IMG/VR virus record: IMGVR_UViG_3300022555_000015
From: a virus
Taxonomy: Duplodnaviria > Heunggongvirae > Uroviricota > Caudoviricetes
Length of the DNA stretch: 64,000 bases
Strand: one strand, 5' to 3'
Made by a program: the position numbers and the translations under genes. Positions 1-64,000 of this stretch are shown in pieces (position 1 is the first letter of the stretch; every line of letters begins with the position of its first letter). Under the pieces are notes generated by a model. The model worked only from the letters and a program-made list of their open reading frames with translations. It ran no database searches and was not told where the DNA came from.

Positions 1-537
1 AAGGATGCAAACCCTCCATTCACCCAGGATCATCTTCGGTTCGGCTACCTGGATGAGAGTGTCCGGTGTTGGCCCACCCTTGACACCTACAGAGCTTCCC
101 AGACGGAGCTTCCATTCCTGGTACTCACGAACGGCACCTATGACACTCTTGGTGTCATGGATAGGCCGAACGAAGAAGAGTTCATCCCCTAGGGACTCCC
201 ATGTCAGGAAGTCCTCCATGGTCACCACACGGCTGTCATGGTTGAGTAGATTCTCTCCATAATGCTTGAAAAGTGCAGGGAACGAAGAAGCCTCCAGGTC
301 TTGGAACACCCCAGGTTTCCACTTCCCTTCGGCCTGAACCCTACGAATCATGGATGTAGACCCGTAGAAGATCACGGGCCCGTCCCAGGGTTGAACCTCC
401 AGGGTGATATCATCGAAGACAGGGATCAGTAGAATCTCCTGGAAGGTAGTGCCCTGTGCCTCCAGGAAGCGTTTGAGCTTGTCCTCAGAAGTTTCACTGG
501 TGAGGTTGGACTGTAGTACCCAGAGTACGGGTTTCAT
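1..537 (-). CDS. hypothetical protein, N-terminal 179 aa (gene runs off window start); weak ATP-grasp-like resemblance (DELFFVRPIHDTKSVIGAV)
   Basis: manual minus-strand translation from ATG (plus 535-537) is stop-free to position 1; MKPVLWVLQSNLTSETSEDKLKRFLEAQG...; absent from ORF track only because it leaves the window. Confidence 0.45.
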   Translation of the reverse strand, partial: MKPVLWVLQSNLTSETSEDKLKRFLEAQGTTFQEILLIPVFDDITLEVQPWDGPVIFYGSTSMIRRVQAEGKWKPGVFQDLEASSFPALFKHYGENLLNHDSRVVTMEDFLTWESLGDELFFVRPIHDTKSVIGAVREYQEWKLRLGSSVGVKGGPTPDTLIQVAEPKMILGEWRVCIL

Positions 538-545
538 GGAGACTC

Positions 546-875
546 CTAGGGGCTTTCCCGAAGAGCTTCCAGGAAAGCATGAATTTCATCGTGGGTAGTG
601 AACTCTAGCCTCAGAACGCAACGGTAGATCCTACTCCAGATAGTCTCGGTATGTTTGGAGTTCTCACCCTTGGCATTCATCTTTGTGTAGACGGTCTCTA
701 CCGGCCACACTTTCTTCGGCTCGATGAACTCACACCAGAAGGCACCCTTCCCCCAGGGATAGGGCTCCTGGACGACTTCCCCCAGTAAGCGTAGAACCTT
801 TGCCTCTCGGTCAGGACTAGCCTTGATAACCTCTAAGATGCCCAGAGGAATTGTGAGTTGATCCTTGGGGATCAC
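546..875 (-). CDS. hypothetical protein (109 aa)
   Basis: ORF track; 4-nt overlap with next gene start (872..1720). Confidence 0.5.
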   Translation of the reverse strand: MIPKDQLTIPLGILEVIKASPDREAKVLRLLGEVVQEPYPWGKGAFWCEFIEPKKVWPVETVYTKMNAKGENSKHTETIWSRIYRCVLRLEFTTHDEIHAFLEALRESP

Positions 876-1720
876 AACTTGATTCCTGAGTCATTATAGT
901 AGACCATCTCGACCTCTCGGAAGTCAAAGGCCCCTTCATCACTCAGGAGAACGTGCAGGATGGGGTGACGAAGCACATCTCCGATAGGGTAGTCCACACC
1001 ATCAATTACAACAGTTTCCCCGATCAGCCGAACACCATGGCTGTAATCCACGTAGGTGTTGGAGTGATCAGTGTAGTTGAGTCCCTGGATGGGCTTGGAA
1101 TACCAAAACTCAGGGAGTCTAGTAGCATCAGTCTTGCCCTTGATCCTGACGTGCCACCCATAGATCGCAACGTGTCCTGGGTGGTTCTTGAGCTTCGGGG
1201 TGAGGACGATGTCCTTCTTGTGACCCGCAATGATCTTGGTTCTGTCATTGCCTAGAGCCTGTAGCTGGGCCTCTACCATCTGGTTGTGTTCCCAGAAGGC
1301 TCTAGGGCTGGTCATGGAGAAGTGATTCGCCAGGAAATAGCTCTGCCGAATGGGTTTCGGGGGAAGCTTGATTCCGGCCCCCTGATAGATCAGGTCAACG
1401 ATCTTCTTGGTGGGGAGGTAGAAACCATGGTCCTGAGCTAGCTTCTGAGCCGTGGAAGGCCACATGGGGACTCGGAAGTAGTCAGTACCACTGCCGAAGC
1501 CCAGGTAATCTGGGGACACCTGTAGGGTGACCGTGTGGTCTTGGCCCTGTGCGTCCTTGCCATGGAAGGTTAGTTCCTTGGGTTGCATCCACTCGGGAAT
1601 GTTCTGGTAGTCTTCCGTGTCTAAGGCATCCAGGATCGCTGTTTCCCGGTCATGCCCAGATAGAAGTTTGATGGATTGGTAGAATTCGGCAGGATTCATG
1701 GTACTGACTCCAAGTACCAT
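872..1720 (-). CDS. hypothetical protein (282 aa)
   Basis: long minus ORF in operon-like packing. Confidence 0.55.
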   Translation of the reverse strand: MVLGVSTMNPAEFYQSIKLLSGHDRETAILDALDTEDYQNIPEWMQPKELTFHGKDAQGQDHTVTLQVSPDYLGFGSGTDYFRVPMWPSTAQKLAQDHGFYLPTKKIVDLIYQGAGIKLPPKPIRQSYFLANHFSMTSPRAFWEHNQMVEAQLQALGNDRTKIIAGHKKDIVLTPKLKNHPGHVAIYGWHVRIKGKTDATRLPEFWYSKPIQGLNYTDHSNTYVDYSHGVRLIGETVVIDGVDYPIGDVLRHPILHVLLSDEGAFDFREVEMVYYNDSGIKL

Positions 1721-1766
1721 TACTCTTGAAGGGCACTAGTCTTCGGGAGGTACCTAGTCTCTGGGG

Positions 1767-2417
1767 TCAGAAAGTATCATCCCATTCAGACTCATCCGGG
1801 TACCTCTTATCCAGTTCAGTATGTGGGGGCTGGAAGTGGAGCTTCACGTTGGGGTCAGGGAAGAACCTCAACCGTCTAACGATGTAAGCCAGTCGGTCTC
1901 TCTTGTCCTGCGGGATTTCAAGTTCATCCAGGAGCCAGCACCCTTCAAGCAGGAGCCTCTGGCTCTCCTCGTATTCTCGACGGGCACTTAGAAGGTCATA
2001 CCAGTACTTCATGCAGTTATTGGAGTGAATTCCACACCGATACCCGTCCTGGACTTGAGTCAGAGTCCCATAGAGGCACCCCATCTCTCCCATCTCTCCA
2101 TACTTACTATGGATGCAGACGGTTTCCCCTAGATCAATGGCAATCTGGTGTTCCGCTGCATACGGGGGATTGAGCATCTCCCCACGGGCAAGACAGGTTA
2201 CAATCCATGCAGCCCCGTCTTCATTGAGGATGTCCCAAACCTCATCCTCAAAGGCAATCTTGAAGCCGCTCACTTCCCACATCACCCTTACAACCCTGTT
2301 GGTATCAGGGTAGGTAACGGATATGAGGTTGTCCAGGGTTTGAACCTGGATGGCAGGGTCCAGGTTCGTGAGCTTTTTGGCCCAGCCCTGAACCATGCAG
2401 GAGTTGATGGGGTACAT
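1767..2417 (-). CDS. hypothetical protein (216 aa)
   Basis: ORF 1767..2591 trimmed to internal ATG at 2415-2417 (MYPINSCMVQGW..), 1 nt after the pilin stop; longer start would overlap pilin gene by 170 nt. Confidence 0.5.
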   Translation of the reverse strand: MYPINSCMVQGWAKKLTNLDPAIQVQTLDNLISVTYPDTNRVVRVMWEVSGFKIAFEDEVWDILNEDGAAWIVTCLARGEMLNPPYAAEHQIAIDLGETVCIHSKYGEMGEMGCLYGTLTQVQDGYRCGIHSNNCMKYWYDLLSARREYEESQRLLLEGCWLLDELEIPQDKRDRLAYIVRRLRFFPDPNVKLHFQPPHTELDKRYPDESEWDDTF

Positions 2418-2418
2418 G

Positions 2419-2802
2419 TTACTCCTGGTTGCGGTAACGCACCTGGGGGCTGGGGGTCTGGCATCCATGGTTTCGGTCCATGTACACCCATGCCGAGCAC
2501 TCGATGGCATCGGGAGAGACTTCACGGACGGTTCCGCTTGGAAGAGTCTCACTAGCTCCAATGGTACATCTGACGTACCCGTTCTGGTCACTGTCCACTC
2601 CCTGACAGAGAACTCGCACGTTGGTCCAGGTGGGGTGCATCGTCTGGACGTATTCTCGTGCCTGAGTTACGGCATGTTGCCGAACGGTATCCGAAGTGTT
2701 ACATCCCTTGACGAAACCACCCAGGACAACCGACGCAAGGATGCCGATGATCACAACCACGATCATCAACTCAACCAGAGTGAAACCATTCTGACGCTTC
2801 AT
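2419..2802 (-). CDS. type IV pilin / pseudopilin-like protein (prepilin-type N-terminal cleavage-methylation domain)
   Basis: N-terminus MKRQNG-FTLVELMIVVVIIGILASVVL is the canonical prepilin peptidase site (G|FTLxE + hydrophobic helix); promoter-like motif 2862-2877 upstream. Confidence 0.7.
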   Translation of the reverse strand: MKRQNGFTLVELMIVVVIIGILASVVLGGFVKGCNTSDTVRQHAVTQAREYVQTMHPTWTNVRVLCQGVDSDQNGYVRCTIGASETLPSGTVREVSPDAIECSAWVYMDRNHGCQTPSPQVRYRNQE

Positions 2803-2861
2803 AGATGTTCCTTTGTTTGGGGGCGTTGCCCCTCTTTGCTTCCCTTACCCTAGAGGACGGG

Positions 2862-2877
2862 AATCTTAACTTCAAAA
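2862..2877 (-). promoter_or_regulatory. conserved upstream motif, candidate promoter (serves pilin-like gene)
   Basis: AATCTTAACTTCAAAA on plus strand. Confidence 0.4.
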
Positions 2878-3123
2878 ATTGGTTGCTTCCCCGATTACCC
2901 TGACCATTTCGAACAGGTCCATGATGGGTTTCCCATCCTTGGAGACGTGGATGCACTCTCCCTGGTCCTTCCCCGGAACCAAGATGAGGGTGTAGGTTCT
3001 GCCAGTGCCACTCTCTGCCTGAAGCATCCGGTTGAGGGCCCTGAGTTTCTCGTTGACTTCAGGGCTATGCGTGGGGTTCTCACACCAATCAGTCATGGGG
3101 ACAACCTCTCCTGGAGAGTCCAT
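2872..3123 (-). CDS. hypothetical protein (83 aa), paralog of 3143..3406
   Basis: shared block LILVPGKDQGECIHVSKDGKPI vs LILVPPVDSQECIHVSVGGKPL. Confidence 0.5.
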   Translation of the reverse strand: MDSPGEVVPMTDWCENPTHSPEVNEKLRALNRMLQAESGTGRTYTLILVPGKDQGECIHVSKDGKPIMDLFEMVRVIGEATNF

Positions 3124-3142
3124 AGAATTTCATGTGTCTTGC

Positions 3143-3406
3143 TTATCGGTGAAGTACTTCGTTCACATAGTCCTTGATGGACAGGATGATACCGTACAGG
3201 GTGCCGTGCATGACGTTGAGGGGTTTGCCCCCTACGGAGACGTGAATGCACTCCTGGGAATCCACGGGTGGAACCAAGATCAGGACAAACTCATGGTGCC
3301 TGTCCCGCTCTTCTGCTACCAGTAGGTCATTCAGGTGAAGTAGCGCATGGTTGATCTCATCCGAGAACGTGGGGGAGTTGGTTTGGTTGATCTCGATTTT
3401 CAGCAT
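3143..3406 (-). CDS. hypothetical protein (87 aa), paralog of 2872..3123
   Basis: ORF 3143..3493 trimmed to Met MLKIEINQ.. at 3406 to avoid 85-nt overlap with ligase gene; paralog similarity. Confidence 0.45.
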   Translation of the reverse strand: MLKIEINQTNSPTFSDEINHALLHLNDLLVAEERDRHHEFVLILVPPVDSQECIHVSVGGKPLNVMHGTLYGIILSIKDYVNEVLHR

Positions 3407-3407
3407 T

Positions 3408-4646
3408 TTAGTGACCGTCCTTCTCACCGGCACGGCAGAGGTACTCATCACTGACGTACTTGAGGATCTTTCGGTAGGTGGAGCCGTCATCATCCACCAC
3501 TCGGGCTTCGGGCTCGGAGGTCACAACCACACCCTCTCGGACGTGGGTACCCCCAGGAACCGTAGTCTTGCCGTCTCGAAGTCCCATGACTACCTGGGCA
3601 TTGAAGGGGCCCCGGTAGAGCACAGGGACCGTTTCCACACCGAAGAGTTCTGCAATCTTCTGGATGACATCCCACGGTTGGAAAACGTGGTCAATCTCCA
3701 CGTCGAAGATGCGAACCTTCCGTTCACCATTGGCACACCCGTAGGTCAAGTCCTGGACCTTGGACCCGTAGATTTCACCATGAATGATGAAGTGCTCAGT
3801 GAAGGGCCACTTCCCGTTGTCATTCTGGAAGACCTCTCGGACCTTGGCCTCCGGGAAGTACTTCTGGCCCATCAAAGCGTACAAGGTAGTCCCATCCGGC
3901 TTCTTGGCCGTAGTGTGGGAGCCTACGATGTACTCCGGGGTGTCCTTGCCATCGAAGACCATGCCCACCCTGAAATTTGTCCCATGGATCTTCTCGGTGA
4001 GACGAATTGCCTCACCCTCCGTGAACCAAGACGGATGGTTCTTGGAGTTTTCGATGTCCGTGTAGTGGACGAAGCTTCCAGGAGACCTGACCATCTCACC
4101 CCTCATGTCCACGGGGACAGGGGGCTCATACCGCTCGATGTGCAGAGCATGGCAGATGAGAAGGCTCTCCAGGTCCACCTTGGTTTCGGCCAGGAGGATC
4201 TCCTGGGCAAATGGGTTATCCTTGTAGACTTCGGCCAGAACCGTCTTGGCATTCACTGAGGTATCTGCAAGGCAGTCCAGAAGACCCTTGGGGGCAGAGA
4301 TCACCAATCCCTGGCTGATCTGGCCCCGGAGCCGAACGGTCTTGACCCTGTGACCGGGCCTTCCGTCCGGGAACTTCTTGGTTGCCTTGAGGAATGCGAA
4401 CTCCGGGACCGCAGGGTCCAGGAGAGCGTCCAGGTGGATGTAGATGCCCTTGTAGACGGGAGGGTAGCCCTCTTCCAGAAGGTACTCCAGTTCCCCATCC
4501 ACTACAGACTGATGGGGAGAGCCCACCCAGTCGGAAGTACGCACCACACACTGCCAGCCCATGCCCTGAATTTTGGCAAGGCTCAGGGTGTCAGCGTTGG
4601 GGTGTTGGTCCAGGATGAACGTGACCTGTCGAGCAAGGATTTTCAT
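3408..4646 (-). CDS. ATP-dependent RNA ligase (Rnl2/Rnl5-like nucleotidyltransferase with N-terminal extension)
   Basis: covalent nucleotidyltransferase motifs EKIHGTNF (motif I, KxHGxN as in Rnl2/REL1 family), HGEIYG, REGVVVT (IV), ILKYV (V); start set to ATG 4644-4646 (MKILARQ..), 35 nt downstream of motif 4683-4698; ORF-track start 4808 lies upstream of that motif. Confidence 0.75.
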   Translation of the reverse strand: MKILARQVTFILDQHPNADTLSLAKIQGMGWQCVVRTSDWVGSPHQSVVDGELEYLLEEGYPPVYKGIYIHLDALLDPAVPEFAFLKATKKFPDGRPGHRVKTVRLRGQISQGLVISAPKGLLDCLADTSVNAKTVLAEVYKDNPFAQEILLAETKVDLESLLICHALHIERYEPPVPVDMRGEMVRSPGSFVHYTDIENSKNHPSWFTEGEAIRLTEKIHGTNFRVGMVFDGKDTPEYIVGSHTTAKKPDGTTLYALMGQKYFPEAKVREVFQNDNGKWPFTEHFIIHGEIYGSKVQDLTYGCANGERKVRIFDVEIDHVFQPWDVIQKIAELFGVETVPVLYRGPFNAQVVMGLRDGKTTVPGGTHVREGVVVTSEPEARVVDDDGSTYRKILKYVSDEYLCRAGEKDGH

Positions 4647-4682
4647 TTGGATTCTCCACCCTCTCTTACTCCGAGAGGGGAG

Positions 4683-4698
4683 AATCTTAACTGAAATC
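4683..4698 (-). promoter_or_regulatory. conserved upstream motif (gene orientation GATTTCAGTTAAGATT), candidate promoter
   Basis: AATCTTAACTGAAATC on plus strand; instance of ~20-copy motif. Confidence 0.45.
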
Positions 4699-4749
4699 TT
4701 CGATGTGGTGTGTAGTAGTTGTATGTGGGTAAGTTGTGTAGGGTGGGGT

Positions 4750-5175
4750 TTATTCCCCCTGTTCAATGATCCGCAAAGTCTTTCGTTCGATAGCACCCAG
4801 TTTGGCAAGTTTTGCCCAATCTACGTTATCCAGAGCATCCTGCATTTCTTCCATGATGCTCTCATTTTTCTTATATTCCTCTTGTACTTCTTCTTCTTCT
4901 CCAGTGAGGGAGAGGATCTGATCCTCTAGTTCAGTAATCTGCTCCTGGAGTTTTTCTTTCTTCTGATTGATGCCGCTGATCTTTGTTGAAAGCTCATCAT
5001 TCTCATTCTTGATATCTTGAATGCTACTTTCTGCTTCACTACTTGCGTCACTTGCTGCATCCTCAAAACTCTTGCCTTTGCTAGTTTTCAGGGTTGCAAG
5101 TAGAAGGATACGTTCCTTCGAACCCTTGGGGAGAGTAGATGCTAGACGGATGATCTTAGACCGTAGAATGTCCAT
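4750..5175 (-). CDS. coiled-coil acidic protein with N-terminal LRSKIIRLAS leader (leader-family member 1)
   Basis: ORF-track start at 5184 is GTG; ATG at 5173-5175 gives MDILRSKIIRLASTLPKG.. matching leader of 13558, 13931 and 61677 genes; strongly coiled-coil C-terminus (E/K/Q-rich). Confidence 0.5.
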   Translation of the reverse strand: MDILRSKIIRLASTLPKGSKERILLLATLKTSKGKSFEDAASDASSEAESSIQDIKNENDELSTKISGINQKKEKLQEQITELEDQILSLTGEEEEVQEEYKKNESIMEEMQDALDNVDWAKLAKLGAIERKTLRIIEQGE

Positions 5176-5217
5176 GTGCTTCACCTATTCCAGTGAAGCT
5201 ATAGACGATACAACGAA

Positions 5218-5634
5218 CTACTTGAAGGGGGCAACCTTCACTGACTTGCAAACCTTGAGTCTGCGGATAGCTCTCTTGACTGTAACGGTTTCCCGTTCAA
5301 GCTTTCTAAGCTGGGATGTGAGGTACCTCTGCATGTACTTCACGGCAGCTTCAGGAGTCGCTCGGAGATCCGAAAGCTTGCACCATGCGGAACCCAAGTC
5401 TGATTTGAAGACGAAGACCTTGAATGTGCCAATCTCATTGATGGTGCCAACAATCTCTCTTACAGTGATGGAGTTCCCACGAATACGGTAAACCACATAC
5501 TTCTTCAAGAGCTTGGTGACAGTGGTAGTCGGTAAAGACTTCCCACCGTCAATGAGTTTGAATGCCGTCTTATCTTCCTTATCCTGAATGTCCTTCACGA
5601 CCTTCAGGTGCCGTTCTTTGGGGGTATCTGTCAT
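5218..5634 (-). CDS. hypothetical protein (138 aa)
   Basis: ORF track, basic protein, operon packing. Confidence 0.5.
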   Translation of the reverse strand: MTDTPKERHLKVVKDIQDKEDKTAFKLIDGGKSLPTTTVTKLLKKYVVYRIRGNSITVREIVGTINEIGTFKVFVFKSDLGSAWCKLSDLRATPEAAVKYMQRYLTSQLRKLERETVTVKRAIRRLKVCKSVKVAPFK

Positions 5635-5828
5635 TTCACTCTCACAACAAAGTAGGGATCGAGACTATAAACCCTGGTGAGTTTCTTCCAGTCCCAACCC
5701 TCCTTGTTGACAATACAGCATTCATCTTCGTCACTATCAACTACGGTAATCTTGTGCTCCGTCACGGGTCCTGATTCGGTCTCAACCGTGTCAGTGTAGA
5801 TCAGCACCCTTGGGCTACGGTTCTCCAT
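5631..5828 (-). CDS. hypothetical protein (65 aa)
   Basis: ATGA overlaps both neighbours. Confidence 0.4.
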   Translation of the reverse strand: MENRSPRVLIYTDTVETESGPVTEHKITVVDSDEDECCIVNKEGWDWKKLTRVYSLDPYFVVRVK

Positions 5829-6043
5829 CAGCCTTCTCCAGAGATGCTTGTTTCAAACGTAAGGGTCAGGTGTGTAGCTCTCGACAACCGGGTGATGTCC
5901 TTGAGAAGCCACTTATGTTCCTTGAGGATCTTAGCTTCATCCTCATCCCCTAGAGCTAGGATAATCGTGAACTCGTTCCCATCACGAATCTCTCCCATGA
6001 GATTTCGTTTGTGGACTATAACCCTGGGCTCATTGGGCTTCAA
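5828..6043 (-). CDS. hypothetical protein (71 aa)
   Basis: ORF track. Confidence 0.45.
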   Translation of the reverse strand: MKPNEPRVIVHKRNLMGEIRDGNEFTIILALGDEDEAKILKEHKWLLKDITRLSRATHLTLTFETSISGEG

Positions 6044-6272
6044 CGATATGCCCCTTTGTGAAGTGAAACTCGTAAGAGATCACCCTACCCAGGTTGCTTG
6101 GGATGGGGGGTCCAAGCCATACCTCAGTACCATCTGGAAATGTACCCATGAGCTTGTCCCAGGTACCCCCTCTGAGAGGGGACCCATGACTTACTAGGGT
6201 GCCTTCTTCCAGATGCCGACGAAGGTGGTAGAGGGAACCTACCAGCCAATCAGACATTCTTCCGGTATTCAT
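6030..6272 (-). CDS. hypothetical protein (80 aa)
   Basis: ATG 6270-6272 preceded by GAGG RBS that directly abuts the 3' end of the intron-containing tRNA. Confidence 0.45.
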   Translation of the reverse strand: MNTGRMSDWLVGSLYHLRRHLEEGTLVSHGSPLRGGTWDKLMGTFPDGTEVWLGPPIPSNLGRVISYEFHFTKGHIVEAQ

Positions 6273-6282
6273 ATTCCTCTAG

Positions 6283-6564
6283 TAGGCCCTCCGGGACTTG
6301 AACCCGGAACCTTTCGATTATCGTCCCACTCCTTGTTTCCAAGGCCGGTTTCCCGTTGTGGGCTGGACTATATCTTCACCATCTCAGGTGTACTGGTATC
6401 TAGTCTCTACGGTGCCCCACCTTTCGGCAGGTTCCCTCGGTGTTGTCTTCGGCATGACCCGTTCAGGTTTTCACCGATATCCCAGTATCCACTCACAAAG
6501 TTCCTATTCCCTTGTGAGGCTCTAATGAAAAAGTCGAAGGCTCTGACCATTGAGCTAAGGGCCT
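6283..6564 (-). tRNA. tRNA gene interrupted by a ~209-nt group I intron in the anticodon loop (exon1 6531-6564, intron 6322-6530, exon2 6283-6321); anticodon probably UAU (Ile) if splice is U34|A35 after omega-G, UUU (Lys) not excluded
   Basis: exons give AGGCCCT-TA-GCTC-AATGGTCA-GAGC-C-TTCGA-CTT / ATAA-TCGAA-AGGTT-CCGGG-TTCAAGT-CCCGG-AGGGCCT-A with perfect acceptor, D, anticodon and T stems; intervening sequence carries group I R-like GTAGAGACTAGATACC and the canonical S element AAGATATAGTCC (P7 GACTA/TAGTC). Confidence 0.7.
6322..6530 (-). ncRNA. group I (IC3-like) self-splicing intron within tRNA
   Basis: AAGATATAGTCC S element and GACTA/TAGTC P7 pairing; inserted after wobble U34 like bacterial tRNA-Leu(UAA) introns. 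Confidence 0.6.
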
Positions 6565-6577
6565 AAACAGTAACCAC

Positions 6578-6826
6578 CTACTCTACAGTGAATTTCATCA
6601 CTAGGGACTCAGGTATTCGACCTTGCTCTTTACACTTCTTTAGTTCCTGCCGAAAACCTTCATTGAGGGTGGCAGTCAACTGTTCTGCTAAAGAAACCAT
6701 GGTTCCCTTCTCAATGGCATCTCGCCATTCAGTAAGTAGAGCCTCGAATCTCCAGAAGGCATCCGGTCCATGATGCTTGGATCGAATCTCAAAGAGTTCC
6801 AATGTCATTTCCATAGGGGACTTCAT
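6578..6826 (-). CDS. hypothetical protein (82 aa) between the two tRNAs
   Basis: ORF 6578..7015 trimmed to ATG 6824-6826 (MKSPMEMTLELFEIRSKHHG..) with AAGGAA RBS; longer ORF would run through the tRNA-Val gene. Confidence 0.5.
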   Translation of the reverse strand: MKSPMEMTLELFEIRSKHHGPDAFWRFEALLTEWRDAIEKGTMVSLAEQLTATLNEGFRQELKKCKEQGRIPESLVMKFTVE

Positions 6827-6836
6827 GGTTCCTTCT

Positions 6837-6911
6837 TGGTGGGCCGTGCAAGATTTGAACTTGCGACCTCCTCCGTGTAAGAGAGGCAATCTGCCGCTGA
6901 TATAACGGCCC
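6837..6911 (-). tRNA. tRNA-Val (anticodon UAC), CCA encoded
   Basis: GGGCCGT..ACGGCCC acceptor, anticodon stem CCTCT/GGAGG with loop CTTACAC, T arm GCAAG-TTCAAAT-CTTGC, then ACCA; D stem only 3 bp. Confidence 0.6.
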
Positions 6912-6930
6912 ATGTATCTACTGAACTGAG

Positions 6931-7461
6931 CTAACCACCCATAGGTACAGGTTTCAATGATCCTCGGAGATACAAGGGATGTTTGGGTGTTCCTCCGGTA
7001 TTGAGTCCTAGACAACAGGTTTCTGTAAGAGGGGACACCAACCCTACCACGTACTTACCCCGTCCCGCAAGTTCTCCATGAGTCCCCCATGCGAAAACTG
7101 TTTTGCTGCATTCCTGGATGGTCTGAAGGATCATAGAGTCATTCATGGGGCCTACAACATCAACCCCACGTTGGGAAGCCTCAATCATGTTCTTCGGATC
7201 TGTAGCCCTGTAGGCGAACAGATTGACGACCTTGATTCCGCCGAAACCCCAGGAACGAGCATAGGCCATGCACTTCTCGATGGTAGGGTCATCCTCAAAA
7301 GCATCGGCTGTACTGGGATTCAGCATCACCCAGCATAGCAAGGGAAGGTTCTTATCCCAGATCCTCCAGAGACGGTATCTGTAGCAATCCACAATTTCGG
7401 CACCGGCATCCCAGCCATCTGTCATGCCGAGAAGGTCCAGTACGGTTGAATTTTCGGTCAT
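6931..7461 (-). CDS. DUF1643-family protein
   Basis: CWVMLNPSTADAFEDDPTIEKC ... VNLFAYRATDP matches DUF1643 signature (MLNPS..AD...DPT, NLFA.R). Confidence 0.6.
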   Translation of the reverse strand: MTENSTVLDLLGMTDGWDAGAEIVDCYRYRLWRIWDKNLPLLCWVMLNPSTADAFEDDPTIEKCMAYARSWGFGGIKVVNLFAYRATDPKNMIEASQRGVDVVGPMNDSMILQTIQECSKTVFAWGTHGELAGRGKYVVGLVSPLTETCCLGLNTGGTPKHPLYLRGSLKPVPMGG

Positions 7462-7597
7462 CGTTCAATCAACATTACTCTATGCCCTCACTATTCAACG
7501 TCAGGTCCGGGGGTAGTGTGGGACATTATATTACACTGTGGTTAGAATTCTTGTGCGTGTCTTCCTTGGGTAGAGTAACTAGCGAAGAGGTAGTTCC

Positions 7598-7924
7598 ATG
7601 AGCAAGTCTGTTCGATACACTCTCAGAGGCAAGTTCGGCGGTCAGTGGGTAGTCCTGGATCGCAACGGCACGAACCATCCCTACAGCACTCGGGACTTGG
7701 CCCGGCTGGCTGTTCACGAGGGCAACCTGGGCAGGCCCCTGCCCAAGAACGATCCGAAGCTGACTTCCAAGGTGGTCAAGGTGGGTGCTTCCAAGAAGAG
7801 TGCCCCCAAGGCCCAGTCTCCCCTTCAGGCACTCGTTCAGAGGTTCACGTCTGACCTCATGAGCGTGCTGTCCAATCATGTGGACAATGTCTGCAAGGAG
7901 ATGACTCTCTCCAAGGCATCCTGA
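7598..7924 (+). CDS. hypothetical basic protein (108 aa)
   Basis: plus ORF with AGAGGTAG RBS 7 nt upstream; antisense ORF 7526..7966 is low-complexity. Confidence 0.5.
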   Translation: MSKSVRYTLRGKFGGQWVVLDRNGTNHPYSTRDLARLAVHEGNLGRPLPKNDPKLTSKVVKVGASKKSAPKAQSPLQALVQRFTSDLMSVLSNHVDNVCKEMTLSKAS

Positions 7925-8028
7925 TTCTTCGTCTGTCGGTTCACACTTCCTTTCTCCTCTTAACAAGAGGAGCCCCCCGGACCCCCCAACACGGAGCCCT
8001 AGGGCTCTTCTATGCTAGGAGGTAGAAA

Positions 8029-8601
8029 GTGATTCTTAGTGATTCCGCAATACTCGCTGCTAGGTCTGCAAGCCAGATTGTCATTACACCGTTTGACGAG
8101 AAGTGTCTCGGGTCAAACAGTTATGACGTTCATCTCAGTGAACACCTAGCCATCTACAACTCGAATGCCGACCCGGAGCTCTGGGGTGAGGGGATCATTG
8201 ATCCCAAGGTTCCACCAGAGATTCGGAGGTTCAAGATTCCAGCTAGTGGTATGGTCCTTCGGCCTGGGACCTTGTACCTTGGGTCCACGGTGGAATACAC
8301 CGAGACTCATGGGTACATCCCTAACCTGAATGGTAAATCCAGTACAGGTAGGCTCGGCATCTTCATCCATGTAACGGCTGGACAGGGTGACGTTGGTTTC
8401 TGTGGGTACTGGACCCTGGAGATCATCGTGGCTCACTCCATCATTCTGTACCCTGGAATGGTAATCGGGCAGCTTTCCTACAGTGATGTCAAGGGAGTAG
8501 TCCTTGTACCGTATGGCAACAAGGCCAATGCGAAGTACCGTCAACAGGAAGCTTTGCCCCAGCCATCACAGATGTGGAAGAACTTCGGGGTGCAAAAATG
8601 A
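8029..8601 (+). CDS. dcd: dCTP deaminase / dUTPase-superfamily protein
   Basis: LGSNSYDVHL, GKSSTGRLGIFIHVTAGQGDVGFCGYWTLEI match the Dcd trimeric dUTPase-fold motifs. Confidence 0.75.
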   Translation: MILSDSAILAARSASQIVITPFDEKCLGSNSYDVHLSEHLAIYNSNADPELWGEGIIDPKVPPEIRRFKIPASGMVLRPGTLYLGSTVEYTETHGYIPNLNGKSSTGRLGIFIHVTAGQGDVGFCGYWTLEIIVAHSIILYPGMVIGQLSYSDVKGVVLVPYGNKANAKYRQQEALPQPSQMWKNFGVQK

Positions 8602-9104
8602 ACCCCGCTACACTTCGGCTCATAGCAGCCCTCACGTTCATGTGGCCCTCTCTACGGGGAAAGGTAGCTACTGAGTTCAACCAGATGGATCAGTACACAG
8701 CATCTAGGAATGTACCTAACTCCCTGGTGCTCGCTGTCTGTATGTTTGAATCCGGTGCTGGGTCTAACCAAAGAGCTCTGTACCTGTGTGGAGTACAGCC
8801 AAGGACACTCAGGGCTCTATGGCATGAGGGAGTGATTGTCCACCACGATAACAGGAACCTGGACCAACTGGATGGGGCAGCTTATGTCCTATGGAATGGA
8901 CATAGGCATTGCCACACCTGGGAAGGGGCAGCTAACTTCTTTCGTTCAGGGAGTTGTGGTTTGACAGGGACGAACTACGGGAGACGGGCAATTACACTTT
9001 CCCGTCAACTGGAACTTCGGGCTTCACAGGGTCAACCGGCTTCACCAAGTCCACTACAGGTTCCACCACGGGCTCGGGTTTCGTCTCGACGGGCTGAATT
9101 GTAG
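8598..9104 (+). CDS. hypothetical protein, possible lytic transglycosylase-like (LAVCMFESGAGSN); 3' extent uncertain
   Basis: ATGA overlap with dcd stop; C-terminal 110 nt overlaps convergent gene 8992..9429 on opposite strand, so true stop may lie earlier or there is a frameshift. Confidence 0.35.
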   Translation: MNPATLRLIAALTFMWPSLRGKVATEFNQMDQYTASRNVPNSLVLAVCMFESGAGSNQRALYLCGVQPRTLRALWHEGVIVHHDNRNLDQLDGAAYVLWNGHRHCHTWEGAANFFRSGSCGLTGTNYGRRAITLSRQLELRASQGQPASPSPLQVPPRARVSSRRAEL

Positions 9105-9429
9105 AACCATCAGCTTTGTCAGGACCGTAACTACCCGTTGCTACTGGCGGGTCAGGGATAGGGAACTTGCCTGTGAGTACCTGAACAATCCCTGCCCAAG
9201 CTTCTTCCCACACCCAAGCGAATGATTCCACGATCATCAGAAGCCCCTGGAGACGAGGGTACTTCTTCCCGATGGTTGTCCCAATGAGAACCTTCCATTC
9301 CTGAGCGGTGTGTTTCCTGACAATACTCAGGAGAATACCGGCAAGAATAGGCCACACTATCCCCTTGAGGGTGACAAACAGTGTGGGGTGAGCATGGAGG
9401 TAATTCAACACTGTAGACATGGACACCAA
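8992..9429 (-). CDS. membrane protein with Pro/Val-rich C-terminal linker (holin/spanin-like topology)
   Basis: two predicted TM segments (LFVTLKGIVWPILAGILLSIV) then PEPVVEPVVDLVKPVDPVKPEVP repeats. Confidence 0.45.
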   Translation of the reverse strand: MVSMSTVLNYLHAHPTLFVTLKGIVWPILAGILLSIVRKHTAQEWKVLIGTTIGKKYPRLQGLLMIVESFAWVWEEAWAGIVQVLTGKFPIPDPPVATGSYGPDKADGSTIQPVETKPEPVVEPVVDLVKPVDPVKPEVPVDGKV

Positions 9430-9433
9430 CCTT

Positions 9434-9751
9434 TCAACCTAGTACGTCAATGCACCGTCCACCGGGACGCATAGGTTCTTTGGTGCCACTTACAATCACT
9501 TTCCAGGTGAAGGGGTGAGTAGACCTGGAATTCACATCATAGAGTAACTTGTCTGCTTCAGCTTTAGAAGCAAGGTCACTCACACAGATGTCATAGAAGG
9601 GGACTTCATCATCGTGAGCTACGATGAGAATGATGTCACAACGGTAGTCCAGAGGGAGTAGGACGGACCTGACGAGAATGTCTAGGGGATTCACCCATGA
9701 CAATACCCTAGTTCTGATCTGGGTCTTGGTTCTTCTTGAGGCTGGCAGCAT
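9434..9751 (-). CDS. hypothetical protein
   Basis: ORF 9434..9883 trimmed to internal Met (MLPASRR..) to limit overlap with 9708..10460. Confidence 0.4.
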   Translation of the reverse strand: MLPASRRTKTQIRTRVLSWVNPLDILVRSVLLPLDYRCDIILIVAHDDEVPFYDICVSDLASKAEADKLLYDVNSRSTHPFTWKVIVSGTKEPMRPGGRCIDVLG

Positions 9752-10460
9752 AGCAGCCGTAGTGACTGCAACCCACCAATGCACACAGAGCTCCATGGGC
9801 ATTGGGAAGCATCTTAGGCTTCTCCATGTAGATGCGTGCCAGGAGACAGGCCATGCCGAAGGTATTCCCGGAGTGGCCTTCATCGAGGTCTGGGACCATC
9901 AACCGCTGGTCCTCATACTTCATGTCATAGAACCTCTTCAGGTCTGCCGGGTTCTTGACCCTTGCCACGATCTTGAGTGCTTCCAGGCAAGAGAAAAGCT
10001 CATACCCCCCAAACTCGGGTCCCCAGCCGGGCTTCAGAAGGAACCTGTCAATCCGGGCTTTGAACGGTTCCGGGAGGGCATCCACCTTGGCTCGGAATTC
10101 AGTGAAGCCCTCCTGGAACTTGGATTCCCGATTTGCTCTCTCCTTCTCCTGGTATGCCTTGAATGCAGCTTCTTCTTCGGCTGCTGTCTGGTAGCGGTAG
10201 ACCAGAACATTGAAGCCATCCACGAGAGCAATACCCCGGACGGTGTAGCCGAAGCCCTTGCCGTAGAACCTGACAATGTCATTGACCTTGGGGAAGTGTC
10301 CCACACCTTCCTGATCTTCTACGAAGAGACTACCAGCCTCAGTCGTGACACAACAGGACGGGTAGGGGTGCTCTCCATCCGGTGCCCTCACTTCGGACAC
10401 GTCTCGGACAGGGTACGTTTCGAACTGGTTATCCATTTGAAACATTGTGTTGTTATACAT
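9708..10460 (-). CDS. hypothetical protein (250 aa)
   Basis: long minus ORF. Confidence 0.55.
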   Translation of the reverse strand: MYNNTMFQMDNQFETYPVRDVSEVRAPDGEHPYPSCCVTTEAGSLFVEDQEGVGHFPKVNDIVRFYGKGFGYTVRGIALVDGFNVLVYRYQTAAEEEAAFKAYQEKERANRESKFQEGFTEFRAKVDALPEPFKARIDRFLLKPGWGPEFGGYELFSCLEALKIVARVKNPADLKRFYDMKYEDQRLMVPDLDEGHSGNTFGMACLLARIYMEKPKMLPNAHGALCALVGCSHYGCYAASLKKNQDPDQN

Positions 10461-10504
10461 GAGATGTACCTTTTGATGGCTGTTACCCGGACTATGGCCG
10501 GTTG

Positions 10505-10577
10505 CGTTCCCATGGGGAATCGGACCCCAAACTTACGGATTTGAAATCCGCTGCTCTGCCAATTGAGCTATGGGAAC
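10505..10577 (-). tRNA. tRNA-Trp-like with anticodon UCA (reads UGA; opal suppressor or code-4-type tRNA-Trp)
   Basis: GTTCCCA-TA-GCTC-AATTGGCA-GAGC-A-GCGGA-TTTCAAA-TCCGT-AAGTT-TGGGG-TCCGATT-CCCCA-TGGGAAC-G; D arm near-identical to bacterial tRNA-Trp (TAGCTCAATTGGCAGAGCA); loop UUUCAAA gives U33 and anticodon UCA. Confidence 0.65.
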
Positions 10578-10611
10578 AATCCTCACCCTAGTTACGGTAT
10601 TGAGGGTGGTT

Positions 10612-11088
10612 TTAACTCGCTTTCTTGGTTACCCGTTGATTTTTTGGGGCACGGTGCATGTGTTGGGTTTTGGCATGAGCACTGACGGTTCCCTTGACGG
10701 ACCCTGCCGCTGGAGAAAGGAAAGCCAAGATCACTCCGTCCACCACTCGACGGACAACCGCATTCCTCTTGTCCAGGGAACCCAGATACCTCATGGATTG
10801 GAGACACTTGATGAGGTCTCGGAACGGGACTGGGGACTTTCCAGGGATCTGAAGCTGGTAAGGGGGTGAGCCATCCCTAGGGTGGGGTGGCGGGGGAATG
10901 AATACAGGCTTCGTCGGGTTAGGACTCACCTTGGAGCGGTCATTCCCGAACTTGGGACCCCGCACCTGGGGCTGATTCTGGGGCTTTGGATGAACCTTAG
11001 CCTTGGGCTGAACCTTGGTCTTAGCCTTTGGCCGAACTTTAACCTTGGGCTGAACCTTGGATTTACGGGCCGGAAGCTTCTTGGTCAT
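10612..11088 (-). CDS. lysine-rich histone H1-like basic protein (KVQPKVKVRPKAKTKVQPKAKVHPKP repeats)
   Basis: ORF trimmed to ATG 11086-11088 (MTKKLPARKSK..) downstream of variant motif 11104-11116; tandem nucleotide repeats cttgggctgaacctt at 10960-11060. Confidence 0.55.
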   Translation of the reverse strand: MTKKLPARKSKVQPKVKVRPKAKTKVQPKAKVHPKPQNQPQVRGPKFGNDRSKVSPNPTKPVFIPPPPHPRDGSPPYQLQIPGKSPVPFRDLIKCLQSMRYLGSLDKRNAVVRRVVDGVILAFLSPAAGSVKGTVSAHAKTQHMHRAPKNQRVTKKAS

Positions 11089-11103
11089 GTGAGGGATATT
11101 ACC

Positions 11104-11116
11104 CCTAACCTGAATT
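11104..11116 (-). promoter_or_regulatory. variant upstream motif (gene orientation AATTCAGGTTAGG)
   Basis: CCTAACCTGAATT on plus strand 16 nt upstream of ATG 11088. Confidence 0.3.
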
Positions 11117-11132
11117 ATTGTCCAAGTTTGAA

Positions 11133-11453
11133 TCACTGGACAAGGTGAAGCTTCTGGACCAGATTCTTTGCGGAAGGGCAGGGTGCCAGGACAAGGGCCG
11201 TAGCATGGGCTTCCATGTCAGGCTCTCGGAAGATCGAACAGGGGATGTCCCGACCTTCGGCCCTCTCCCGAAGGAAAAGAAGGTGCTCTTCGTCCCGGAC
11301 GTGGAGGATTGCCAGGGTGTTGGACTCCTTCCTCCACTTGGAGAACTCCGCAGGGTGCCAGTACTCAAACTCATGCACTGCATGGATGGATTGAGAAATC
11401 TGTGCTCCCGGAGTGAGGTCTGCCCTGACCAGGACGAAGAGCTTCTCAGCCAT
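11133..11453 (-). CDS. peptidyl-tRNA hydrolase PTH2-like protein
   Basis: FVLVRADLTPGAQISQSIHAV matches the PTH2 N-terminal VxRxDLxMxxGKxxAQxxHA motif. Confidence 0.55.
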   Translation of the reverse strand: MAEKLFVLVRADLTPGAQISQSIHAVHEFEYWHPAEFSKWRKESNTLAILHVRDEEHLLFLRERAEGRDIPCSIFREPDMEAHATALVLAPCPSAKNLVQKLHLVQ

Positions 11454-11917
11454 TAGGCCACCTGTGCAGCCCGTTCCGCCTGAATCCGTGCCACGTACTC
11501 GACTCTGCGAGCGGCACGGAGCTCCTTGGCCTTGGCCTCTGCCGTCTCCCGCTTGACCCTGTGGGTCTCGGGCTCGGGTTCTGCCATCCAGGCATTGATG
11601 GTCTCTGCCGTGGCAGGCTTCCCGTGGATCGTGGAAAGGCCAGCGATGGCCTTCACGAACTCGGTGTAGGAGTGCCCGTAGTACTTGAAGAGATCGTGGG
11701 ACTTGGGCTCCATCACACGGTAGGGGATGCCCCGGATGAAGCCCAGGGTGAGCAGGGCCGCACGGTCCCTTCCAGAGAAGTACCTGGGCACACCCTGGAG
11801 GCTAAACAGGTAGCTTCCAAAGGTGGGACCCCCTGCCTTGAGAGCAGCCTTAAGGGGCTTGATGGTTTCGTTGAGGGTGGACTGGTTGCTGGACTGAGCG
11901 GTTTGTTCGATGGTCAT
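11453..11917 (-). CDS. hypothetical protein (154 aa)
   Basis: ORF track; motif 11972-11987 upstream. Confidence 0.5.
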   Translation of the reverse strand: MTIEQTAQSSNQSTLNETIKPLKAALKAGGPTFGSYLFSLQGVPRYFSGRDRAALLTLGFIRGIPYRVMEPKSHDLFKYYGHSYTEFVKAIAGLSTIHGKPATAETINAWMAEPEPETHRVKRETAEAKAKELRAARRVEYVARIQAERAAQVA

Positions 11918-11971
11918 GGTCTGTAACTCCTAAACTGTGCCTTTCCGTTGTCTTACCCCGACAGTCGCACT

Positions 11972-11987
11972 TCTTAACCTGAAAACT
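11972..11987 (-). promoter_or_regulatory. conserved upstream motif, candidate promoter
   Basis: TTCTTAACCTGAAAAC on plus strand. Confidence 0.4.
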
Positions 11988-12080
11988 TCAGGTGCCTGTG
12001 CTTTTTAGTCGGGGGGTGTTTGGGTGGAAAGGTCGCTCAGGAGGGGCCCGAATTCACCAAAAGTGCATCATAGGTCCATG

Positions 12081-13040
12081 TTACCCACGAGTTGGAGCTC
12101 TGTCAAGGGGTTTTCGATGGAGTCCGTTCCAAAGGGTGAGGGGGAGGGTAGCACCCCAGAAAATCCCGAAATACAGTAAAGTACCCTTCCAGGTATGAGG
12201 GAGGCCGAGGATAAGGGTACGGATATGGCTTCCGATGGGAATAACAATGAAGAATGCCAGGAACTTGTAAGCCCAGGGGTCCAGGTACCAGGACCCCTTA
12301 GATGTCTCTGGCCCAACTGGAACCGTCATCCAGTACCCATCCCGTAGGAGACAGAGGATGCCCGTGCCGAAGAAGGCGATGAAGAGTGTCATGGCATGAA
12401 TCATCGAGGCACCCACTTGGTAAGCCCAGACAACCCCTACGATCCCTAGAAGGTGTGCAAACACCAGGAGAGGTATCATTCTCTTGGCTCTAGGTGCCAA
12501 TTTCCAGACCTTCTTGGTAGCGGTCACCTGGAAGCTGGAGTCTCGGTAGCCACTACCTGGGGTTACCTGGATATCTAGGTTGGGTGTCTCCTCTGTTGGT
12601 GCCTCTACGGGTCTTCGGAAAGCCAGTAGGAACATCAGGAAAGCCCAGACCACATACACTAATAACATCCATTGGATGTGGTGGTGGTGGCCCCCGAAGA
12701 CCCATTCCCCTAGTATCATCAGGAGTGCCACGGTAGGATTGAACATTGCAGACAGGTAGGCACCCTGTTCCTTGGTGCCGTAAACCCAGCCCCAATCGGG
12801 TTTATTGTATTCATAGGGGTCAGGAATGTGCATCATAGGGTCAACCATTTTGTTTGTAGTTTGGGTGGCTTCGTGATAGCAGTCCCCGCAGAAGAAGTAA
12901 CCATCCAGGGTTACTCCAAGTGTAGTCCTGTCCCTGCCACACCTAGCACAGTTGAAGTCCCTAGAGGCAGGGATGCCCCCATGTAGATGCCTCTGCCGGT
13001 CTACAAGGCTCTTGATGAAAGCTAGGGAGTTCAGTTCCAT
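12081..13040 (-). CDS. polytopic membrane protein with N-terminal CxxC..CxxC zinc ribbon
   Basis: trimmed to MELNSLAF.. at 13040; NCARCGRD..CGDCYHE then at least 6 hydrophobic segments. Confidence 0.55.
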   Translation of the reverse strand: MELNSLAFIKSLVDRQRHLHGGIPASRDFNCARCGRDRTTLGVTLDGYFFCGDCYHEATQTTNKMVDPMMHIPDPYEYNKPDWGWVYGTKEQGAYLSAMFNPTVALLMILGEWVFGGHHHHIQWMLLVYVVWAFLMFLLAFRRPVEAPTEETPNLDIQVTPGSGYRDSSFQVTATKKVWKLAPRAKRMIPLLVFAHLLGIVGVVWAYQVGASMIHAMTLFIAFFGTGILCLLRDGYWMTVPVGPETSKGSWYLDPWAYKFLAFFIVIPIGSHIRTLILGLPHTWKGTLLYFGIFWGATLPLTLWNGLHRKPLDRAPTRG

Positions 13041-13044
13041 GGGC

Positions 13045-13518
13045 TTACTTGGGGATGATTCCTGCCAGCCTGAACTTTTCCTTGAGTTTCTCTTCCCCAA
13101 CCATGTTCAGAGTGCCATTCTCGGCCAGAGCTTCACCTGATGCCACAGCTTCCTCAAAGGCTGTAATAGTGACTGCTTGGTTCTTGGACTCGATGAACTT
13201 CTTCATCCATTCCATGATGTATTCCCGTGTCACTGAAGGATCACAACAGTTCATGAGGGAGTAGCCCCCTCCTCCCTTGGACACTACAAAAAAGTCCACC
13301 AGGGCTTGCATGGCCGAACGGTGGTAGTGCATCCACTCGGGGGTGATGGAGGCAATGACTTCGTTGTAGCCCGTACAGGTTTGGATCACATCCCCAGGCT
13401 TCAGGGTCAAACCCCAAAGGATGCCCTTGTCACTGTTGTCTCTCTTCTGTCGCCGAATGAACGACTTGGCATATCTGATCTTTCGGCTATTGATGGTTTT
13501 CATGGTGGTTTCCTTCAT
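13045..13518 (-). CDS. hypothetical protein A1 (157 aa), paralog of 14756..15226
   Basis: LWGLTLKPGDVIQTCTGYNEVIASITPEW vs LWGLTLKPGEVVYSYLGYNEKIEDLIPCW; ASGEALAENGTLN vs LTGEALNEDGTLN. Confidence 0.5.
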   Translation of the reverse strand: MKETTMKTINSRKIRYAKSFIRRQKRDNSDKGILWGLTLKPGDVIQTCTGYNEVIASITPEWMHYHRSAMQALVDFFVVSKGGGGYSLMNCCDPSVTREYIMEWMKKFIESKNQAVTITAFEEAVASGEALAENGTLNMVGEEKLKEKFRLAGIIPK

Positions 13519-13557
13519 GGGTACTTAGCCTATTCCTAGATAGAACAGGAGCAAAAT

Positions 13558-13914
13558 ATGCCTACCCTACGATCCAAGATCATCAAGCTTGCCCATACAC
13601 ACCCTGAGCTTCGGAAGGAACTTCTTCCGATCTTGACTGAGAAGACCGCAGCCTACAACCCTACTGAACTTCTTAGGGTAGCAAAAGCAGTTGCGGCCTT
13701 GAACCTTCATACGGCAGCAAGCTCTGAAGACGTAGAGGCACTTTCCCGTATGTTTGAAGTGATGGGTTCCCTCATGTACATCCTGAACCAGGGCAAGTTG
13801 AAAGGGAAGCTCACTCAGTTGATCTTGAGAAACAGGGTCATCAGTGACAACCTTTATGAAATTTGGGGTGAGATGTTCATGCCCGGTGAAGTGACTGACG
13901 GATCTGCTATCTGA
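13558..13914 (+). CDS. leader-family protein B1 (MPTLRSKIIKLAHTHPELRKELLPIL...)
   Basis: AGGAG RBS; paralog of 13931..14320 over full length (KLKGKLTQLILRNRVIS vs KLKGMLTQEIVRNQSIQ). Confidence 0.55.
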   Translation: MPTLRSKIIKLAHTHPELRKELLPILTEKTAAYNPTELLRVAKAVAALNLHTAASSEDVEALSRMFEVMGSLMYILNQGKLKGKLTQLILRNRVISDNLYEIWGEMFMPGEVTDGSAI

Positions 13915-13930
13915 ACTTTAGGAGACTCCC

Positions 13931-14320
13931 ATGCCCAACCTTCGTGCCGCAATCATCAAGCTTGCACATGCTCACCCTGAGTTTCGTAGTGCTCTTCTCC
14001 CGGTATTGACCAAGAAGAAGGCTGGGACATACAATGCTATGGTTCTTGTACAAGCTGTAAAGGGCTTGGTTGAGAATCTTCATGGGACTCGTGAGACTCT
14101 CCCTTACAATGAGATTGCAGTAAGACTTGTGGTTATCTATGAGCAACTGGGGTTCATTCTCAGGTTCCTGGGTAGGAACAAATTGAAGGGTATGTTGACA
14201 CAGGAGATTGTCAGGAATCAGTCTATTCAGTCTGCCCTTGGTGATCTTCTATCCCTCGACTTGGATACTATGGATAATGTCCATACCCTGATGGACTCCA
14301 GCGAACATCCCATTGTATAG
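13931..14320 (+). CDS. leader-family protein B2 (MPNLRAAIIKLAHAHPEFRSALLPVL...)
   Basis: AGGAG RBS; tandem paralog of B1. Confidence 0.55.
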   Translation: MPNLRAAIIKLAHAHPEFRSALLPVLTKKKAGTYNAMVLVQAVKGLVENLHGTRETLPYNEIAVRLVVIYEQLGFILRFLGRNKLKGMLTQEIVRNQSIQSALGDLLSLDLDTMDNVHTLMDSSEHPIV

Positions 14321-14321
14321 T

Positions 14322-14627
14322 TCAATCAAACGGTAGAATCTCTACCACCTTCCCGTAGACATTCTTGGTCCAACCGTTGTTGTGACCATGGTTATTACCA
14401 ATCAGGACTCCCTTGTCCGGGTTGGTGGCATGGACTAGGTGTGTGTAGTAGTTCCCGTGTACCTTGCTGTACACAATGTCCCCTACTACTACCTTATCCC
14501 AAGTCGTCGGAGCCAGTCTCACTGGTTGCCGAGACTTGAGGATGGGAGTCATCGAGTTCCCGGGTTCACGGGAGATGATGGTCTCCCCACGAAGTAGTGC
14601 CTGAACTTTGTAGTTGGGTACGCCCAT
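14322..14627 (-). CDS. S24/S26-type serine peptidase-like domain protein (UmuD'/LexA C-terminal domain-like)
   Basis: GNSMTPIL (GxSMxP Ser nucleophile context) and VVVGDIVYSKVHG (Lys general base context); 101 aa, no HTH. Confidence 0.4.
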   Translation of the reverse strand: MGVPNYKVQALLRGETIISREPGNSMTPILKSRQPVRLAPTTWDKVVVGDIVYSKVHGNYYTHLVHATNPDKGVLIGNNHGHNNGWTKNVYGKVVEILPFD

Positions 14628-14755
14628 GGTAATTCTTGGGGTTAGCGTGAGGGATCAGGTAGGGTGACCCCAGGAAGATGCAGATGTCAACAAGGATCAG
14701 GGAGACAAGGAGCCCTAGCATCACCTTGCCGAAGCGATCCCTTGGTCGGAAATCT

Positions 14756-15226
14756 TCACAGTGCAACATGCCGTCTCAGTTCCCGTCCCAAGGAGTTCAG
14801 GGTGCCATCCTCATTCAGAGCTTCTCCCGTGAGGATCGCTCTTGTGAGGGGCCTCATGCAGTCCAGGCCGATATGAGAGACAGCATCCTTCATAGTCTCG
14901 ATGATTTCAGCCTTGGTCTTGGGCTTGTCATAGCCTAGAGCAAAATGCCCCAACTGACCTTCGATCACAATGTCAATGTCCATCAGGATTCTACCCGTGC
15001 GGCGGATAGGCTCCCAACAGGGGATGAGGTCTTCGATCTTCTCATTGTAGCCGAGGTATGAATAGACAACCTCCCCAGGCTTCAGGGTCAACCCCCACAA
15101 GAGCCTTTGGAAGATGTAGGACTTCTTCATGTCCCGAAGCCAGGGCTTGGCATACCGAGACTTCCTGGTTTGAATGACCTTGTGCCACGGGACGGGGAAA
15201 TTCATGTGAGGGCCCTCAGCAACCAA
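14756..15226 (-). CDS. hypothetical protein A2, paralog of 13045..13518
   Basis: see A1. Confidence 0.5.
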   Translation of the reverse strand: MVAEGPHMNFPVPWHKVIQTRKSRYAKPWLRDMKKSYIFQRLLWGLTLKPGEVVYSYLGYNEKIEDLIPCWEPIRRTGRILMDIDIVIEGQLGHFALGYDKPKTKAEIIETMKDAVSHIGLDCMRPLTRAILTGEALNEDGTLNSLGRELRRHVAL

Positions 15227-15914
15227 CCTTTGTCATCTTCATTCTCAGGTCCGTCCTTGGAGGAACAACCACCCCGTAGGAACACAACCTCTTCGTGAGT
15301 CTTACCCCGTACACCATGTCCGTCCATGAGATGTTCGAAGGGTAGCCATTGGGCTCCTACTCCCTCACAGACAATCAGTTGGCCTTGCCGAGCAAGGCTC
15401 CATTGTGCCAAGGCAGGGTAGTCAATCTGGGAGCTTCCAAAGTGGTAGCCTGTACCGGGTTCACCCTGGTAGGGGGATCAATGAACCAAGTGGCGGGGAT
15501 GTCCGGTGCCTGTGTGTAGTCTCCCTCGATGATCTTCCAGTGCTTGACTTTGTGGACGTTCTTAGCCATCTGCCGTTTGCCGTACCACCATCCCTTAGCC
15601 ATCAGGGGTGTTACGGTGGCTTTATGGTAAGTGAATCCCATCTTGCTAGCCATGTAAAGGATATGCAAGAAGTTATCTGTCTGTTCTCCTACTACTAGAT
15701 CAGGCATGGCTAGGATCGACTCTCGGGTAGCCTCTTCGATCAGCCACTTCCAGAGAGCAATGATCCTGGGGTCTTTCTCGATCAGTAGAACAGCCCGCTT
15801 CCAATACCGCATGGCATAGGAGGCACTACCAGCAAACGGTTCTATGATTGTTGGATGTGCTGGTGGAGGGTACCACTCCACGAACTTCTTCTTTCGACCA
15901 TAATAGTAGAACAA
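15202..15914 (-). pseudogene. Dam-like N6-adenine DNA methyltransferase, interrupted by 1-nt frameshift in C5 tract inside DPPY motif
   Basis: N-terminal ORF (15375..15914) has YYYGRKKK and EPFAGSAS (motif I) and ends FIDPPT*; adding one C to CCCCC at 15473-15477 reads DPPYQGEPGTGYHFGSSQIDYPALAQWSLARQGQLIVCEG.. joining ORF 15202..15411. Confidence 0.6.
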
Positions 15915-15915
15915 G

Positions 15916-16230
15916 CTACAGACCTTGCAGGCTGGGAGTCTGCCGCTCGGGTGCTACATAGTGGTGAAGTCCAGCATCGAGTCCGGTGCATCTACAGCAT
16001 TCCAACCTGCATTCGAACTGTCCCTGAGCCACTCCCATCCTGAAGGTGAGCCTGAACAAGAAGGAACACAACAGGAAGATGAACAAGAGCCAAAGGATCT
16101 TGGCAAAGACCTTCAGGTACTTGTGCCTATCCCAGAATGAAGGCGGGGTTTCTTGGACACTCAATCCCAGTCCCCGGAGTGAAGGGTCTAGTCCAAGGAG
16201 TGTTTCTTCTTGGTCTTTGGGCTTAGTCAT
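15916..16230 (-). CDS. small membrane protein (104 aa)
   Basis: hydrophobic core ILWLLFIFLLCSFLF; fills gap between rSAM and MTase genes. Confidence 0.4.
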   Translation of the reverse strand: MTKPKDQEETLLGLDPSLRGLGLSVQETPPSFWDRHKYLKVFAKILWLLFIFLLCSFLFRLTFRMGVAQGQFECRLECCRCTGLDAGLHHYVAPERQTPSLQGL

Positions 16231-17225
16231 GCGTGAAGGCTTCTTTCTACGGCCCCTACATTACCCACGGTATTGTTGAACTGCCTACAGAAGTCCAGGC
16301 ACGAACCGGAACAGATGGGGTCCTGGTGTGTGTCATGTGTCTGGAACCAATTGAATCTCTCCAACCTTACTTCCCTCATGGTAGTCATCTCACCGATGGG
16401 TTTGCCCTGTTCCCTCATGTAGATGGGGCACGGGTAGTGGTTCCCACCAATGTAGGTCACTTCGTCCAGGACCAGGGGACAGCAATGGTTGTCAGTATCC
16501 CTTAATCCCCGAACCTCAACCTTAGCCTGGAGGTTCTTGATCCTGTACTTGAGGATTGGATGAGCATTGAGGATACCCTCCGGGATGCCCACGGCTTCCA
16601 TCGTTCGGCCACTCTGGGCAGCGGGAATGAGCCGGATGTCAGCCACCCCAAGATCATGGGCAAACTGAACGATCCCGGTTGCTTCCGGGAGATTTTTGTC
16701 AGTCAGGACCACACCTACGGTTGTGTAGACTCTGTGACTCAACCACCGAATGTTCTCGATGACCTTCTCCCACTGACCCTTCACACCGGCCATAGTGTTC
16801 CCGGTACTTGCACAGCAAGCATCCAGGGAGACACTGAAGTCATCCACCCCAGCCTGGATGAGTTCCTCATAGATTTCTCTCGGAGCGGACCCGTTGGTAG
16901 ACACAGCCACTCGGTCACAAGTGAGACTTGCGAGTCCTACCAGTAGTGGGAGCGACTTGTGGAGGGTCGGTTCACCACCAGAGAAGCGAATGTGCTTCAA
17001 TCCGTGGCTTTGCCACTCACTCAGGGTTCTGACGGCTTTTGCCAAGGGGAGGCTTCCTCGGTACTCAGGCTTGACCCCTCGGCAGTAGCCACATTTGAAG
17101 TTGCAGGCATCCGTGAGGATCATCTCGCATCGCCACAGGGGAGAGCAAGCACTGGTTTGGAGGGCCCTTGCGTCGGACAGGGTGTAGAAACCGATGTCAT
17201 CCAGTCTGGTCATGTGGGTACTCAT
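16227..17225 (-). CDS. radical SAM enzyme (MoaA/PqqE-like core with C-terminal Cys-rich auxiliary-cluster region)
   Basis: ILTDACNFKCGYC (CxxxCxxC), FSGGEPTLH; C-terminal CCPLV..NHYPCPIY..CSGSCLDFC; start set to MSTHM at 17225 downstream of motif 17246-17261. Confidence 0.7.
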   Translation of the reverse strand: MSTHMTRLDDIGFYTLSDARALQTSACSPLWRCEMILTDACNFKCGYCRGVKPEYRGSLPLAKAVRTLSEWQSHGLKHIRFSGGEPTLHKSLPLLVGLASLTCDRVAVSTNGSAPREIYEELIQAGVDDFSVSLDACCASTGNTMAGVKGQWEKVIENIRWLSHRVYTTVGVVLTDKNLPEATGIVQFAHDLGVADIRLIPAAQSGRTMEAVGIPEGILNAHPILKYRIKNLQAKVEVRGLRDTDNHCCPLVLDEVTYIGGNHYPCPIYMREQGKPIGEMTTMREVRLERFNWFQTHDTHQDPICSGSCLDFCRQFNNTVGNVGAVERSLHA

Positions 17226-17245
17226 ACTTACCACATCCAGGGGGA

Positions 17246-17261
17246 GACTTAACCTGGATTC
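17246..17261 (-). promoter_or_regulatory. conserved upstream motif, candidate promoter
   Basis: GACTTAACCTGGATTC on plus strand. Confidence 0.4.
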
Positions 17262-17575
17262 TTCTGTGTGAGTTTCAGGAGGGCTAGAGCAATGGTATGG
17301 ACCGGCTTGCAATTCTCACAGGGCCCGGGATGCCCATAGGTCGTTACTTCCTTGTCTGAGATACGGAAGTAGGCTCCACAGGTAGAGCAACTGAAGGCAA
17401 AGACAAGCTGCCAGAGAATCTCCAGGAAGCCCTTTCCTGTGTGTTCTTGGGCATGATCATGCTCCTTGCACACAAGGTAATCGAACAAGGAACGATGAGC
17501 TTTGCTATGACAGTGCAAGCAAGTTGGGAGTTCAACTTTTCTTAGCTCATAGAGAAACTCTGACAGGTCACTCAT
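17249..17575 (-). CDS. Cys/His-rich small protein (108 aa)
   Basis: CLHCHSKAH..CKEHDH..CSTCGAY..CENCKPVH. Confidence 0.45.
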   Translation of the reverse strand: MSDLSEFLYELRKVELPTCLHCHSKAHRSLFDYLVCKEHDHAQEHTGKGFLEILWQLVFAFSCSTCGAYFRISDKEVTTYGHPGPCENCKPVHTIALALLKLTQKNPG

Positions 17576-17940
17576 TGTCCATGTTCCTTGTAGAGAGGAT
17601 GGTTCTCAATGGTCTCGATATGGATGGCAACTAGCTTTGCGGGTCCAAGAATGGGTCCATAAACCCGTAGGTGCTGGTACACCTTCAGGGCTGGGTCTTC
17701 AATCTTACGGGCTTCACAGCAAGTCTCACAATCACAGACTTTGTAGTCCCTGATTCTATGTCCCTCTCCTACCCGTTTCTTATCACAGTACAGGCAGTAG
17801 AAACCATCTGGCATATCTACTTCCCCATCTTCAACCTTGACGAGAACCGTCTTGACTTGCCATAGATGGAAGCCGAACTGGCAACGGTGACGTACCCACC
17901 AGGAAGGAGACTTGGGTGTACTGAGAGTTCTGTAGGTCAT
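17572..17940 (-). CDS. Cys-rich small protein (122 aa)
   Basis: CLYCDKK..CDCETCCEARK; ATGA overlap with downstream gene. Confidence 0.45.
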   Translation of the reverse strand: MTYRTLSTPKSPSWWVRHRCQFGFHLWQVKTVLVKVEDGEVDMPDGFYCLYCDKKRVGEGHRIRDYKVCDCETCCEARKIEDPALKVYQHLRVYGPILGPAKLVAIHIETIENHPLYKEHGQ

Positions 17941-18041
17941 GCGTCAGACATCAACCCAAGCCTTTCGGCTTCCTCGTTGCCCATTCCGAGAATGACCATC
18001 TCTTCGTATGTGCCCGCCAAACTGGCGTGCCCTGAAGCTTG

Positions 18042-18566
18042 TCAATCGAACCCAGTATAATCGCACCCAGCCGAAACGAAGGCAAATCTCCCGTCCCGGA
18101 GCTTCACGGCTGCAAGCCAGTTGGCTTCATCCCTCTCACCATCATCCTTGGCAAAGACCTCTGCCACATCGAACATGGAGAAGCCCTTGGTGTCCCCTGT
18201 ATAGCCAGGGATGGGGTTGACGTTGGAGTCACAGAAGGCAAAGACCTCGTTCCACTCGTAATCGTGGAACTCCTTGAGGCCCAGATAGCCGTTACTGTAA
18301 GCAATTACAATGGACTCCGAAATTACACGGAGAAGCTCATTCTTATCCATCATCCCGGACGCAAAGCTAGGTGCCCACTCGCTTCGCTGCAAACCCTTGT
18401 CTGGGTACCAGTACCCCGTCATAATCTCAGGAGGGTCCCATCCCTTCGGGTCCAGAGACACCTGGACATCGAAGTTAGACCCATTGAACTCCACCTTAAC
18501 GAATAGGGTTTCCCCATAGGCGTTAGTCTGGATGTTTCGAACAGGATTGGGACCGTTGTGAGCCAT
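18042..18566 (-). CDS. hypothetical protein
   Basis: trimmed to MAHNGPNPV at 18566 to abut stop of upstream gene. Confidence 0.5.
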   Translation of the reverse strand: MAHNGPNPVRNIQTNAYGETLFVKVEFNGSNFDVQVSLDPKGWDPPEIMTGYWYPDKGLQRSEWAPSFASGMMDKNELLRVISESIVIAYSNGYLGLKEFHDYEWNEVFAFCDSNVNPIPGYTGDTKGFSMFDVAEVFAKDDGERDEANWLAAVKLRDGRFAFVSAGCDYTGFD

Positions 18567-19132
18567 CAGGGCTTCTCGATGACCTTGGCTGTGTAGACCC
18601 ACACCCAGGGGTTGTTCCCGGCTTCGCAGGTGCCCTTCATCCAGGTCTTGAGTTCTCCGTCCCAGTACTTGTAGTAGTGTTCTCGGCTCAACCAGCCCAT
18701 CCCGTTGACCTCATCCTTGGTCAAGTCCAGGATCTTGGTGAGCCGGATGCTGGTGATCTCGATGAAGTGCCGAGCATCCTGAGCCTTGAGGGTGTTGGCC
18801 CGGTTCCAGCCCTGGGCCCTCACAGCCGTTGTGTCATAGTCAGACTTGTAGATGACCTTCCCACCCTGATCGTGGGACCATGCTTCCTGGATGAAGAGCT
18901 TGGAGCCCGTCTTGAACCGGGGCCGAACCTCAGTGGTTCCCGACCCACAGCCCCCAGTGACGGTATGGAAGACAGCCACCTTGCCATCGAACTTGGGGGT
19001 GATGGCAGGCTCGATGCCTTGCCAGGACCGGCAGAGCATGACGAAGTTGATCTGCCCTACCTCCAGTTCAGCCATTGTGAACGGGGGAAGCTCGGTCTTG
19101 TCTCGGAGCTTGAGTGTAGCAAAACCAGTCAT
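18566..19132 (-). CDS. hypothetical protein (188 aa)
   Basis: ORF track; motif 19169-19186 upstream. Confidence 0.5.
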   Translation of the reverse strand: MTGFATLKLRDKTELPPFTMAELEVGQINFVMLCRSWQGIEPAITPKFDGKVAVFHTVTGGCGSGTTEVRPRFKTGSKLFIQEAWSHDQGGKVIYKSDYDTTAVRAQGWNRANTLKAQDARHFIEITSIRLTKILDLTKDEVNGMGWLSREHYYKYWDGELKTWMKGTCEAGNNPWVWVYTAKVIEKP

Positions 19133-19168
19133 ATTATCCTCTTACACCCCTCTTACCGTGGGATGGGG

Positions 19169-19186
19169 GATTCTTAACCTGGATTC
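19169..19186 (-). promoter_or_regulatory. conserved upstream motif, candidate promoter
   Basis: GATTCTTAACCTGGATTC on plus strand. Confidence 0.4.
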
Positions 19187-19389
19187 GTAGGCTTTCCCCA
19201 CGTTCTTGCACCGGGTAGGTTCTTCCAGGCCAGGGCATCAATGGCTTCAATCACATCTTCTCGGGCAAACCACTCTCCCCGGATGATGTCCAGGATGGTA
19301 TTCACGAACACGTTGGGTTCCAAGGGGTTAGGCCACTTGGCTTCCACCAGTGCCGTGACTCTGTTCCTATGTTCTTCCGGGGTTTCCAT
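19174..19389 (-). CDS. hypothetical protein (71 aa)
   Basis: trimmed to METPEEHRNR.. at 19389 (ATGA overlap with 19389..19676). Confidence 0.4.
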   Translation of the reverse strand: METPEEHRNRVTALVEAKWPNPLEPNVFVNTILDIIRGEWFAREDVIEAIDALAWKNLPGARTWGKPTNPG

Positions 19390-19676
19390 CAGGCATTCTT
19401 TGGGTGTTTGGCTTCCCAATGGAGCCCACTGAAGGTTACTCCCCCAGGGACAAAAGACATGGCAGCTAGGGCACTTGCCAGGACATTGAAAGCCTTGGCA
19501 GTCTCGCCCTTCTTGGGGCTCTTGTACATGATGATGTCTCCCTGTGAGACAAGTACATCTGCCCACTCCGGGAGTTTACGGGCGATCTCATCCCAGGGGA
19601 TTCGTTGGAGATCTGCGATCCTGAGAGGGACCGCAACCTCCAGAGTCATTTTCAGGAGTTCAGTGCCAGTGTCCAT
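19389..19676 (-). CDS. hypothetical protein (95 aa)
   Basis: ORF track; motif 19701-19717 upstream. Confidence 0.5.
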   Translation of the reverse strand: MDTGTELLKMTLEVAVPLRIADLQRIPWDEIARKLPEWADVLVSQGDIIMYKSPKKGETAKAFNVLASALAAMSFVPGGVTFSGLHWEAKHPKNA

Positions 19677-19700
19677 GTCCCTCTTACCTTGGACTGGCCG

Positions 19701-19717
19701 AAACTTAACCTGGAATT
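19701..19717 (-). promoter_or_regulatory. conserved upstream motif, candidate promoter
   Basis: AAACTTAACCTGGAATT on plus strand. Confidence 0.4.
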
Positions 19718-19730
19718 GGTGTAGGTGTGA

Positions 19731-19973
19731 CTAATACCTGAGAATCTCTTCGGCCCCCAGAGCAATCACGATGCTTCGGGCGTAGGCCAAGAGTCTCTCT
19801 CGGTCCTGGAGGTAGGTCTCCATTGCCGGGTCGGTGTCCCTGGTGTTCCTGGGGGGCTGATGGAGTCCCCCAGCAATGTTGCAGGCTTCAGTGACCTGTA
19901 GCTGGAGTCGTGCCCTATCGGACATGGTTCCAATGGGGTCTCCGAGGAAAATGGAATGTGTGAAGAGCTTCAT
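19731..19973 (-). CDS. hypothetical protein (80 aa)
   Basis: ORF track, first of 8 tightly packed small genes. Confidence 0.4.
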   Translation of the reverse strand: MKLFTHSIFLGDPIGTMSDRARLQLQVTEACNIAGGLHQPPRNTRDTDPAMETYLQDRERLLAYARSIVIALGAEEILRY

Positions 19974-19975
19974 TC

Positions 19976-20446
19976 TTACCTGTCAGGTGGGAAGCACAGG
20001 GTCACGGTCTTCAGGTAAGACAGGACTCTGGCTACCCCTCTCATTGGAACTTCGTGACCCCCGTAGAGAATCCTTGGAAGGGCCAGAAGGGCTTGTGTAA
20101 GGGAATCAAAAGTGACTTCTCCCGCAACCTTCTCTCGAAGGTCGGTCTCATAGGTGACCAACCGCCACTTGGAGGGTTGACGGAACTTATCCCTACCCAT
20201 CCATTGGAGTTCAACACCCTGGATAGTGAATACCGAAGCAGTTGAAGCCAGGAAGTACAGGGCATCCCGTTGCTGGACAAGAGAGCTTACCACGAGTCTG
20301 ATACTATCCATCCTGTGCTGGATAGGTCGTTCAAGCTCCTGCTGAAGGCTACTCAGGTATTCTCGCACCAGGGCATAGGGCTGCTTGTGCTCCTTCTCCC
20401 TGGTTTCCTCTACCATAGCATATCCATCACTGATGCCGTCGCTCAT
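19976..20446 (-). CDS. hypothetical protein (156 aa)
   Basis: ORF track. Confidence 0.5.
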   Translation of the reverse strand: MSDGISDGYAMVEETREKEHKQPYALVREYLSSLQQELERPIQHRMDSIRLVVSSLVQQRDALYFLASTASVFTIQGVELQWMGRDKFRQPSKWRLVTYETDLREKVAGEVTFDSLTQALLALPRILYGGHEVPMRGVARVLSYLKTVTLCFPPDR

Positions 20447-20640
20447 GGTGTACCTACAACCCTGGTGTAGTTGCCTTGTTCCAGGAACTTACAGAAGTCA
20501 TCTCGGTTCATGTCGGGAGCCCTACATGAATCCAAGATATATCTCCACTTCACCGTTGGGGTATTCTTTACCTCACCTTCCACCACTAGCAGAGGGGGCT
20601 CATGGCTAAAGGAAACATACATACCGTTTCTGATGTCCAT
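20443..20640 (-). CDS. hypothetical protein (65 aa)
   Basis: ATGA overlap. Confidence 0.4.
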   Translation of the reverse strand: MDIRNGMYVSFSHEPPLLVVEGEVKNTPTVKWRYILDSCRAPDMNRDDFCKFLEQGNYTRVVGTP

Positions 20641-20641
20641 G

Positions 20642-20989
20642 CTACTCTCTTTTGGTAGAAGGAAAAGCTTCCCTCAATGCTTTGATCAGTGCCTCTTGAG
20701 CCGCAAGGTTGAACTGCAAGGGTGCTAGAGACAGAGGAAGGTTGTCAGTGTGGATTACTCTATCGTAGAGAACTACGGTGGGGTAAACTCTATATTCCCT
20801 GGAGACAACGGTGAGCATCAGTAGGTGGTCTCCTAGTGTGAAGACAAACCCCCCAGCCTTTTGTGCTCCCATGCTGAGAGGGACAATTACCACCGTAGCT
20901 AAGTTACGGGTATTCCCGTCCAAGTCTCCAGTCAGGTTGATGTAGAGAATACGGGTGTAGAGCCTGGAGTCGATATCATACGTTGTCAT
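20642..20989 (-). CDS. hypothetical protein (115 aa)
   Basis: ORF track. Confidence 0.45.
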   Translation of the reverse strand: MTTYDIDSRLYTRILYINLTGDLDGNTRNLATVVIVPLSMGAQKAGGFVFTLGDHLLMLTVVSREYRVYPTVVLYDRVIHTDNLPLSLAPLQFNLAAQEALIKALREAFPSTKRE

Positions 20990-21209
20990 GCTTGTGCTTC
21001 TCCATGAACTCCAGGACTCTGGCTTCGAAGTAGTCCACTCCTGATTGGTTTCCTTGTACCAGGGGTCCTGACTTGATCTTCTCCGAAGCCCTGCATTTCA
21101 TACAGGCCAAGCTGTGCTCCCCTATGTTGTAGAAAATCCAGGCAGGAACACCCGGAAACTCATCCATCAGAGGAACCATCATTGGGTCTGACATTGGACT
21201 TAACCTCAT
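20976..21209 (-). CDS. hypothetical protein (77 aa)
   Basis: ORF track. Confidence 0.4.
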   Translation of the reverse strand: MRLSPMSDPMMVPLMDEFPGVPAWIFYNIGEHSLACMKCRASEKIKSGPLVQGNQSGVDYFEARVLEFMEKHKHDNV

Positions 21210-21411
21210 CCCAGAGTGTGATAATATCTTTGAAGATATCCACTTTGACTTCCATGCTACATAGCGGACAGGTAATAAAGGTATAGGAGTAGTCTCTCCC
21301 CTGATATTCTACAACCCCTGTCAACACGTCTTCCCGGTGATATTCCAAAATAGAGTTGCAGCAACAGGTTCTCAGGACTCGTCTGAGGTTGGTTCCTACT
21401 ACCTTTATCAT
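21160..21411 (-). CDS. zinc-ribbon protein (83 aa)
   Basis: CCCNS..CPLC pairs. Confidence 0.4.
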   Translation of the reverse strand: MIKVVGTNLRRVLRTCCCNSILEYHREDVLTGVVEYQGRDYSYTFITCPLCSMEVKVDIFKDIITLWDEVKSNVRPNDGSSDG

Positions 21412-21620
21412 GCTACCTCTATGCCTAGGCGTTTGAGGGCTTCCAGTGCGACTTCCAAATGCTTATTCAACTCTGTGCGTGAAGGCATGGAAGCCTGACG
21501 TATTTCAATGAGGACTTTCTCAGGCATCTCGGCTAGGTGCCATGTTTTAGGTGCCAGAAGCTTACCGTTCCAATCGAAGGTAGCTTCGGTGCCATCCTCA
21601 AAGGTAGCGATGTACTTCAT
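21408..21620 (-). CDS. hypothetical protein (70 aa)
   Basis: ATGA overlaps. Confidence 0.4.
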   Translation of the reverse strand: MKYIATFEDGTEATFDWNGKLLAPKTWHLAEMPEKVLIEIRQASMPSRTELNKHLEVALEALKRLGIEVA

Positions 21621-21952
21621 GGTTTACCCTGCACTACCAGGATGTTTGTCCCATCCTTGGCCTTGTAGGTAGTCACGACCATTGCAGAGGGTCCTACCAT
21701 GGTGGCTGTACCACACTTGGGGCACCGAACAAACTTTCGGGGATCATCTTGACTGAGGATGAAGGTGTCCACAGTATAGAGAAAGGAAATGAGATTATGA
21801 CAGTTATTACACTTCACGCAATGACGGACACTCTCAGCATTGCCCGTGAGCTCCAAATAGAACGTGACAGGGGTCTTTGCTTCAGGTCCGGTGAGGAGTT
21901 CAACCATAGTCCCTCTATTACCCCCGTAGAACGTGCCTAACCTTACTCCCAA
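21617..21952 (-). CDS. zinc-ribbon protein (111 aa)
   Basis: CVKCNNCHN...CPKCG. Confidence 0.45.
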   Translation of the reverse strand: MGVRLGTFYGGNRGTMVELLTGPEAKTPVTFYLELTGNAESVRHCVKCNNCHNLISFLYTVDTFILSQDDPRKFVRCPKCGTATMVGPSAMVVTTYKAKDGTNILVVQGKP

Positions 21953-22442
21953 CGGCCGAACCGATGAATTTACTCGGCACCCGTACTTTGCTTACGGGTC
22001 CAACATGGACACAGAGTTGATGCTAGCTGCTGTGCCTGATGCAGAATTGATAGGTACAGGAAGCTTGCTGGGCTACATCCTGGAGTTCAAAGGTCATTCC
22101 AGGCACCATACAGGGCATGGGGTTTGTACGATTGAAGTCAACCGTGGGCTAGTCCCAGGTGTTCTTTGGAAGGTACATGACCATAGGGCACTGGACACCA
22201 AGGAGGGTGTCCCTACGGCTTATACCATACACTTCTTGGATGCCAAGACACCAAAGGGCATGGTTCGATGCTGGACCTACCGGCATTTACCGGCAGAGTA
22301 CAACATCCCTGACATGGGTTACTATCGGTCAGTGCTGGAAGGGTGCAATGAACACGGGCTAACACAAAGCTGTGTCCGAGAAGCTCTTCAGAGGGTCTTA
22401 TTTCAGGTTGGCAGGAGAACTTTGGGGAACCGTCGCCCATAG
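21933..22442 (+). CDS. gamma-glutamyl cyclotransferase (GGCT/AIG2-like) family protein
   Basis: N-terminal YFAYGSNM motif (YxxYGSNL of GGCT fold); lone plus-strand gene overlapping minus genes at both ends. Confidence 0.5.
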   Translation: MPNLTPNGRTDEFTRHPYFAYGSNMDTELMLAAVPDAELIGTGSLLGYILEFKGHSRHHTGHGVCTIEVNRGLVPGVLWKVHDHRALDTKEGVPTAYTIHFLDAKTPKGMVRCWTYRHLPAEYNIPDMGYYRSVLEGCNEHGLTQSCVREALQRVLFQVGRRTLGNRRP

Positions 22443-22814
22443 CTGTTCACCACCGTTGTAGTGGTGAACTTCATCTCTATCAAACACAACCGTCAGTGGC
22501 TTTCCCGACTTGTCAGCAAGTCTGATAGAATACTCGGTCCCTTTACTTCGGCCATCCCAAAATGCCACTACCCATTCACTGTTTTCAATGATGTATTCAT
22601 TACGGACAAAGCCCGCAGCCCGACCTTGCTTCTGCCAATTTGCTCTGTAGATAAGCTTCTGGAGACCATTCTCGTTGGCTCTGACTTCGGCTAGGGTATC
22701 TACACCCCTAGCACCCCCAGAGACAAGGATGGTGTCTGTCGGGAGACGGTCCATGAACTCAAGGACCAATTCCCAATACTGGTAGTCCCTGGAACCGATG
22801 ACCCCTATCTTCAT
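22398..22814 (-). CDS. SLOG/DprA-like Rossmann-fold protein (DUF2493-like)
   Basis: KIGVIGSRDY..VSGGARGVDTLAEVRA resembles DprA/SLOG GxARGxDxxAH motif. Confidence 0.5.
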   Translation of the reverse strand: MKIGVIGSRDYQYWELVLEFMDRLPTDTILVSGGARGVDTLAEVRANENGLQKLIYRANWQKQGRAAGFVRNEYIIENSEWVVAFWDGRSKGTEYSIRLADKSGKPLTVVFDRDEVHHYNGGEQLWATVPQSSPANLK

Positions 22815-23020
22815 TTGTCCAGCTTCACGATGTCATCCCAGAGTTCTTTGGTGAGGTACATGACATCCCTTCTTAGGGGTTGCTTGTACATACGGTCCAA
22901 GACCACCTGGAGAGGCTCCCGTGCTGGAGGCAGAAGAATCTTGTCCAGTTCCGCAAGGAACCTCTCATCTTCAGCTTTCTGAAGCTCTTCCAGATAAAAT
23001 GGTGGGTACTTCGGGCTCAT
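22811..23020 (-). CDS. hypothetical protein (69 aa)
   Basis: ATGA overlap. Confidence 0.4.
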   Translation of the reverse strand: MSPKYPPFYLEELQKAEDERFLAELDKILLPPAREPLQVVLDRMYKQPLRRDVMYLTKELWDDIVKLDK

Positions 23021-23049
23021 ACCTTCGGCTTAGGATAGGCAATCAATAC

Positions 23050-23613
23050 CTAGAACCCCAGGTACTTGAGTTCATCGTAGGAAAGCTGATGCTGGACACC
23101 TGGGTCGATATTCCGAGCGATCAGGTTCAGCTTCTCAAGCTGATTCTTCTCGGATTCGATCAGGCTGGACTCCTGTCCAATCTCAGCAATCTTGCCAGCC
23201 GGGATGTCAGCACGGAACTTGGGGCCTTCATCCTCGCTCCCATCACTCAGTACCGTGCTCTTGTATTCGATCCTGCCACGGTTTCCAGCATACATCTGGG
23301 CCAGAGCGAACAGGTCCGCTGGGGTGATGTTGTACTTCTCACAGACTGTAGAGATTCGTACCTGACGTTCCTTGATCTTGGCTGAAACCTGAACTGCCTT
23401 GGCCTCTGCCTTGGCCTTGATCTCAGAACCAAGCTTGGTGAACTTCAACTGGCCGAACATGTGCTCGATGTGAATGCCTTCCATGGGGTCCTCTCTGTAG
23501 TGGTCAATGAGACTGTACCGACGTTTACTGATGTCATCAAGGCTGATGACAGGTGAAGACAACCCTTGCCAAACAGGGGGGAGTACTTCACCCGGATCTA
23601 GGTAACTTTGCAT
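23050..23613 (-). CDS. hypothetical protein (187 aa)
   Basis: ORF track. Confidence 0.5.
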   Translation of the reverse strand: MQSYLDPGEVLPPVWQGLSSPVISLDDISKRRYSLIDHYREDPMEGIHIEHMFGQLKFTKLGSEIKAKAEAKAVQVSAKIKERQVRISTVCEKYNITPADLFALAQMYAGNRGRIEYKSTVLSDGSEDEGPKFRADIPAGKIAEIGQESSLIESEKNQLEKLNLIARNIDPGVQHQLSYDELKYLGF

Positions 23614-23839
23614 GGGAACTCAAAGGAGAGCACAGGTAGATGGTCTGTCAGAGGGAGTAGGGAGTCTAAGCCAAACCTCCCCATGCCTATCGGAACCTTC
23701 CGGTCTGACGAGGGTATCCACTAAGGGAGCGACCCGTTGTAGATAAACTCCTAACCACCCAATCGTGGCTTTCGAGGGCATCTTTCAACACCGTTTCTCG
23801 ATTGCCTGTGCTCTCCTTTGAATCTCCATGTGGGGGACT

Positions 23840-24400
23840 CAATCAAGTACACGGGGTAAACGGTGAGGGTGAGAAGGGGTACGGGAATGCCGAACCCGCC
23901 TAATCCGACCCACACCAAGAGATGGGTTGCCGTAGCGAGCAGCGCACCCACCTTAACCCTGTCCCGTCCGGTTGCGGCTTCCATGAACTGGGATAACCAG
24001 TCTGTAACAACCGCCCCATGTACTTGATTGAATCCCCTATCAGAACATCAACCTCAAAACTCTTCTCAAGGATCGAGTACACCATGCCGTGAACTCATCA
24101 CAGTCACACTTGATGCACCCGTGCAAAGGAAAGTGATGCACCCGTGCAAAGGAAAGTGATACATGAAGCTGTGTCTACAACGACTGCAATCACCTACCAT
24201 TGTCCTTCTCCTGTCAAGACTCTCAAAGGAACTCACGAGGTAAACGGTTAGGGGAAGAAGCTGTGAAGATTTGCTGATCTCCCGTGGGCCTCTTGCACTC
24301 CAAAGATCCTCTGGGGTATGAATCCCAGATTCCCTCTGTCCCGTCCAGTTGCAGCAATCGTAGCCCGTTAGAACTACTAATCAACCGCCCCATGAGCTCC
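23840..24400. repeat. two diverged direct copies (~170 bp each, ~60-70 percent identical; about 23840-24010 and 24215-24400) of a non-coding element
   Basis: shared blocks acgGgtaaacggtNaggg..gaag, cTgtcccgtccRgttgcRgc, caaccgccccatg in same order and orientation; protein frames not conserved between copies. Confidence 0.5.
24115..24160. repeat. perfect 2 x 23-bp tandem direct repeat gcacccgtgcaaaggaaagtgat (iteron-like) between the two diverged copies
   Basis: exact duplication read directly. Confidence 0.85.
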
Positions 24401-24418
24401 TTTGAGAGCCTTGAGTGA

Positions 24419-24569
24419 AAGAGATTGAAGGAACCGAGAGGCAGACCCTCTGTGATCGAACCGTGGACTAATGTTCGTCATACCCAAGGGGGATAGGTAG
24501 GACGTATTTCATCCTTGGACGTGATCCTCGGGCGTTCCTTGGAACGTCCTCTCGGCTCCTTCAATCTCT
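24419..24569. repeat. 22-bp inverted repeat (1 mismatch) agagattgaaggaaccgagagg / cctctcggctccttcaatctct with 106-nt spacer containing nested near-palindrome gggcgttcc-tt-ggaacgtcc
   Basis: read directly; could form a long stem-loop or cruciform. Confidence 0.7.
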
Positions 24570-24715
24570 CTCACACCTAACATCTTACTCCCATCCCCAG
24601 GAATTTTACCCGCATCATACACTCGGCTGATACGATTCCAATGGTTCATCCGGTCTAGCCAGCGATGATGCTCGTCAAGAGCTTCCTGAACACCGTAGGG
24701 CATCGTTACCTCCAA
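24509..24715 (-). CDS. possible small protein (68 aa)
   Basis: protein-like sequence (HRWLDRMNHWNRISRVYDAG) immediately downstream of HD gene, but overlaps inverted-repeat arm. Confidence 0.3.
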   Translation of the reverse strand: MEVTMPYGVQEALDEHHRWLDRMNHWNRISRVYDAGKIPGDGSKMLGVREIEGAERTFQGTPEDHVQG

Positions 24716-24738
24716 TGGACTCGGGTATAGCAGACCTA

Positions 24739-25503
24739 TTAGAAGGGAATGTTATCTTCCATGGAGGAAGGGTCATTGTTGTAGACAGGGTAGGGTTCAT
24801 ACGATGGGGTGTTACCCTCTACCATCTGCAACAAATCATGGAAGAGTTTGGGTTCAGTAAGCTCATAGAGCTTGCGAGCTAGTCTCAGATAGTGGTAATA
24901 GGCACTACACCTGACTTCATAGGGGTCCATCGCCCTGAGCCGAAAGTTCTTGACCGTAGGGTAGGCTTCAAGGTCAGGAAGGTGCCAGTTCTTCGGGTTA
25001 CCACACAGGTCCCTAGCCTCCAGGGCTAGAGCAAGGTTGTCTGCATGATGGACAATCGGGTGAAGGTTCCTGAGCTTGTCACCCAGTCCCAACCGGACAC
25101 CAATGGCATCAGCCACCTTGAGTTCAGCTTCCTTGTAGGCAGGCATGTGCCTCTTCAGGGGCCGAACCAAGTCACTCATGTAGGTTTCAGTGGCATCGTG
25201 AAAGAGTCCCTGGAACTGGAGTTCCTCTACATGGGGGAAGCTTTCCCATCCTGGGAGGGACTGGATAACTTCTGGTTGCCGGATGATGTCCATGACCAAC
25301 AGGCTGTGTTGAAGTACGCTGTACATCCAATCACAGTGTCCAGCAAACCGGCATTGCTGAGACAGTGCCCAGAAGATGTCTCTAACATCAACGTCTTCAG
25401 GTCTGGGGTCCAAGGGATAGAACTGCTTGTTGGTGTGGGTCCAGCACCAGTCACCTACTCGGGTGCTGTCCCCCTTCTCACCAATGCCAGTATTGTCAAT
25501 CAT
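24739..25503 (-). CDS. HD-domain phosphohydrolase
   Basis: H..HSLLV ... HDATETYMSD (H..H...HDxxE spacing of HD superfamily). Confidence 0.55.
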   Translation of the reverse strand: MIDNTGIGEKGDSTRVGDWCWTHTNKQFYPLDPRPEDVDVRDIFWALSQQCRFAGHCDWMYSVLQHSLLVMDIIRQPEVIQSLPGWESFPHVEELQFQGLFHDATETYMSDLVRPLKRHMPAYKEAELKVADAIGVRLGLGDKLRNLHPIVHHADNLALALEARDLCGNPKNWHLPDLEAYPTVKNFRLRAMDPYEVRCSAYYHYLRLARKLYELTEPKLFHDLLQMVEGNTPSYEPYPVYNNDPSSMEDNIPF

Positions 25504-25512
25504 TGATATTAC

Positions 25513-26217
25513 CTATGCCTTGAGACTTTCCAGGAATCTCTTGTACTTGGACTTGGTTGTGGGGGTAGCCGAAGGCCACTTCTCTTGTAGTTTTCTGACT
25601 ACAGCCTTGATCGTTTCGGCACTGTCATGTTCCACTTCCAGGAGGAAGAACTCCTGGTTGGAGTCAGGGAGGATACTGTGGTCCAGACAAACCTCAATCC
25701 CGAAGAATTCCAGGAAGAACCGTTGAGTGTAGAGGCTCCCTAACTTCTCAACCGAAGTGATCCCCAAGGCTTTCAGGGGTGTGTACACGTTCGGCCAAAG
25801 GAACTCCTTGAACTCAAAGGTATCAGGGATCTGGACTCTGGTGCCGTCATCAACATCAAAACCATCCGAGAGTTCTACACAGGTACGGATACCGTCCTTG
25901 AAAGAGGCTGGACCCTTGAAGGTGATTTCCCAACTTAGAATCTGGTTAGGGACAGGTTCTCTGGATTGAAGGGTAAAACCATCTGGGGACAGGTAATGTC
26001 CAGGACCCTTGGTAACTTCGGCTATGTGAAGTGTTTCCCGGAACCGAAGCATACTGTAACTGTTGGTGATGACCCCGTTGTGATCGTAATAGTGGTTGCC
26101 CTGTTCTTCATATCTATAGGTAGTACCCACGGGTACAGATGCCTGAATGGCATCATAGATCATAAAATCCAGTTCAAGAATTGCTTCTTGTTCTTGTCCT
26201 TCGGTCATGGTTACCAA
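25513..26217 (-). CDS. hypothetical protein (234 aa), weak CYTH-like features
   Basis: ExE-rich beta-strands (ILELDF, FFLLEVEHD); low confidence on family. Confidence 0.5.
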   Translation of the reverse strand: MVTMTEGQEQEAILELDFMIYDAIQASVPVGTTYRYEEQGNHYYDHNGVITNSYSMLRFRETLHIAEVTKGPGHYLSPDGFTLQSREPVPNQILSWEITFKGPASFKDGIRTCVELSDGFDVDDGTRVQIPDTFEFKEFLWPNVYTPLKALGITSVEKLGSLYTQRFFLEFFGIEVCLDHSILPDSNQEFFLLEVEHDSAETIKAVVRKLQEKWPSATPTTKSKYKRFLESLKA

Positions 26218-26669
26218 GACTCTTTCTCATCCCTAGGGACTATCTTGTTGCAAGTGACACAGAAGATGTTCCGGGTCCCATCGTTTCGAACGACCATATT
26301 GGCCTTGCCACATTCCTTGTGCCTACCGTGACAGGTATGTGTGATGTAATGGTCCACCACATAGATATCTTCACCCATGAAGGCTGCTTCTTCGGCTAGG
26401 AGATGAACACCCTTTAAGTATTGTGCCGGGGTTGTGAGCCAAAGAACTTTGCGGAAAGCCCTGAGAAACCATCTTTCGGTCTTGGTCCGGTCTTCGAAGT
26501 TGTAGTCCCAGTGATAGAACAGTACAGCAATCTCGGTCCAGACCCTCAAGTACTCTTCCTCAGAGGTTTCCCAAGCCTGCCGAAGTTGAAGGACGTAGGG
26601 GTGAAGTTGATTGTATAGGTCTTTGTTGGGTCTACCAGAGTTTCGATGGAAGTGAATCATACGCTCCAC
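26211..26669 (-). CDS. hypothetical protein (152 aa)
   Basis: ORF track. Confidence 0.5.
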   Translation of the reverse strand: MERMIHFHRNSGRPNKDLYNQLHPYVLQLRQAWETSEEEYLRVWTEIAVLFYHWDYNFEDRTKTERWFLRAFRKVLWLTTPAQYLKGVHLLAEEAAFMGEDIYVVDHYITHTCHGRHKECGKANMVVRNDGTRNIFCVTCNKIVPRDEKESW

Positions 26670-26851
26670 TTGACAGTCGTGATGGAATTACAGTGAGGGC
26701 ACTTACGGTCATCAGTAACACCGTCAGGGTAGTCCTTCACAGCGATGGAGTCATGGGCTTGAATCCATTGCTTGCACCCTAGACAGATATACATGGCAGA
26801 AAAGAATGTACCACTGAAGGGTGTGAACTTGTCGGGAGGTCTAGGCATCAT
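26657..26851 (-). CDS. zinc-ribbon protein (64 aa)
   Basis: CLGCKQW...CPHC. Confidence 0.4.
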   Translation of the reverse strand: MMPRPPDKFTPFSGTFFSAMYICLGCKQWIQAHDSIAVKDYPDGVTDDRKCPHCNSITTVKWSV

Positions 26852-27336
26852 TCCTCTGGAGTGTCTTGGACCATGTAGCCATGGTCATAAAGAATACACA
26901 CAGCCTCCTGCCAAGGCACCTTGAGTTCTGCCGATGTGGACCAGTAGGTTCCTACACTCGATGCACCATGCACCCCAATGTGACCCTTATCAGCATTCTT
27001 GAAAGAAAGTCTTGTGACACCCATCCACACTTTAGCCGGATAGGGCTCTGTAGTGATCTTCTTCAGTGCTTGGATCAGTAGAACACCGGCATGTTCAGAG
27101 GCACGAACGGCAAGGTAGAGTGCCTTCTTGGCTGTCTCTTCCCACTGAATCTTCTCTAGCGTCCGTTCTACTAACAGGACTGACAGGGTTTTTATCCTTC
27201 GTTCCAAATAAGCAATGTACTCCTCATCCGTCCCGATAGGTATAGATGTGAAGGAGAAGAAGGGTGCTGGGGGTGCCTTAGCCTTGTCCCGGATACGGTC
27301 CAGACATTCCTCAACCGGGTAGTCCATGGTATCCAT
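26848..27336 (-). CDS. hypothetical protein (162 aa)
   Basis: ORF track. Confidence 0.5.
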   Translation of the reverse strand: MDTMDYPVEECLDRIRDKAKAPPAPFFSFTSIPIGTDEEYIAYLERRIKTLSVLLVERTLEKIQWEETAKKALYLAVRASEHAGVLLIQALKKITTEPYPAKVWMGVTRLSFKNADKGHIGVHGASSVGTYWSTSAELKVPWQEAVCILYDHGYMVQDTPEE

Positions 27337-27605
27337 CAGAAACCTTCATCTTTCCAGACGGTAGGCATCTCATCCTTCTCTACAGCTTCCTGGATGTGGT
27401 TTCCAGCCTCACAAATCTGATCGAAGATGTCATGGATGGTATCAAAGAGACCTGGGTAGAGGTCCAGGTAGTCTGTCAGGTTGCTGTCAATGTAGGCTTT
27501 CGCCATCTTGTCCAGGACAGCCTGGGAAGCTTCCAGAGCCTTCTTGTCTTCAGGACTAAGCATCTCTACTAGCCTCCAAGGTGAAGGTAGCGAAGGAGCC
27601 TCCAT
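27336..27605 (-). CDS. hypothetical protein (89 aa)
   Basis: ATGA overlap. Confidence 0.45.
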   Translation of the reverse strand: MEAPSLPSPWRLVEMLSPEDKKALEASQAVLDKMAKAYIDSNLTDYLDLYPGLFDTIHDIFDQICEAGNHIQEAVEKDEMPTVWKDEGF

Positions 27606-27942
27606 TTGCCTTGTGCCTACGAAGGGCAGCGGCTACATGGTGTCCCTCATCTGTCAGCTTGTAGACACGGTTGAGACTAGTACCCGTGTTAATCAGGAGA
27701 CCCACTGCTTCGGCATCCTCAAGGCAAGACCAATCATCGTGATTAGGAACTTCCCCCTCACGAAGACGAGTAGGGTATGTCCTTCCCGAACTACCCTCAT
27801 GTGCTAGAAGCGGGTGGAGCTTGGGATCACACCGCATGTGATGGTTGTCAGGGATGCCCTTGAAGTCTACGATTCGGATTTCAATGTACCCGAAAGTAGA
27901 CCAGTGATCTCGGCCCCAGTCATAGATTGGAATGTTCATCAC
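27556..27942 (-). CDS. hypothetical protein (128 aa)
   Basis: ORF track. Confidence 0.45.
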   Translation of the reverse strand: MMNIPIYDWGRDHWSTFGYIEIRIVDFKGIPDNHHMRCDPKLHPLLAHEGSSGRTYPTRLREGEVPNHDDWSCLEDAEAVGLLINTGTSLNRVYKLTDEGHHVAAALRRHKANGGSFATFTLEASRDA

Positions 27943-27961
27943 TAACCCCTTGTAGGGTTAG

Positions 27962-28318
27962 TTACTCCAATGCCCGCATGATCTTGGCTACCAGGGCAGG
28001 AAATTGGTTCAGGTCTACGCCTTCCCTGAACTTCTCAAAAGCCCCACAGTAGGCTCGACCGTCGAGAACGGAGACCTGAACACCTGGAAGTCTATTCCAG
28101 AAGTACCGTGTGACGTAGGATTCTTGGAGAGTATCGTAGGAAGTACTGGCACGGTCTGGGGGTACACCCCCCTGGACGAAGAACATCTGTGCCCTACAGG
28201 GCCGAAGGTACAGGTTCACAGTTCCTCGACGGACACCACCTGAATGTTGGTATCCTTGAGACGGTCTTTCATGGATTCCACGGCTTCCCGTGGGCCATCC
28301 TTGTGCCAGATTCGGCAA
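27962..28318 (-). CDS. hypothetical protein (118 aa)
   Basis: ORF track. Confidence 0.45.
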   Translation of the reverse strand: MPNLAQGWPTGSRGIHERPSQGYQHSGGVRRGTVNLYLRPCRAQMFFVQGGVPPDRASTSYDTLQESYVTRYFWNRLPGVQVSVLDGRAYCGAFEKFREGVDLNQFPALVAKIMRALE

Positions 28319-28671
28319 GACAGGTGGTAGTCAATGAAATTGTGGATAAGCTCCAGGAGGTCAAGGATAGGCTTCTCCAATTCCTTGATCCCTTCAGCAT
28401 CCCTACGTTCAGAGCTAACACTGGAACTCTTGACAATAACAAACAAGAACTCCAACCCTAAAACCTCTGCGTTCGTAGGATCTGAGAAGTAGGCAACCTT
28501 CACGGCTACAGACCTACCATCCCTGGGATTGCTTGCTGGAATTTCGGCTGGTGGCTTAGTGATAAGCCCTTCAATTCTCTTCATCTTTGAAGATAGAAGG
28601 GAGTACCCCCCTACAACCACTAGGCTGTAAAGGATACCAGCAATAACTAGAACAATGAGGTATGGGGGCAT
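28216..28671 (-). CDS. membrane-anchored protein (151 aa)
   Basis: N-terminal TM MPPYLIVLVIAGILYSLVVVGGYSLL. Confidence 0.45.
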   Translation of the reverse strand: MPPYLIVLVIAGILYSLVVVGGYSLLSSKMKRIEGLITKPPAEIPASNPRDGRSVAVKVAYFSDPTNAEVLGLEFLFVIVKSSSVSSERRDAEGIKELEKPILDLLELIHNFIDYHLSCRIWHKDGPREAVESMKDRLKDTNIQVVSVEEL

Positions 28672-28723
28672 GGGCTACTCCTACTAGTACCTTAGCCCAG
28701 GTATAGGCAAATGTGTAGTAGAA

Positions 28724-29293
28724 TCAACCCCCTTGGGGCCGTCTTCCATAGATGGTCCGACGCTGTGCCGGGGGCTTGACACCAGGGTCAGGGGTGTAGG
28801 ACTTGGGGCCTCCTGCATTGTTCTCTCTCAGAGCCCCAATCATAATGTAGGCAATCTTGGACCACTCCCCACCGAACTCCCGAAGGGCATCCAGGAATCG
28901 GAATCGAGTGTCATCCAGGTAGTCCTGGGGGTACTCGATGGGAGCATTGGGATCTTCCGTAGCGAACTCATCGAGGTCGAAAGATGCCGTGTTGACGGAG
29001 CCATCCTGATTGAATACCGGGCCCTTGCTCCGGTAATGGATCTTGGCTCCCGCAGGGTCACTGTCATCAATGCAGAGCACCCAGCGCCCACGCTCCGTGT
29101 ATTCAATGAACACGGGACAGTCAGGGATGTCAATGACACCTGCAAGGCTGATCAGCTTGTTGAAAGCATGAGCCTTGGTGAAGTCAGACCGGGGACCCTG
29201 ACGGGGCCTTCCACGTTCCTGATAGGCACCAGGAGTGCTTGCGTTGGTACCAGCATTGCCGTAGTTGTCATCTGTTTCGTCATGGTCAGTCAT
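28724..29293 (-). CDS. hypothetical protein (189 aa)
   Basis: ORF track. Confidence 0.5.
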   Translation of the reverse strand: MTDHDETDDNYGNAGTNASTPGAYQERGRPRQGPRSDFTKAHAFNKLISLAGVIDIPDCPVFIEYTERGRWVLCIDDSDPAGAKIHYRSKGPVFNQDGSVNTASFDLDEFATEDPNAPIEYPQDYLDDTRFRFLDALREFGGEWSKIAYIMIGALRENNAGGPKSYTPDPGVKPPAQRRTIYGRRPQGG

Positions 29294-29649
29294 TGCGATA
29301 CTCCATTGTCAGGTTCATTTTCAAGTAAGGTTGCAATCTCATTCCAACGTCCCCCCAGGAGCTTCAGTGCTTCCAGAAGGGAAAAGTGAGTCTGTTCTGA
29401 GTCACCGGAATAATCAAACGTCCCGATGACCTTATTACCCTCATGCAAGGGACCACAAGCCTTATTGTAATAACCTCTAGGCTCCTCATACAGAGTGTAT
29501 TCGGAATCTGAATAGGCTGAGATCACCCAGTAACCTTCAGGTCTCTTACGGAGGGTGACATTCAAGTACTTTCCCGTCTGAAAGTCCCTGAACTCCCCAA
29601 CGATGTCAAGTCTGGTGGTGACTTTCAGGAATGCCAGTAGAGGGTTCAC
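29290..29649 (-). CDS. hypothetical protein (119 aa)
   Basis: ATGA overlap. Confidence 0.5.
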   Translation of the reverse strand: MNPLLAFLKVTTRLDIVGEFRDFQTGKYLNVTLRKRPEGYWVISAYSDSEYTLYEEPRGYYNKACGPLHEGNKVIGTFDYSGDSEQTHFSLLEALKLLGGRWNEIATLLENEPDNGVSQ

Positions 29650-29674
29650 AGGGGATGTTACCCCAACTGGGTGC

Positions 29675-30043
29675 CTACTCGGTGAGGATTAGGGTCTTGT
29701 CTCGCAGAATCATGGAAGCTGCGTCCATTCCTGCAAGTTCATTGATCTGTTCGGCCACTTTGGGCTCCTTGAAGAGCTTGGCCGAAAGCCGTGCCTTATA
29801 GGGTAGGTCAATCTCAGTCCCAAGATACCTATGGCCTGCGGGCTTGAATCGAAGAGAAGGGGGGGAGTATTTCTGGAGACCTCTACCACCCCAACACATC
29901 TTGCCAGGAATCCAGAACAGTTCCCATTCCAGGTTCCCTGTCGTGTACTTGCGAATGAAACAAGGCCGATCCTTGTCCCAATCCACACCATGTTCATGCC
30001 GTGGGAGACTCATGCGAGGGATGTACTGGAACTCCATGTTCAA
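29675..30043 (-). CDS. hypothetical protein (122 aa)
   Basis: ORF track. Confidence 0.5.
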   Translation of the reverse strand: MNMEFQYIPRMSLPRHEHGVDWDKDRPCFIRKYTTGNLEWELFWIPGKMCWGGRGLQKYSPPSLRFKPAGHRYLGTEIDLPYKARLSAKLFKEPKVAEQINELAGMDAASMILRDKTLILTE

Positions 30044-30402
30044 CCATTGTCTCGCTGGTATTCTTCACAGGACACAGCACTGATGTTGAGGAGGTAGCCT
30101 AGAGCTTCTGCCAGGACCACAGCATCCGAGACGGAGCCAAGCCCCAGCTTTCCCTTCACCCAGGTCCAGTGGAGGGTGCCCGTGAACACGGGAATTGCCA
30201 TGTTGCGGTCATCATAGAGGACCATCCAACCACCCTCGGCAGGGAGCCCGTGAGTGCCCGGTGGAAGTTGCAGACCCCGAAGATCGGTGATGAAGAGTTC
30301 GTACCGGGTTGAATTGCCCGGTTCCACCGTGACAATACGGACGTTGCCAAGACGGGTGTCTCTGACAATGCTATCGCTGAGTGGCCGTGTTCGAAGACTC
30401 AT
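30040..30402 (-). CDS. hypothetical protein (120 aa)
   Basis: ATGA overlap. Confidence 0.5.
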   Translation of the reverse strand: MSLRTRPLSDSIVRDTRLGNVRIVTVEPGNSTRYELFITDLRGLQLPPGTHGLPAEGGWMVLYDDRNMAIPVFTGTLHWTWVKGKLGLGSVSDAVVLAEALGYLLNISAVSCEEYQRDNG

Positions 30403-30505
30403 TGGATGCCCTCTTGTGAGAACGGATGATCGGAACCATGATTCCTACATAGGTGATGATGAGGGCTAGTGTGGCAGAGAACAGGAATTCGTACAGTGTG
30501 TCCAT
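30372..30505 (-). CDS. possible 44-aa hydrophobic peptide (MDTLYEFLFSATLALIITYVGIMVPIIRSHKRASNESSNTATQR)
   Basis: manual translation; GGAGG RBS 6 nt upstream; 30 nt downstream of motif 30537-30555; below ORF-track size cutoff. Confidence 0.3.
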
Positions 30506-30536
30506 GGTTGCCTCCCCACCATTACCACTCTGCATT

Positions 30537-30555
30537 GAAATCTTAACTGGAAATC
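30537..30555 (-). promoter_or_regulatory. conserved upstream motif, candidate promoter
   Basis: GAAATCTTAACTGGAAATC on plus strand. Confidence 0.4.
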
Positions 30556-30558
30556 ATT

Positions 30559-30768
30559 CTAGGCAGAGGCTTTCCAGACTCCACCCAGGAGAACGGACTT
30601 GTCCACGTTCTCGGATTGGGTTGGGAGTGCATGGTCGTGACATAGATGCACTTGGGCTACGATCACCCCATTCTTGAGTGTTACCCGGGTGAACTTGGCA
30701 TGATCCCTACAGGACGTAGGGTGTTCACAAAGCACCGGGTCACGGTAGCGGGAGAACTTGAGGCTCAT
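30559..30768 (-). CDS. hypothetical protein (69 aa)
   Basis: ORF track. Confidence 0.4.
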   Translation of the reverse strand: MSLKFSRYRDPVLCEHPTSCRDHAKFTRVTLKNGVIVAQVHLCHDHALPTQSENVDKSVLLGGVWKASA

Positions 30769-31016
30769 AGCTTGGATGCCGGAAGGGGTTTGATATCAAC
30801 ACCGAAGCTCTGCCAGCGGGCCACTGTCCAGGCCGAAGGCCCCTTCTGTTCCGAGACCTTGCCGACCTTGATTATCCAGGTTTCGTAGGTGTGGTAGGTC
30901 CGGGAGATTGTCCCTGAATCCTCTTCCGACTCCGGGAAGGCCCGGTCGTACCGGAGCATGTCCAGAGGAAAATCACCCCTACCCGAAATCACTGCCATGT
31001 GCCTGTACTGTGCCAT
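30765..31016 (-). CDS. hypothetical protein (83 aa)
   Basis: motif 31052-31067 upstream. Confidence 0.45.
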   Translation of the reverse strand: MAQYRHMAVISGRGDFPLDMLRYDRAFPESEEDSGTISRTYHTYETWIIKVGKVSEQKGPSAWTVARWQSFGVDIKPLPASKL

Positions 31017-31030
31017 TGTCTACCTCACCC

Positions 31031-31225
31031 CTACTTACCGCAGACGAGACGAATCTTAACCTGAAAACAACCTGGGGTATTCCTGATCTGGGACACCTTC
31101 TTGGGGGCCTCGACAACCCACACACCACCCGGACGCTTGGTGACCTTGAAGGTGGTGTCTTCTCCACGCTCTACACGGAGACGAAGAAGCTCACTCATGG
31201 CCGTTCGGCACATGATGTTGGTCAC
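31031..31225 (-). CDS. hypothetical protein (64 aa)
   Basis: ORF track. Confidence 0.4.
   Translation of the reverse strand: MTNIMCRTAMSELLRLRVERGEDTTFKVTKRPGGVWVVEAPKKVSQIRNTPGCFQVKIRLVCGK
31052..31067 (-). promoter_or_regulatory. conserved upstream motif, candidate promoter
   Basis: AATCTTAACCTGAAAA on plus strand. Confidence 0.4.
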
Positions 31226-31321
31226 TTACCGTTGCCATTCCAGACGGATGATCCAGAGGGTCAGGAGCACGAAGATGACAGTGTTCATAGCAACCTCGCT
31301 ATACTTACTGTAACCGTCGGC

Positions 31322-31338
31322 AATCTTAACCTGAAATC
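31322..31338 (-). promoter_or_regulatory. conserved upstream motif, candidate promoter
   Basis: AATCTTAACCTGAAATC on plus strand, abutting stop of 31337..31456. Confidence 0.4.
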
Positions 31339-31456
31339 AACGTCGGCCACAGCCCAGGATAGAGAGCCCTAGGCCGACGGCTCCAAGTACAACCACGACG
31401 GTTGTAACGACTATGATTCTCAGGACTAGGTTGGGCTTGAAGGGGGGTATTGCCAT
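31337..31456 (-). CDS. possible 39-aa single-pass membrane peptide (MAIPPFKPNLVLRIIVVTTVVVVLGAVGLGLSILGCGRR)
   Basis: internal Met of ORF 31337..31555 with AAGG RBS, directly after SPFH gene. Confidence 0.3.
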   Translation of the reverse strand: MAIPPFKPNLVLRIIVVTTVVVVLGAVGLGLSILGCGRR

Positions 31457-31481
31457 GCAATACCTTACCCCATTGAAGAGA

Positions 31482-32504
31482 CTAGTGGGAGGGATGAGCA
31501 GTAACAGGAGCCGACGGTGTAGCTGTAGGGGTCGTAGTGTCCGAAGGGATGGCATTCATAAGCTGGAGAAGCCGTACATGCCGTGACCCGTCCTGAGCCT
31601 CTGCCGGGGGAACGTCCAGTGCCAAGATGTTCTGTGAACCCCCCTGGACAGTCGGGAGCACACCGTTCCAACGCTGGATGGCACGGTACCGAAGAACTCT
31701 GGCCGTAGTGGAAAGCTCGATGATCTCATTGGCCTGTGCCTCTGCCGAAGCCATGAGAATCCGATTGCGGGCATCTGCCTGAGTACGGATCATCAGGGAG
31801 TTTGCAGCCCCCCGTGCCTCTGCTTCCGCTGCACGGGCAGTACCCTCGGCAGTAGCCGTGGCACTCCTAGCCTGAGCCTCTGCCTGGGCAAGCCTCTGGT
31901 TGGCTTCCATCGAAGCATTGATGGCTTGCTGGACGTTGGGAGGGAACCTGGGTGCATTCACGAAGGTGAGATTGTCCACGAGAATTCCACGGGGACCAAG
32001 CCGTGCAATGATGTCTGCCTTGGCTGTCTCCAGGAGAGTGTTCCGACCATTCCCCAAGAGGTCTTGAACCTGCATGTTGCAAGCGGCATGTGCCAAAGCA
32101 TCCCGGACAACATTCCTGAGTTCACCATCCGAGAACTGCTTCATTTCAGTGAAGTGGTACATGATGTACAGGTCTGCTGCATGATTGGGGTCCACTCGAT
32201 AAGTGATACCCACGTCTGCATTGACCGAAACACCCCCTGAAGCTGCAAACGTGAGGGACTCATCAGTGGGATTGCCCTCACCAATGTCCTTGGTCCAGAC
32301 CACATTCTGACGGGTGATGGGGAAGACCACTACTTCCTGTCCATACCCGGCATAGACCCGACCCACCTGGGGGTGATGGTCTACACCCCTACCGGACCCG
32401 AACTTCGTGACCACGATGCCCACGAATCCAGGCTCCACGTCAGTGTAGCAACCGATCATGGACAAGAGACACATCGCCAACACACACATGATGAGACTAC
32501 GCAT
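31482..32504 (-). CDS. SPFH/band-7 (stomatin/HflK-C-like) domain lipoprotein
   Basis: signal + lipobox LLSMIGC; SPFH core (GFVGIVVTKFG ... YRVDPNHAADLY ... ) followed by Ala/Gln/Glu-rich coiled coil QAINASMEANQRLAQAEAQA. Confidence 0.7.
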   Translation of the reverse strand: MRSLIMCVLAMCLLSMIGCYTDVEPGFVGIVVTKFGSGRGVDHHPQVGRVYAGYGQEVVVFPITRQNVVWTKDIGEGNPTDESLTFAASGGVSVNADVGITYRVDPNHAADLYIMYHFTEMKQFSDGELRNVVRDALAHAACNMQVQDLLGNGRNTLLETAKADIIARLGPRGILVDNLTFVNAPRFPPNVQQAINASMEANQRLAQAEAQARSATATAEGTARAAEAEARGAANSLMIRTQADARNRILMASAEAQANEIIELSTTARVLRYRAIQRWNGVLPTVQGGSQNILALDVPPAEAQDGSRHVRLLQLMNAIPSDTTTPTATPSAPVTAHPSH

Positions 32505-32516
32505 ACTGTGACCTTT

Positions 32517-32966
32517 CTACTTACGATTGAGAATGACCTTCTTGACAAACACAGGTGAGAGAAGATTCATGCCTACCAGGGCCAGGAAGGAGAGCATACC
32601 CAGAGTGTGGCCGATATCACTCGGGGAATTCAACAGGTGGAGTCCCACCATGTAGAACACCACGTTCAGGATCAATACAGCAAGGCACGTTACCCCAACC
32701 AGGACAGATTTCCAGAAGAGTCCAAGTTCCATCTTGTGATGGTGCTTTGCCTCAATCTTGTGGAAAGCTTCCTCCATCTCGGCCTTGGAAACCCCCATGA
32801 CTCCAGCCGTTTCCAGGACATCAGCCACCCGAACCTTGCCTTCATGCTGGGCATGGATTCGTAGAGCTTCCTCCACAACTTCGGCTACCTCTTCCCGAAC
32901 AATACCGTCTTCAGTTTCGGCAGGTTCTTTGTTAGGGGATTCGGACATGTAGAAGTTATTTGGCAT
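32517..32966 (-). CDS. membrane protein partner of SPFH gene (acidic N-terminus, 3 C-terminal TM segments)
   Basis: ORF track; hydrophobic LFWKSVLVGVTCLAVLILNVVFYMVGL. Confidence 0.5.
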   Translation of the reverse strand: MPNNFYMSESPNKEPAETEDGIVREEVAEVVEEALRIHAQHEGKVRVADVLETAGVMGVSKAEMEEAFHKIEAKHHHKMELGLFWKSVLVGVTCLAVLILNVVFYMVGLHLLNSPSDIGHTLGMLSFLALVGMNLLSPVFVKKVILNRK

Positions 32967-33150
32967 AACCTCTCCTACTTATGAGGGTAGTTCGGCGGAA
33001 TCAAACGGAGCCTACCCCGACTAGAGTGCTTCCTGATCCATTCGACGCAATCCATCATCTTGGAGGATGCGTACAGGTCTTTGTTACCCAGTTTCACCCG
33101 GTACTTGGAGATTGCCGAACGGCCCCTACCGCCATGTACATCACTGGGCA

Positions 33151-33411
33151 TTACTTACCCGCTGCCTTGTGGAGACACACCCAGCACAGGGCATACACCG
33201 GGATTGCACAGGAACTCTGGTACTCTGCTTCAGGGTATATTCTGGCATCTGAGAAGTCCTTGCCAACCAAAGGCTTCCCCTGAAGCCCACAGGAGTTCAC
33301 TTCAGTCCCAGCGGGGAAGATAGCACCTTTGACTATGATCCCGTCCAGGGCACTGTGAAGTTCCTGGTTGCAGCATTCACAGAGGGGGGTGTTGATGACT
33401 TTGGTTTTCAT
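33151..33411 (-). CDS. small Cys-containing protein (86 aa), paralog of 33408..33650
   Basis: ALCWVCLHKAAGK vs ALCWDCLFRMLKAPVGK. Confidence 0.45.
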   Translation of the reverse strand: MKTKVINTPLCECCNQELHSALDGIIVKGAIFPAGTEVNSCGLQGKPLVGKDFSDARIYPEAEYQSSCAIPVYALCWVCLHKAAGK

Positions 33412-33650
33412 GGTTCGATCTTACCCACAGGTGCCTTGAGCATTCGAAAGAGACAGTCCCAGCACAGAGCCTTGGGTTGAACGTCCTTGATGGGGGTGTT
33501 GTCATTAGTTTGTGATCTACCCACCAAGACCTGAACCTTCTCGATTTCATTCGTAGAAGGGTCAAAGGGGTGTACCTCAAGGATAGAGCCCTTGATGATC
33601 ACACCCTCTCCGGGATGAAGAACCTTCCCGCAAGGTTCCTCTTCTCTCAT
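33408..33650 (-). CDS. small Cys-containing protein (80 aa), paralog
   Basis: ATGA overlap, paralog similarity. Confidence 0.45.
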   Translation of the reverse strand: MREEEPCGKVLHPGEGVIIKGSILEVHPFDPSTNEIEKVQVLVGRSQTNDNTPIKDVQPKALCWDCLFRMLKAPVGKIEP

Positions 33651-33713
33651 CCTGTCAGATACGTTCCAGCCTTCACAGAGAGGGCAAAAGTCTGTACCTT
33701 TGCGAACTTCATA

Positions 33714-35027
33714 TCAGTCCTCACCCTTGATGACGGCAACGGGCTTGAGCTTCAACGTGACGGCTGCAAGACCCGCCATCTCAACCGTATCCAGGACGGC
33801 ATCCAGGTTCTTGTAACAGGGCCCCGACTCATCGAGGGGGATTTCACGGGTATTCACGAGGATGTCGAGTTCCTCCATCCTCCGATTGATGTACTCCTGG
33901 TCAAGCTTCTTCTTGGCCTGATTCCGACCCAGCCTTCGGCCCGCACCATGATTGACAGAGTAGGCAGACTCCTTGGCCCCAGCCAGGGGAAAGAGCACCG
34001 CAGCCCCTTCCTCCATAGACCCAGGGATCAAGATGGGGTGACCCGTCTCTTCCCACTTGGAGCCCATCAGGAGAGGGTGCTGTCCAGGGAATGCTCTGGT
34101 GGCACCCTTCCGATGAACGAACCGATCACCCTCCCGCTGAATGAGATTGTGGGAAATCTCATAGTAGAGTTCGGCCGTGCCACCGAAGACACTCTTGAGA
34201 GCCCCAATGACTTCCTTTGCAATCACCAGTCGGTTAGCGATTGCAAAGTTTGCTGCCCTGTTGTGATCATTCCAATAGAGCTTGCCGAGCTCGGAGTCAG
34301 CCTCCATGCACACCAAGTCCTCATCCTTCTTGGCAAGGCCCTGGGCAATGCACCCTCGGGAGAAGTAGTGCTGTGCCGTGACATAGCCCAGACCCCTGGA
34401 CCCCGTGTGGAGCATGATCCATACTTTGTCGTCATCTCCTACCTGCATCTCACAGAAATGGTTTCCTGACCCAAGAGATCCAAGTTGATTCCCCTTCATC
34501 ATTGCCATAGGAAGGGGGGGTGCCAAGTCAGGATCAACGGGAAGGCAATCTCTTTCAGAGTTCCCCCTGGACTCACCAAAAGCCAAGGCACCCCTATTGA
34601 TAATGTCAATGAGATCCTCTTTGGATATATCCTGAGAGCCTGCATGACCGAGACCAACACCAATGCGACTCTCTACCTTCTTCATCCAACGACGACGTAG
34701 GTCTTTGCTCTTAACATCTTCCCTTGTTAGAGATGTGCTGATTAAAACCATACCGCAAGATATGTCATACCCTGCTGCTGTAGGCAAAAGAGTACCTTCG
34801 GTTTCAATTACACAACCAATAGGTACACCGTAACCTGTGTGTACATCAGGTGTAATAACTACCTTCTTGACTCCTGGCAGTCCAGCGGCTCTTTCAATCT
34901 GAGCCCAGGCATTCTCTTCTGATGCCTGAAAGAGAAGATCACTGAGAAAGACACTCACTGGACAGGGGAGTCCCTCGACAACCCAATGTCCCTCAGAAAC
35001 CTTCGTTGCTCTGTCCTTGAGACTCAT
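33714..35027 (-). CDS. rtcB: RtcB-family 3'-phosphate/2',3'-cyclic phosphate RNA ligase
   Basis: ITPDVHTGYGVPIG, GSGNHFCEMQ, LHTGSRGLG, VNHGAGR: hallmark metal and GTP-binding motifs of RtcB. Confidence 0.8.
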   Translation of the reverse strand: MSLKDRATKVSEGHWVVEGLPCPVSVFLSDLLFQASEENAWAQIERAAGLPGVKKVVITPDVHTGYGVPIGCVIETEGTLLPTAAGYDISCGMVLISTSLTREDVKSKDLRRRWMKKVESRIGVGLGHAGSQDISKEDLIDIINRGALAFGESRGNSERDCLPVDPDLAPPLPMAMMKGNQLGSLGSGNHFCEMQVGDDDKVWIMLHTGSRGLGYVTAQHYFSRGCIAQGLAKKDEDLVCMEADSELGKLYWNDHNRAANFAIANRLVIAKEVIGALKSVFGGTAELYYEISHNLIQREGDRFVHRKGATRAFPGQHPLLMGSKWEETGHPILIPGSMEEGAAVLFPLAGAKESAYSVNHGAGRRLGRNQAKKKLDQEYINRRMEELDILVNTREIPLDESGPCYKNLDAVLDTVEMAGLAAVTLKLKPVAVIKGED

Positions 35028-35400
35028 AGGAATTCCTGAAGCTTTCCAGAACCCTGTTCATGGATTCTCTTAGGTCCTTGATGGACCTCCGTCCAAAATT
35101 CTTCTTGTGTAGGGCGTTATCCTTATGTGTGAGTAGCTTTCGAACATCCCTTAGAGTCTCAAATCCATTACACTCCAGGAAATGCTTTGCCCTGAATGGG
35201 AGATCCATTAGATGATTTTGCCAGGGTTGTTCCAGGAAGCACCCGAAGCCATAGAAAGAAGAACTCCAGGCTTCTCCTAGCTTCTCCCGTGCTTGGAGAA
35301 TGTCCCCCAAAGGTACTTCCTGGAGATAGGGATTCCGTGCCACGGCTTCTCCAAGTTCCAAGCCGAACAGGGACCAGTCAACGATAGGGTGTCCTTCCAT
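34993..35400 (-). CDS. RNA polymerase alpha C-terminal domain-like (HhH) protein
   Basis: DLPFRAKHFLECNGFETLRDVRKLLTHKDNALHKKNFGRRSIKDL resembles alphaCTD (LELSVRSxNCLKxxGIxTxGDL...NFGxKSLxEI). Confidence 0.45.
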   Translation of the reverse strand: MEGHPIVDWSLFGLELGEAVARNPYLQEVPLGDILQAREKLGEAWSSSFYGFGCFLEQPWQNHLMDLPFRAKHFLECNGFETLRDVRKLLTHKDNALHKKNFGRRSIKDLRESMNRVLESFRNSYESQGQSNEGF

Positions 35401-35423
35401 GCCCTACTTACTGTCCCGACCCT

Positions 35424-35441
35424 GAATCTTAACTCGAAATC
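35424..35441 (-). promoter_or_regulatory. conserved upstream motif, candidate promoter
   Basis: GAATCTTAACTCGAAATC on plus strand. Confidence 0.4.
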
Positions 35442-35917
35442 ATCTCAAAAGGCTTGTGAGGGATAAGTTCATGTGTCTTGACAAACTTCCTGAGAGATTT
35501 CAGGCAGTTCTGGTAGCCTGTCTCGCTGTTTTTGCAGTCCTGTCCCCAGATGTAGATTACATATCCAGGTTTACCGTTGTTTCCTGATCTAGTCAGTTTG
35601 ATTGCCACAGTGTTGTTGGTATGGGGGCAAGGGCTTAAGGTCCCGACAACATGGGGGTAGTTCCATCGGTAGAGGGCACCATCTCCAGCGGCAGTAATCA
35701 GAGTCTTCTCAGGTCCCAGAATCTTGACCAGTGCCCGGTGGAGCCTTTCCAGGGCATCCAGGAACCGAACTTCCCGTTGGGCATTCGTGACTGCTAGGTA
35801 GTGGCACGCTCGGGCATAATCCAAGGTGTAGGCCCTGTAAAGGAGGTCTGACTTCTTGAGCCTGGGGAGAAGTTTACGGATCATGGCATCTCTTACCCTA
35901 TTCAAGAAATCGTACAC
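35429..35917 (-). CDS. hypothetical protein (162 aa)
   Basis: ORF track. Confidence 0.5.
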   Translation of the reverse strand: MYDFLNRVRDAMIRKLLPRLKKSDLLYRAYTLDYARACHYLAVTNAQREVRFLDALERLHRALVKILGPEKTLITAAGDGALYRWNYPHVVGTLSPCPHTNNTVAIKLTRSGNNGKPGYVIYIWGQDCKNSETGYQNCLKSLRKFVKTHELIPHKPFEMISS

Positions 35918-36252
35918 AGACCCTTGACAGCCGAACCTACACCACCTACACTGTAGGTATGATAGACATTCATTGTGATGGAAGCTGGAAGAGTACGGAT
36001 GGGGTCACCTGTACAAACCCCGTGGCCTATGTCTGTACCTGCCGACGGTGTACAGCCGAAGGGGATGATGCGTTCCATGCCTGTGCAGACCCTAATCACA
36101 GGGACGAAGCGGCCAGGAAGCACTACAGGGTCTACGATAGATTTGCTGAGTTGACGGAGCTTTAGAACAGGGACATTGATAGGACAGGCACTACAGGGTC
36201 CTGGTTGGTCACATTCCGGCCACCATGCCCAACAGTAGGGATAACCCTTCAT
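35902..36252 (-). CDS. Cys-rich protein (116 aa)
   Basis: CWAWWPECDQPGPCSACP. Confidence 0.4.
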   Translation of the reverse strand: MKGYPYCWAWWPECDQPGPCSACPINVPVLKLRQLSKSIVDPVVLPGRFVPVIRVCTGMERIIPFGCTPSAGTDIGHGVCTGDPIRTLPASITMNVYHTYSVGGVGSAVKGLCTIS

Positions 36253-36746
36253 TTCTTGGGTTCTACAGGTTCCTCGGAGACCCTTCGAACGGCACCCAAC
36301 ATCTGTCCCATCCTACGTCCAGGGAGTCTCTTGGACATGGGAACACAGGGTTCAGAGTCTCTCGGCTTCTGGGGGTTCTCACCTTCTGGATTTGAAGGCT
36401 CATTGGGCAGAACACCTACGGGACCTGGACGGGAAACAACTTCACTCAAGAAAGACAGGGGAGGGAGGCTATCCAGAGATTTCAGTACGGACTGAGGAAA
36501 TCCATAGGCTTCCCTGAAGCCCTTCTTTTGTCTCTCAATGAACTCCTTGCGTTCCTTGTACTCTTCGGAGTCTGAATCTACGAAGTGGTGCCCGCAAGAC
36601 AGGCAGGCATGTGTTGGGTCTTCTGCATGTTCTAGTGAACTCCCCAGGACAGCCTCTCCACGTATGACTTTCGCCCAAGAGGTTTGCGACAGTCTACTAT
36701 AGAGGACAGGGATGTTCTTTTCACTCTCACAAATGGGACATTTCAT
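36249..36746 (-). CDS. zinc-ribbon protein (165 aa)
   Basis: MKCPICES..CLSCGHH. Confidence 0.45.
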   Translation of the reverse strand: MKCPICESEKNIPVLYSRLSQTSWAKVIRGEAVLGSSLEHAEDPTHACLSCGHHFVDSDSEEYKERKEFIERQKKGFREAYGFPQSVLKSLDSLPPLSFLSEVVSRPGPVGVLPNEPSNPEGENPQKPRDSEPCVPMSKRLPGRRMGQMLGAVRRVSEEPVEPKK

Positions 36747-37771
36747 GTCTTCACCGTGCGGTACAGTTCCATATCCATCACTTGAAGTGTATCAAACAAT
36801 TCCAAACCGGGTAGGAATTGAATCAGGGCTTCCAGGCCGAAGAAGGCACCCAGGAAGGCTCCTGCTACGGCTGCTCTGGAGTCAGTGTCACCACCACCCA
36901 TGATAGCAACCTCATAGGTTCCTCTGGCAACACCATCAGCGTGTTCCAATACATTGTCCCCGGCCATCTTCAATCGAGACAGGAAACAATAGAAAGCCAT
37001 GGGGACCAGTTCCCACACCTTGCCTGAGTTCCCCAGGATTGTGTAAGCTTCCTTCCAATAGAGACTTTTCTCCAGCATTAGCTGGACAAGTCGTAGACCC
37101 TTGAAGGTCATTGTGTCCTTATAGCCATGCTCTTCCAGTGTCTTGATGACGGAAGAAAGCATGATATCGTAGGGCACAGTTCCTTTAGGCATCTTCCGGC
37201 AGTAATAGGTCATCAGAGCTACGGCAATGGACCCAGCCCTACCTTCGGGATGTTTGTGAGTCAGGTTGGCATCGAGTTCAGCAAACTGAAGGATATTCTC
37301 CTTGTCATAGACAACCCCAAGGGGGGCTACCCTCATAGCAGAACCACAACCAATGATATCTCCTACCTTGAAGTCCCTACTGGCAGTTCTCCAATTTCCC
37401 AGATCACTGACAAGCTTGTCCATGGCATAGCGGACGGTACTCCCCGTCCCTCTACAGGCACCACTAGGCCCCTTGCCCTGATACCAGTTCCGGTAAGCTT
37501 CGGCTACAACCACGGGGTTGTAAGCATGATGGCTGATGATGCACTGGGCGAGAGCCAGGGTCATCTGTGTGTCATCTGTCCAGGCACCGGCTTTTAGACC
37601 CGCTTCCCCTAGGTTCTTGAACCCACCAGAGAGATAGGTATGTCCATCCCAGTTTACCAGGGGAGGGTACTCTGCATCCTTGTTCTCAAAGGTTTTGCCT
37701 AGGGCATCCCCAATAGCAGTTCCGAGAACAACGTAAGGAACTACACCGTTCATTAGTCCAGGGCTCCCCAT
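36743..37771 (-). CDS. ADP-ribosylglycohydrolase (ARH/DraG family)
   Basis: GTAIGDALG...WTDDTQMTLALA and GGDTDSRAAVAGAFLGA: both Mg-binding motifs of ARH fold. Confidence 0.7.
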   Translation of the reverse strand: MGSPGLMNGVVPYVVLGTAIGDALGKTFENKDAEYPPLVNWDGHTYLSGGFKNLGEAGLKAGAWTDDTQMTLALAQCIISHHAYNPVVVAEAYRNWYQGKGPSGACRGTGSTVRYAMDKLVSDLGNWRTASRDFKVGDIIGCGSAMRVAPLGVVYDKENILQFAELDANLTHKHPEGRAGSIAVALMTYYCRKMPKGTVPYDIMLSSVIKTLEEHGYKDTMTFKGLRLVQLMLEKSLYWKEAYTILGNSGKVWELVPMAFYCFLSRLKMAGDNVLEHADGVARGTYEVAIMGGGDTDSRAAVAGAFLGAFFGLEALIQFLPGLELFDTLQVMDMELYRTVKT

Positions 37772-38304
37772 CGTCTGTCTACGATGGCTTTCAATCTCTT
37801 ACGTTTATCCAGGTCTTCAACCATGATGAAAGGTTTGGTCTTAGGCCAGTTACAGGTACGATACATCCACTCTACGAGTTCGATGTCATTGTGGGGGCAA
37901 GTTACCTTGCGTTTCTTGCAGTCATCACAGATCCCCATGTCATAGACCATGAGCTTCGTGACTTGATTCCCAGCTATGAACATCTTGGCAAGGCCCAGGT
38001 CATTGATCCAAAGGTAGTCATTCTTCTGTGTTGGTGATGGGTGAACTTTGCCAACACAGAGGGAGATTATTTCTACCTTGGCACCCTCGGGTTGATTGAA
38101 GATCGGAGAGGACATGATTGCCTTATTCTTGAGGGCATCATTCCTAATTAGTTCCTTGATAGCCTTAACAAGGTCCAATGTCCATTGAATACACTTGTAG
38201 ATACCCAACAGGATGACTGCCAGGAGGAGTGCTTCCTGGAGGAGCCCGAAGGTAAGATCACCCAACTGAAGGTTAGCCAGGATCACGGATGGGTTTCTTT
38301 CCAA
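37753..38304 (-). CDS. membrane-anchored Cys-motif protein, paralog 1 of 3
   Basis: N-terminal TM; WINDLGLAK...GICDDCKKRKVTCPHNDIELVEWM...WPKTKP. Confidence 0.5.
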   Translation of the reverse strand: MERNPSVILANLQLGDLTFGLLQEALLLAVILLGIYKCIQWTLDLVKAIKELIRNDALKNKAIMSSPIFNQPEGAKVEIISLCVGKVHPSPTQKNDYLWINDLGLAKMFIAGNQVTKLMVYDMGICDDCKKRKVTCPHNDIELVEWMYRTCNWPKTKPFIMVEDLDKRKRLKAIVDRRWGALD

Positions 38305-38732
38305 CGAAGGTCCACGAGTTCCTGGAGGTCATACTGATCCCGCTTTGCAACCTCTACACAGATAGGCTTCTCCTGGGGCCAGTGTGTGGAGTTATCAATA
38401 TACTTTGACCCCTTCATCCAATCCACGAGGTCAGTACCATCGTGATTGCACTTATCCCCCAAGTCTTTGCACTTGATACAGATACCGAGAGCCTTGGTGA
38501 AATACAGTTTACGGACAACACCCTTTTCGATCAGGGCCTTGGCGCTATCCAAGTCATTGACCCAGATGGGGATGTCAGACCCGCAACAGTCGGGGACTCG
38601 GGTGCCTACCCACAGGTCGATTGTCCTGACCCTCTTGGTCTTGGCATGGGCAAACATGTCCAGTACCCAGGCCAGGAAGATGAAGGGGCAAACGGATGCC
38701 AGTGCTACGATGAGAGCCATTTGCCAGGGCAT
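38283..38732 (-). CDS. membrane-anchored Cys-motif protein, paralog 2 of 3
   Basis: WVNDLDSAK...GICIKCKDLGDKCNHDGTDLVDWM...WPQEKP. Confidence 0.5.
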   Translation of the reverse strand: MPWQMALIVALASVCPFIFLAWVLDMFAHAKTKRVRTIDLWVGTRVPDCCGSDIPIWVNDLDSAKALIEKGVVRKLYFTKALGICIKCKDLGDKCNHDGTDLVDWMKGSKYIDNSTHWPQEKPICVEVAKRDQYDLQELVDLRWKETHP

Positions 38733-38738
38733 GATTTC

Positions 38739-39182
38739 TTATTCCTCTACTTCCGGTGCTTCCGGGAAGTAGCGGTTGATGAAGGATACCATTCGCTCCC
38801 GACCTACGGGGTTCATGGAATGAACTTCGGGCTTAGTCTTGGGCCAGAGGTCTCGGTCTGCCATTTCCTTCAGGAGCCAGTAGCCATCATGGTTACAGGA
38901 CTGAGTCTTATCTTTCAGACAGTCTGCACAGATGCCCAGATCATGGTCCATACTTATCTCATTGACTTGGTAAGTCAGGAGATAGGAGAGTGCTTCCCGT
39001 GCATTCTTGGCCCAATACCAACCTTCAGGGGCAGGACGTTCATCGTCCAACCACAGGTTGTAGGGTGCCTTGATAGACAGGGTGAGATAGGTCATCCCCC
39101 CAACACTCAGGATCATCAGGACAGAACCAACGATGATGACAGTAAGCATGGTATTTCCTAGGTGAATTCTCGTACCTTCCAA
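38739..39182 (-). CDS. membrane-anchored Cys-motif protein, paralog 3 of 3
   Basis: LWLDDERPA...GICADCLKDKTQSCNHDGYWLLKEM...WPKTKP. Confidence 0.5.
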   Translation of the reverse strand: MEGTRIHLGNTMLTVIIVGSVLMILSVGGMTYLTLSIKAPYNLWLDDERPAPEGWYWAKNAREALSYLLTYQVNEISMDHDLGICADCLKDKTQSCNHDGYWLLKEMADRDLWPKTKPEVHSMNPVGRERMVSFINRYFPEAPEVEE

Positions 39183-39538
39183 CTCTCCAGGAAGTCCTTG
39201 AAGGTCTTGACCAGAGGACTACCTTCCTGGACAAACTCCCAATCACTCAGGAGATCCTCCGGTTCAATCTGCCCACGGAGGGCAACGAAGTTTCCATCGT
39301 AATCAACCTCGATCACATGGAAGACTTCCCGGTCATTCCTCTTGGCACACAGGGGCTTGGACTCACACTTCTTACAGGGGTCCTTGTCTCGGGGATGTGC
39401 CTTACTGCATCCCCGTTCGGCAAAGATCGAACAGGTCTTGATGCCCAGGACATAGTGGCCCGTTGTCCGTCCATCTGGGATAGGCTGGGTGAGCAACCGA
39501 CCCTTGCAGAGATATGCAACTGCTTCGTGAAGTTTCAT
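39158..39538 (-). CDS. Cys-rich protein (126 aa)
   Basis: ORF track. Confidence 0.45.
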   Translation of the reverse strand: MKLHEAVAYLCKGRLLTQPIPDGRTTGHYVLGIKTCSIFAERGCSKAHPRDKDPCKKCESKPLCAKRNDREVFHVIEVDYDGNFVALRGQIEPEDLLSDWEFVQEGSPLVKTFKDFLESWKVREFT

Positions 39539-39556
39539 GGTTTCAACTTACCCCTC

Positions 39557-40114
39557 TCACGGGGTTACCCGATGCTTCAATCCCTTGACACACTGGTTCT
39601 CATAGTTCTTCATGTGCTTCGGATCGTTGTCGAGCCGAACAGGGGGCCGTGTGGGGGTGACAGCATACAGAGGGAGACCCAGGTGTACTGAGTCATGGAA
39701 GGCATGGGCACCGTCCCTGATTGGAAAGTTGTCCCTTTCGTAGGGAGGGGGCTCATTTTCCATGTCCCCATACCTTCCACCCTGAATAGTTGTCTTCCCC
39801 AGGGGGATGATGACTTCATGGTTACACAGATGAGTCATCACCATTCGATACTCAACCGTGTAGTCCCCCCAGCCAAATTCCGGGTCAGGATTCCAGCAGA
39901 TTTCCAGACGGGGGGAAGGCAGGTTGGACTTTTCCTTGGAGTCTCGATGGTAGTACCACCCCAACTTTATTCCTTGGATTCTCTCTTCCAGGTCTTGAAT
40001 GCCCTGGAGATGTTCCTCCCGCTCCGTATCGAGTTCCTCGATCTTGGCCCGCTGCATGGAAACGAGGTCCAGGAGGGCACTTACGGTCTTGGGGTCATCC
40101 GTTTCATCACTCAT
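39557..40114 (-). CDS. hypothetical protein with N-terminal coiled coil (185 aa)
   Basis: ORF track. Confidence 0.5.
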   Translation of the reverse strand: MSDETDDPKTVSALLDLVSMQRAKIEELDTEREEHLQGIQDLEERIQGIKLGWYYHRDSKEKSNLPSPRLEICWNPDPEFGWGDYTVEYRMVMTHLCNHEVIIPLGKTTIQGGRYGDMENEPPPYERDNFPIRDGAHAFHDSVHLGLPLYAVTPTRPPVRLDNDPKHMKNYENQCVKGLKHRVTP

Positions 40115-40491
40115 GGCATATCCTTGGGGGGCATACGAGAGGGGTACCAGCCGAAGATTCCGGTGTTTTCACAAACACAGAAGTAAGCACAGTTGTGTGC
40201 CCAGTTAGCTTCCGGTTCCAGGTCAATGAACCAGACGTGGACTTTATAGGACGGGCAGGTAGGCATCACGGGTCGGTACAAAGTATCAAGCAATGTATCG
40301 TGGGGAGAGGTAATCACCCCCAGGTCATGGACCATCGCTGGGGCAAGGGATGTCTGTGAGAGAGCGAGTAGGGTGTCAGCGAACGCTGCCCCAAACTTGA
40401 GCCTGAATTCTTGAAGGTCACTCATTTGTAAGTTCCAGAGTCCATTCCACCGATTGCAGGAGGTCATCCTTGGCAAAGCAGGACTTCTCAC
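40111..40491 (-). CDS. hypothetical protein (126 aa)
   Basis: ATGA overlap. Confidence 0.45.
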   Translation of the reverse strand: MRSPALPRMTSCNRWNGLWNLQMSDLQEFRLKFGAAFADTLLALSQTSLAPAMVHDLGVITSPHDTLLDTLYRPVMPTCPSYKVHVWFIDLEPEANWAHNCAYFCVCENTGIFGWYPSRMPPKDMP

Positions 40492-40806
40492 TGTTCCGGT
40501 ATCTCATACCAGCCGTATAGTCAGGACGAGGCACCCATGTAGAAGAGTGCATGATGACCGGGATAGTACGGAGAGAATCATCCTCGGCCATCTTGGAGAC
40601 CATCTCGGAGCCGGTCATGCCGGGCATCCGGTTGTCGGTCACCACCAAGTCAGGTCGCTCCGTTCGCATGTACTCCAGGGCATCCTCCCCGTTCATGGAC
40701 GTATTCACCCGGTAGCCAGCATCCCGGAACAGCTTGGAGTTCCTCTCCAGGACTTCCTCTCCAGGACTTCCACTTCATCATCCATCAGTAGAATCAAGGG
40801 GCTCAT
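40418..40806 (-). pseudogene. CheY-like response-regulator receiver domain gene disrupted by 14-bp tandem duplication (cctctccaggactt x2 at 40742-40769)
   Basis: ATG 40804-40806 gives MSPLILLMDDEVEVLER then frameshift; removing one 14-bp copy yields continuous MSPLILLMDDEVEVLERNSKLFRDAGYRVNTSMNGEDALEYMRTERPDLVVTDNRMPGMTGSEMVS...IPVIMHSS (DD pocket, phospho-Asp in VVTD, receiver fold). Confidence 0.6.
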
Positions 40807-40830
40807 GGTTCTCTTACCCTGGGGTCAACC

Positions 40831-40847
40831 AATCTTAACCAATAATC
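40831..40847 (-). promoter_or_regulatory. conserved upstream motif, candidate promoter
   Basis: AATCTTAACCAATAATC on plus strand. Confidence 0.4.
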
Positions 40848-41497
40848 TTCACCAATCGGGGAACATCATGTCCGTACACTGGAGCTGGTGTGGTCCTCTG
40901 TAGGTCCAGGAACTCTTCGGAAGACATCCACTGACCATGTTCCAGGGAGAGTACCTCCGGGAAGGCACGGATGATTTCCGGGTTATGAACGGCCAGGAGA
41001 ACTTGACTGTCCTTCTCTACATTGGTCTGAAGGTCGTGGATGAGGTCATACAGGCTCCTGGGGGACAGAGCCATGTCGGGTTCATCCATGGAGATAACGT
41101 GGGGGCCTAGAGGCTTCTTGAACATGTTCAGGAGGGCCCTGGAGGTCTGCCCATGGGAAGAGAACATGGCCGAGACCTGGAAGTCCATATCATAGCGATC
41201 ATCCATGCCGAAGGCTGGCTGGGTCCTGGGATTGCCCTTCTCGAAATCGAAGTGCCCGTACTTTCCCGGAGGGCCATCCCAATGAAGGTCTACAGCACCC
41301 TCAAAGTCATGGTGGACGTATCTCTTAGGACCCTCTCCCTTACCTTTGCTAGCGGCATAACCGTCAATGGCATCCAGGAGAGTGCTCTTCCCACAACCCT
41401 GGTCCCCCACGATGAGGTTCACTCCAGGGTGGAAGAGAATGATACTACCCTCTTTGAAGCATCGAACGGTCTTGCGGAAGATACAGACTTGGAACAT
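40835..41497 (-). CDS. P-loop ATPase (AAA_21/ABC-like)
   Basis: Walker A GDQGCGKST, Walker B-like VISMDEPDMALSP; trimmed to MFQVCIF.. at 41497. Confidence 0.6.
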   Translation of the reverse strand: MFQVCIFRKTVRCFKEGSIILFHPGVNLIVGDQGCGKSTLLDAIDGYAASKGKGEGPKRYVHHDFEGAVDLHWDGPPGKYGHFDFEKGNPRTQPAFGMDDRYDMDFQVSAMFSSHGQTSRALLNMFKKPLGPHVISMDEPDMALSPRSLYDLIHDLQTNVEKDSQVLLAVHNPEIIRAFPEVLSLEHGQWMSSEEFLDLQRTTPAPVYGHDVPRLVKIIG

Positions 41498-41511
41498 GGC
41501 TATACCCTGTG

Positions 41512-42036
41512 TTAGAGCGTGGGGTCCAGGGCCAGAACGATCTGCCAGAAGATTGCGTAGAGATCGTAGTCCCCACCACAAGAGAAAGCGAACCGTCGCT
41601 TGTTCTTCTTGTACGGAACCTCGATGCACCAATCCTTGGGGAACCCTTCGAAGAAGCAGTAGCTAGTACTCTCTGAATCGAAGAGGAGCTTGGGGTTGAT
41701 GATGATGTCCCGGTCGGAGTCGAGGGTCACGTTCCAGTTGTAGAGGTTGTTCCTGAGCACGGCCCGGAAGCCCAGTCTGGGGTGGTTCACACCGAAGACC
41801 ACAAGGTCAATGCTCTTGGAGTGGTGCATCCCCACCACTCTTGCATTCGGCCCTTCCACGAAAGTCTTGTATTCTTCCAGGGAATTGGACCAGATGGTCG
41901 GGAGGGTGTCACGGATGAAGAATACCTGATTCCAGCGGGTGTCCTCTCCACGCTGGCCCTTGCGTTCCGGCTGTGACCGGCACCAATCAATGAGAGCATT
42001 ACCCATGGGGAGAATGAGATTAGGAATGACTGACAT
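41512..42036 (-). CDS. hypothetical protein (174 aa)
   Basis: ORF track. Confidence 0.5.
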   Translation of the reverse strand: MSVIPNLILPMGNALIDWCRSQPERKGQRGEDTRWNQVFFIRDTLPTIWSNSLEEYKTFVEGPNARVVGMHHSKSIDLVVFGVNHPRLGFRAVLRNNLYNWNVTLDSDRDIIINPKLLFDSESTSYCFFEGFPKDWCIEVPYKKNKRRFAFSCGGDYDLYAIFWQIVLALDPTL

Positions 42037-42040
42037 TAGC

Positions 42041-42289
42041 TCAAACCTCGGTGTCCAGGAGTTCCGGGAGTTGGCCGAACCCGGTCATGTTCTGGTCAAG
42101 AGCAGCCAGAACCTTGAGGAAAGCATTTGCCAAGAAAATCTTCTCCTGGGCAAAGCTCGTATCGTAGAAACCCTTGGGATACCTTGCCCGGTAGTCATGG
42201 ATTTCCTTGCACTCCAGGAGTGCTTCCGCTCGAAGGTCGTCCAGGTGCCCTCTCAGGGACAGGGTTTCACTGGTTGTGAGTGTGGACAT
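42041..42289 (-). CDS. hypothetical protein (82 aa)
   Basis: motif 42328-42345 upstream. Confidence 0.4.
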   Translation of the reverse strand: MSTLTTSETLSLRGHLDDLRAEALLECKEIHDYRARYPKGFYDTSFAQEKIFLANAFLKVLAALDQNMTGFGQLPELLDTEV

Positions 42290-42327
42290 CTTGTGCCTCT
42301 TACCCCTCTCTTACCGAAGGGGGTGGT

Positions 42328-42345
42328 AATCTTAACCTAAATTCG
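42328..42345 (-). promoter_or_regulatory. conserved upstream motif, candidate promoter
   Basis: TAATCTTAACCTAAATTC on plus strand. Confidence 0.4.
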
Positions 42346-42346
42346 T

Positions 42347-43948
42347 TCAGTAGCAGGAACCTGCCCTGCAAGTACCCCCACAACGATGCCCACAAGTCCC
42401 ACAATTGTCGTTGTCAAAACCCATGTTGATACAGGTCCCGTGACAAAGCCCAAGGCCCACAGGACACTGACAGGCAAAGGTTGAGGTACAAAGTTGGCCC
42501 CCACCACAACCATGACCACAAACACCACAGTTGGTGGTGGTGTTCAGGGCTGCACAGACCCCAGAGCAACATCCTTGACCCGTTGCACAGCTTCGGCCAC
42601 AAGCCCCGCAGTTGAGGGCATCCTCCATGATGTTCGTGCAGTAGCTACCACAGAGGGTCTGTCTGACAGGGCAGGTACAGGTCCCACTGACACAGGTCTG
42701 TCCAGTACCGCAAGTGTGCCCACAGGCACCACAATTGATGGGGCTTGTGTTGAGGCTCGCTTCGCAACCATCCGAAGGGTTGCCGTTGCAATCGGCATAG
42801 AGAGGGAGGCAAGAGAAGGCACAGGTACTTGCCGAACACCTGGGTGCCGTTGCGTTGGCTGGGGTTGAGCACACCCTCCCACACGTCCCACAGTTGTTGG
42901 TGTCAGTAGTGGTGTCCACGCACATCCCGGAGCAATTGAGGGTCCCACCAGAACAGGAGAGGGTACAAGCCCCAGCCGAGCAGACATAGCCAGTCGTGCA
43001 ATAGTGCCCACAGGCTCCACAGTTGAAGTTGCTGATCTGGAGGTTGGTCTCACATCCGTTGGAAGTGGTGATCCCTAGGTCACCATCACAATCAGTGAGT
43101 CCAGCGTTGCAAACCCAGCCTCCACAGGTCCCAGCGGTACAGGTCCCGTGGGCACCGACCCTAGAGCACACGTTCCCGCAAGCCCCACAAGACATTGAAC
43201 TGTTGAGGTCTGCTTCACAGCCGTCTGTCATGGAACCGTTACAGTTGGCCCAGCCTGGGGCACAGACGGTTCCACAAGTCCCGGAGGTACAGGTAGGGGT
43301 GGTATTGGGTTGGGTAGGGCATCCATACCCACAGGTTCCGCAGTTGTTCAGGTCCGTTGAGAGGGTTACTTCACAGCCGTTGGTCACAATCCCATCACAG
43401 TTATCCTGGCCCGACGAGCACCGGAAGATGCACGTCCCTGACTCACAGATGGCTGGGGCACCTGAACGGATGGGACACACGTTCCCGCAGACCCCACAGT
43501 TGGAGGTCATGGTCTGGAGGTCCACGCATGAGGTCCCGCAACGGGTCTGCCCGTAGGGGCACGTCCCCGTGTCCGTTCCAGTGTCTCGGGTTCCCGTGTC
43601 CGTCCCGGTTCCCGTGTCTCGGGTTCCGGTATCCGTCCCGGTATCCTGGATTCCTGAGTCAGTTCCCGTGTCTTGGGCAATCCAGGTATCCGTCCTCGAA
43701 TCCGTCCCGGTGTCTTGGGCAATCCAGGTGTCCGTCCCGGTGTCTGGGGCAACCCAGGTGTCCGTTCCAGTTCCCGTGTCGGGATTGGAAGTCTCGGAAG
43801 TGCTGGAATCCTGAGTCTCGGAAGCTCGGGAGTCCTGAACCTCGGCATCCGTGTCACCGTCAGGGCCCGGAATTGCGGCAGGTTCCCGCCACTGACGGAT
43901 ATCCCAGCATCCCATGACGAACAAACACAGCAGGAAGATTCGACTCAT
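42347..43948 (-). CDS. secreted/lipoprotein Cys-rich repeat protein (533 aa; ~20 NCGxCGxxC-type repeats; N-terminal TGTDTW Thr/Asp-rich tandem repeats)
   Basis: signal peptide with lipobox-like LFVMGC; repeats NCGVCGNVC, NCGTCGYGC, SCGACGNVC, NCGACGHYC etc.; AAAGGG RBS; motif 43991-44007 upstream. Confidence 0.6.
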   Translation of the reverse strand: MSRIFLLCLFVMGCWDIRQWREPAAIPGPDGDTDAEVQDSRASETQDSSTSETSNPDTGTGTDTWVAPDTGTDTWIAQDTGTDSRTDTWIAQDTGTDSGIQDTGTDTGTRDTGTGTDTGTRDTGTDTGTCPYGQTRCGTSCVDLQTMTSNCGVCGNVCPIRSGAPAICESGTCIFRCSSGQDNCDGIVTNGCEVTLSTDLNNCGTCGYGCPTQPNTTPTCTSGTCGTVCAPGWANCNGSMTDGCEADLNSSMSCGACGNVCSRVGAHGTCTAGTCGGWVCNAGLTDCDGDLGITTSNGCETNLQISNFNCGACGHYCTTGYVCSAGACTLSCSGGTLNCSGMCVDTTTDTNNCGTCGRVCSTPANATAPRCSASTCAFSCLPLYADCNGNPSDGCEASLNTSPINCGACGHTCGTGQTCVSGTCTCPVRQTLCGSYCTNIMEDALNCGACGRSCATGQGCCSGVCAALNTTTNCGVCGHGCGGGQLCTSTFACQCPVGLGLCHGTCINMGFDNDNCGTCGHRCGGTCRAGSCY

Positions 43949-43990
43949 ACGGCACCAGGGCCTTTCAGACCCTTTACCGTGGGAAAGCCG

Positions 43991-44007
43991 AATCTTAACT
44001 AGAAATC
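43991..44007 (-). promoter_or_regulatory. conserved upstream motif, candidate promoter
   Basis: AATCTTAACTAGAAATC on plus strand. Confidence 0.4.
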
Positions 44008-44022
44008 GGTATTGTAGAAATC

Positions 44023-44415
44023 TTAGGGCTTCTGTCCGTAGTCACAGACGGTAAGGAACCATCCGGCATTCCCCTCGACTTCCAGGTCCAGGGCTTCCAG
44101 AGCTTCCTGGAGAATCTCCGACCGATTCTCGGGAAGTACCGGGAGGTTACAGGGAGTGACCCCCTTGTCCTTCTCCAGAAGTGACCAAACCTCCACCCCG
44201 GACTCCACCAAGGCCAGAGCGAAGCCCGTACCGTTGTCACTGACCCCTGGTTCCCCGTGGAGGATGAGGGCCACCTTGTACTTCTGGATGAGGGTATTCA
44301 GGACCCCGGTCATATCCTCTTTGGGAAGGCCCAGCTTCTCAGCGAGGTAGTAGATGACGTTGGTAGGCTTCGGGTTGATCCTGACGCCCCAGAAGAAACA
44401 GGCAGAAGCGGACAT
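44023..44415 (-). CDS. hypothetical protein, weak nucleoside 2-deoxyribosyltransferase-like pattern
   Basis: VALILHGEPGVSDNGTGFALALVESG loosely resembles NDT/Rcl D.GTxFExG motif but catalytic Glu not conserved. Confidence 0.4.
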   Translation of the reverse strand: MSASACFFWGVRINPKPTNVIYYLAEKLGLPKEDMTGVLNTLIQKYKVALILHGEPGVSDNGTGFALALVESGVEVWSLLEKDKGVTPCNLPVLPENRSEILQEALEALDLEVEGNAGWFLTVCDYGQKP

Positions 44416-44424
44416 TGGGGACTC

Positions 44425-44778
44425 CTACATGATCCGGGTGAGGGTGCTGGGTTTTCCGTTGAGCAGCTTGATCCATACCGTGGTCCCCGGCTCGATGTTC
44501 CCCAGGGGAAGGTCGATACGGCTCTTGGGGAGGGGGTCCACGAGACAGCAGGAGGTTTCCACGGGGAGAACCAGGGGGAGCTTGCTGGGGTCCTCCAGGT
44601 TGGACACCAACTGGTGCGATCCGTCCCTCACGCTGTCCACTTCGGCATCCGTGTACTGGTGGCCCAGCATGAAGTCCACGAGGTCTGCCCGGTGGAGGGC
44701 ATCCAGGAACTTCTCCTGTGCCTCGGTGTAGCAGAGGGTACGATGGCAGGCGAGGTACTGATCCCGAAGGTTTCCCAT
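44425..44778 (-). CDS. hypothetical protein (117 aa)
   Basis: motif 44802-44819 and GGTAAGAGAGG RBS upstream. Confidence 0.45.
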   Translation of the reverse strand: MGNLRDQYLACHRTLCYTEAQEKFLDALHRADLVDFMLGHQYTDAEVDSVRDGSHQLVSNLEDPSKLPLVLPVETSCCLVDPLPKSRIDLPLGNIEPGTTVWIKLLNGKPSTLTRIM

Positions 44779-44801
44779 GCCTCTCTTACCGCACGGGAGG
44801 G

Positions 44802-44819
44802 GAATCTTAACCTGGAATC
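44802..44819 (-). promoter_or_regulatory. conserved upstream motif, candidate promoter
   Basis: GAATCTTAACCTGGAATC on plus strand. Confidence 0.4.
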
Positions 44820-44820
44820 A

Positions 44821-45090
44821 TCAAGTTACAGAAAACCTTTGATTTTCATCAATCCAGTTGGTCAACATCTGAAAGACCACACTCAGGTACTTCTTGGCCT
44901 CTGCCCTGTCCGAATCCTTCTCCTTCTCAGAGAGGTATTCATAGGGGGTGTCCATCTGTCGCTTCCAGCGAGCGATGTGTTCCTCCCGTTCAGGGCTGTC
45001 CAGGCACTTCAGCATGTACCGGGTCCAACCTGCCCAGGATTCGTGTGCGAGAGCCGCAAACGTCTCCAGGATGGTCTTGTTCATGCTCAC
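44821..45090 (-). CDS. hypothetical protein (89 aa)
   Basis: ORF track. Confidence 0.4.
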   Translation of the reverse strand: MSMNKTILETFAALAHESWAGWTRYMLKCLDSPEREEHIARWKRQMDTPYEYLSEKEKDSDRAEAKKYLSVVFQMLTNWIDENQRFSVT

Positions 45091-45866
45091 GTCAGGTCTC
45101 CTGCAAACATCTGATCCATGAACACGCCCGAACAGTTCCTACAGCACTCCTTGATTTCAGGAGACTTCTCAGTCTTGCTGGGGTCCCGGAAGACACGTCC
45201 GCAGAGAGAGTGGTTGTCCTTGTCAATGAGATGCCGCACCCTCTTGGAGCCCACAACGTAGCCCCACTTGTAGCCGTTGATACCCACGGTGGGTGCCGGG
45301 GTAGCGAAGGGATAGGGGGAAGCCGGTGCCTGTACGGGAGTCTCTTCAGGAAGCACTACCGAAGGAAGTGCCTCAACAGCCTCTCGTCTCTTGGCACGAT
45401 CCTCTTCACGAATCTTCTCTTCACGAATCTTCTCTACCGTCGCATACAGTTCAGCCCACCGCTTCTTGTCCTTCTCAGTAGTGCCACCGAAATACGGCTG
45501 GAGATTCTTCCTGGTACTGAGGGTCCTTCCCCCAATCATGGTAGGAGAGAGAAGTTCTACGGTGTTCTCATCAATGGCATACCTGCCACCATAGGTATGC
45601 GTGATGTCGATAGAGACTCCCCTGAACTCCATCCCAGCGTGCAGGTACATGGGAAAGTCCACACTCTGTACCGAGAGGACTACCGCACAGTCATTCTCCC
45701 CACGAATACCGAACCTGTGGATGTTCACGCTCTTGCTGTCAACACCGAGATAGAAGCCGGTGATGTTGACAGTCTCCCCCATGGGAATCTTGTCCAGAGC
45801 GAAAATCTCTACGTTTGTCTTGATGATGGTATCCTGCCACATGGGGTGCCTCGGCTTCCTGGACAC
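45087..45866 (-). CDS. hypothetical protein with C-terminal zinc ribbon (259 aa)
   Basis: ORF track; CGRVF...ECCRNC. Confidence 0.5.
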   Translation of the reverse strand: MSRKPRHPMWQDTIIKTNVEIFALDKIPMGETVNITGFYLGVDSKSVNIHRFGIRGENDCAVVLSVQSVDFPMYLHAGMEFRGVSIDITHTYGGRYAIDENTVELLSPTMIGGRTLSTRKNLQPYFGGTTEKDKKRWAELYATVEKIREEKIREEDRAKRREAVEALPSVVLPEETPVQAPASPYPFATPAPTVGINGYKWGYVVGSKRVRHLIDKDNHSLCGRVFRDPSKTEKSPEIKECCRNCSGVFMDQMFAGDLT

Positions 45867-45928
45867 GACTTGTGTCCCGTGAACCTTACCCCATAGAGGT
45901 TTCGTGCTCCATCGAGCACGAAACTTTC

Positions 45929-46180
45929 CTAGCCTTTGGTCTCAGGCCGAATCTGGTAATGGGACTTGCCAAGTTCTATGATATCATCCCTTCCAGAGAG
46001 GATAGCTCTGATAATGTTACCGTCAGGGGGTGTGTTGATTCCAGCTAGCTTGGCAAACTCCTGTGCGAAGCCTGCATTGTTGAAGATGACACCGACAGAA
46101 TCCCCATTGTAGGCTCGGACAGCCCGTTCTATTGCGAGATGTACTAGGTCACTCATGGTTATCTTATCTGTGTGACACAA
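45929..46180 (-). CDS. hypothetical protein (83 aa)
   Basis: ORF track. Confidence 0.4.
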   Translation of the reverse strand: MCHTDKITMSDLVHLAIERAVRAYNGDSVGVIFNNAGFAQEFAKLAGINTPPDGNIIRAILSGRDDIIELGKSHYQIRPETKG

Positions 46181-46416
46181 TCACTAGTGTCAATCCCGAA
46201 CTGTTCTGCCATCTTGCAGATATCGTAGCAGATTGCCCGTGCGGTTACATGGACAGCAAGGTCACATTGACCTTGAACTACACTCCTGTTGGTATCAGGG
46301 GGCCCTGGGTTTCTCATGTAAGCCCTGGGGTTAGCTTCAACAGCCAAACGGTCAGCTAGCTTCGCAGCCGACTTGAGGGCTTCCTTGAGCTTGGCATTCT
46401 CTTCTAGTAGGTCCAC
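46159..46416 (-). CDS. coiled-coil protein (85 aa)
   Basis: ORF track. Confidence 0.4.
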   Translation of the reverse strand: MDLLEENAKLKEALKSAAKLADRLAVEANPRAYMRNPGPPDTNRSVVQGQCDLAVHVTARAICYDICKMAEQFGIDTSDCVTQIR

Positions 46417-46422
46417 ATTACC

Positions 46423-46773
46423 TCAGTAGGGCCGGTCGGTTGCTAGGTCAGGCTCGGGGTCGATAACGAACTGCCGAACAGGGATGGTCCGTTCCCCCTG
46501 GAGGATGGATTTAGCTACTCGATGATAGCCGTCCATGACTTCTCCCGTGCTGGAGACAATCACCGGGTACTGGAGTTCTGCATCCCTTGTCCGTGTTGGC
46601 TCATACGTCTTGAGCATCTCGACCATGAAGATCGACACACCCAGGGACCTCGGATCATGGTTAGTGATAGGTAGGTCGGCAGAGGCTAACCACAGAGTCT
46701 CATCCTTCCAGTAGTACCTCTTGGTGTCAAAATCCCGGAAGTAGGGAGAGAATAAGTTGGTCATTCCTGCCAC
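46423..46773 (-). CDS. ParB/Srx-like nuclease domain protein
   Basis: PVIVSSTGEVMDGYHRVAKSILQGERTIPV matches ParB N-terminal DGHHR box. Confidence 0.5.
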   Translation of the reverse strand: MAGMTNLFSPYFRDFDTKRYYWKDETLWLASADLPITNHDPRSLGVSIFMVEMLKTYEPTRTRDAELQYPVIVSSTGEVMDGYHRVAKSILQGERTIPVRQFVIDPEPDLATDRPY

Positions 46774-46979
46774 GTACCTTTCTTCAGATTTCTCTGGATA
46801 GCCTCGGAACAGTCAGGGCAAGCTAGAAGTCTGCCTCCTTTGAGACCATTGAGGGCTGCATGAGTCGCATCCTGGAAGTACCAACCCACCAAAGGTTTTC
46901 CACACCATGAGTGGGAATCATGGGCAACCCCCGTTGCAACACAATGAACATAATCAGGTCTATCACTCATGTCCACCAC
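46761..46979 (-). CDS. Cys/His-rich small protein (72 aa)
   Basis: ORF track. Confidence 0.4.
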   Translation of the reverse strand: MVDMSDRPDYVHCVATGVAHDSHSWCGKPLVGWYFQDATHAALNGLKGGRLLACPDCSEAIQRNLKKGTWQE

Positions 46980-47393
46980 CTAAGCCTTGATGTACTTGAT
47001 CCCCAGGTAAGCTTCAGTAGCATCTGAACAATTCTTGTTGCAGAAGTTAGGGGCATAGGGGTTATCATTCCCTAACCGATCTTTCCTGAAGACATCCTCA
47101 CCACAGTCCATGCACTTCCCTACGGGACGGTTCTCTTCGGCTAACTCTTCGTAGTCACCATCTTGGGAGGGGAATTGACATGCCGTGGGGTCTACAATGT
47201 CACCCTCGGGGGATACACACCACCAGTGTTGCTGCTTCCCCCAGTAGGGGCAATAGTAATATCCAGCTACTAGCCTTAGCTCTGGGAACACCTTCTTTAT
47301 GGCACGAGAGAGTTTCCCACAATCACCCCTGCCCTTACCGGGTTTGTTGGCAGGGGAATGAGCATCTAACCATGCTTGATACTTACTCAGCAT
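46980..47393 (-). CDS. Cys-rich protein (137 aa)
   Basis: ORF track. Confidence 0.45.
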   Translation of the reverse strand: MLSKYQAWLDAHSPANKPGKGRGDCGKLSRAIKKVFPELRLVAGYYYCPYWGKQQHWWCVSPEGDIVDPTACQFPSQDGDYEELAEENRPVGKCMDCGEDVFRKDRLGNDNPYAPNFCNKNCSDATEAYLGIKYIKA

Positions 47394-49089
47394 ACCAACC
47401 CTTACCGTACAGGCTTAGGATCTGATCGAAGTATTGCTGGTATTGTGGTGCTACGGCATCAATGGTGAAGTTGTTCATAGCCCACATCAGACAACTTGCG
47501 GGGTTGATACTGTCAATGTTCCTGACTGCTTCCAGGAATTCCTTGAAGTTTCGGCAACGGTAACCCGTTCTGCCATGGACTACTGTCTCAGGGAAGGCAC
47601 CGAAGTCTGTAGTGATAACTGGAGTTCCTGAGAAAGCTGCTTCCAGGGCAACGTAGCCGAAGGGTTCCAGGTAGGTAGTGGGCATGAAGACAGCTTTAGC
47701 CCGACTCAGGAGTTCCCGACGCTTCTCCTTCCCAGCGAAGCCCACATACTCAACACAGGGGTCTTGCGTGACTTCTCTGAATACTTCATCTCCATGGCCG
47801 AAACCGGCAACAATGAGCTTTTTGCCTAGCCTCTTGCAGACATCCTTAGCAATCAGGATGCCCTTACCGGAAATGATCCTGCCAATGAACAGGAAGTAGT
47901 CATCCTTATCCCCGGAGTAAGTGAAGTCTCTGGGATCGAAGAAGCCAGGGATCACTGTGTCATAGAAGTTCCCGTCCCCCTTCCTCTCGGCCCCGTAGGT
48001 CCAGTTCATGTGAGCATGGCTCTCAAAGATACGGAATCGGGCAAAGGAACCTGTGTACCCTATCCCTATCTCAACCGTATCCTTGATGTCCACGGCATCC
48101 GCAATGGGCTTCTGGTACACCCCAAAGGAACAGAGTAGGAAGTCCCCGAAGAGTTTCCGACTATTGATTTCTCGGATGGCATTCTCATTGAAGGTCTTGT
48201 GAGCTAGGTTGTCCTCACCCTCACCGTAGACCTTGGTCTTGTCCCACTTGCCATAACATTCCTCCAGGATTGCCTTGGTGGACACCTGGACGAACTCATC
48301 GGCATTTGTTTTCGACCCCTCTACACCGTACAGGATGACATGGTGCCCTAGCTTCTTGAGCACCTGGACCATGCGAACACACTTTGATGCAAAGGCGTTT
48401 CCTAACCCTTCATCCTCCAGGGTTACCGGGGCATTGAAGGGACCTAAGAGATGGATTCTGAGAGGTTCCTTGACCGGAACTACATCCTGATTCTTGACCA
48501 AGATACGGTTACCGTAAGCTCGGTCAGTCGTGACCAGCTTGAAACCGTAAGTGTCAACCAACCAGTCTGTAGTCTTGTTGTACCAATCCTCCAGGATGAT
48601 TGTCAGCGGACGGTGGGTTTGGAGAACTCTCTCCATACCTTGAAGTGCCTGCTTCTCATGCCCTTCGATGTCCAGCTTGATCATATCCGGGTCAGGAATG
48701 CCCAGGTCATCAAAGGGCAGGGCCCGTACACTCACGGACTCCCCAGTGCCCAGTAGGCTATGCTCCCCTGAAGTCTTGCCTTTGAACAGGTTTGCTTCCC
48801 TGGCCGAATTGGAAAGGGCATAGTCAAAGACCATCACCCTCATACCCTGGACGTTCCGCAAGAGGTACTCACGGTTCATGGGGCTGGGTTCAAAGGCATA
48901 GACCTTGGCACCCAGGGAAGCTGCTAGCGTTGAGTAGTAGCCTACTTGTGCCCCTACGTCTAAGAACACTTGACCGGGCTTCAGGTGACTTTGGACATAC
49001 TCAGTAGTCCTATTCTCCCAAACCCCATAGCGTTCCATATCACGCTTGACGTAATCGAATCCTTCGGGGAACTCCAGGGTCTTCATCAT
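47383..49089 (-). CDS. bifunctional FkbM-family methyltransferase / GT4 (GT-B) glycosyltransferase
   Basis: N-terminus VFLDVGAQVGYYS...VYAFEPSP (FkbM SAM-MTase motifs); C-terminus PTTYLEPFGYVALEAAFSGTPVITTDFGAFPETVVHGRTGY (GT1/GT4 E-x7-E region). Confidence 0.7.
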   Translation of the reverse strand: MMKTLEFPEGFDYVKRDMERYGVWENRTTEYVQSHLKPGQVFLDVGAQVGYYSTLAASLGAKVYAFEPSPMNREYLLRNVQGMRVMVFDYALSNSAREANLFKGKTSGEHSLLGTGESVSVRALPFDDLGIPDPDMIKLDIEGHEKQALQGMERVLQTHRPLTIILEDWYNKTTDWLVDTYGFKLVTTDRAYGNRILVKNQDVVPVKEPLRIHLLGPFNAPVTLEDEGLGNAFASKCVRMVQVLKKLGHHVILYGVEGSKTNADEFVQVSTKAILEECYGKWDKTKVYGEGEDNLAHKTFNENAIREINSRKLFGDFLLCSFGVYQKPIADAVDIKDTVEIGIGYTGSFARFRIFESHAHMNWTYGAERKGDGNFYDTVIPGFFDPRDFTYSGDKDDYFLFIGRIISGKGILIAKDVCKRLGKKLIVAGFGHGDEVFREVTQDPCVEYVGFAGKEKRRELLSRAKAVFMPTTYLEPFGYVALEAAFSGTPVITTDFGAFPETVVHGRTGYRCRNFKEFLEAVRNIDSINPASCLMWAMNNFTIDAVAPQYQQYFDQILSLYGKGWYAE

Positions 49090-49190
49090 GCACCTTCAGT
49101 CAGTATCCCACTTCACTATGGCATAGATCAAAGCCCCAAAGCATAAAAGTAGGACAGCAATCTGTGGTAATTCAGCAAGAGTAGGCATGG

Positions 49191-49568
49191 TTACTTGGGG
49201 AATTTCTTGGTCCAGGGTAGGAAGTTCTTGACGAACTCCATGGACGGGAATGATCCCGAAAAGTGAAATCCACGGTCATCAATGTAGAGCCGGGCCGTTG
49301 GTTTATTCACGGGGAAGGTGATTCTACTGAGGGCACGCTCAGACAACCCATACCTTCTGAACCAAGCCGTAGCTGCCAGCCAGAATTGCTTGTCACTACA
49401 ACGGGTGGAGTTGATAGCAACGTAGTAATTCTTGGTGAGTTCCTCCAACCACTCGATAGCTCCCGGAACTGGGGGATCAGAGATGATCGTGGGCTCACTG
49501 AAGGCAGTTCGATAAGAATGGAGCACACCGTCAAAGTCAACGGCAATGGTATCTCTTGCACTAGGCAT
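49191..49568 (-). CDS. HAD-superfamily phosphatase-like protein
   Basis: IAVDFDGVLH (DxDG motif I) and YIDDRG (motif IV-like); size and motifs compatible with polynucleotide 3'-phosphatase-type HAD. Confidence 0.45.
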   Translation of the reverse strand: MPSARDTIAVDFDGVLHSYRTAFSEPTIISDPPVPGAIEWLEELTKNYYVAINSTRCSDKQFWLAATAWFRRYGLSERALSRITFPVNKPTARLYIDDRGFHFSGSFPSMEFVKNFLPWTKKFPK

Positions 49569-49702
49569 TCTGAATCCTCCAGGTAGATGTTACCCCTTAC
49601 AGACCTCTTTTGATTGGTTTTCCCATCCTCATGTCAGCCATAATTTTTCCGATCAAGTCCTCTGGGGGTGGGGGCTCGGGAGTCCTACCATCAACTATAG
49701 GT

Positions 49703-50143
49703 TCAGAAAGGGGAAGAGGTAGAATAGAGACGAAGGGGGTCTTCTTCATTGATTGGCTCATCCTCGGTGTCCTCTGAATATGGTAGTTGGGTCTTGTAGG
49801 TGATCTTGGTGCCGCAACTACAGGTTACCGTATGGATACCGGGACTACAGTCCCAAGAAATGTGCTCATGCCTACATTTCTTGGCCTTTTGGATCTTCTC
49901 TTCCTTTAGCTTTGCAGCCATCTCTGGAGGAAGCTCTACCGTTGCAATCTCTCGGAACCTGGGGTTATCAATTCCCCACTCTTCCATGTGTTGTGTGCAG
50001 TAGTAGAATTTACGACCATCACTCTCGATCCCTACCCAATCGGCAGGTTGAGAGCAGATGATAGAATCCATGTAACCTAAATCAACATCACACTTGGGGA
50101 CTCGGATGGTTCCGTCAGTGTTTCGGATAAAAGCTTCATCCAT
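49703..50143 (-). CDS. Cys-motif protein, paralog 1 of 4
   Basis: FIRNTDGTIRVPKCDV...YYCTQH. Confidence 0.5.
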   Translation of the reverse strand: MDEAFIRNTDGTIRVPKCDVDLGYMDSIICSQPADWVGIESDGRKFYYCTQHMEEWGIDNPRFREIATVELPPEMAAKLKEEKIQKAKKCRHEHISWDCSPGIHTVTCSCGTKITYKTQLPYSEDTEDEPINEEDPLRLYSTSSPF

Positions 50144-50326
50144 ACTTGTATTACCCCTACAGCTTCACCAATCGACCATCACAGAGCCGATGGAGCCAAG
50201 GATACTTTCGACCCGTACCATCTTCGGTGAGATACCGTTGATCCCCTAGGTGTCTCCAATAAGGCTTACCGCAGACTTCACAGATGCAGTCCCCGGCAGC
50301 ATAAGTGAAGTCAGGGTAGCTGTCCG

Positions 50327-50626
50327 TCATACATCCTCGGGAAGATTCACGTTGTCCAGGTCCAAGATGTTCTTATACTTGGATGCTTGTAAGTGTGCAG
50401 AACAGAAGTAATACCGTGTAGCATTATTCATGGTGACAACCCATACCGCACAGTTATTACAGAAATCATCCCCTACATCAACATCACATTCAGGGGCACG
50501 AATCCTCCCATCTGGGAATCGAAGGAAAGGCTCGACTGCAAAGTGCCGAAATTTACAACGAGTTACAATTGCACCCCTGCGTATGGCCCTTACCTTCTTG
50601 TCTTCAAGGAAGTTCAGGTGAATCAA
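50327..50626 (-). CDS. Cys-motif protein, paralog 2 of 4
   Basis: FPDGRIRAPECDV...YYFCSAHL...LDLDNV. Confidence 0.45.
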   Translation of the reverse strand: MIHLNFLEDKKVRAIRRGAIVTRCKFRHFAVEPFLRFPDGRIRAPECDVDVGDDFCNNCAVWVVTMNNATRYYFCSAHLQASKYKNILDLDNVNLPEDV

Positions 50627-50631
50627 GGTAT

Positions 50632-50865
50632 CTACCCGTCATTGGTAACAAAGATCCTCACGTTGTCCAGGTCAGTAATCTCTTCGTAGCCCCATTGCTG
50701 TAGATGGTGGGAGCACATGTAGCTCCTTACTCCCGTATTGAATGTCACAACCCACTCGGCCGTTCTACCACAAGGGATTTCCCAACCTGTATGGACAGCA
50801 TCCAAAACCGAACAGACCGGCTTCAGGATCTTACCTTCAGTATCCCTGAGAAACGACTCATTCAT
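50632..50865 (-). CDS. Cys-motif protein, paralog 3 of 4
   Basis: FLRDTEGKILKPVCSV...YMCSHHL...DLDNV. Confidence 0.45.
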   Translation of the reverse strand: MNESFLRDTEGKILKPVCSVLDAVHTGWEIPCGRTAEWVVTFNTGVRSYMCSHHLQQWGYEEITDLDNVRIFVTNDG

Positions 50866-51199
50866 GGTCCTCGGGTATGAGTATCCACTCTTCCTCTTCA
50901 GTATCCCAGAGGACTCGCACGTTGTTTATATCAACGATGCCTTTGTAGCCATCATTTCGGGTTCTTAGGTGCATGGCACACAGGTAGATGCACCTACCCT
51001 CTTCTAACTCAACCACAAAATCCGCTGGCTCTTTACATAGATGGGGTGGACGTTCGGCCCAGTTGATGACCAGACCACACTTAGGAGGTTTGATTGTACC
51101 ATCTGGGTTGTAGATGCAAGGCCCGGCCATGGTAAGAGTTACCCACTCACCTGGAGAACTAGGATAGGTGGTGGTTTCCCATCCCATGCTGTCTCCCAA
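50858..51199 (-). CDS. Cys-motif protein, paralog 4 of 4
   Basis: NPDGTIKPPKCGLV...YLCAMHL...DINNV. Confidence 0.45.
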   Translation of the reverse strand: MGDSMGWETTTYPSSPGEWVTLTMAGPCIYNPDGTIKPPKCGLVINWAERPPHLCKEPADFVVELEEGRCIYLCAMHLRTRNDGYKGIVDINNVRVLWDTEEEEWILIPEDHE

Positions 51200-51579
51200 C
51201 CCTTCGGGTCCTTGCGTGTTTCTTCACGGGCTCTAACCAGAGCTTGGACCCCAGCTTCTTCCCTCACCACAAGTACACGGTCATCTACCAGCCAGATCAG
51301 GTGTTTGTTCCAGAGATAGGCAACGGGGCCCTCTCTTTCGGCCCCAGGTATCGGAATCTTCTTGGTTCCTGGAGAGTTCTCAGGGAACCAATCATCCACG
51401 GCACCTTTGGGGTTTCCACCTGTGTAGTAGGAAGGTTGACCCTCTACTGCTGGGTTTACGGGACACCAATCAGGGCACGTCCACCAACCCTCAGAGGGTC
51501 GCAACCGCTGGAGGGGTGCCCCACAGGCTGGACAGGTCCAGAAGTGCGGTGTGAACACCTTAGCCTTCCTTGCAGACAC
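51139..51579 (-). CDS. zinc-ribbon protein (146 aa)
   Basis: WTCPACG...WTCPDWC. Confidence 0.45.
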   Translation of the reverse strand: MSARKAKVFTPHFWTCPACGAPLQRLRPSEGWWTCPDWCPVNPAVEGQPSYYTGGNPKGAVDDWFPENSPGTKKIPIPGAEREGPVAYLWNKHLIWLVDDRVLVVREEAGVQALVRAREETRKDPKGWETAWDGKPPPILVLQVSG

Positions 51580-52294
51580 AATGAGCTAGAATCTTTTCAA
51601 TGGACTCATCCGACAAGCGGTAGTTTGTCTCACCCCCTCTTGGGCCATACAGGAGCTTCCCATAGGAAGCCAAGTGCCAGAGGTAGAACGTACACTCATG
51701 GATAGTCAGGGCAACCCATCCATCAGTGTAGATCAGGGCATGTGTCTCATCCCCGTACTCATCTTCATGTCCCTTGGGGGGTGTCCCAATGTACTGTGCT
51801 GTCACTGGGAAGATGTAAGTAGGATGGTCCCCGTGCTCACACTCCAACATCAGGCCCTCACCTGTGAGACACTTGATCGGTAGCCCGTTCGGCAGATGTT
51901 CCTTGGCTCCTGTAGCTCTCCAGGCTGCTACCTGACAGTCCCAGTCACAGTAGTTGCAGGCAAAGGACGTAGGTTTCCCACAATGGGCACAGACACCCTT
52001 CCAGTTCTTGACCCTATCCTCATAGGTCTCACCCTCGGTCTTGGGGGTGCCATGCTGAAGGTCACAACTTGTACAGTTGTGACCACAGTGACCCTCATGG
52101 TGTTCAACCACCTTTCCAGGGATAGTGTCACAAGCACAACACGTCTCAGGAGCTTCGGCACCCTTACAGGGGGGACGTTGATGACGGTCTGGGGTACAGA
52201 TCCAGCAACCATCATCATCGGCACCGTCACAGCCGCAGCCGATACGTTCCAATTCACAGACAGAACAGTCAGGGAGTTTACAGTGTTCAGTCAT
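51560..52294 (-). CDS. Cys/His-rich metal-binding protein (244 aa, ~30 Cys)
   Basis: ORF track. Confidence 0.5.
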   Translation of the reverse strand: MTEHCKLPDCSVCELERIGCGCDGADDDGCWICTPDRHQRPPCKGAEAPETCCACDTIPGKVVEHHEGHCGHNCTSCDLQHGTPKTEGETYEDRVKNWKGVCAHCGKPTSFACNYCDWDCQVAAWRATGAKEHLPNGLPIKCLTGEGLMLECEHGDHPTYIFPVTAQYIGTPPKGHEDEYGDETHALIYTDGWVALTIHECTFYLWHLASYGKLLYGPRGGETNYRLSDESIEKILAHCVCKEG

Positions 52295-52299
52295 TGGTT

Positions 52300-52893
52300 T
52301 TAGCCCTCTCTATCCACGTCTAGTCTATCAACTATATCTCTTTCAACCCTTGGTACGGAAGGTCTGGATTTCCCCTCGATCTTACTTCCCCTTAGCACTT
52401 CTTCTTCTGCATCCTTCACTGAAGGATTATCTCCGCTTAGACCCGTAGCTGCACAGAGAATCTTGGAATAGTCGTGCCAACCGGGTCTATCCACCCCAAA
52501 CTCACCTATAGCCTTCATTGCGGCCTCAAGAGCATACTTCAAAGACAAGGTGCCCTCCTTATCCATGACATACACTTGAGTTCCAAAGGTGATACCATGT
52601 AGGACGTAGAGAACTGGACATTTCCCAACTCGGGTCATTGCCAGGGTATGCAAGCCATCCCCGGAGCTACCTGTGAAGCCGAAGTATGCCCTATCAGTCC
52701 CACCAATGTCGATATGAACCTTCAAGTTGCTTTTGGTGACAATGACACTCCCTGTGAAGGGGGGTTCTGAATTAGGACCCATAAGATTGATGCTCTCTGG
52801 ATGCCACTCCAGATGAACTCCGTTGATTTCAATGGTCTTCAACAGGGAACGGGTGAGTACCCCTCGGCTCTCAAAACAATAGATCAAACTCAT
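52300..52893 (-). CDS. hypothetical protein
   Basis: trimmed to MSLIYCF.. (ATG 52891-52893) with GAGG RBS. Confidence 0.5.
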   Translation of the reverse strand: MSLIYCFESRGVLTRSLLKTIEINGVHLEWHPESINLMGPNSEPPFTGSVIVTKSNLKVHIDIGGTDRAYFGFTGSSGDGLHTLAMTRVGKCPVLYVLHGITFGTQVYVMDKEGTLSLKYALEAAMKAIGEFGVDRPGWHDYSKILCAATGLSGDNPSVKDAEEEVLRGSKIEGKSRPSVPRVERDIVDRLDVDREG

Positions 52894-53103
52894 ATTACCT
52901 CGGAGGTTCTTACCCCCAAATAGGCGAATGCCTATGGGATGCACTCACATAGGCATTCTTGTAGGCTTTCTAGGTCACTGGTCACTGGTCAGGTTCGGCG
53001 GTGATGGTCTGGGCAGGCTTGATTATACAATCATCGCCTACAGCGTGCCTAGACGAGCATCCACTATCTTGACCGTAACAGGCCCCGGAGTAACTTCTCG
53101 GGG

Positions 53104-53769
53104 CTAGGGCTTGCCGATGACCTTATTGGGGTCTTCAAAGAAGTCACCCTTGGCTTGACCCTTGGAGGTACGTTTCCTGAGACTCTGCGTACCCTTGGAG
53201 AGCTCCTTGTAGGACTCTCCCACACCAGCAGAGTCAGCGATGTAGTTCATGGAACAGGTGCCATCAACACCCAGGTCTCCACCGACCTTCTTGGCATCAA
53301 TGTTAGCACCCATGAACACAAAGGACCAGTTGTACTTCTCTGTCTGGTGCTTGACCATCTCCCGGATAGCAGAAGTCCCCTTCGGTCCAGGGTACTTCTT
53401 GGAAGAGTTCTCCAGGCCGTCCGTCATTGCCAGCACGATCACCAGTCCAGGACGCTCTTCTTCGGGCTTCGCAGCCAAGGACTCTCCCGTGGACTGGATA
53501 CCTTCGGCCAGAGCATCGTTCATGGCAGTCCAGCCTCCAGCCTCGTAGACTTTGGAGGTCAGATCAGGAACGTCCTTGAGGTCCACGGCATTGTGGACAA
53601 CCTTGGATTCCTCATTGAAGAGGATCAGGGTGAACGTGACACTTCCAGGGAGTGCCTTCTGCTCATTCTTGTACTTGTTGAAGCCTCCGATTGTATCAGA
53701 GGTCAGTTCGGCCATAGACCCGCTACAGTCGAGGATAGCTGTGATGTGCGTGCGATTAGGGTCAGTCAT
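53104..53769 (-). CDS. von Willebrand factor type A (vWA) domain protein
   Basis: MIDAS DxSGS in AILDCSGSM, TAMNDAL, LAMTDGLEN. Confidence 0.7.
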   Translation of the reverse strand: MTDPNRTHITAILDCSGSMAELTSDTIGGFNKYKNEQKALPGSVTFTLILFNEESKVVHNAVDLKDVPDLTSKVYEAGGWTAMNDALAEGIQSTGESLAAKPEEERPGLVIVLAMTDGLENSSKKYPGPKGTSAIREMVKHQTEKYNWSFVFMGANIDAKKVGGDLGVDGTCSMNYIADSAGVGESYKELSKGTQSLRKRTSKGQAKGDFFEDPNKVIGKP

Positions 53770-53850
53770 TGGTGAATCCTTCCTTGTATGTGCCTTACTC
53801 TATCTCTGAGTTTCGGCTGTACAAGAACCTATACCCCTAAATAAGCGAGA

Positions 53851-53875
53851 GCCCGGAAAGTATCCTTTTCCGGGC
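53851..53875 (-). terminator. GC-rich hairpin gcccggaaag-tatc-cttttccgggc; possible intrinsic terminator on minus strand (followed by UCUCGCUUAUUU)
   Basis: read directly; U-tract imperfect. Confidence 0.35.
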
Positions 53876-54001
53876 CCTCTAACGGTTGTAGAAGAACTCA
53901 ACCTTGGTAGGGTTGCTCTTTCCTACTGGCAGGCATCATCAACCACCGACGTTTAATCTACTCGCTCAGTCTACAACCACCATGCCTTACGATTAGGCGA
54001 C

Positions 54002-54047
54002 AGGCTCTCAATACCCGCAACACCGGGTTTGTGGGCATTGAGAGCCT
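54002..54047. repeat. long imperfect palindrome / hairpin (19-bp arms, aggctctcaatacccgcaa ... ttgtgggcattgagagcct)
   Basis: read directly; in 575-bp non-coding region. Confidence 0.6.
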
Positions 54048-54253
54048 AGTCGGAATTGCACCAACATCTGGCAGATAATCTTGGCAAGTAGAGTTCGATG
54101 TGGCTGAAGTCCCTCCTTACTAATGCTGTGTGCAGACAAATTTGAGCTTGAATGCCTGCTCTTATGCCTCTAGCCAGTTGGGCTACTCCCTCTTGGGACC
54201 AAGCACTTTCGTACTTGGTCTGGGCCTACAGAGTCGGGGAAACCCTGTTGGCC

Positions 54254-54290
54254 GGTGAGGGAGGATGGATTCGAACCATCACTTTTCAGA
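54254..54290 (-). other. tRNA-like 3' fragment (canonical T arm GATGG-TTCGAAT-CCATC plus CTCCCTC-A-CC) without matching 5' half
   Basis: no complementary 5' acceptor strand found within 500 nt upstream; possible tRNA remnant, att-like core or tRNA-like structure. Confidence 0.35.
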
Positions 54291-54345
54291 GCTACGCATC
54301 ACACTGAGCTTCACACTGAGTCTGGCACAACCTCTTCCACGGTCC

Positions 54346-54528
54346 CTATCGAACAGGAACCGAAGTTTGGACGTTATCTTCACTGGTTGCCTTAGCATCT
54401 CTGGCATTTGCTTCGGCAATCAGAACAGCCTTGAGGAGCCCATGGACTACCAAGGGTTTGCCCGCTTCATCCAAGGCTCGGATCAACTCCTTAGCCTTGT
54501 CAAAGTACGGCCTACCCTTGGTATCCAC
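54346..54528 (-). CDS. possible small protein (60 aa)
   Basis: ORF track; KELIRALDEAGKPLVVHGLLKAVLIAE protein-like. Confidence 0.35.
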   Translation of the reverse strand: MDTKGRPYFDKAKELIRALDEAGKPLVVHGLLKAVLIAEANARDAKATSEDNVQTSVPVR

Positions 54529-54536
54529 AACTATCT

Positions 54537-55271
54537 CTACTTGTTGAAGAGATAGTTGAGTACCGCACTACCCATCTTGTGCTGCTCGTCTACCACGATG
54601 GTGTTGGCACCTTCTCTTGCGATCTTGACTGCCGAGCGAAGCTTGGCAACACGGTCCTTGAGCGCAGCCTTGCGTTCAGCAGGAAGGGCTCCACTGAACT
54701 TGACCGTGGACCAGTAGCCCACAACCACGTCTTCGTGGAACACTTCCACCTGGGCCGGGTGTTTATCCGTTGCCGGGGACTTCTCGATCACCTTCGGCAG
54801 CTTCTTGGTACGGTGGGTCTCCACAGGCTTCGTGGCCCAGCAGTTCTGTGAAGAGTCCTTCTCCCACTGTTCGCTGGGGTCCAGGACCGGAAGCTTGTCC
54901 ACGAAGGTTGCAAGATCCGTTACCTGCTTCTCCAGGAAGAGAAGGGCACAGACCGGGACATCCTTCAGGAGAGGCACACCCTCCACGGTCACATCGGCCC
55001 TGGCACCCTGGTTGGCCGTCTCCTTCTGGAGGGTGAGGTCAAACAGCTTGCCCAGGAGCCCGCTGATCTCCGGGAAGGTGTCTTCCACCCGAAGCTGAAC
55101 GAGAGTGCTCTCGGGAGGAAGGGCTTCCCCACCGTCCTGCATGGGACGGTAGCGACGGGAGATACCCGACAGGATCGGAGACTTCTCGATCCGATGGTAG
55201 GCTTCCGTGAGGCCCTTGAGAGCGGCAGACTTGGTATCCTTCTCGACCGTGAGTAGCTGATGAAGACGCAT
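54537..55271 (-). CDS. hypothetical protein (244 aa)
   Basis: ORF track. Confidence 0.55.
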   Translation of the reverse strand: MRLHQLLTVEKDTKSAALKGLTEAYHRIEKSPILSGISRRYRPMQDGGEALPPESTLVQLRVEDTFPEISGLLGKLFDLTLQKETANQGARADVTVEGVPLLKDVPVCALLFLEKQVTDLATFVDKLPVLDPSEQWEKDSSQNCWATKPVETHRTKKLPKVIEKSPATDKHPAQVEVFHEDVVVGYWSTVKFSGALPAERKAALKDRVAKLRSAVKIAREGANTIVVDEQHKMGSAVLNYLFNK

Positions 55272-55371
55272 GATGTTCGGCCTTTCCTCTTTGGGGATGC
55301 TCGATGGTTGCCTGACCTGTTACGCTTCCACTTGGGGTCTTGTCGGAAATCTTTTGTGCCGAATGATTTTC

Positions 55372-55755
55372 CTAGGGGGCGGGGATGAGCTTGTTCATCT
55401 CTTCCTGCCAGGGTCGGAGAAGGAACTCACGATCCCCGTCCACCCTGGGAAGCCTCAACCCGATGATGTCCCCACTCGGGGTCTCCCGGAGGGCAATGAT
55501 GTATCGGTTCTTGATTTGATACAGGTCTTGAACGCCGAAGAGGTCCAGGAGCCGACACACTAGATCAGTCCCAGCCAGCGTCCCCCGCTGCTTGTATCTG
55601 TGATCCGGGAGTACTTCACTCCGGGAGAGGATCATGCCCCCGAAGCCCTGACCACTTCCCCCGAAGTCCAGATGAAGGAATAGCGTGAGGATGCCATGAT
55701 CCTCATAGCCGAACATGATGCTTTTAACCTTGCCCAGTTCTTCCAGGAGCTTCAT
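55372..55755 (-). CDS. hypothetical protein (127 aa)
   Basis: ORF track. Confidence 0.5.
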   Translation of the reverse strand: MKLLEELGKVKSIMFGYEDHGILTLFLHLDFGGSGQGFGGMILSRSEVLPDHRYKQRGTLAGTDLVCRLLDLFGVQDLYQIKNRYIIALRETPSGDIIGLRLPRVDGDREFLLRPWQEEMNKLIPAP

Positions 55756-55776
55756 GCCCCCAGTTACACTCTGGGT

Positions 55777-56046
55777 TCAGTCTTCATCTTCGGGATCAAC
55801 ATTGGGTACGTCCATCTCCTTCGTACCGTTGGAACTCACGGGGTAGCCGAAATCCTGCTCGGACTCCCCAGGGAAGAGGCTCCCCACCTTGGGGTCCCGG
55901 TCGTAGCCTTCGCACCCGCCAGTCTCTCCAGGGAACCTGGGGTGGCAGTAGCCACTCGACGTTTCCATGGACACGGAACGGCCCCAAGGTGCCTTGGTTC
56001 GGCCACAGACAGCACACTCTACTCGGATGCCAACTTTCATTATCAT
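55777..56046 (-). CDS. zinc-ribbon protein (89 aa)
   Basis: trimmed to MIMKVGIRVECAVCGR.. (ATG 56044-56046, GGAGAAGC RBS) downstream of motif 56071-56086. Confidence 0.5.
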   Translation of the reverse strand: MIMKVGIRVECAVCGRTKAPWGRSVSMETSSGYCHPRFPGETGGCEGYDRDPKVGSLFPGESEQDFGYPVSSNGTKEMDVPNVDPEDED

Positions 56047-56070
56047 GCTTCTCCTACCGTAGCCGGGGTC

Positions 56071-56086
56071 AATCTTAACCCCGAAA
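56071..56086 (-). promoter_or_regulatory. conserved upstream motif (minus-oriented half of back-to-back pair)
   Basis: AATCTTAACCCCGAAA on plus strand. Confidence 0.45.
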
Positions 56087-56092
56087 GTGGAT

Positions 56093-56107
56093 TTTAGGTT
56101 AAGATTG
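56093..56107 (+). promoter_or_regulatory. conserved upstream motif (plus-oriented half of back-to-back pair)
   Basis: TTTTAGGTTAAGATT 26 nt upstream of ATG 56133. Confidence 0.45.
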
Positions 56108-56132
56108 GGACCGGAGATAGTAAGTAGGGTAC

Positions 56133-56552
56133 ATGGCCTGCATTGAACAAATCCTGTCCATCGAGTACCACGAAAACGGGGTGGGTGGGGAACACTTCTT
56201 TGTCGTCCTCTTCGAACCGACACAACACTCTGTAGGTAGTGAACCTACCAACACCCCTATGGTAGCCATTGTGTTCCCGTCTGAAGGGACCGATCTTTGC
56301 CATACAGCCGTGATGGCTCTCCCCAAGCTAGCCGCTGGGCACATAAGTCATGAGAATAGCTGGATGGGTGACTTCTACGATGCAGAGCTTCGGGAAGCTA
56401 TCCGGTTGTGGGAGGCTGAAAGAGTAGCAGCATCCAAACCTAGGGTTGAAAGAGTAGCAACAGACAATCCATCCTGGAGTGATAAAGCTATCCGAGATAA
56501 CCAGGGTAGGAACTGGCTAACAGGAAACATTGACCCCACACCTAACAAGTGA
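56133..56552 (+). CDS. hypothetical protein (139 aa)
   Basis: first gene of plus-strand block. Confidence 0.5.
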   Translation: MACIEQILSIEYHENGVGGEHFFVVLFEPTQHSVGSEPTNTPMVAIVFPSEGTDLCHTAVMALPKLAAGHISHENSWMGDFYDAELREAIRLWEAERVAASKPRVERVATDNPSWSDKAIRDNQGRNWLTGNIDPTPNK

Positions 56553-56555
56553 GCC

Positions 56556-56738
56556 ATGGAATCAAAAGAAGAAAAGTCCACTCGTATGCACAACCTTCAT
56601 GGGCGTAAACCCATGTCTGTGGAAATGAAGAAGATCCTGACTTCAGGGATTCTTTGTGCCTACAACAACAGCGAGATCACGGGGGAGCAATACTCCCGTG
56701 CCTGGGATTTCCTGGCAAGCATCGAGACGGAAGGGTAA
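56556..56738 (+). CDS. hypothetical protein (60 aa)
   Basis: ORF track. Confidence 0.4.
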   Translation: MESKEEKSTRMHNLHGRKPMSVEMKKILTSGILCAYNNSEITGEQYSRAWDFLASIETEG

Positions 56739-56747
56739 CTAGAGCCA

Positions 56748-57016
56748 TGCCTAACCCCATTCGAAATTTCAACCCTGACTCTTCCCTGTCCACAGTCCTG
56801 GACTGTGTCTACCGTGTCGAGAGGGCTCTGGAAGCCGCAGAGACGGCAGGCATTGACCCTAGCTGCCCTAACCCGGAAGATATAAGGGAAGCAACAGAAC
56901 AGGCCCTCAAGGACTCCGAGGGTGATATTCGGGTGATTGTCCGTGCCTTCCGGGAGCTTGATACTTGGCTGGCCGAAGGGAATCGGGTGCCGAATCGCTG
57001 GTCAGGGAGGACATAA
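56748..57016 (+). CDS. hypothetical protein (89 aa)
   Basis: ORF 56654..57016 trimmed to ATG 56748 (MPNPIRNF..). Confidence 0.45.
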
Positions 57017-57234
57017 TGCCAGCACATAAGAACGATCACATCTGGGTTACTCACGGTCTGAGACTCAAGGGTATGGACCTAGCAGACCTAGCTCTGCCTG
57101 TGATGATGGAAGCGGTCAAGAGGTTGGCTAGCCCTGAGTTTGCCAGCATAGTGTTCAAGGAAGCCCTGTTCCAAGTGTATGAACTCCCGAAACTGACCCC
57201 TGAAGCTAGATCCCGCCTGGAATGGAAGAAGTAA
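57016..57234 (+). CDS. hypothetical protein (72 aa)
   Basis: ATG overlaps preceding TAA (TAATG). Confidence 0.45.
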   Translation: MPAHKNDHIWVTHGLRLKGMDLADLALPVMMEAVKRLASPEFASIVFKEALFQVYELPKLTPEARSRLEWKK

Positions 57235-57674
57235 TGAAGACCCTCTGCCTATGCCTTTTGATGGGGTGTTCCCAGCTATCTCCTGAAGATCGGGAAGCAC
57301 CGGCACCTGTGCATATCCCTGTGCATACCTCACCGGCACCTAGCCCTGTCCCTGTCCCTGCATCACCGGCACCTGTACCTGCCACAACGGATATCACCAA
57401 CGCTCGGTCGGCTGCAATCCATGAGGTCTGGAACATCTCGCAGAGGTCTCCAGCCGCAGAACGGGGACAGATTGTAGTGACGTGCAGGGCAGTTACAGCG
57501 ATGAATGCCATCTGCACGGCTAACTACCTCCAACTCCCCACCCTGAGAATGGAGTGCGAGAACGGCCCCTACCCTTACAACGGTGGGTGCGTGATTCTGG
57601 GGGATGCCAACCCTCCAACGGATGAACTCACGGCATGGGACCGACACTTCATCCCAGGTTTGATCGTTCACTAG
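57234..57674 (+). CDS. lipoprotein with Pro-rich linker, paralog of 58480..58887
   Basis: MKTLCLCLLMGCS lipobox; LRMECENGPYPYNGGCVILGD vs LTLMCHNGPYPYNHGCVIPLY. Confidence 0.5.
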   Translation: MKTLCLCLLMGCSQLSPEDREAPAPVHIPVHTSPAPSPVPVPASPAPVPATTDITNARSAAIHEVWNISQRSPAAERGQIVVTCRAVTAMNAICTANYLQLPTLRMECENGPYPYNGGCVILGDANPPTDELTAWDRHFIPGLIVH

Positions 57675-57682
57675 AGGTAACT

Positions 57683-58483
57683 ATGCTTGTTCACGTCATT
57701 GGTACTGGGGATGCCTTCTCCAAGACTCGCTTCGGGTCATCTCTACTGGTCCAAGCTGAAGGTGGGGCTATTCTCATTGATACACCCCCGGCACTGAGCC
57801 ATGCCCTCCGAAGCTACCATTCCACAATGGGTCTGGATGACATCACAACGGTGTTGATCACACACCTTCACTCCGATCATGTCGGAGGGTTGGAGCAACT
57901 GCTCTTCCACCAGAGACTCGTCAGGGGTCAGAAGATCAGGATTCTCGGGGCACCGGAAGTCCTGGAGAACCTGTGGGGTCACACCCTCAAGGGAGGGATG
58001 GGACAGATTACTAGCCCTCTCACGGGTAAGCCTCTGGCAATGCAGATGGATGACTACGCAACCCTGGTTCCAATCAAGCCTGGGGAGAGATTTCAGGCTA
58101 CTGACAACCTGGAAGTACAGCTTCATCTCACGAAGCATCACATCCCGACAACTGCGGTCAAGATCACCGAGACTGGTGAAAAGACCTTTGCTTACAGTTC
58201 CGACACGGCTTTCAGTCCAGAAATCATCGAATGGATGGATGCCTATGTGATGGTCCATGAAGTCGGAGCCGGGAATGGCTGGGGGGCTATCGAAGCAACC
58301 CATACGTCCCTAACCAAGCTCATGGAGTTGCCAGCTAGTGTCAGGGAGAAGATGTACCTGACGCACTACTGCGATGCTTTCCCGATTGAGGTCTGTCCTA
58401 TCCCATGTCTCAGGGACGGTAACTGCCTGACTATCAACTTGAGGGAATTCCCTGCGGGTCATCCTTCCACAAGGGACACATGA
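57683..58483 (+). CDS. metallo-beta-lactamase-fold hydrolase, RNase Z/ElaC-like
   Basis: HxHxDH in ITHLHSDHVGG; N-terminal VIGTGDAFSKTRFGSSLL resembles RNase Z LGTGxGxPSxxRNVSS motif; trimmed to MLVHVIG at 57683. Confidence 0.6.
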   Translation: MLVHVIGTGDAFSKTRFGSSLLVQAEGGAILIDTPPALSHALRSYHSTMGLDDITTVLITHLHSDHVGGLEQLLFHQRLVRGQKIRILGAPEVLENLWGHTLKGGMGQITSPLTGKPLAMQMDDYATLVPIKPGERFQATDNLEVQLHLTKHHIPTTAVKITETGEKTFAYSSDTAFSPEIIEWMDAYVMVHEVGAGNGWGAIEATHTSLTKLMELPASVREKMYLTHYCDAFPIEVCPIPCLRDGNCLTINLREFPAGHPSTRDT

Positions 58484-58887
58484 AGAAGCTCCTATTGGCA
58501 CTGTGTCTAGTCCCATGTCTTGTCCAAGCTCAACAGAGCCGTGAAGGTGAACGGGCTGCGACTGAAGCAAGGGCACAGGGTTGCGGGAATGCCCATGATG
58601 CTGCTCGGCACACGGTATGGGTGATGGCTCATACCGAAGTTGCCGGGCTGGTCATCGCTTGTCCTTGCACACCGATAGCACCCCCGGACCCGGTTTACCC
58701 CAGTCCTTTCCAGACCCGGTGTGTTGCGATGGAACGGACCCGCCCACCCTTAACCCTCATGTGTCACAACGGGCCCTACCCCTACAACCATGGTTGTGTC
58801 ATCCCTCTGTATGTGACAAACGAGATCATGGCTCGATGGAGAGGTCACAGTAATCCCCCACCCCTTCCACCACTTCCCCCTAGGTGA
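58480..58887 (+). CDS. secreted protein with C-terminal PPLPPLPP, paralog of 57234..57674
   Basis: signal peptide MKKLLLALCLVPCLVQA. Confidence 0.5.
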   Translation: MKKLLLALCLVPCLVQAQQSREGERAATEARAQGCGNAHDAARHTVWVMAHTEVAGLVIACPCTPIAPPDPVYPSPFQTRCVAMERTRPPLTLMCHNGPYPYNHGCVIPLYVTNEIMARWRGHSNPPPLPPLPPR

Positions 58888-59258
58888 AACCAATGCTAGT
58901 AGCTGATGCTGCCCAAAGAATCGCTGAAAGAGACCTGTTCCCTGTCTACCGGAAGGCACTGGGTAGAAGTGCTGACTGGAAAAACCTGGATGATTGGGAG
59001 CAAACTTATCTCATTCAGTGTGTCATGGCTGTTTCCGATGCTGTGGATGCTATCCATGAAACCGAGACCGATTATGACCAGTCTCCAGATTATGAGATTC
59101 GGCTCCTGAAGGCTCTTCACAGGAACTCTATCCTACAAGCTGCAACCGTGGGAGACCCGGAGGAAGCCAAGAGGCACCTTCGGGTAGCTCGGGAAGCTCA
59201 CAATGGGCTCCTTGCCCTCAAGGGTGAAACTTCTACACCCAATAGCCTTTGGCTCTAA
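58884..59258 (+). CDS. hypothetical protein (124 aa)
   Basis: ORF track. Confidence 0.45.
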   Translation: MKPMLVADAAQRIAERDLFPVYRKALGRSADWKNLDDWEQTYLIQCVMAVSDAVDAIHETETDYDQSPDYEIRLLKALHRNSILQAATVGDPEEAKRHLRVAREAHNGLLALKGETSTPNSLWL

Positions 59259-59264
59259 CCCTCA

Positions 59265-59669
59265 ATGGATGAGCACATGACTGAACCACTCATTGATTCC
59301 AGCAAGGTCCACGAAGCATTCATGGACTGTCTCTTCCGGGATGAGGAAGACCACAAGCTCTACACGGAAGCCCACGGGCTTACCTGCAATGTAGGCTTCC
59401 ATCCTGAACGTCTGGAAAGTCACAGGGCGGAAGTGGTTGGCTACCTGTCCAACCTACCCAACAGTTTCAAGAAAACTGGGGGAGGGGGGATGTCCTTCCT
59501 CAATGCCTGCAATGACAAGAATGGTACTCAGTGGACGGACTTCCACAAGATCATGGAGGAACTCTTCCTCCTGGGATCTGGGCTCAAGATTGTGAGCTTC
59601 CCAATACCCCGTGAGTTGTGGGATGTACTCCCAGGTGGAATGCCCTACGTTACGGTGGACGTTCCATGA
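59265..59669 (+). CDS. hypothetical protein (134 aa)
   Basis: ORF track. Confidence 0.45.
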   Translation: MDEHMTEPLIDSSKVHEAFMDCLFRDEEDHKLYTEAHGLTCNVGFHPERLESHRAEVVGYLSNLPNSFKKTGGGGMSFLNACNDKNGTQWTDFHKIMEELFLLGSGLKIVSFPIPRELWDVLPGGMPYVTVDVP

Positions 59670-59679
59670 GGTAGCCTCT

Positions 59680-59949
59680 ATGGTGCCCCCGAAGCTTGAC
59701 CCAACACTGTTCACTTGGCAGATATGGAGAGCGGGGTCACCCCATACTCTCGGGCTTGCTTGCCGAGAGTGTGATCTAATCTCAGCCCGTGGCAAGACCC
59801 TCCTACGGGAACATATCGTTGGCTGGTGTTTGGCTAACGAGCTACAGTGCCGTCCCAAGGGGGATCATGTAGCTGTGATGTGCTACCTGGACGGGGAACA
59901 CTTCTGGTTCCATCTCACTACTCGTGAGTTCCAGGCACTCTGGGGCTGA
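59680..59949 (+). CDS. hypothetical protein (89 aa)
   Basis: trimmed to ATG 59680 with GAGGTAG RBS. Confidence 0.4.
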   Translation: MVPPKLDPTLFTWQIWRAGSPHTLGLACRECDLISARGKTLLREHIVGWCLANELQCRPKGDHVAVMCYLDGEHFWFHLTTREFQALWG

Positions 59950-60469
59950 ACCAATCGGTATCTTCAGTTACGAAGATTGCCAGGGCAATTGCCTTGTCGA
60001 GCGGGATACCCTTGGCTAGGCACCAAGCCAAGCTGAATGAAAGAGGCTCCATCTCCTCAATGTCTTCTTCTTGCTTGAGACTCTTGATGACAGTCCTCAT
60101 AGCCTTCAGAGTATTGTAAGACACTAATCCGAATTGTTTCTTGATACCCTCTAGTTCATCCTTGCCAAGACTAGCTAGAGCTTTCTTGGACACAGCCAAG
60201 CGTTGCTTGTCCGTATACCAAATGAACATGTTGGGGCCGGGGCATACAAAACGATTGGCACCCATGTCAATGTTCAAATCGGCTGAAGACTTGCCCTCCA
60301 GGACTACCTGGGTAGCTTTGCCCTCTGGGGTGAGCAAAGCCGTCAGGGTCATCTTCTCAGCCAGTGCTCGACGGAAGACACCGAGGATCTTGAAAGGGAT
60401 CGTGGCATCCACCAAGTCACTGATCTTCTTGACCAGAATCGTCTTGGAGAACTCGGCAGGGTCACTCAC
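59918..60469 (-). CDS. hypothetical protein (183 aa)
   Basis: ORF track. Confidence 0.5.
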   Translation of the reverse strand: MSDPAEFSKTILVKKISDLVDATIPFKILGVFRRALAEKMTLTALLTPEGKATQVVLEGKSSADLNIDMGANRFVCPGPNMFIWYTDKQRLAVSKKALASLGKDELEGIKKQFGLVSYNTLKAMRTVIKSLKQEEDIEEMEPLSFSLAWCLAKGIPLDKAIALAIFVTEDTDWFSPRVPGTHE

Positions 60470-60846
60470 TTCACACCCCAGTTAGCTACGAACTCAACCC
60501 ACTCAACATCAGCCATATCTTTAACAGCTTCCATGGTATCATAAACGAAGTCTGCCTGGACAAGCTCCCATTCAATCCTCAGAAGGTTACAGGGCACGGT
60601 AAGCTTTCGGAAACTCTCGTACCATTTATGAACATGAATGGAGAAATTCTCATGGTCTACGATCCTATCCTGTTCCACAGCCTTTCGGCAGAAATCCACG
60701 CCCTTCAGATATCCCCAGTGCATACCCTCAGACATGGACTCCATGCTAGGGTCCCGCTTGTAGCCGTGTTCCATCAGGTCACAGAGAGTGAGCAATCGGC
60801 TCTGATAGGTGTTCATGGCTTGTTTCCATAGGTGATGATGGACCAT
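60466..60846 (-). CDS. hypothetical protein (126 aa)
   Basis: ATGA overlap. Confidence 0.5.
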   Translation of the reverse strand: MVHHHLWKQAMNTYQSRLLTLCDLMEHGYKRDPSMESMSEGMHWGYLKGVDFCRKAVEQDRIVDHENFSIHVHKWYESFRKLTVPCNLLRIEWELVQADFVYDTMEAVKDMADVEWVEFVANWGVK

Positions 60847-61211
60847 ACTTTGATAAAGACTCTGGCAACATCAGCCGGGAAGTACTTCAGGTCACGCTTC
60901 CCCATCAGGGTACGCATGAACTCACAAATGAATTCTACTTGTTTGATTGAAGCATCGTAATTCCAGTAACTAAGCCCTGACCTACATTTTGCCCGCTTCC
61001 CCTTCAGGTCATTTAGGTAGGACTCCAAGGTCTCCAGGTTAGCTGCCTTGCGGCAAAGCTTGATACCTTTGAGTGCCCAGTCCTTGCGTTCCACTACATC
61101 TGGGTTCTGTTCTCGGTAGTCACAGACGACTATGAGCCAGAGAGCAAAGTCAGGTGTAGGTGTAAGAGTCTTGGGGTGAGGGGTCAGAGTCTTGGGGTGA
61201 GGGGTCATCAT
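60813..61211 (-). CDS. hypothetical protein with in-frame 21-bp tandem duplication (TPHPKTL x2) at N-terminus
   Basis: agagtcttggggtgaggggtc repeated at 61173-61214. Confidence 0.45.
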   Translation of the reverse strand: MMTPHPKTLTPHPKTLTPTPDFALWLIVVCDYREQNPDVVERKDWALKGIKLCRKAANLETLESYLNDLKGKRAKCRSGLSYWNYDASIKQVEFICEFMRTLMGKRDLKYFPADVARVFIKVWSIITYGNKP

Positions 61212-61442
61212 TTATACCTCTGTGTTGAACTTGCACTTGGTACATCGCCATTCTTGGCTGTAATCTGTACGGTGACCATCATAGCTCTCCGACTCATACT
61301 CTTCCCATTCGTGAGTACACCGTGCCCATTGAAGCCATACCTTGATCTGTGCCCGTGCTTCTTGAAGGATAGCTTTGGCCTTGTTCCGCAGGAAGGCATT
61401 GAGAACCTTGGTGTTAGGGCAGAGCTTCTTGTAGTGTGCCAT
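61212..61442 (-). CDS. zinc-finger-like small protein (76 aa)
   Basis: ORF track. Confidence 0.4.
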   Translation of the reverse strand: MAHYKKLCPNTKVLNAFLRNKAKAILQEARAQIKVWLQWARCTHEWEEYESESYDGHRTDYSQEWRCTKCKFNTEV

Positions 61443-61642
61443 CAGGGTCTCTTTGATCTATCAAGCTTGGGGTCTTCATGGATAGCACAGATAGGGCAGG
61501 CTTCCTGATCCCCTACCCTGGGGGCACCACCAAACCTGCGGGTACGCAAGGTATGTCCACAATCATAGGTGATGTCCCAGTCATGGGTGGTGCCACTATC
61601 CGAGAACTGACAAAAGGGACTGTGTGTTAGGTGTGCAATCAT
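61442..61642 (-). CDS. Cys/His small protein
   Basis: trimmed to ATG 61640-61642 (MIAHLTHSPFCQF..) to clear divergent plus gene. Confidence 0.4.
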   Translation of the reverse strand: MIAHLTHSPFCQFSDSGTTHDWDITYDCGHTLRTRRFGGAPRVGDQEACPICAIHEDPKLDRSKRP

Positions 61643-61676
61643 TGTGTCCCTAGTTACTCTATAGGTGTGGTTCGGT

Positions 61677-62096
61677 ATGGACAATCTACGTTCCAAAATC
61701 ATCAAGTTAGCCCATTCTAAACCGGAACTTCGACCTTACCTACTTCCGATCCTGAAGCAAGCCACGGACTTCCCTACCCAGGAAGCCCTGGACAAGTACC
61801 TCAAGGACCATCCAGGAGCCGACAAGTCCAAGCACAAGGTTACGGATTCGGACAAGGGGAAGGAACTTTCGGACAAGGCAGAGCAGTCTAGTGCAGAAGC
61901 AAATCGAACTAGAGACTGGCGTCAATCTAGTGAAGCTCATGCCCAAGCCATGCACGACCAGTCTGTAGCAGCTAAACACCATGAGGGACAGGGAAACACA
62001 GAAAAGGCCAAATACCATCGAGAAAAGGTCAAGAAGCATAAGAGTAGAACGGATGCAAAGACTTACAAGAGTGTTGTTGGTGAGGGCTGGGAATAG
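61677..62096 (+). CDS. leader-family protein (MDNLRSKIIKLAHSKPELRPYLLPIL...), highly charged/disordered remainder
   Basis: ORF-track start 61665 is GTG; ATG at 61677 gives the conserved leader. Confidence 0.5.
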   Translation: MDNLRSKIIKLAHSKPELRPYLLPILKQATDFPTQEALDKYLKDHPGADKSKHKVTDSDKGKELSDKAEQSSAEANRTRDWRQSSEAHAQAMHDQSVAAKHHEGQGNTEKAKYHREKVKKHKSRTDAKTYKSVVGEGWE

Positions 62097-62354
62097 GCAC
62101 CCCTCATTCTTTCTCCCGTAGAACGGTTCCTACTGGAACCATCCCATCCACGGCAAATCCCCACTGATTCGGGCCCTCCTTCATTCGGAAGTGAGCGAGC
62201 CCCTGGAAGCGGACTTCTACCCCGTCTCCTACCAAGATGGTCCCTCTAGGTATAGACCTACCCTCAGAGTCTCCCATCAGGACCTATTGTGATCCTTTCG
62301 GGTAGCCTTCGAAGCACTCCCTGACCATAATCTGGAACGGCTCTGGTGTAGGCA

Positions 62355-62663
62355 TCAAGGTCTCCTGGACCTCTCCTTACGCCTATCCGTCGAGACCTTA
62401 CCCCCGGTTTGTTTGGAGATGAACTTCACGGTCTTGACAAACGTGGGGTGGGCTAAGAGAGCCTCAACCGTATTGTATTCGGCTTCAAGCTCCCGATTGC
62501 TGAACGTCGCATGGATAGCTCTGTGGCAGTCTGTACAGATAGGGAGTGTGTCCTTCCCACCCCGGCTACGGGGGACTAGGTGGTGGTCACTGAGCCGAAG
62601 CCACGGGTAGGCACGGTCACATAGGGGGCACTGTGGGATAATCTGATCTGGGTAGCACGGCAT
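62355..62663 (-). CDS. HNH endonuclease
   Basis: CPLCDR...DHHLVPRSRGG...CTDCHRAIH (HNH with flanking CxxC zinc knuckles). Confidence 0.65.
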   Translation of the reverse strand: MPCYPDQIIPQCPLCDRAYPWLRLSDHHLVPRSRGGKDTLPICTDCHRAIHATFSNRELEAEYNTVEALLAHPTFVKTVKFISKQTGGKVSTDRRKERSRRP

Positions 62664-62664
62664 G

Positions 62665-62680
62665 TTTTCAGGTTAAGATT
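62665..62680 (+). promoter_or_regulatory. conserved upstream motif, candidate promoter
   Basis: TTTTCAGGTTAAGATT then ccc..GTAAAGGGG RBS, ATG 62705. Confidence 0.45.
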
Positions 62681-62704
62681 ACCCCATCCCATAGTAAAGG
62701 GGAC

Positions 62705-62935
62705 ATGGGAACAAGGCAATACGTCGATCTCAAGGAAGGCAACCGAGTCATCTGCCAGGGTACTGAGCGGAAGTTCAAGGGCCTGACTGGCACGGTCTAC
62801 ACCATCTGGACCAAGGACTACGAGAGAGGCCCTTACTGCGTGAAGTTCGGCAACAGCCCGTGCATGTGCTGGGACTTCAAGCGGGAAGAACTCCGTAAGC
62901 TGACCCCTAGAACCTCCCGGTCGATTTCAAGTTAA
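62705..62935 (+). CDS. small KOW-like protein, cassette copy 1
   Basis: NRVICQGTERKFKGLTGTVY...EELRKLTPRTSRSISS; paralog of 62964..63173. Confidence 0.5.
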   Translation: MGTRQYVDLKEGNRVICQGTERKFKGLTGTVYTIWTKDYERGPYCVKFGNSPCMCWDFKREELRKLTPRTSRSISS

Positions 62936-62938
62936 GTT
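62923..62938 (+). promoter_or_regulatory. conserved upstream motif (variant GATTTCAAGTTAAGTT)
   Basis: overlaps 3' end of upstream gene; GTAAGGGGG RBS follows. Confidence 0.4.
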
Positions 62939-62963
62939 ACCCCACCATCAAGGTAAGGGGGAT

Positions 62964-63173
62964 ATGGAAAACATGAAGCTCAAGATGAATGATCGGGTGA
63001 TCTGCCAGGACAGTGATGTGCCCTTCTACGGCATGGCAGGCACGGTCCAGGGCATCCAGACCCAGGGCTACGAGCAGGGGCTCTGCATCGTGACCCTGGA
63101 CAAGTACCCCGGCAGGGAGTTCCAGTTCGAACGGTCAGACCTCCGTAAGCTTTCCGGGTCGATTTCAGGTTAA
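62964..63173 (+). CDS. small KOW-like protein, cassette copy 2
   Basis: DRVICQDSDVPFYGMAGTVQ...SDLRKLSGSISG. Confidence 0.5.
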   Translation: MENMKLKMNDRVICQDSDVPFYGMAGTVQGIQTQGYEQGLCIVTLDKYPGREFQFERSDLRKLSGSISG

Positions 63174-63177
63174 GATT
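63161..63177 (+). promoter_or_regulatory. conserved upstream motif, candidate promoter
   Basis: GATTTCAGGTTAAGATT overlapping 3' end of cassette copy 2; GTAAGGGGAGGG RBS. Confidence 0.45.
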
Positions 63178-63216
63178 CACCCCGTCTACAGTAAGGGGAG
63201 GGAAAGCAGGGACACC

Positions 63217-63780
63217 ATGAACCGAGCCGAACGTCGTCAGAGCAAGATCACGGATTCCAGGGTCGAGATGAGCCAGGGACGGATGTACGAGTTCACCGAG
63301 AGAACTACCCCCAACAGACGCCCTGCCATGGACAGTACCACCTTCCCGATGGATGCCCTGGTGGCACGTCTCCGGGACACCAACCGTCGGCTGATGGTGG
63401 AGTGCTCTGACGTGGAGTTCTTCCCGGAGTTCGTTCGGGTGTCGGACTACTTCTTCACCCTCCTCAAGAAGTATCCCGTTCAGATGAACGTCAAGGATTT
63501 CCTCCTGACCTGGGGAGATGCCCTTCTGGAATGCAGTAGCGGGGTGGATGACAATGGGAAGCCCGTTCAGGCTCCCAAGATCAGCCATGCAAAGGCCCTG
63601 TTCCTGGACCACTTCTTCAAGCAGACATACTGCAAGTACCTGCCCCCGGTCATTCGGGATCGCATTCCTGGGGCTCTGGCCGACATCCTGGACGAAGACA
63701 TCGAGATGGAGCCCGCTCTCAAGGGCTACACCAACACCCACGGACCTCTGGGCTACGGCCCTTCCAAAAACCTGAGCTAA
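63217..63780 (+). CDS. hypothetical protein (187 aa)
   Basis: ORF track. Confidence 0.5.
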   Translation: MNRAERRQSKITDSRVEMSQGRMYEFTERTTPNRRPAMDSTTFPMDALVARLRDTNRRLMVECSDVEFFPEFVRVSDYFFTLLKKYPVQMNVKDFLLTWGDALLECSSGVDDNGKPVQAPKISHAKALFLDHFFKQTYCKYLPPVIRDRIPGALADILDEDIEMEPALKGYTNTHGPLGYGPSKNLS

Positions 63781-63791
63781 GGGAACATACC

Positions 63792-64000
63792 ATGTACGAA
63801 GATTACGAAGACCGTATCCGGGCCCGCAACGCAAGCCGAAGCACGGTTCGGGCATTCTTCCGATGGATCGGGGCCCTCTTCATCAAGGCTGTGAAGATCA
63901 CGGTCCTGACTGCCATCAACTTCACCATGGCAGCGTTCGTGGCCTTCATCCTGGCCTACCCCCTGATGTGGCTCTGGAACTTCACGGTTCCCTACGTCAT
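63792..64000 (+). CDS. membrane protein, N-terminal fragment (runs off window end)
   Basis: ATG 63792; hydrophobic ALFIKAVKITVLTAINFTMAAFVAFILAYPLMWLW. Confidence 0.45.
   Translation, partial: MYEDYEDRIRARNASRSTVRAFFRWIGALFIKAVKITVLTAINFTMAAFVAFILAYPLMWLWNFTVPYV

Follow-up and report, generated by a model that had tools for sequence, protein, structure and literature searches.

Four short genes of a phage genome, two of them in tandem, begin with the same leader peptide and continue into different proteins, and the question raised by this locus is what such a leader does. The window, i.e., the whole stretch of 64,000 nucleotides that has been analyzed, is a fragment of a large phage with a coding density of ~92% (131 ORFs in a crude gene call) and two tRNAs. 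Most of the scanned ORFs have no family match. The window encodes an Rnl-type RNA ligase, RtcB, an ADP-ribosylglycohydrolase and a radical SAM protein, as well as an Apyc1-like metallo-beta-lactamase-fold hydrolase, a glycosyltransferase-methyltransferase fusion and an SPFH protein. A megablast search found no nucleotide match to the region in the INPHARED phages. The complete 485-kb genome of an uncultured huge phage, LR745208.1, has relatives of 14 of the 131 window genes, the RNA ligases sharing 50% identity and the radical SAM proteins 55%. The leader will be called here the tag (or module), and the rest of each protein its cargo. The features of the window considered in this work are the following:

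4750-5175, minus strand: gene g5175, ORF call of 141 aa (module HMM E = 1e-13)
5175-5086, minus strand: variant module of g5175, LRSKIIRLASTLPKGSKERILLLATL (residues 1-30), followed by an acidic coiled-coil cargo
13558-13914, plus strand: gene g13558, ORF call of 118 aa (module HMM E = 8e-18)
13558-13638, plus strand: module of g13558 (residues 1-27), followed by a short linker and a helical orphan cargo
13931-14320, plus strand: gene g13931, ORF call of 129 aa (module HMM E = 1e-16)
13931-14011, plus strand: N-terminal module of g13931, followed by a non-helical linker (~residues 28-35) and an all-helical orphan cargo
16227-17312: radical SAM gene, 2 kb from the g13558/g13931 pair
61677-62096, plus strand: gene g61677, ORF call of 139 aa (module HMM E = 3e-18)
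61677-61757, plus strand: N-terminal module of g61677, followed by a second motif and a charged low-complexity tail
~61770-61841, plus strand: second portable motif of g61677, FPTQEALDKYLKDHPGADKSKHKV, which recurs in other metagenome proteins

The four ORFs and their N-termini had been pointed out in a sequence-only reading of this DNA, and they are present at these positions. The leader is indeed shared, given that the pattern LR[SA][KA]II[KR]LA appears exactly four times in a six-frame translation of the window, always as residues 4-12 after the start Met. A loose helix-1 pattern yields 4 matches in the window, as compared with a mean of 0.12 and a maximum of 2 in 200 shuffles. The module HMM matches only g13558, g13931, g61677 and g5175 among the window ORFs (E = 1e-13 to 3e-18), and the leaders alone share 47-70% identity by BLASTP. 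The three canonical copies have I8, K10 and I/V25 in common. The g5175 copy is a variant that has helix 1 in common with the others, whereas its turn and helix 2 differ and contain a 3-residue insertion (LASTLPKGSKER..LL..L). This variant is a recurring subfamily that is also found in P0005 and in three ORFs from other loci.

Past residue 30 only the products of the tandem pair g13558/g13931 are alike (44% identity over 102 aa, E = 1e-22), in agreement with the initial view that the tails are unrelated. The tandem pair and g61677 are, as had also been observed, plus-strand islands within minus-strand genes. A promoter/terminator scan and a k-mer comparison of the regions upstream of the four genes revealed no common signal, and no temporal class was assigned to them. 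None of the four proteins has a Pfam, PHROGs or NCBIfam match over tag residues 1-30 at E ≤ 1. The full g13558 protein has no match in these three libraries either, and the Pfam scan of g5175 gave only weak coiled-coil-type matches. The cargos of g13558 and g13931 are orphans, and no homolog of the g13931 cargo was found besides the identical protein on 41 metagenome contigs. The identical g61677 protein is present on 38 metagenome contigs, the longest of 215,642 bp, and its second motif appears in other metagenome proteins, whether or not these carry the module, and also in a topoisomerase IB protein.

The proposal that the leader is selected at the protein level holds as well. Over codons 2-28, its dN/dS is 0.21-0.27, with dS values of 0.8-1.6 (near saturation) and a third-position identity of 46-57%. 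These values indicate that the copies in the window are old and protein-selected, and the saturated dS argues against a recent spread of the tags. A DNA- or RNA-level element or a recent gene-conversion tract is excluded by the combination of dS 0.8-1.6 with a dN/dS of ~0.2. Since the radical SAM gene lies so close to the tandem pair, and a conserved leader followed by a variable "core" is the pattern of RiPPs, we have also considered a RiPP leader recognized by this enzyme. However, the cargos range from 90 to >1000 aa, some tags are C-terminal, and the radical SAM homolog of LR745208.1 (147 kb) is found >75 kb from any tag gene. Being unlinked to the tag genes in that genome, the radical SAM enzyme was rejected as a tag maturase. 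The probability that we assign to this whole group of explanations is negligible.

The sequence-only reading had suggested searching other phage genomes with a profile of the leader, and this search revealed a family of thousands that is not private to the window. An exhaustive HMMER search with a 31-column leader profile among 1.84 billion cluster representatives rendered 3,383 representatives carrying the module at E ≤ 1e-3, of which 216 reach E ≤ 1e-10. The carriers are nearly all located on large or huge uncultivated phage contigs of up to 497 kb. A scan of IMG/VR with two consensus peptide patterns found 63 loci. Most of them belong to contigs of 50-497 kb, and a contig often has several. 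Nearly the same patterns gave only 3 weak matches in 185,579 bacterial and archaeal genomes (one per species). All three come from MAG contigs, whose lengths are 1.9, 7 and 207 kb, and only part of the tag is covered in two cases. When 50,697 deposited phage records were searched by tblastn with the tag, only the uncultured LR745208.1 matched, and no sequence relative was found among the cultured phages in these records, T4 and phiKZ included. Moreover, no PDB chain matched the tag profile at E ≤ 10. A full-text literature search for motif strings and related concepts found no description of the tag, and neither did we find one in comparative-genomics papers. The module appears to be, judging from these searches, a large undescribed family restricted to huge uncultivated phages and virtually absent elsewhere. 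A single genome can carry many copies. There are 11 across the whole chromosome of LR745208.1 (10 directly after the start Met and 1 internal), 4 in the 64-kb window and up to 8 per 20-kb locus.

The alignment of 137 distinct copies from phage DNA defines a sharply bounded core of 23 residues, LRxx[LIV]IRLAHxxPELRxxLLPLL, which extends from L4 to L26. Sixteen core positions are conserved at 65-100%, including the polar R5, R10, H13, E17 and R19. The conservation is lost after position 27-30, position 28 being E in only 27% of the copies. The frequencies at the individual positions are:

Position 4: L, 92%
Position 5: R, 93%
Position 8: L/V/I, 91%
Position 9: I, 92%
Position 10: R, 80% (K, 15%)
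Position 11: L, 95%
Position 12: A, 98%
Position 13: H, 71% (Y, 15%)
Position 16: P, 100%
Position 17: E, 65%
Position 18: L, 78%
Position 19: R, 90%
Position 22: L, 81%
Position 23: L, 85%
Position 24: P, 90%
Position 25: L, 77%
Position 26: L, 88%

The two halves of the tag repeat one spacing, LRxxLIxLA and LRxxLLPLL (L-R-x-x-hydrophobic-hydrophobic-x-hydrophobic-hydrophobic). The tag is predicted to form a helix-turn-helix hairpin, and the linker that comes after it to be non-helical. The AF2 models of a natural two-tag protein (pLDDT 62, pTM 0.39) and of g13931 (pLDDT 50) are of modest to low confidence. That of g13931, built on an alignment that comprised only its paralog, places the helices at residues 4-14 and 16-27. 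A Foldseek search with the two-tag model (pTM 0.39) gave no meaningful fold match. According to a helical wheel, each helix would display a hydrophobic arc of ~160 degrees with a conserved Arg at its edge, R10 and H13 being on the polar face. Since so large a conserved surface would be excessive for an independent mini-domain of 23 residues, the tag is probably buried against a partner.

The leader is basic (pI 9.7-11) and both helices are amphipathic and basic, as would be expected for a generic membrane-targeting helix or for a degron that determines when early proteins are destroyed, and elements of this kind can occupy either terminus of a protein. Nevertheless, the conservation of P16, A12, L11, R5 and R19, from 90 to 100%, far exceeds what they need, and tandem or internal copies make little sense in a degron. 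We consider a membrane helix or a degron very improbable.

The module is combined with a large variety of cargos. After masking the tag, the 134 unique tag-bearing proteins from the window and the 63 viral loci were distributed into 104 cargo clusters. About 80% of the copies in the phage loci are N-terminal (86 clear cases and 29 with a Met just upstream), and among the 145 copies in these loci 13 are found at the C-terminal extreme and ~19 are truly internal. A recognizable domain is present in only ~10% of the cargos, whose sizes have been given above. Among 121 tagged proteins these domains are DUF2958 (2), DUF5710 (2), RNA ligase, pentapeptide repeats, ART-PolyVal and WGR, with weak matches to a ParB-like nuclease and to RelA/SpoT. 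Some relatives of the window proteins also carry single domains, e.g., ART-PolyVal or RNA ligase. As far as these few cases go, the recognizable domains seem to be mainly of conflict or DNA-entry types. ART and DdrB-like ParB domains have been described in phage effectors that are packaged in the head and co-injected with the DNA (PMC5512222).

The strongest database matches are proteins with 2-11 copies of the tag. Many of these multi-copy proteins carry the tag at both ends ("bookends") and have charged disordered linkers, in which several mini-motifs recur, i.e., GCEKLPEGPMRDNC, DEPYMKGxFTQQE and MSPEDxxxWxxNTxKYKDKFK. Another linker mini-motif, FPTxEALxKYLKxHPGADxSKHxV, is also present in g61677. 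This architecture could be explained by self-association, in which the hairpins would pair with one another, for instance in a four-helix bundle, the tagged proteins would co-assemble into a body or condensate without any receptor, and those with several tags would act as cross-linkers. The many proteins with 2-11 tags separated by charged disordered spacers do have a sticker-and-spacer architecture, and both helices have a wide hydrophobic face. However, the 11 tagged proteins of LR745208.1 are all single-tag proteins, the window has no multi-tag protein either, and the near-invariant polar residues and the two prolines exceed the needs of a simple bundle. The two-tag AF2 model (pTM 0.39, of modest confidence) gave no bundle-like fold match, a result that carries no information for or against such a bundle. 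We regard pairing of the tags among themselves as unlikely.

The tags of one genome resemble each other more than those of different genomes. The identity of the tag core is 69.8% within the same genome and 60.1% between different genomes, a difference that was reached in none of 1000 label permutations. In a 497-kb phage, NPGEVRDAILPL, with a one-residue insertion, is a private form common to unrelated cargos, and TLRSKLIRLAHxNPALRP is a private form of LR745208.1. This likeness within each genome would be understandable if all the tags co-evolve with a single partner, or else among themselves. Such concerted variants are equally expected for a homotypic pairing of hairpins. A lineage-specific expansion could also account for it. 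Private variants common to unrelated cargos are what would be expected if all the copies track a single partner. If this partner was a conserved host protein (e.g., RNA polymerase, a chaperone or a protease adaptor) to which the tag directs effectors by mimicry, the location of the tag genes in counter-defense and host-takeover type neighborhoods would be understandable, and the conserved exposed polar residues would fit a specific interface. Private variants are, however, less expected with a conserved host target, the near absence of the tag from bacterial genomes indicates that it was not copied from a host motif, and multi-tag proteins are hard to rationalize. A host target is therefore, in our opinion, rather improbable.

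The gene neighborhoods provide information on the possible destination of the tagged proteins. All four tag genes of the window sit in accessory/counter-defense and NAD/nucleotide-conflict neighborhoods, not in structural ones, and the same is true for two bookend proteins on contigs of 170-214 kb. No capsid or shell gene has been identified near the tag genes of the window. In general, most module genes lie among accessory/counter-defense genes rather than among structural genes. In one clade, however, tag genes with unrelated cargos alternate with the large terminase and portal genes, all running in the same direction. Of the 11 tag genes of LR745208.1, two adjoin the terminase/portal block and the other nine are scattered. 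A clamp-loader fragment, a sigma factor and a topoisomerase IB are encoded in this block as well, which is thus more than a structural operon.

Two other candidates suggested by the neighborhoods were discarded. A Dps/ferritin-like protein is often encoded just downstream of the tag genes in the IMG/VR loci and forms the most frequent neighbor "family" (20 loci), although this "family" is a heterogeneous cluster held together by that domain. As it is unlinked to the tag genes in LR745208.1, it was rejected as the receptor. A C39-like peptidase that recurs near tag genes was rejected as a dedicated tag protease for the same reason.

The first interpretation of the shared leader was a capsid-targeting peptide of the type of T4 or phiKZ. 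The T4 prohead protease cuts at [L/I]xE, and the cleavage motif of phiKZ and SPN3US has the form S/A/G-x-E. A site of the type [LIV]xE directly follows the tag in 43 of 134 copies (32%), and [SAG]xE is found within 12 residues in 29 of 134 (22%). Only one of the four window genes, g13558, has a cleavage-like site, L-T-E directly after the tag. Since there is no conserved cleavage site after the tag, it does not seem to be a cleavable capsid-targeting sequence (CTS) of the T4 type. The T4 CTS is an N-terminal propeptide of ~10-20 aa that binds the prohead core and is removed by gp21, and it suffices to bring foreign cargo into the prohead, the cargo being ejected with the DNA (PMC9958956, PMC7411985). 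In favor of such a propeptide, the tag stands at the very N-terminus in the four window genes and in ~80% of the copies from phage loci, and a short leader common to unrelated small proteins is the architecture of the T4 internal proteins (IP) and Alt (PMC7411985). On the other hand, the family as a whole is not confined to N-termini, as shown by its C-terminal, internal and 2-11-copy cases, and no sequence relationship with the T4 CTS or IPs appears, there being no T4-like match in the 50,697 phage records, no similarity to any cultured phage and no PHROG match. We find a T4-type CTS improbable. The giant phages phiKZ and SPN3US load many head proteins, and N-terminal propeptides and one C-terminal propeptide are thought to target them; these propeptides have 64-130 aa, no common sequence, and are cut at a motif reminiscent of that of T4 gp21 (PMC7411985). 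The tag, with 23-27 aa and no match in a phiKZ-like phage, does not belong to this group. Thus, the initial analogy does not hold as far as membership in the T4 or phiKZ systems is concerned, but capsid loading by a different mechanism is plausible.

The evidence best supports what had been offered at first only as a second option, i.e., a docking helix for a common partner. We tentatively favor that the tag docks unrelated cargos to a common phage-specified receptor or assembly, with the capsid interior as the leading destination. Docking is supported because one module is found on at least 104 unrelated cargo clusters, with sharp boundaries, purifying selection, conservation on all its faces, genome-specific variants and many copies per genome, and because it is confined to large uncultivated phages. 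The two short amphipathic helices, joined at the invariant proline, would form a self-contained docking hairpin that presents a wide hydrophobic stripe edged by the near-invariant Arg, His and Glu, and the variable linker would join it to the cargo. In this way many different accessory proteins of a phage would be recruited through the tag to a single receptor or assembly that this phage specifies. The proteins with two to several tags could be multivalent linkers, and such multivalent docking fits the multi-copy bookends with their disordered charged linkers. There is no conserved T4-like cleavage site at which the tag would be removed.

Concerning the destination of the docked proteins, it might be the interior of the assembling capsid, from which the cargo would be ejected along with the DNA. 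This is hinted at by the conflict-type cargo domains and by the genes that adjoin portal and terminase, but it is disfavored because most copies, including the four of the window, lie in accessory/counter-defense regions. The conflict-effector theme itself rests on few cases because of the small proportion of cargos with a recognizable domain. Overall, transport into the capsid interior followed by co-injection seems to us possible but doubtful. In its broadest form, the docking proposal implies that a lineage of uncultivated huge phages may use a helical "zip code" to fill the capsid, or another compartment built by the phage, with dozens of accessory and counter-defense proteins encoded in each genome, for delivery together with the DNA, which we would describe as conceivable rather than probable. 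The disordered multi-tag proteins would then act as a scaffold, and the system would be a distributed counterpart of the polyvalent proteins.

Should the tag be an address label, it would single out proteins that are functionally linked, thousands of them in public data, in huge phages whose other genes almost all lack annotation, and it would allow co-localized and possibly packaged or injected proteins to be predicted from sequence only, with no need of a cultured host. In that case it would also be a candidate portable tag to load foreign cargo into large capsids or phage compartments. A true capsid zip code would, in addition, directly read out the injected proteome of unculturable phages. 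Whatever the destination is, this is a large module family without a match in the curated family libraries searched (Pfam, NCBIfam and PHROGs), and the recurring mini-modules that accompany it suggest that interactions in huge phages form a network that is modular and based on motifs.

The concept of a targeting peptide common to diverse cargos is already known, while the module, its scale and its multi-position and multi-copy usage are new. Regarding the T4 CTS of IPI-III and Alt, the likeness lies in a short N-terminal peptide common to otherwise unrelated small proteins of one phage, whereas the tag is a 23-residue hairpin that is also found in C-terminal, internal and multi-copy arrangements. 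Compared with phiKZ and SPN3US, where long and unlike propeptides have a defined removal motif, there is here one tag of 23-27 aa. The cargo-loading peptides of encapsulins and bacterial microcompartments (BMC) are short amphipathic helical terminal tags with a flexible linker that are retained on the cargo and bind the inner face of the shell, and the C-terminal coat-binding domain of the P22 scaffolding protein is a basic helix-turn-helix of a size similar to that of the tag. According to its profile and to AF2 models of low to modest confidence, the tag is likewise a short amphipathic helical terminal element followed by a linker, and it resembles these systems in being attached at either terminus to unrelated cargos. 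In contrast, it has no homology to them, no linked shell or receptor gene was identified, and it is far more conserved and present in dozens of genes per genome. Finally, polyvalent proteins combine 2-15 disparate conflict domains in one polypeptide, and their entry into the host together with the DNA has been proposed (Iyer et al. 2017, PMC5512222). The window proteins are not polyvalent, since they have 118-141 aa, one small cargo each and no Pfam domain, but at least one tagged cargo of the family has ART-PolyVal and there is one weak ParB-like nuclease match. The difference is that every small cargo has a gene and a tag of its own in the present case, so that the polyvalent strategy would be followed in a "distributed" manner.

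The genes on either side of g13558 and g13931, the tandem tag-bearing paralogs of the window, are paralogous to each other as well (38% identity, 137 aa, E = 3e-26):

13045-13518, minus strand, flanking gene
14756-15226, minus strand, its paralog

Because the flanking genes are also paralogs, the segment of about 2.2 kb that comprises g13558, g13931 and their flanks looks like an island that has been duplicated and rearranged locally.

The few tag matches found among reference prokaryote genomes all lie on MAG contigs. The match in L064 (JAPKZA010000101.1, 1.9 kb, from an 'Acidobacteria' MAG) is full-length (E = 3e-10), and thus we suspect this contig to be a mis-binned huge-phage fragment. 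The matches in L065 and L066 (the latter WYAZ01000191.1, 207 kb, from a 'Deltaproteobacteria' MAG) span only part of the tag.

Immediately downstream of a tag gene, huge-phage loci frequently encode a Dps/ferritin-like signature protein (QTAHWxxxGxxFYGxHLLFxxxYE...D.LAEK; L008:10298-11242, L009:10298-11395, L033:10343-12022, L042:10321-11616, L055:13414-14013 and L062:11203-12033), sometimes with HPGA..H motif variants at its N-terminus; in the complete phage LR745208.1 this gene shows no linkage to tag genes. A Volactin-family actin-like protein (E = 5e-80; L044:10595-11770) and an 826-aa C39-like peptidase (L008:16538-19018) also recur near tag genes. Related huge phages have LAGLIDADG sequences at two places, one as a domain of an intein in the large terminase and the other as an insertion in the portal gene (terminase/portal entries, L039:2796-5978 and L039:6509-9796).

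The window also encodes a gene set of RNA-repair and counter-defence style, two tRNAs detected by ARAGORN and two further proteins:

3408-4808, minus strand, Rnl-type RNA ligase with the PHA02142 OB-fold
33714-35027, minus strand, RtcB
36743-37771, minus strand, ADP-ribosylglycohydrolase
57635-58483, plus strand, Apyc1-like (anti-Pycsar) protein, a metallo-beta-lactamase hydrolase
16227-17312, minus strand, radical SAM enzyme
6837-6911, minus strand, tRNA-Val(TAC)
10504-10577, minus strand, tRNA with anticodon TCA, labelled SeC
42347-43948, minus strand, 533-aa protein with two Stig1-like cysteine-rich domains (Pfam, E = 3e-18)
47383-49089, minus strand, 568-aa FkbM-methyltransferase and GT4-glycosyltransferase fusion

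Stig1 is a Pfam family of plant stigma proteins whose occurrence in a phage is unusual. The TCA-anticodon tRNA could be an opal suppressor. The ORFs of the window read normally under the standard code, and therefore any recoding would be elsewhere in the genome.

Immediately C-terminal to its tag, g61677 carries a second portable element, which is without a curated family:

61770-61841, plus strand, mini-motif FPTQEALDKYLKDHPGADKSKHKV (residues 32-55)

This mini-motif recurs in both tagged and untagged metagenome proteins, being internal or repeated in some of them, and within a 1097-aa topoisomerase IB protein whose gene adjoins the portal gene. Further sites are L039:12124-15417, L002:11281-12216, L002:12226-13041, L011:8690-11284 and L035:9995-10420.

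The charged linkers of the multi-tag proteins (P0011, P0012, P0021, P0023 and P0027; alignment A8) hold other recurring short modules, i.e., GCEKLPEGPMRDNCxKKKEE, FDPxEIG...DEPYMKGxFTQQE, GKFEEGKPADPTKNMSPEDxxxWxxNTxKYKDKFK and GEVPEAFKKQWKDKDKDNDGKENEP. None of the four has an annotation, and the set resembles a kit of linear motifs.
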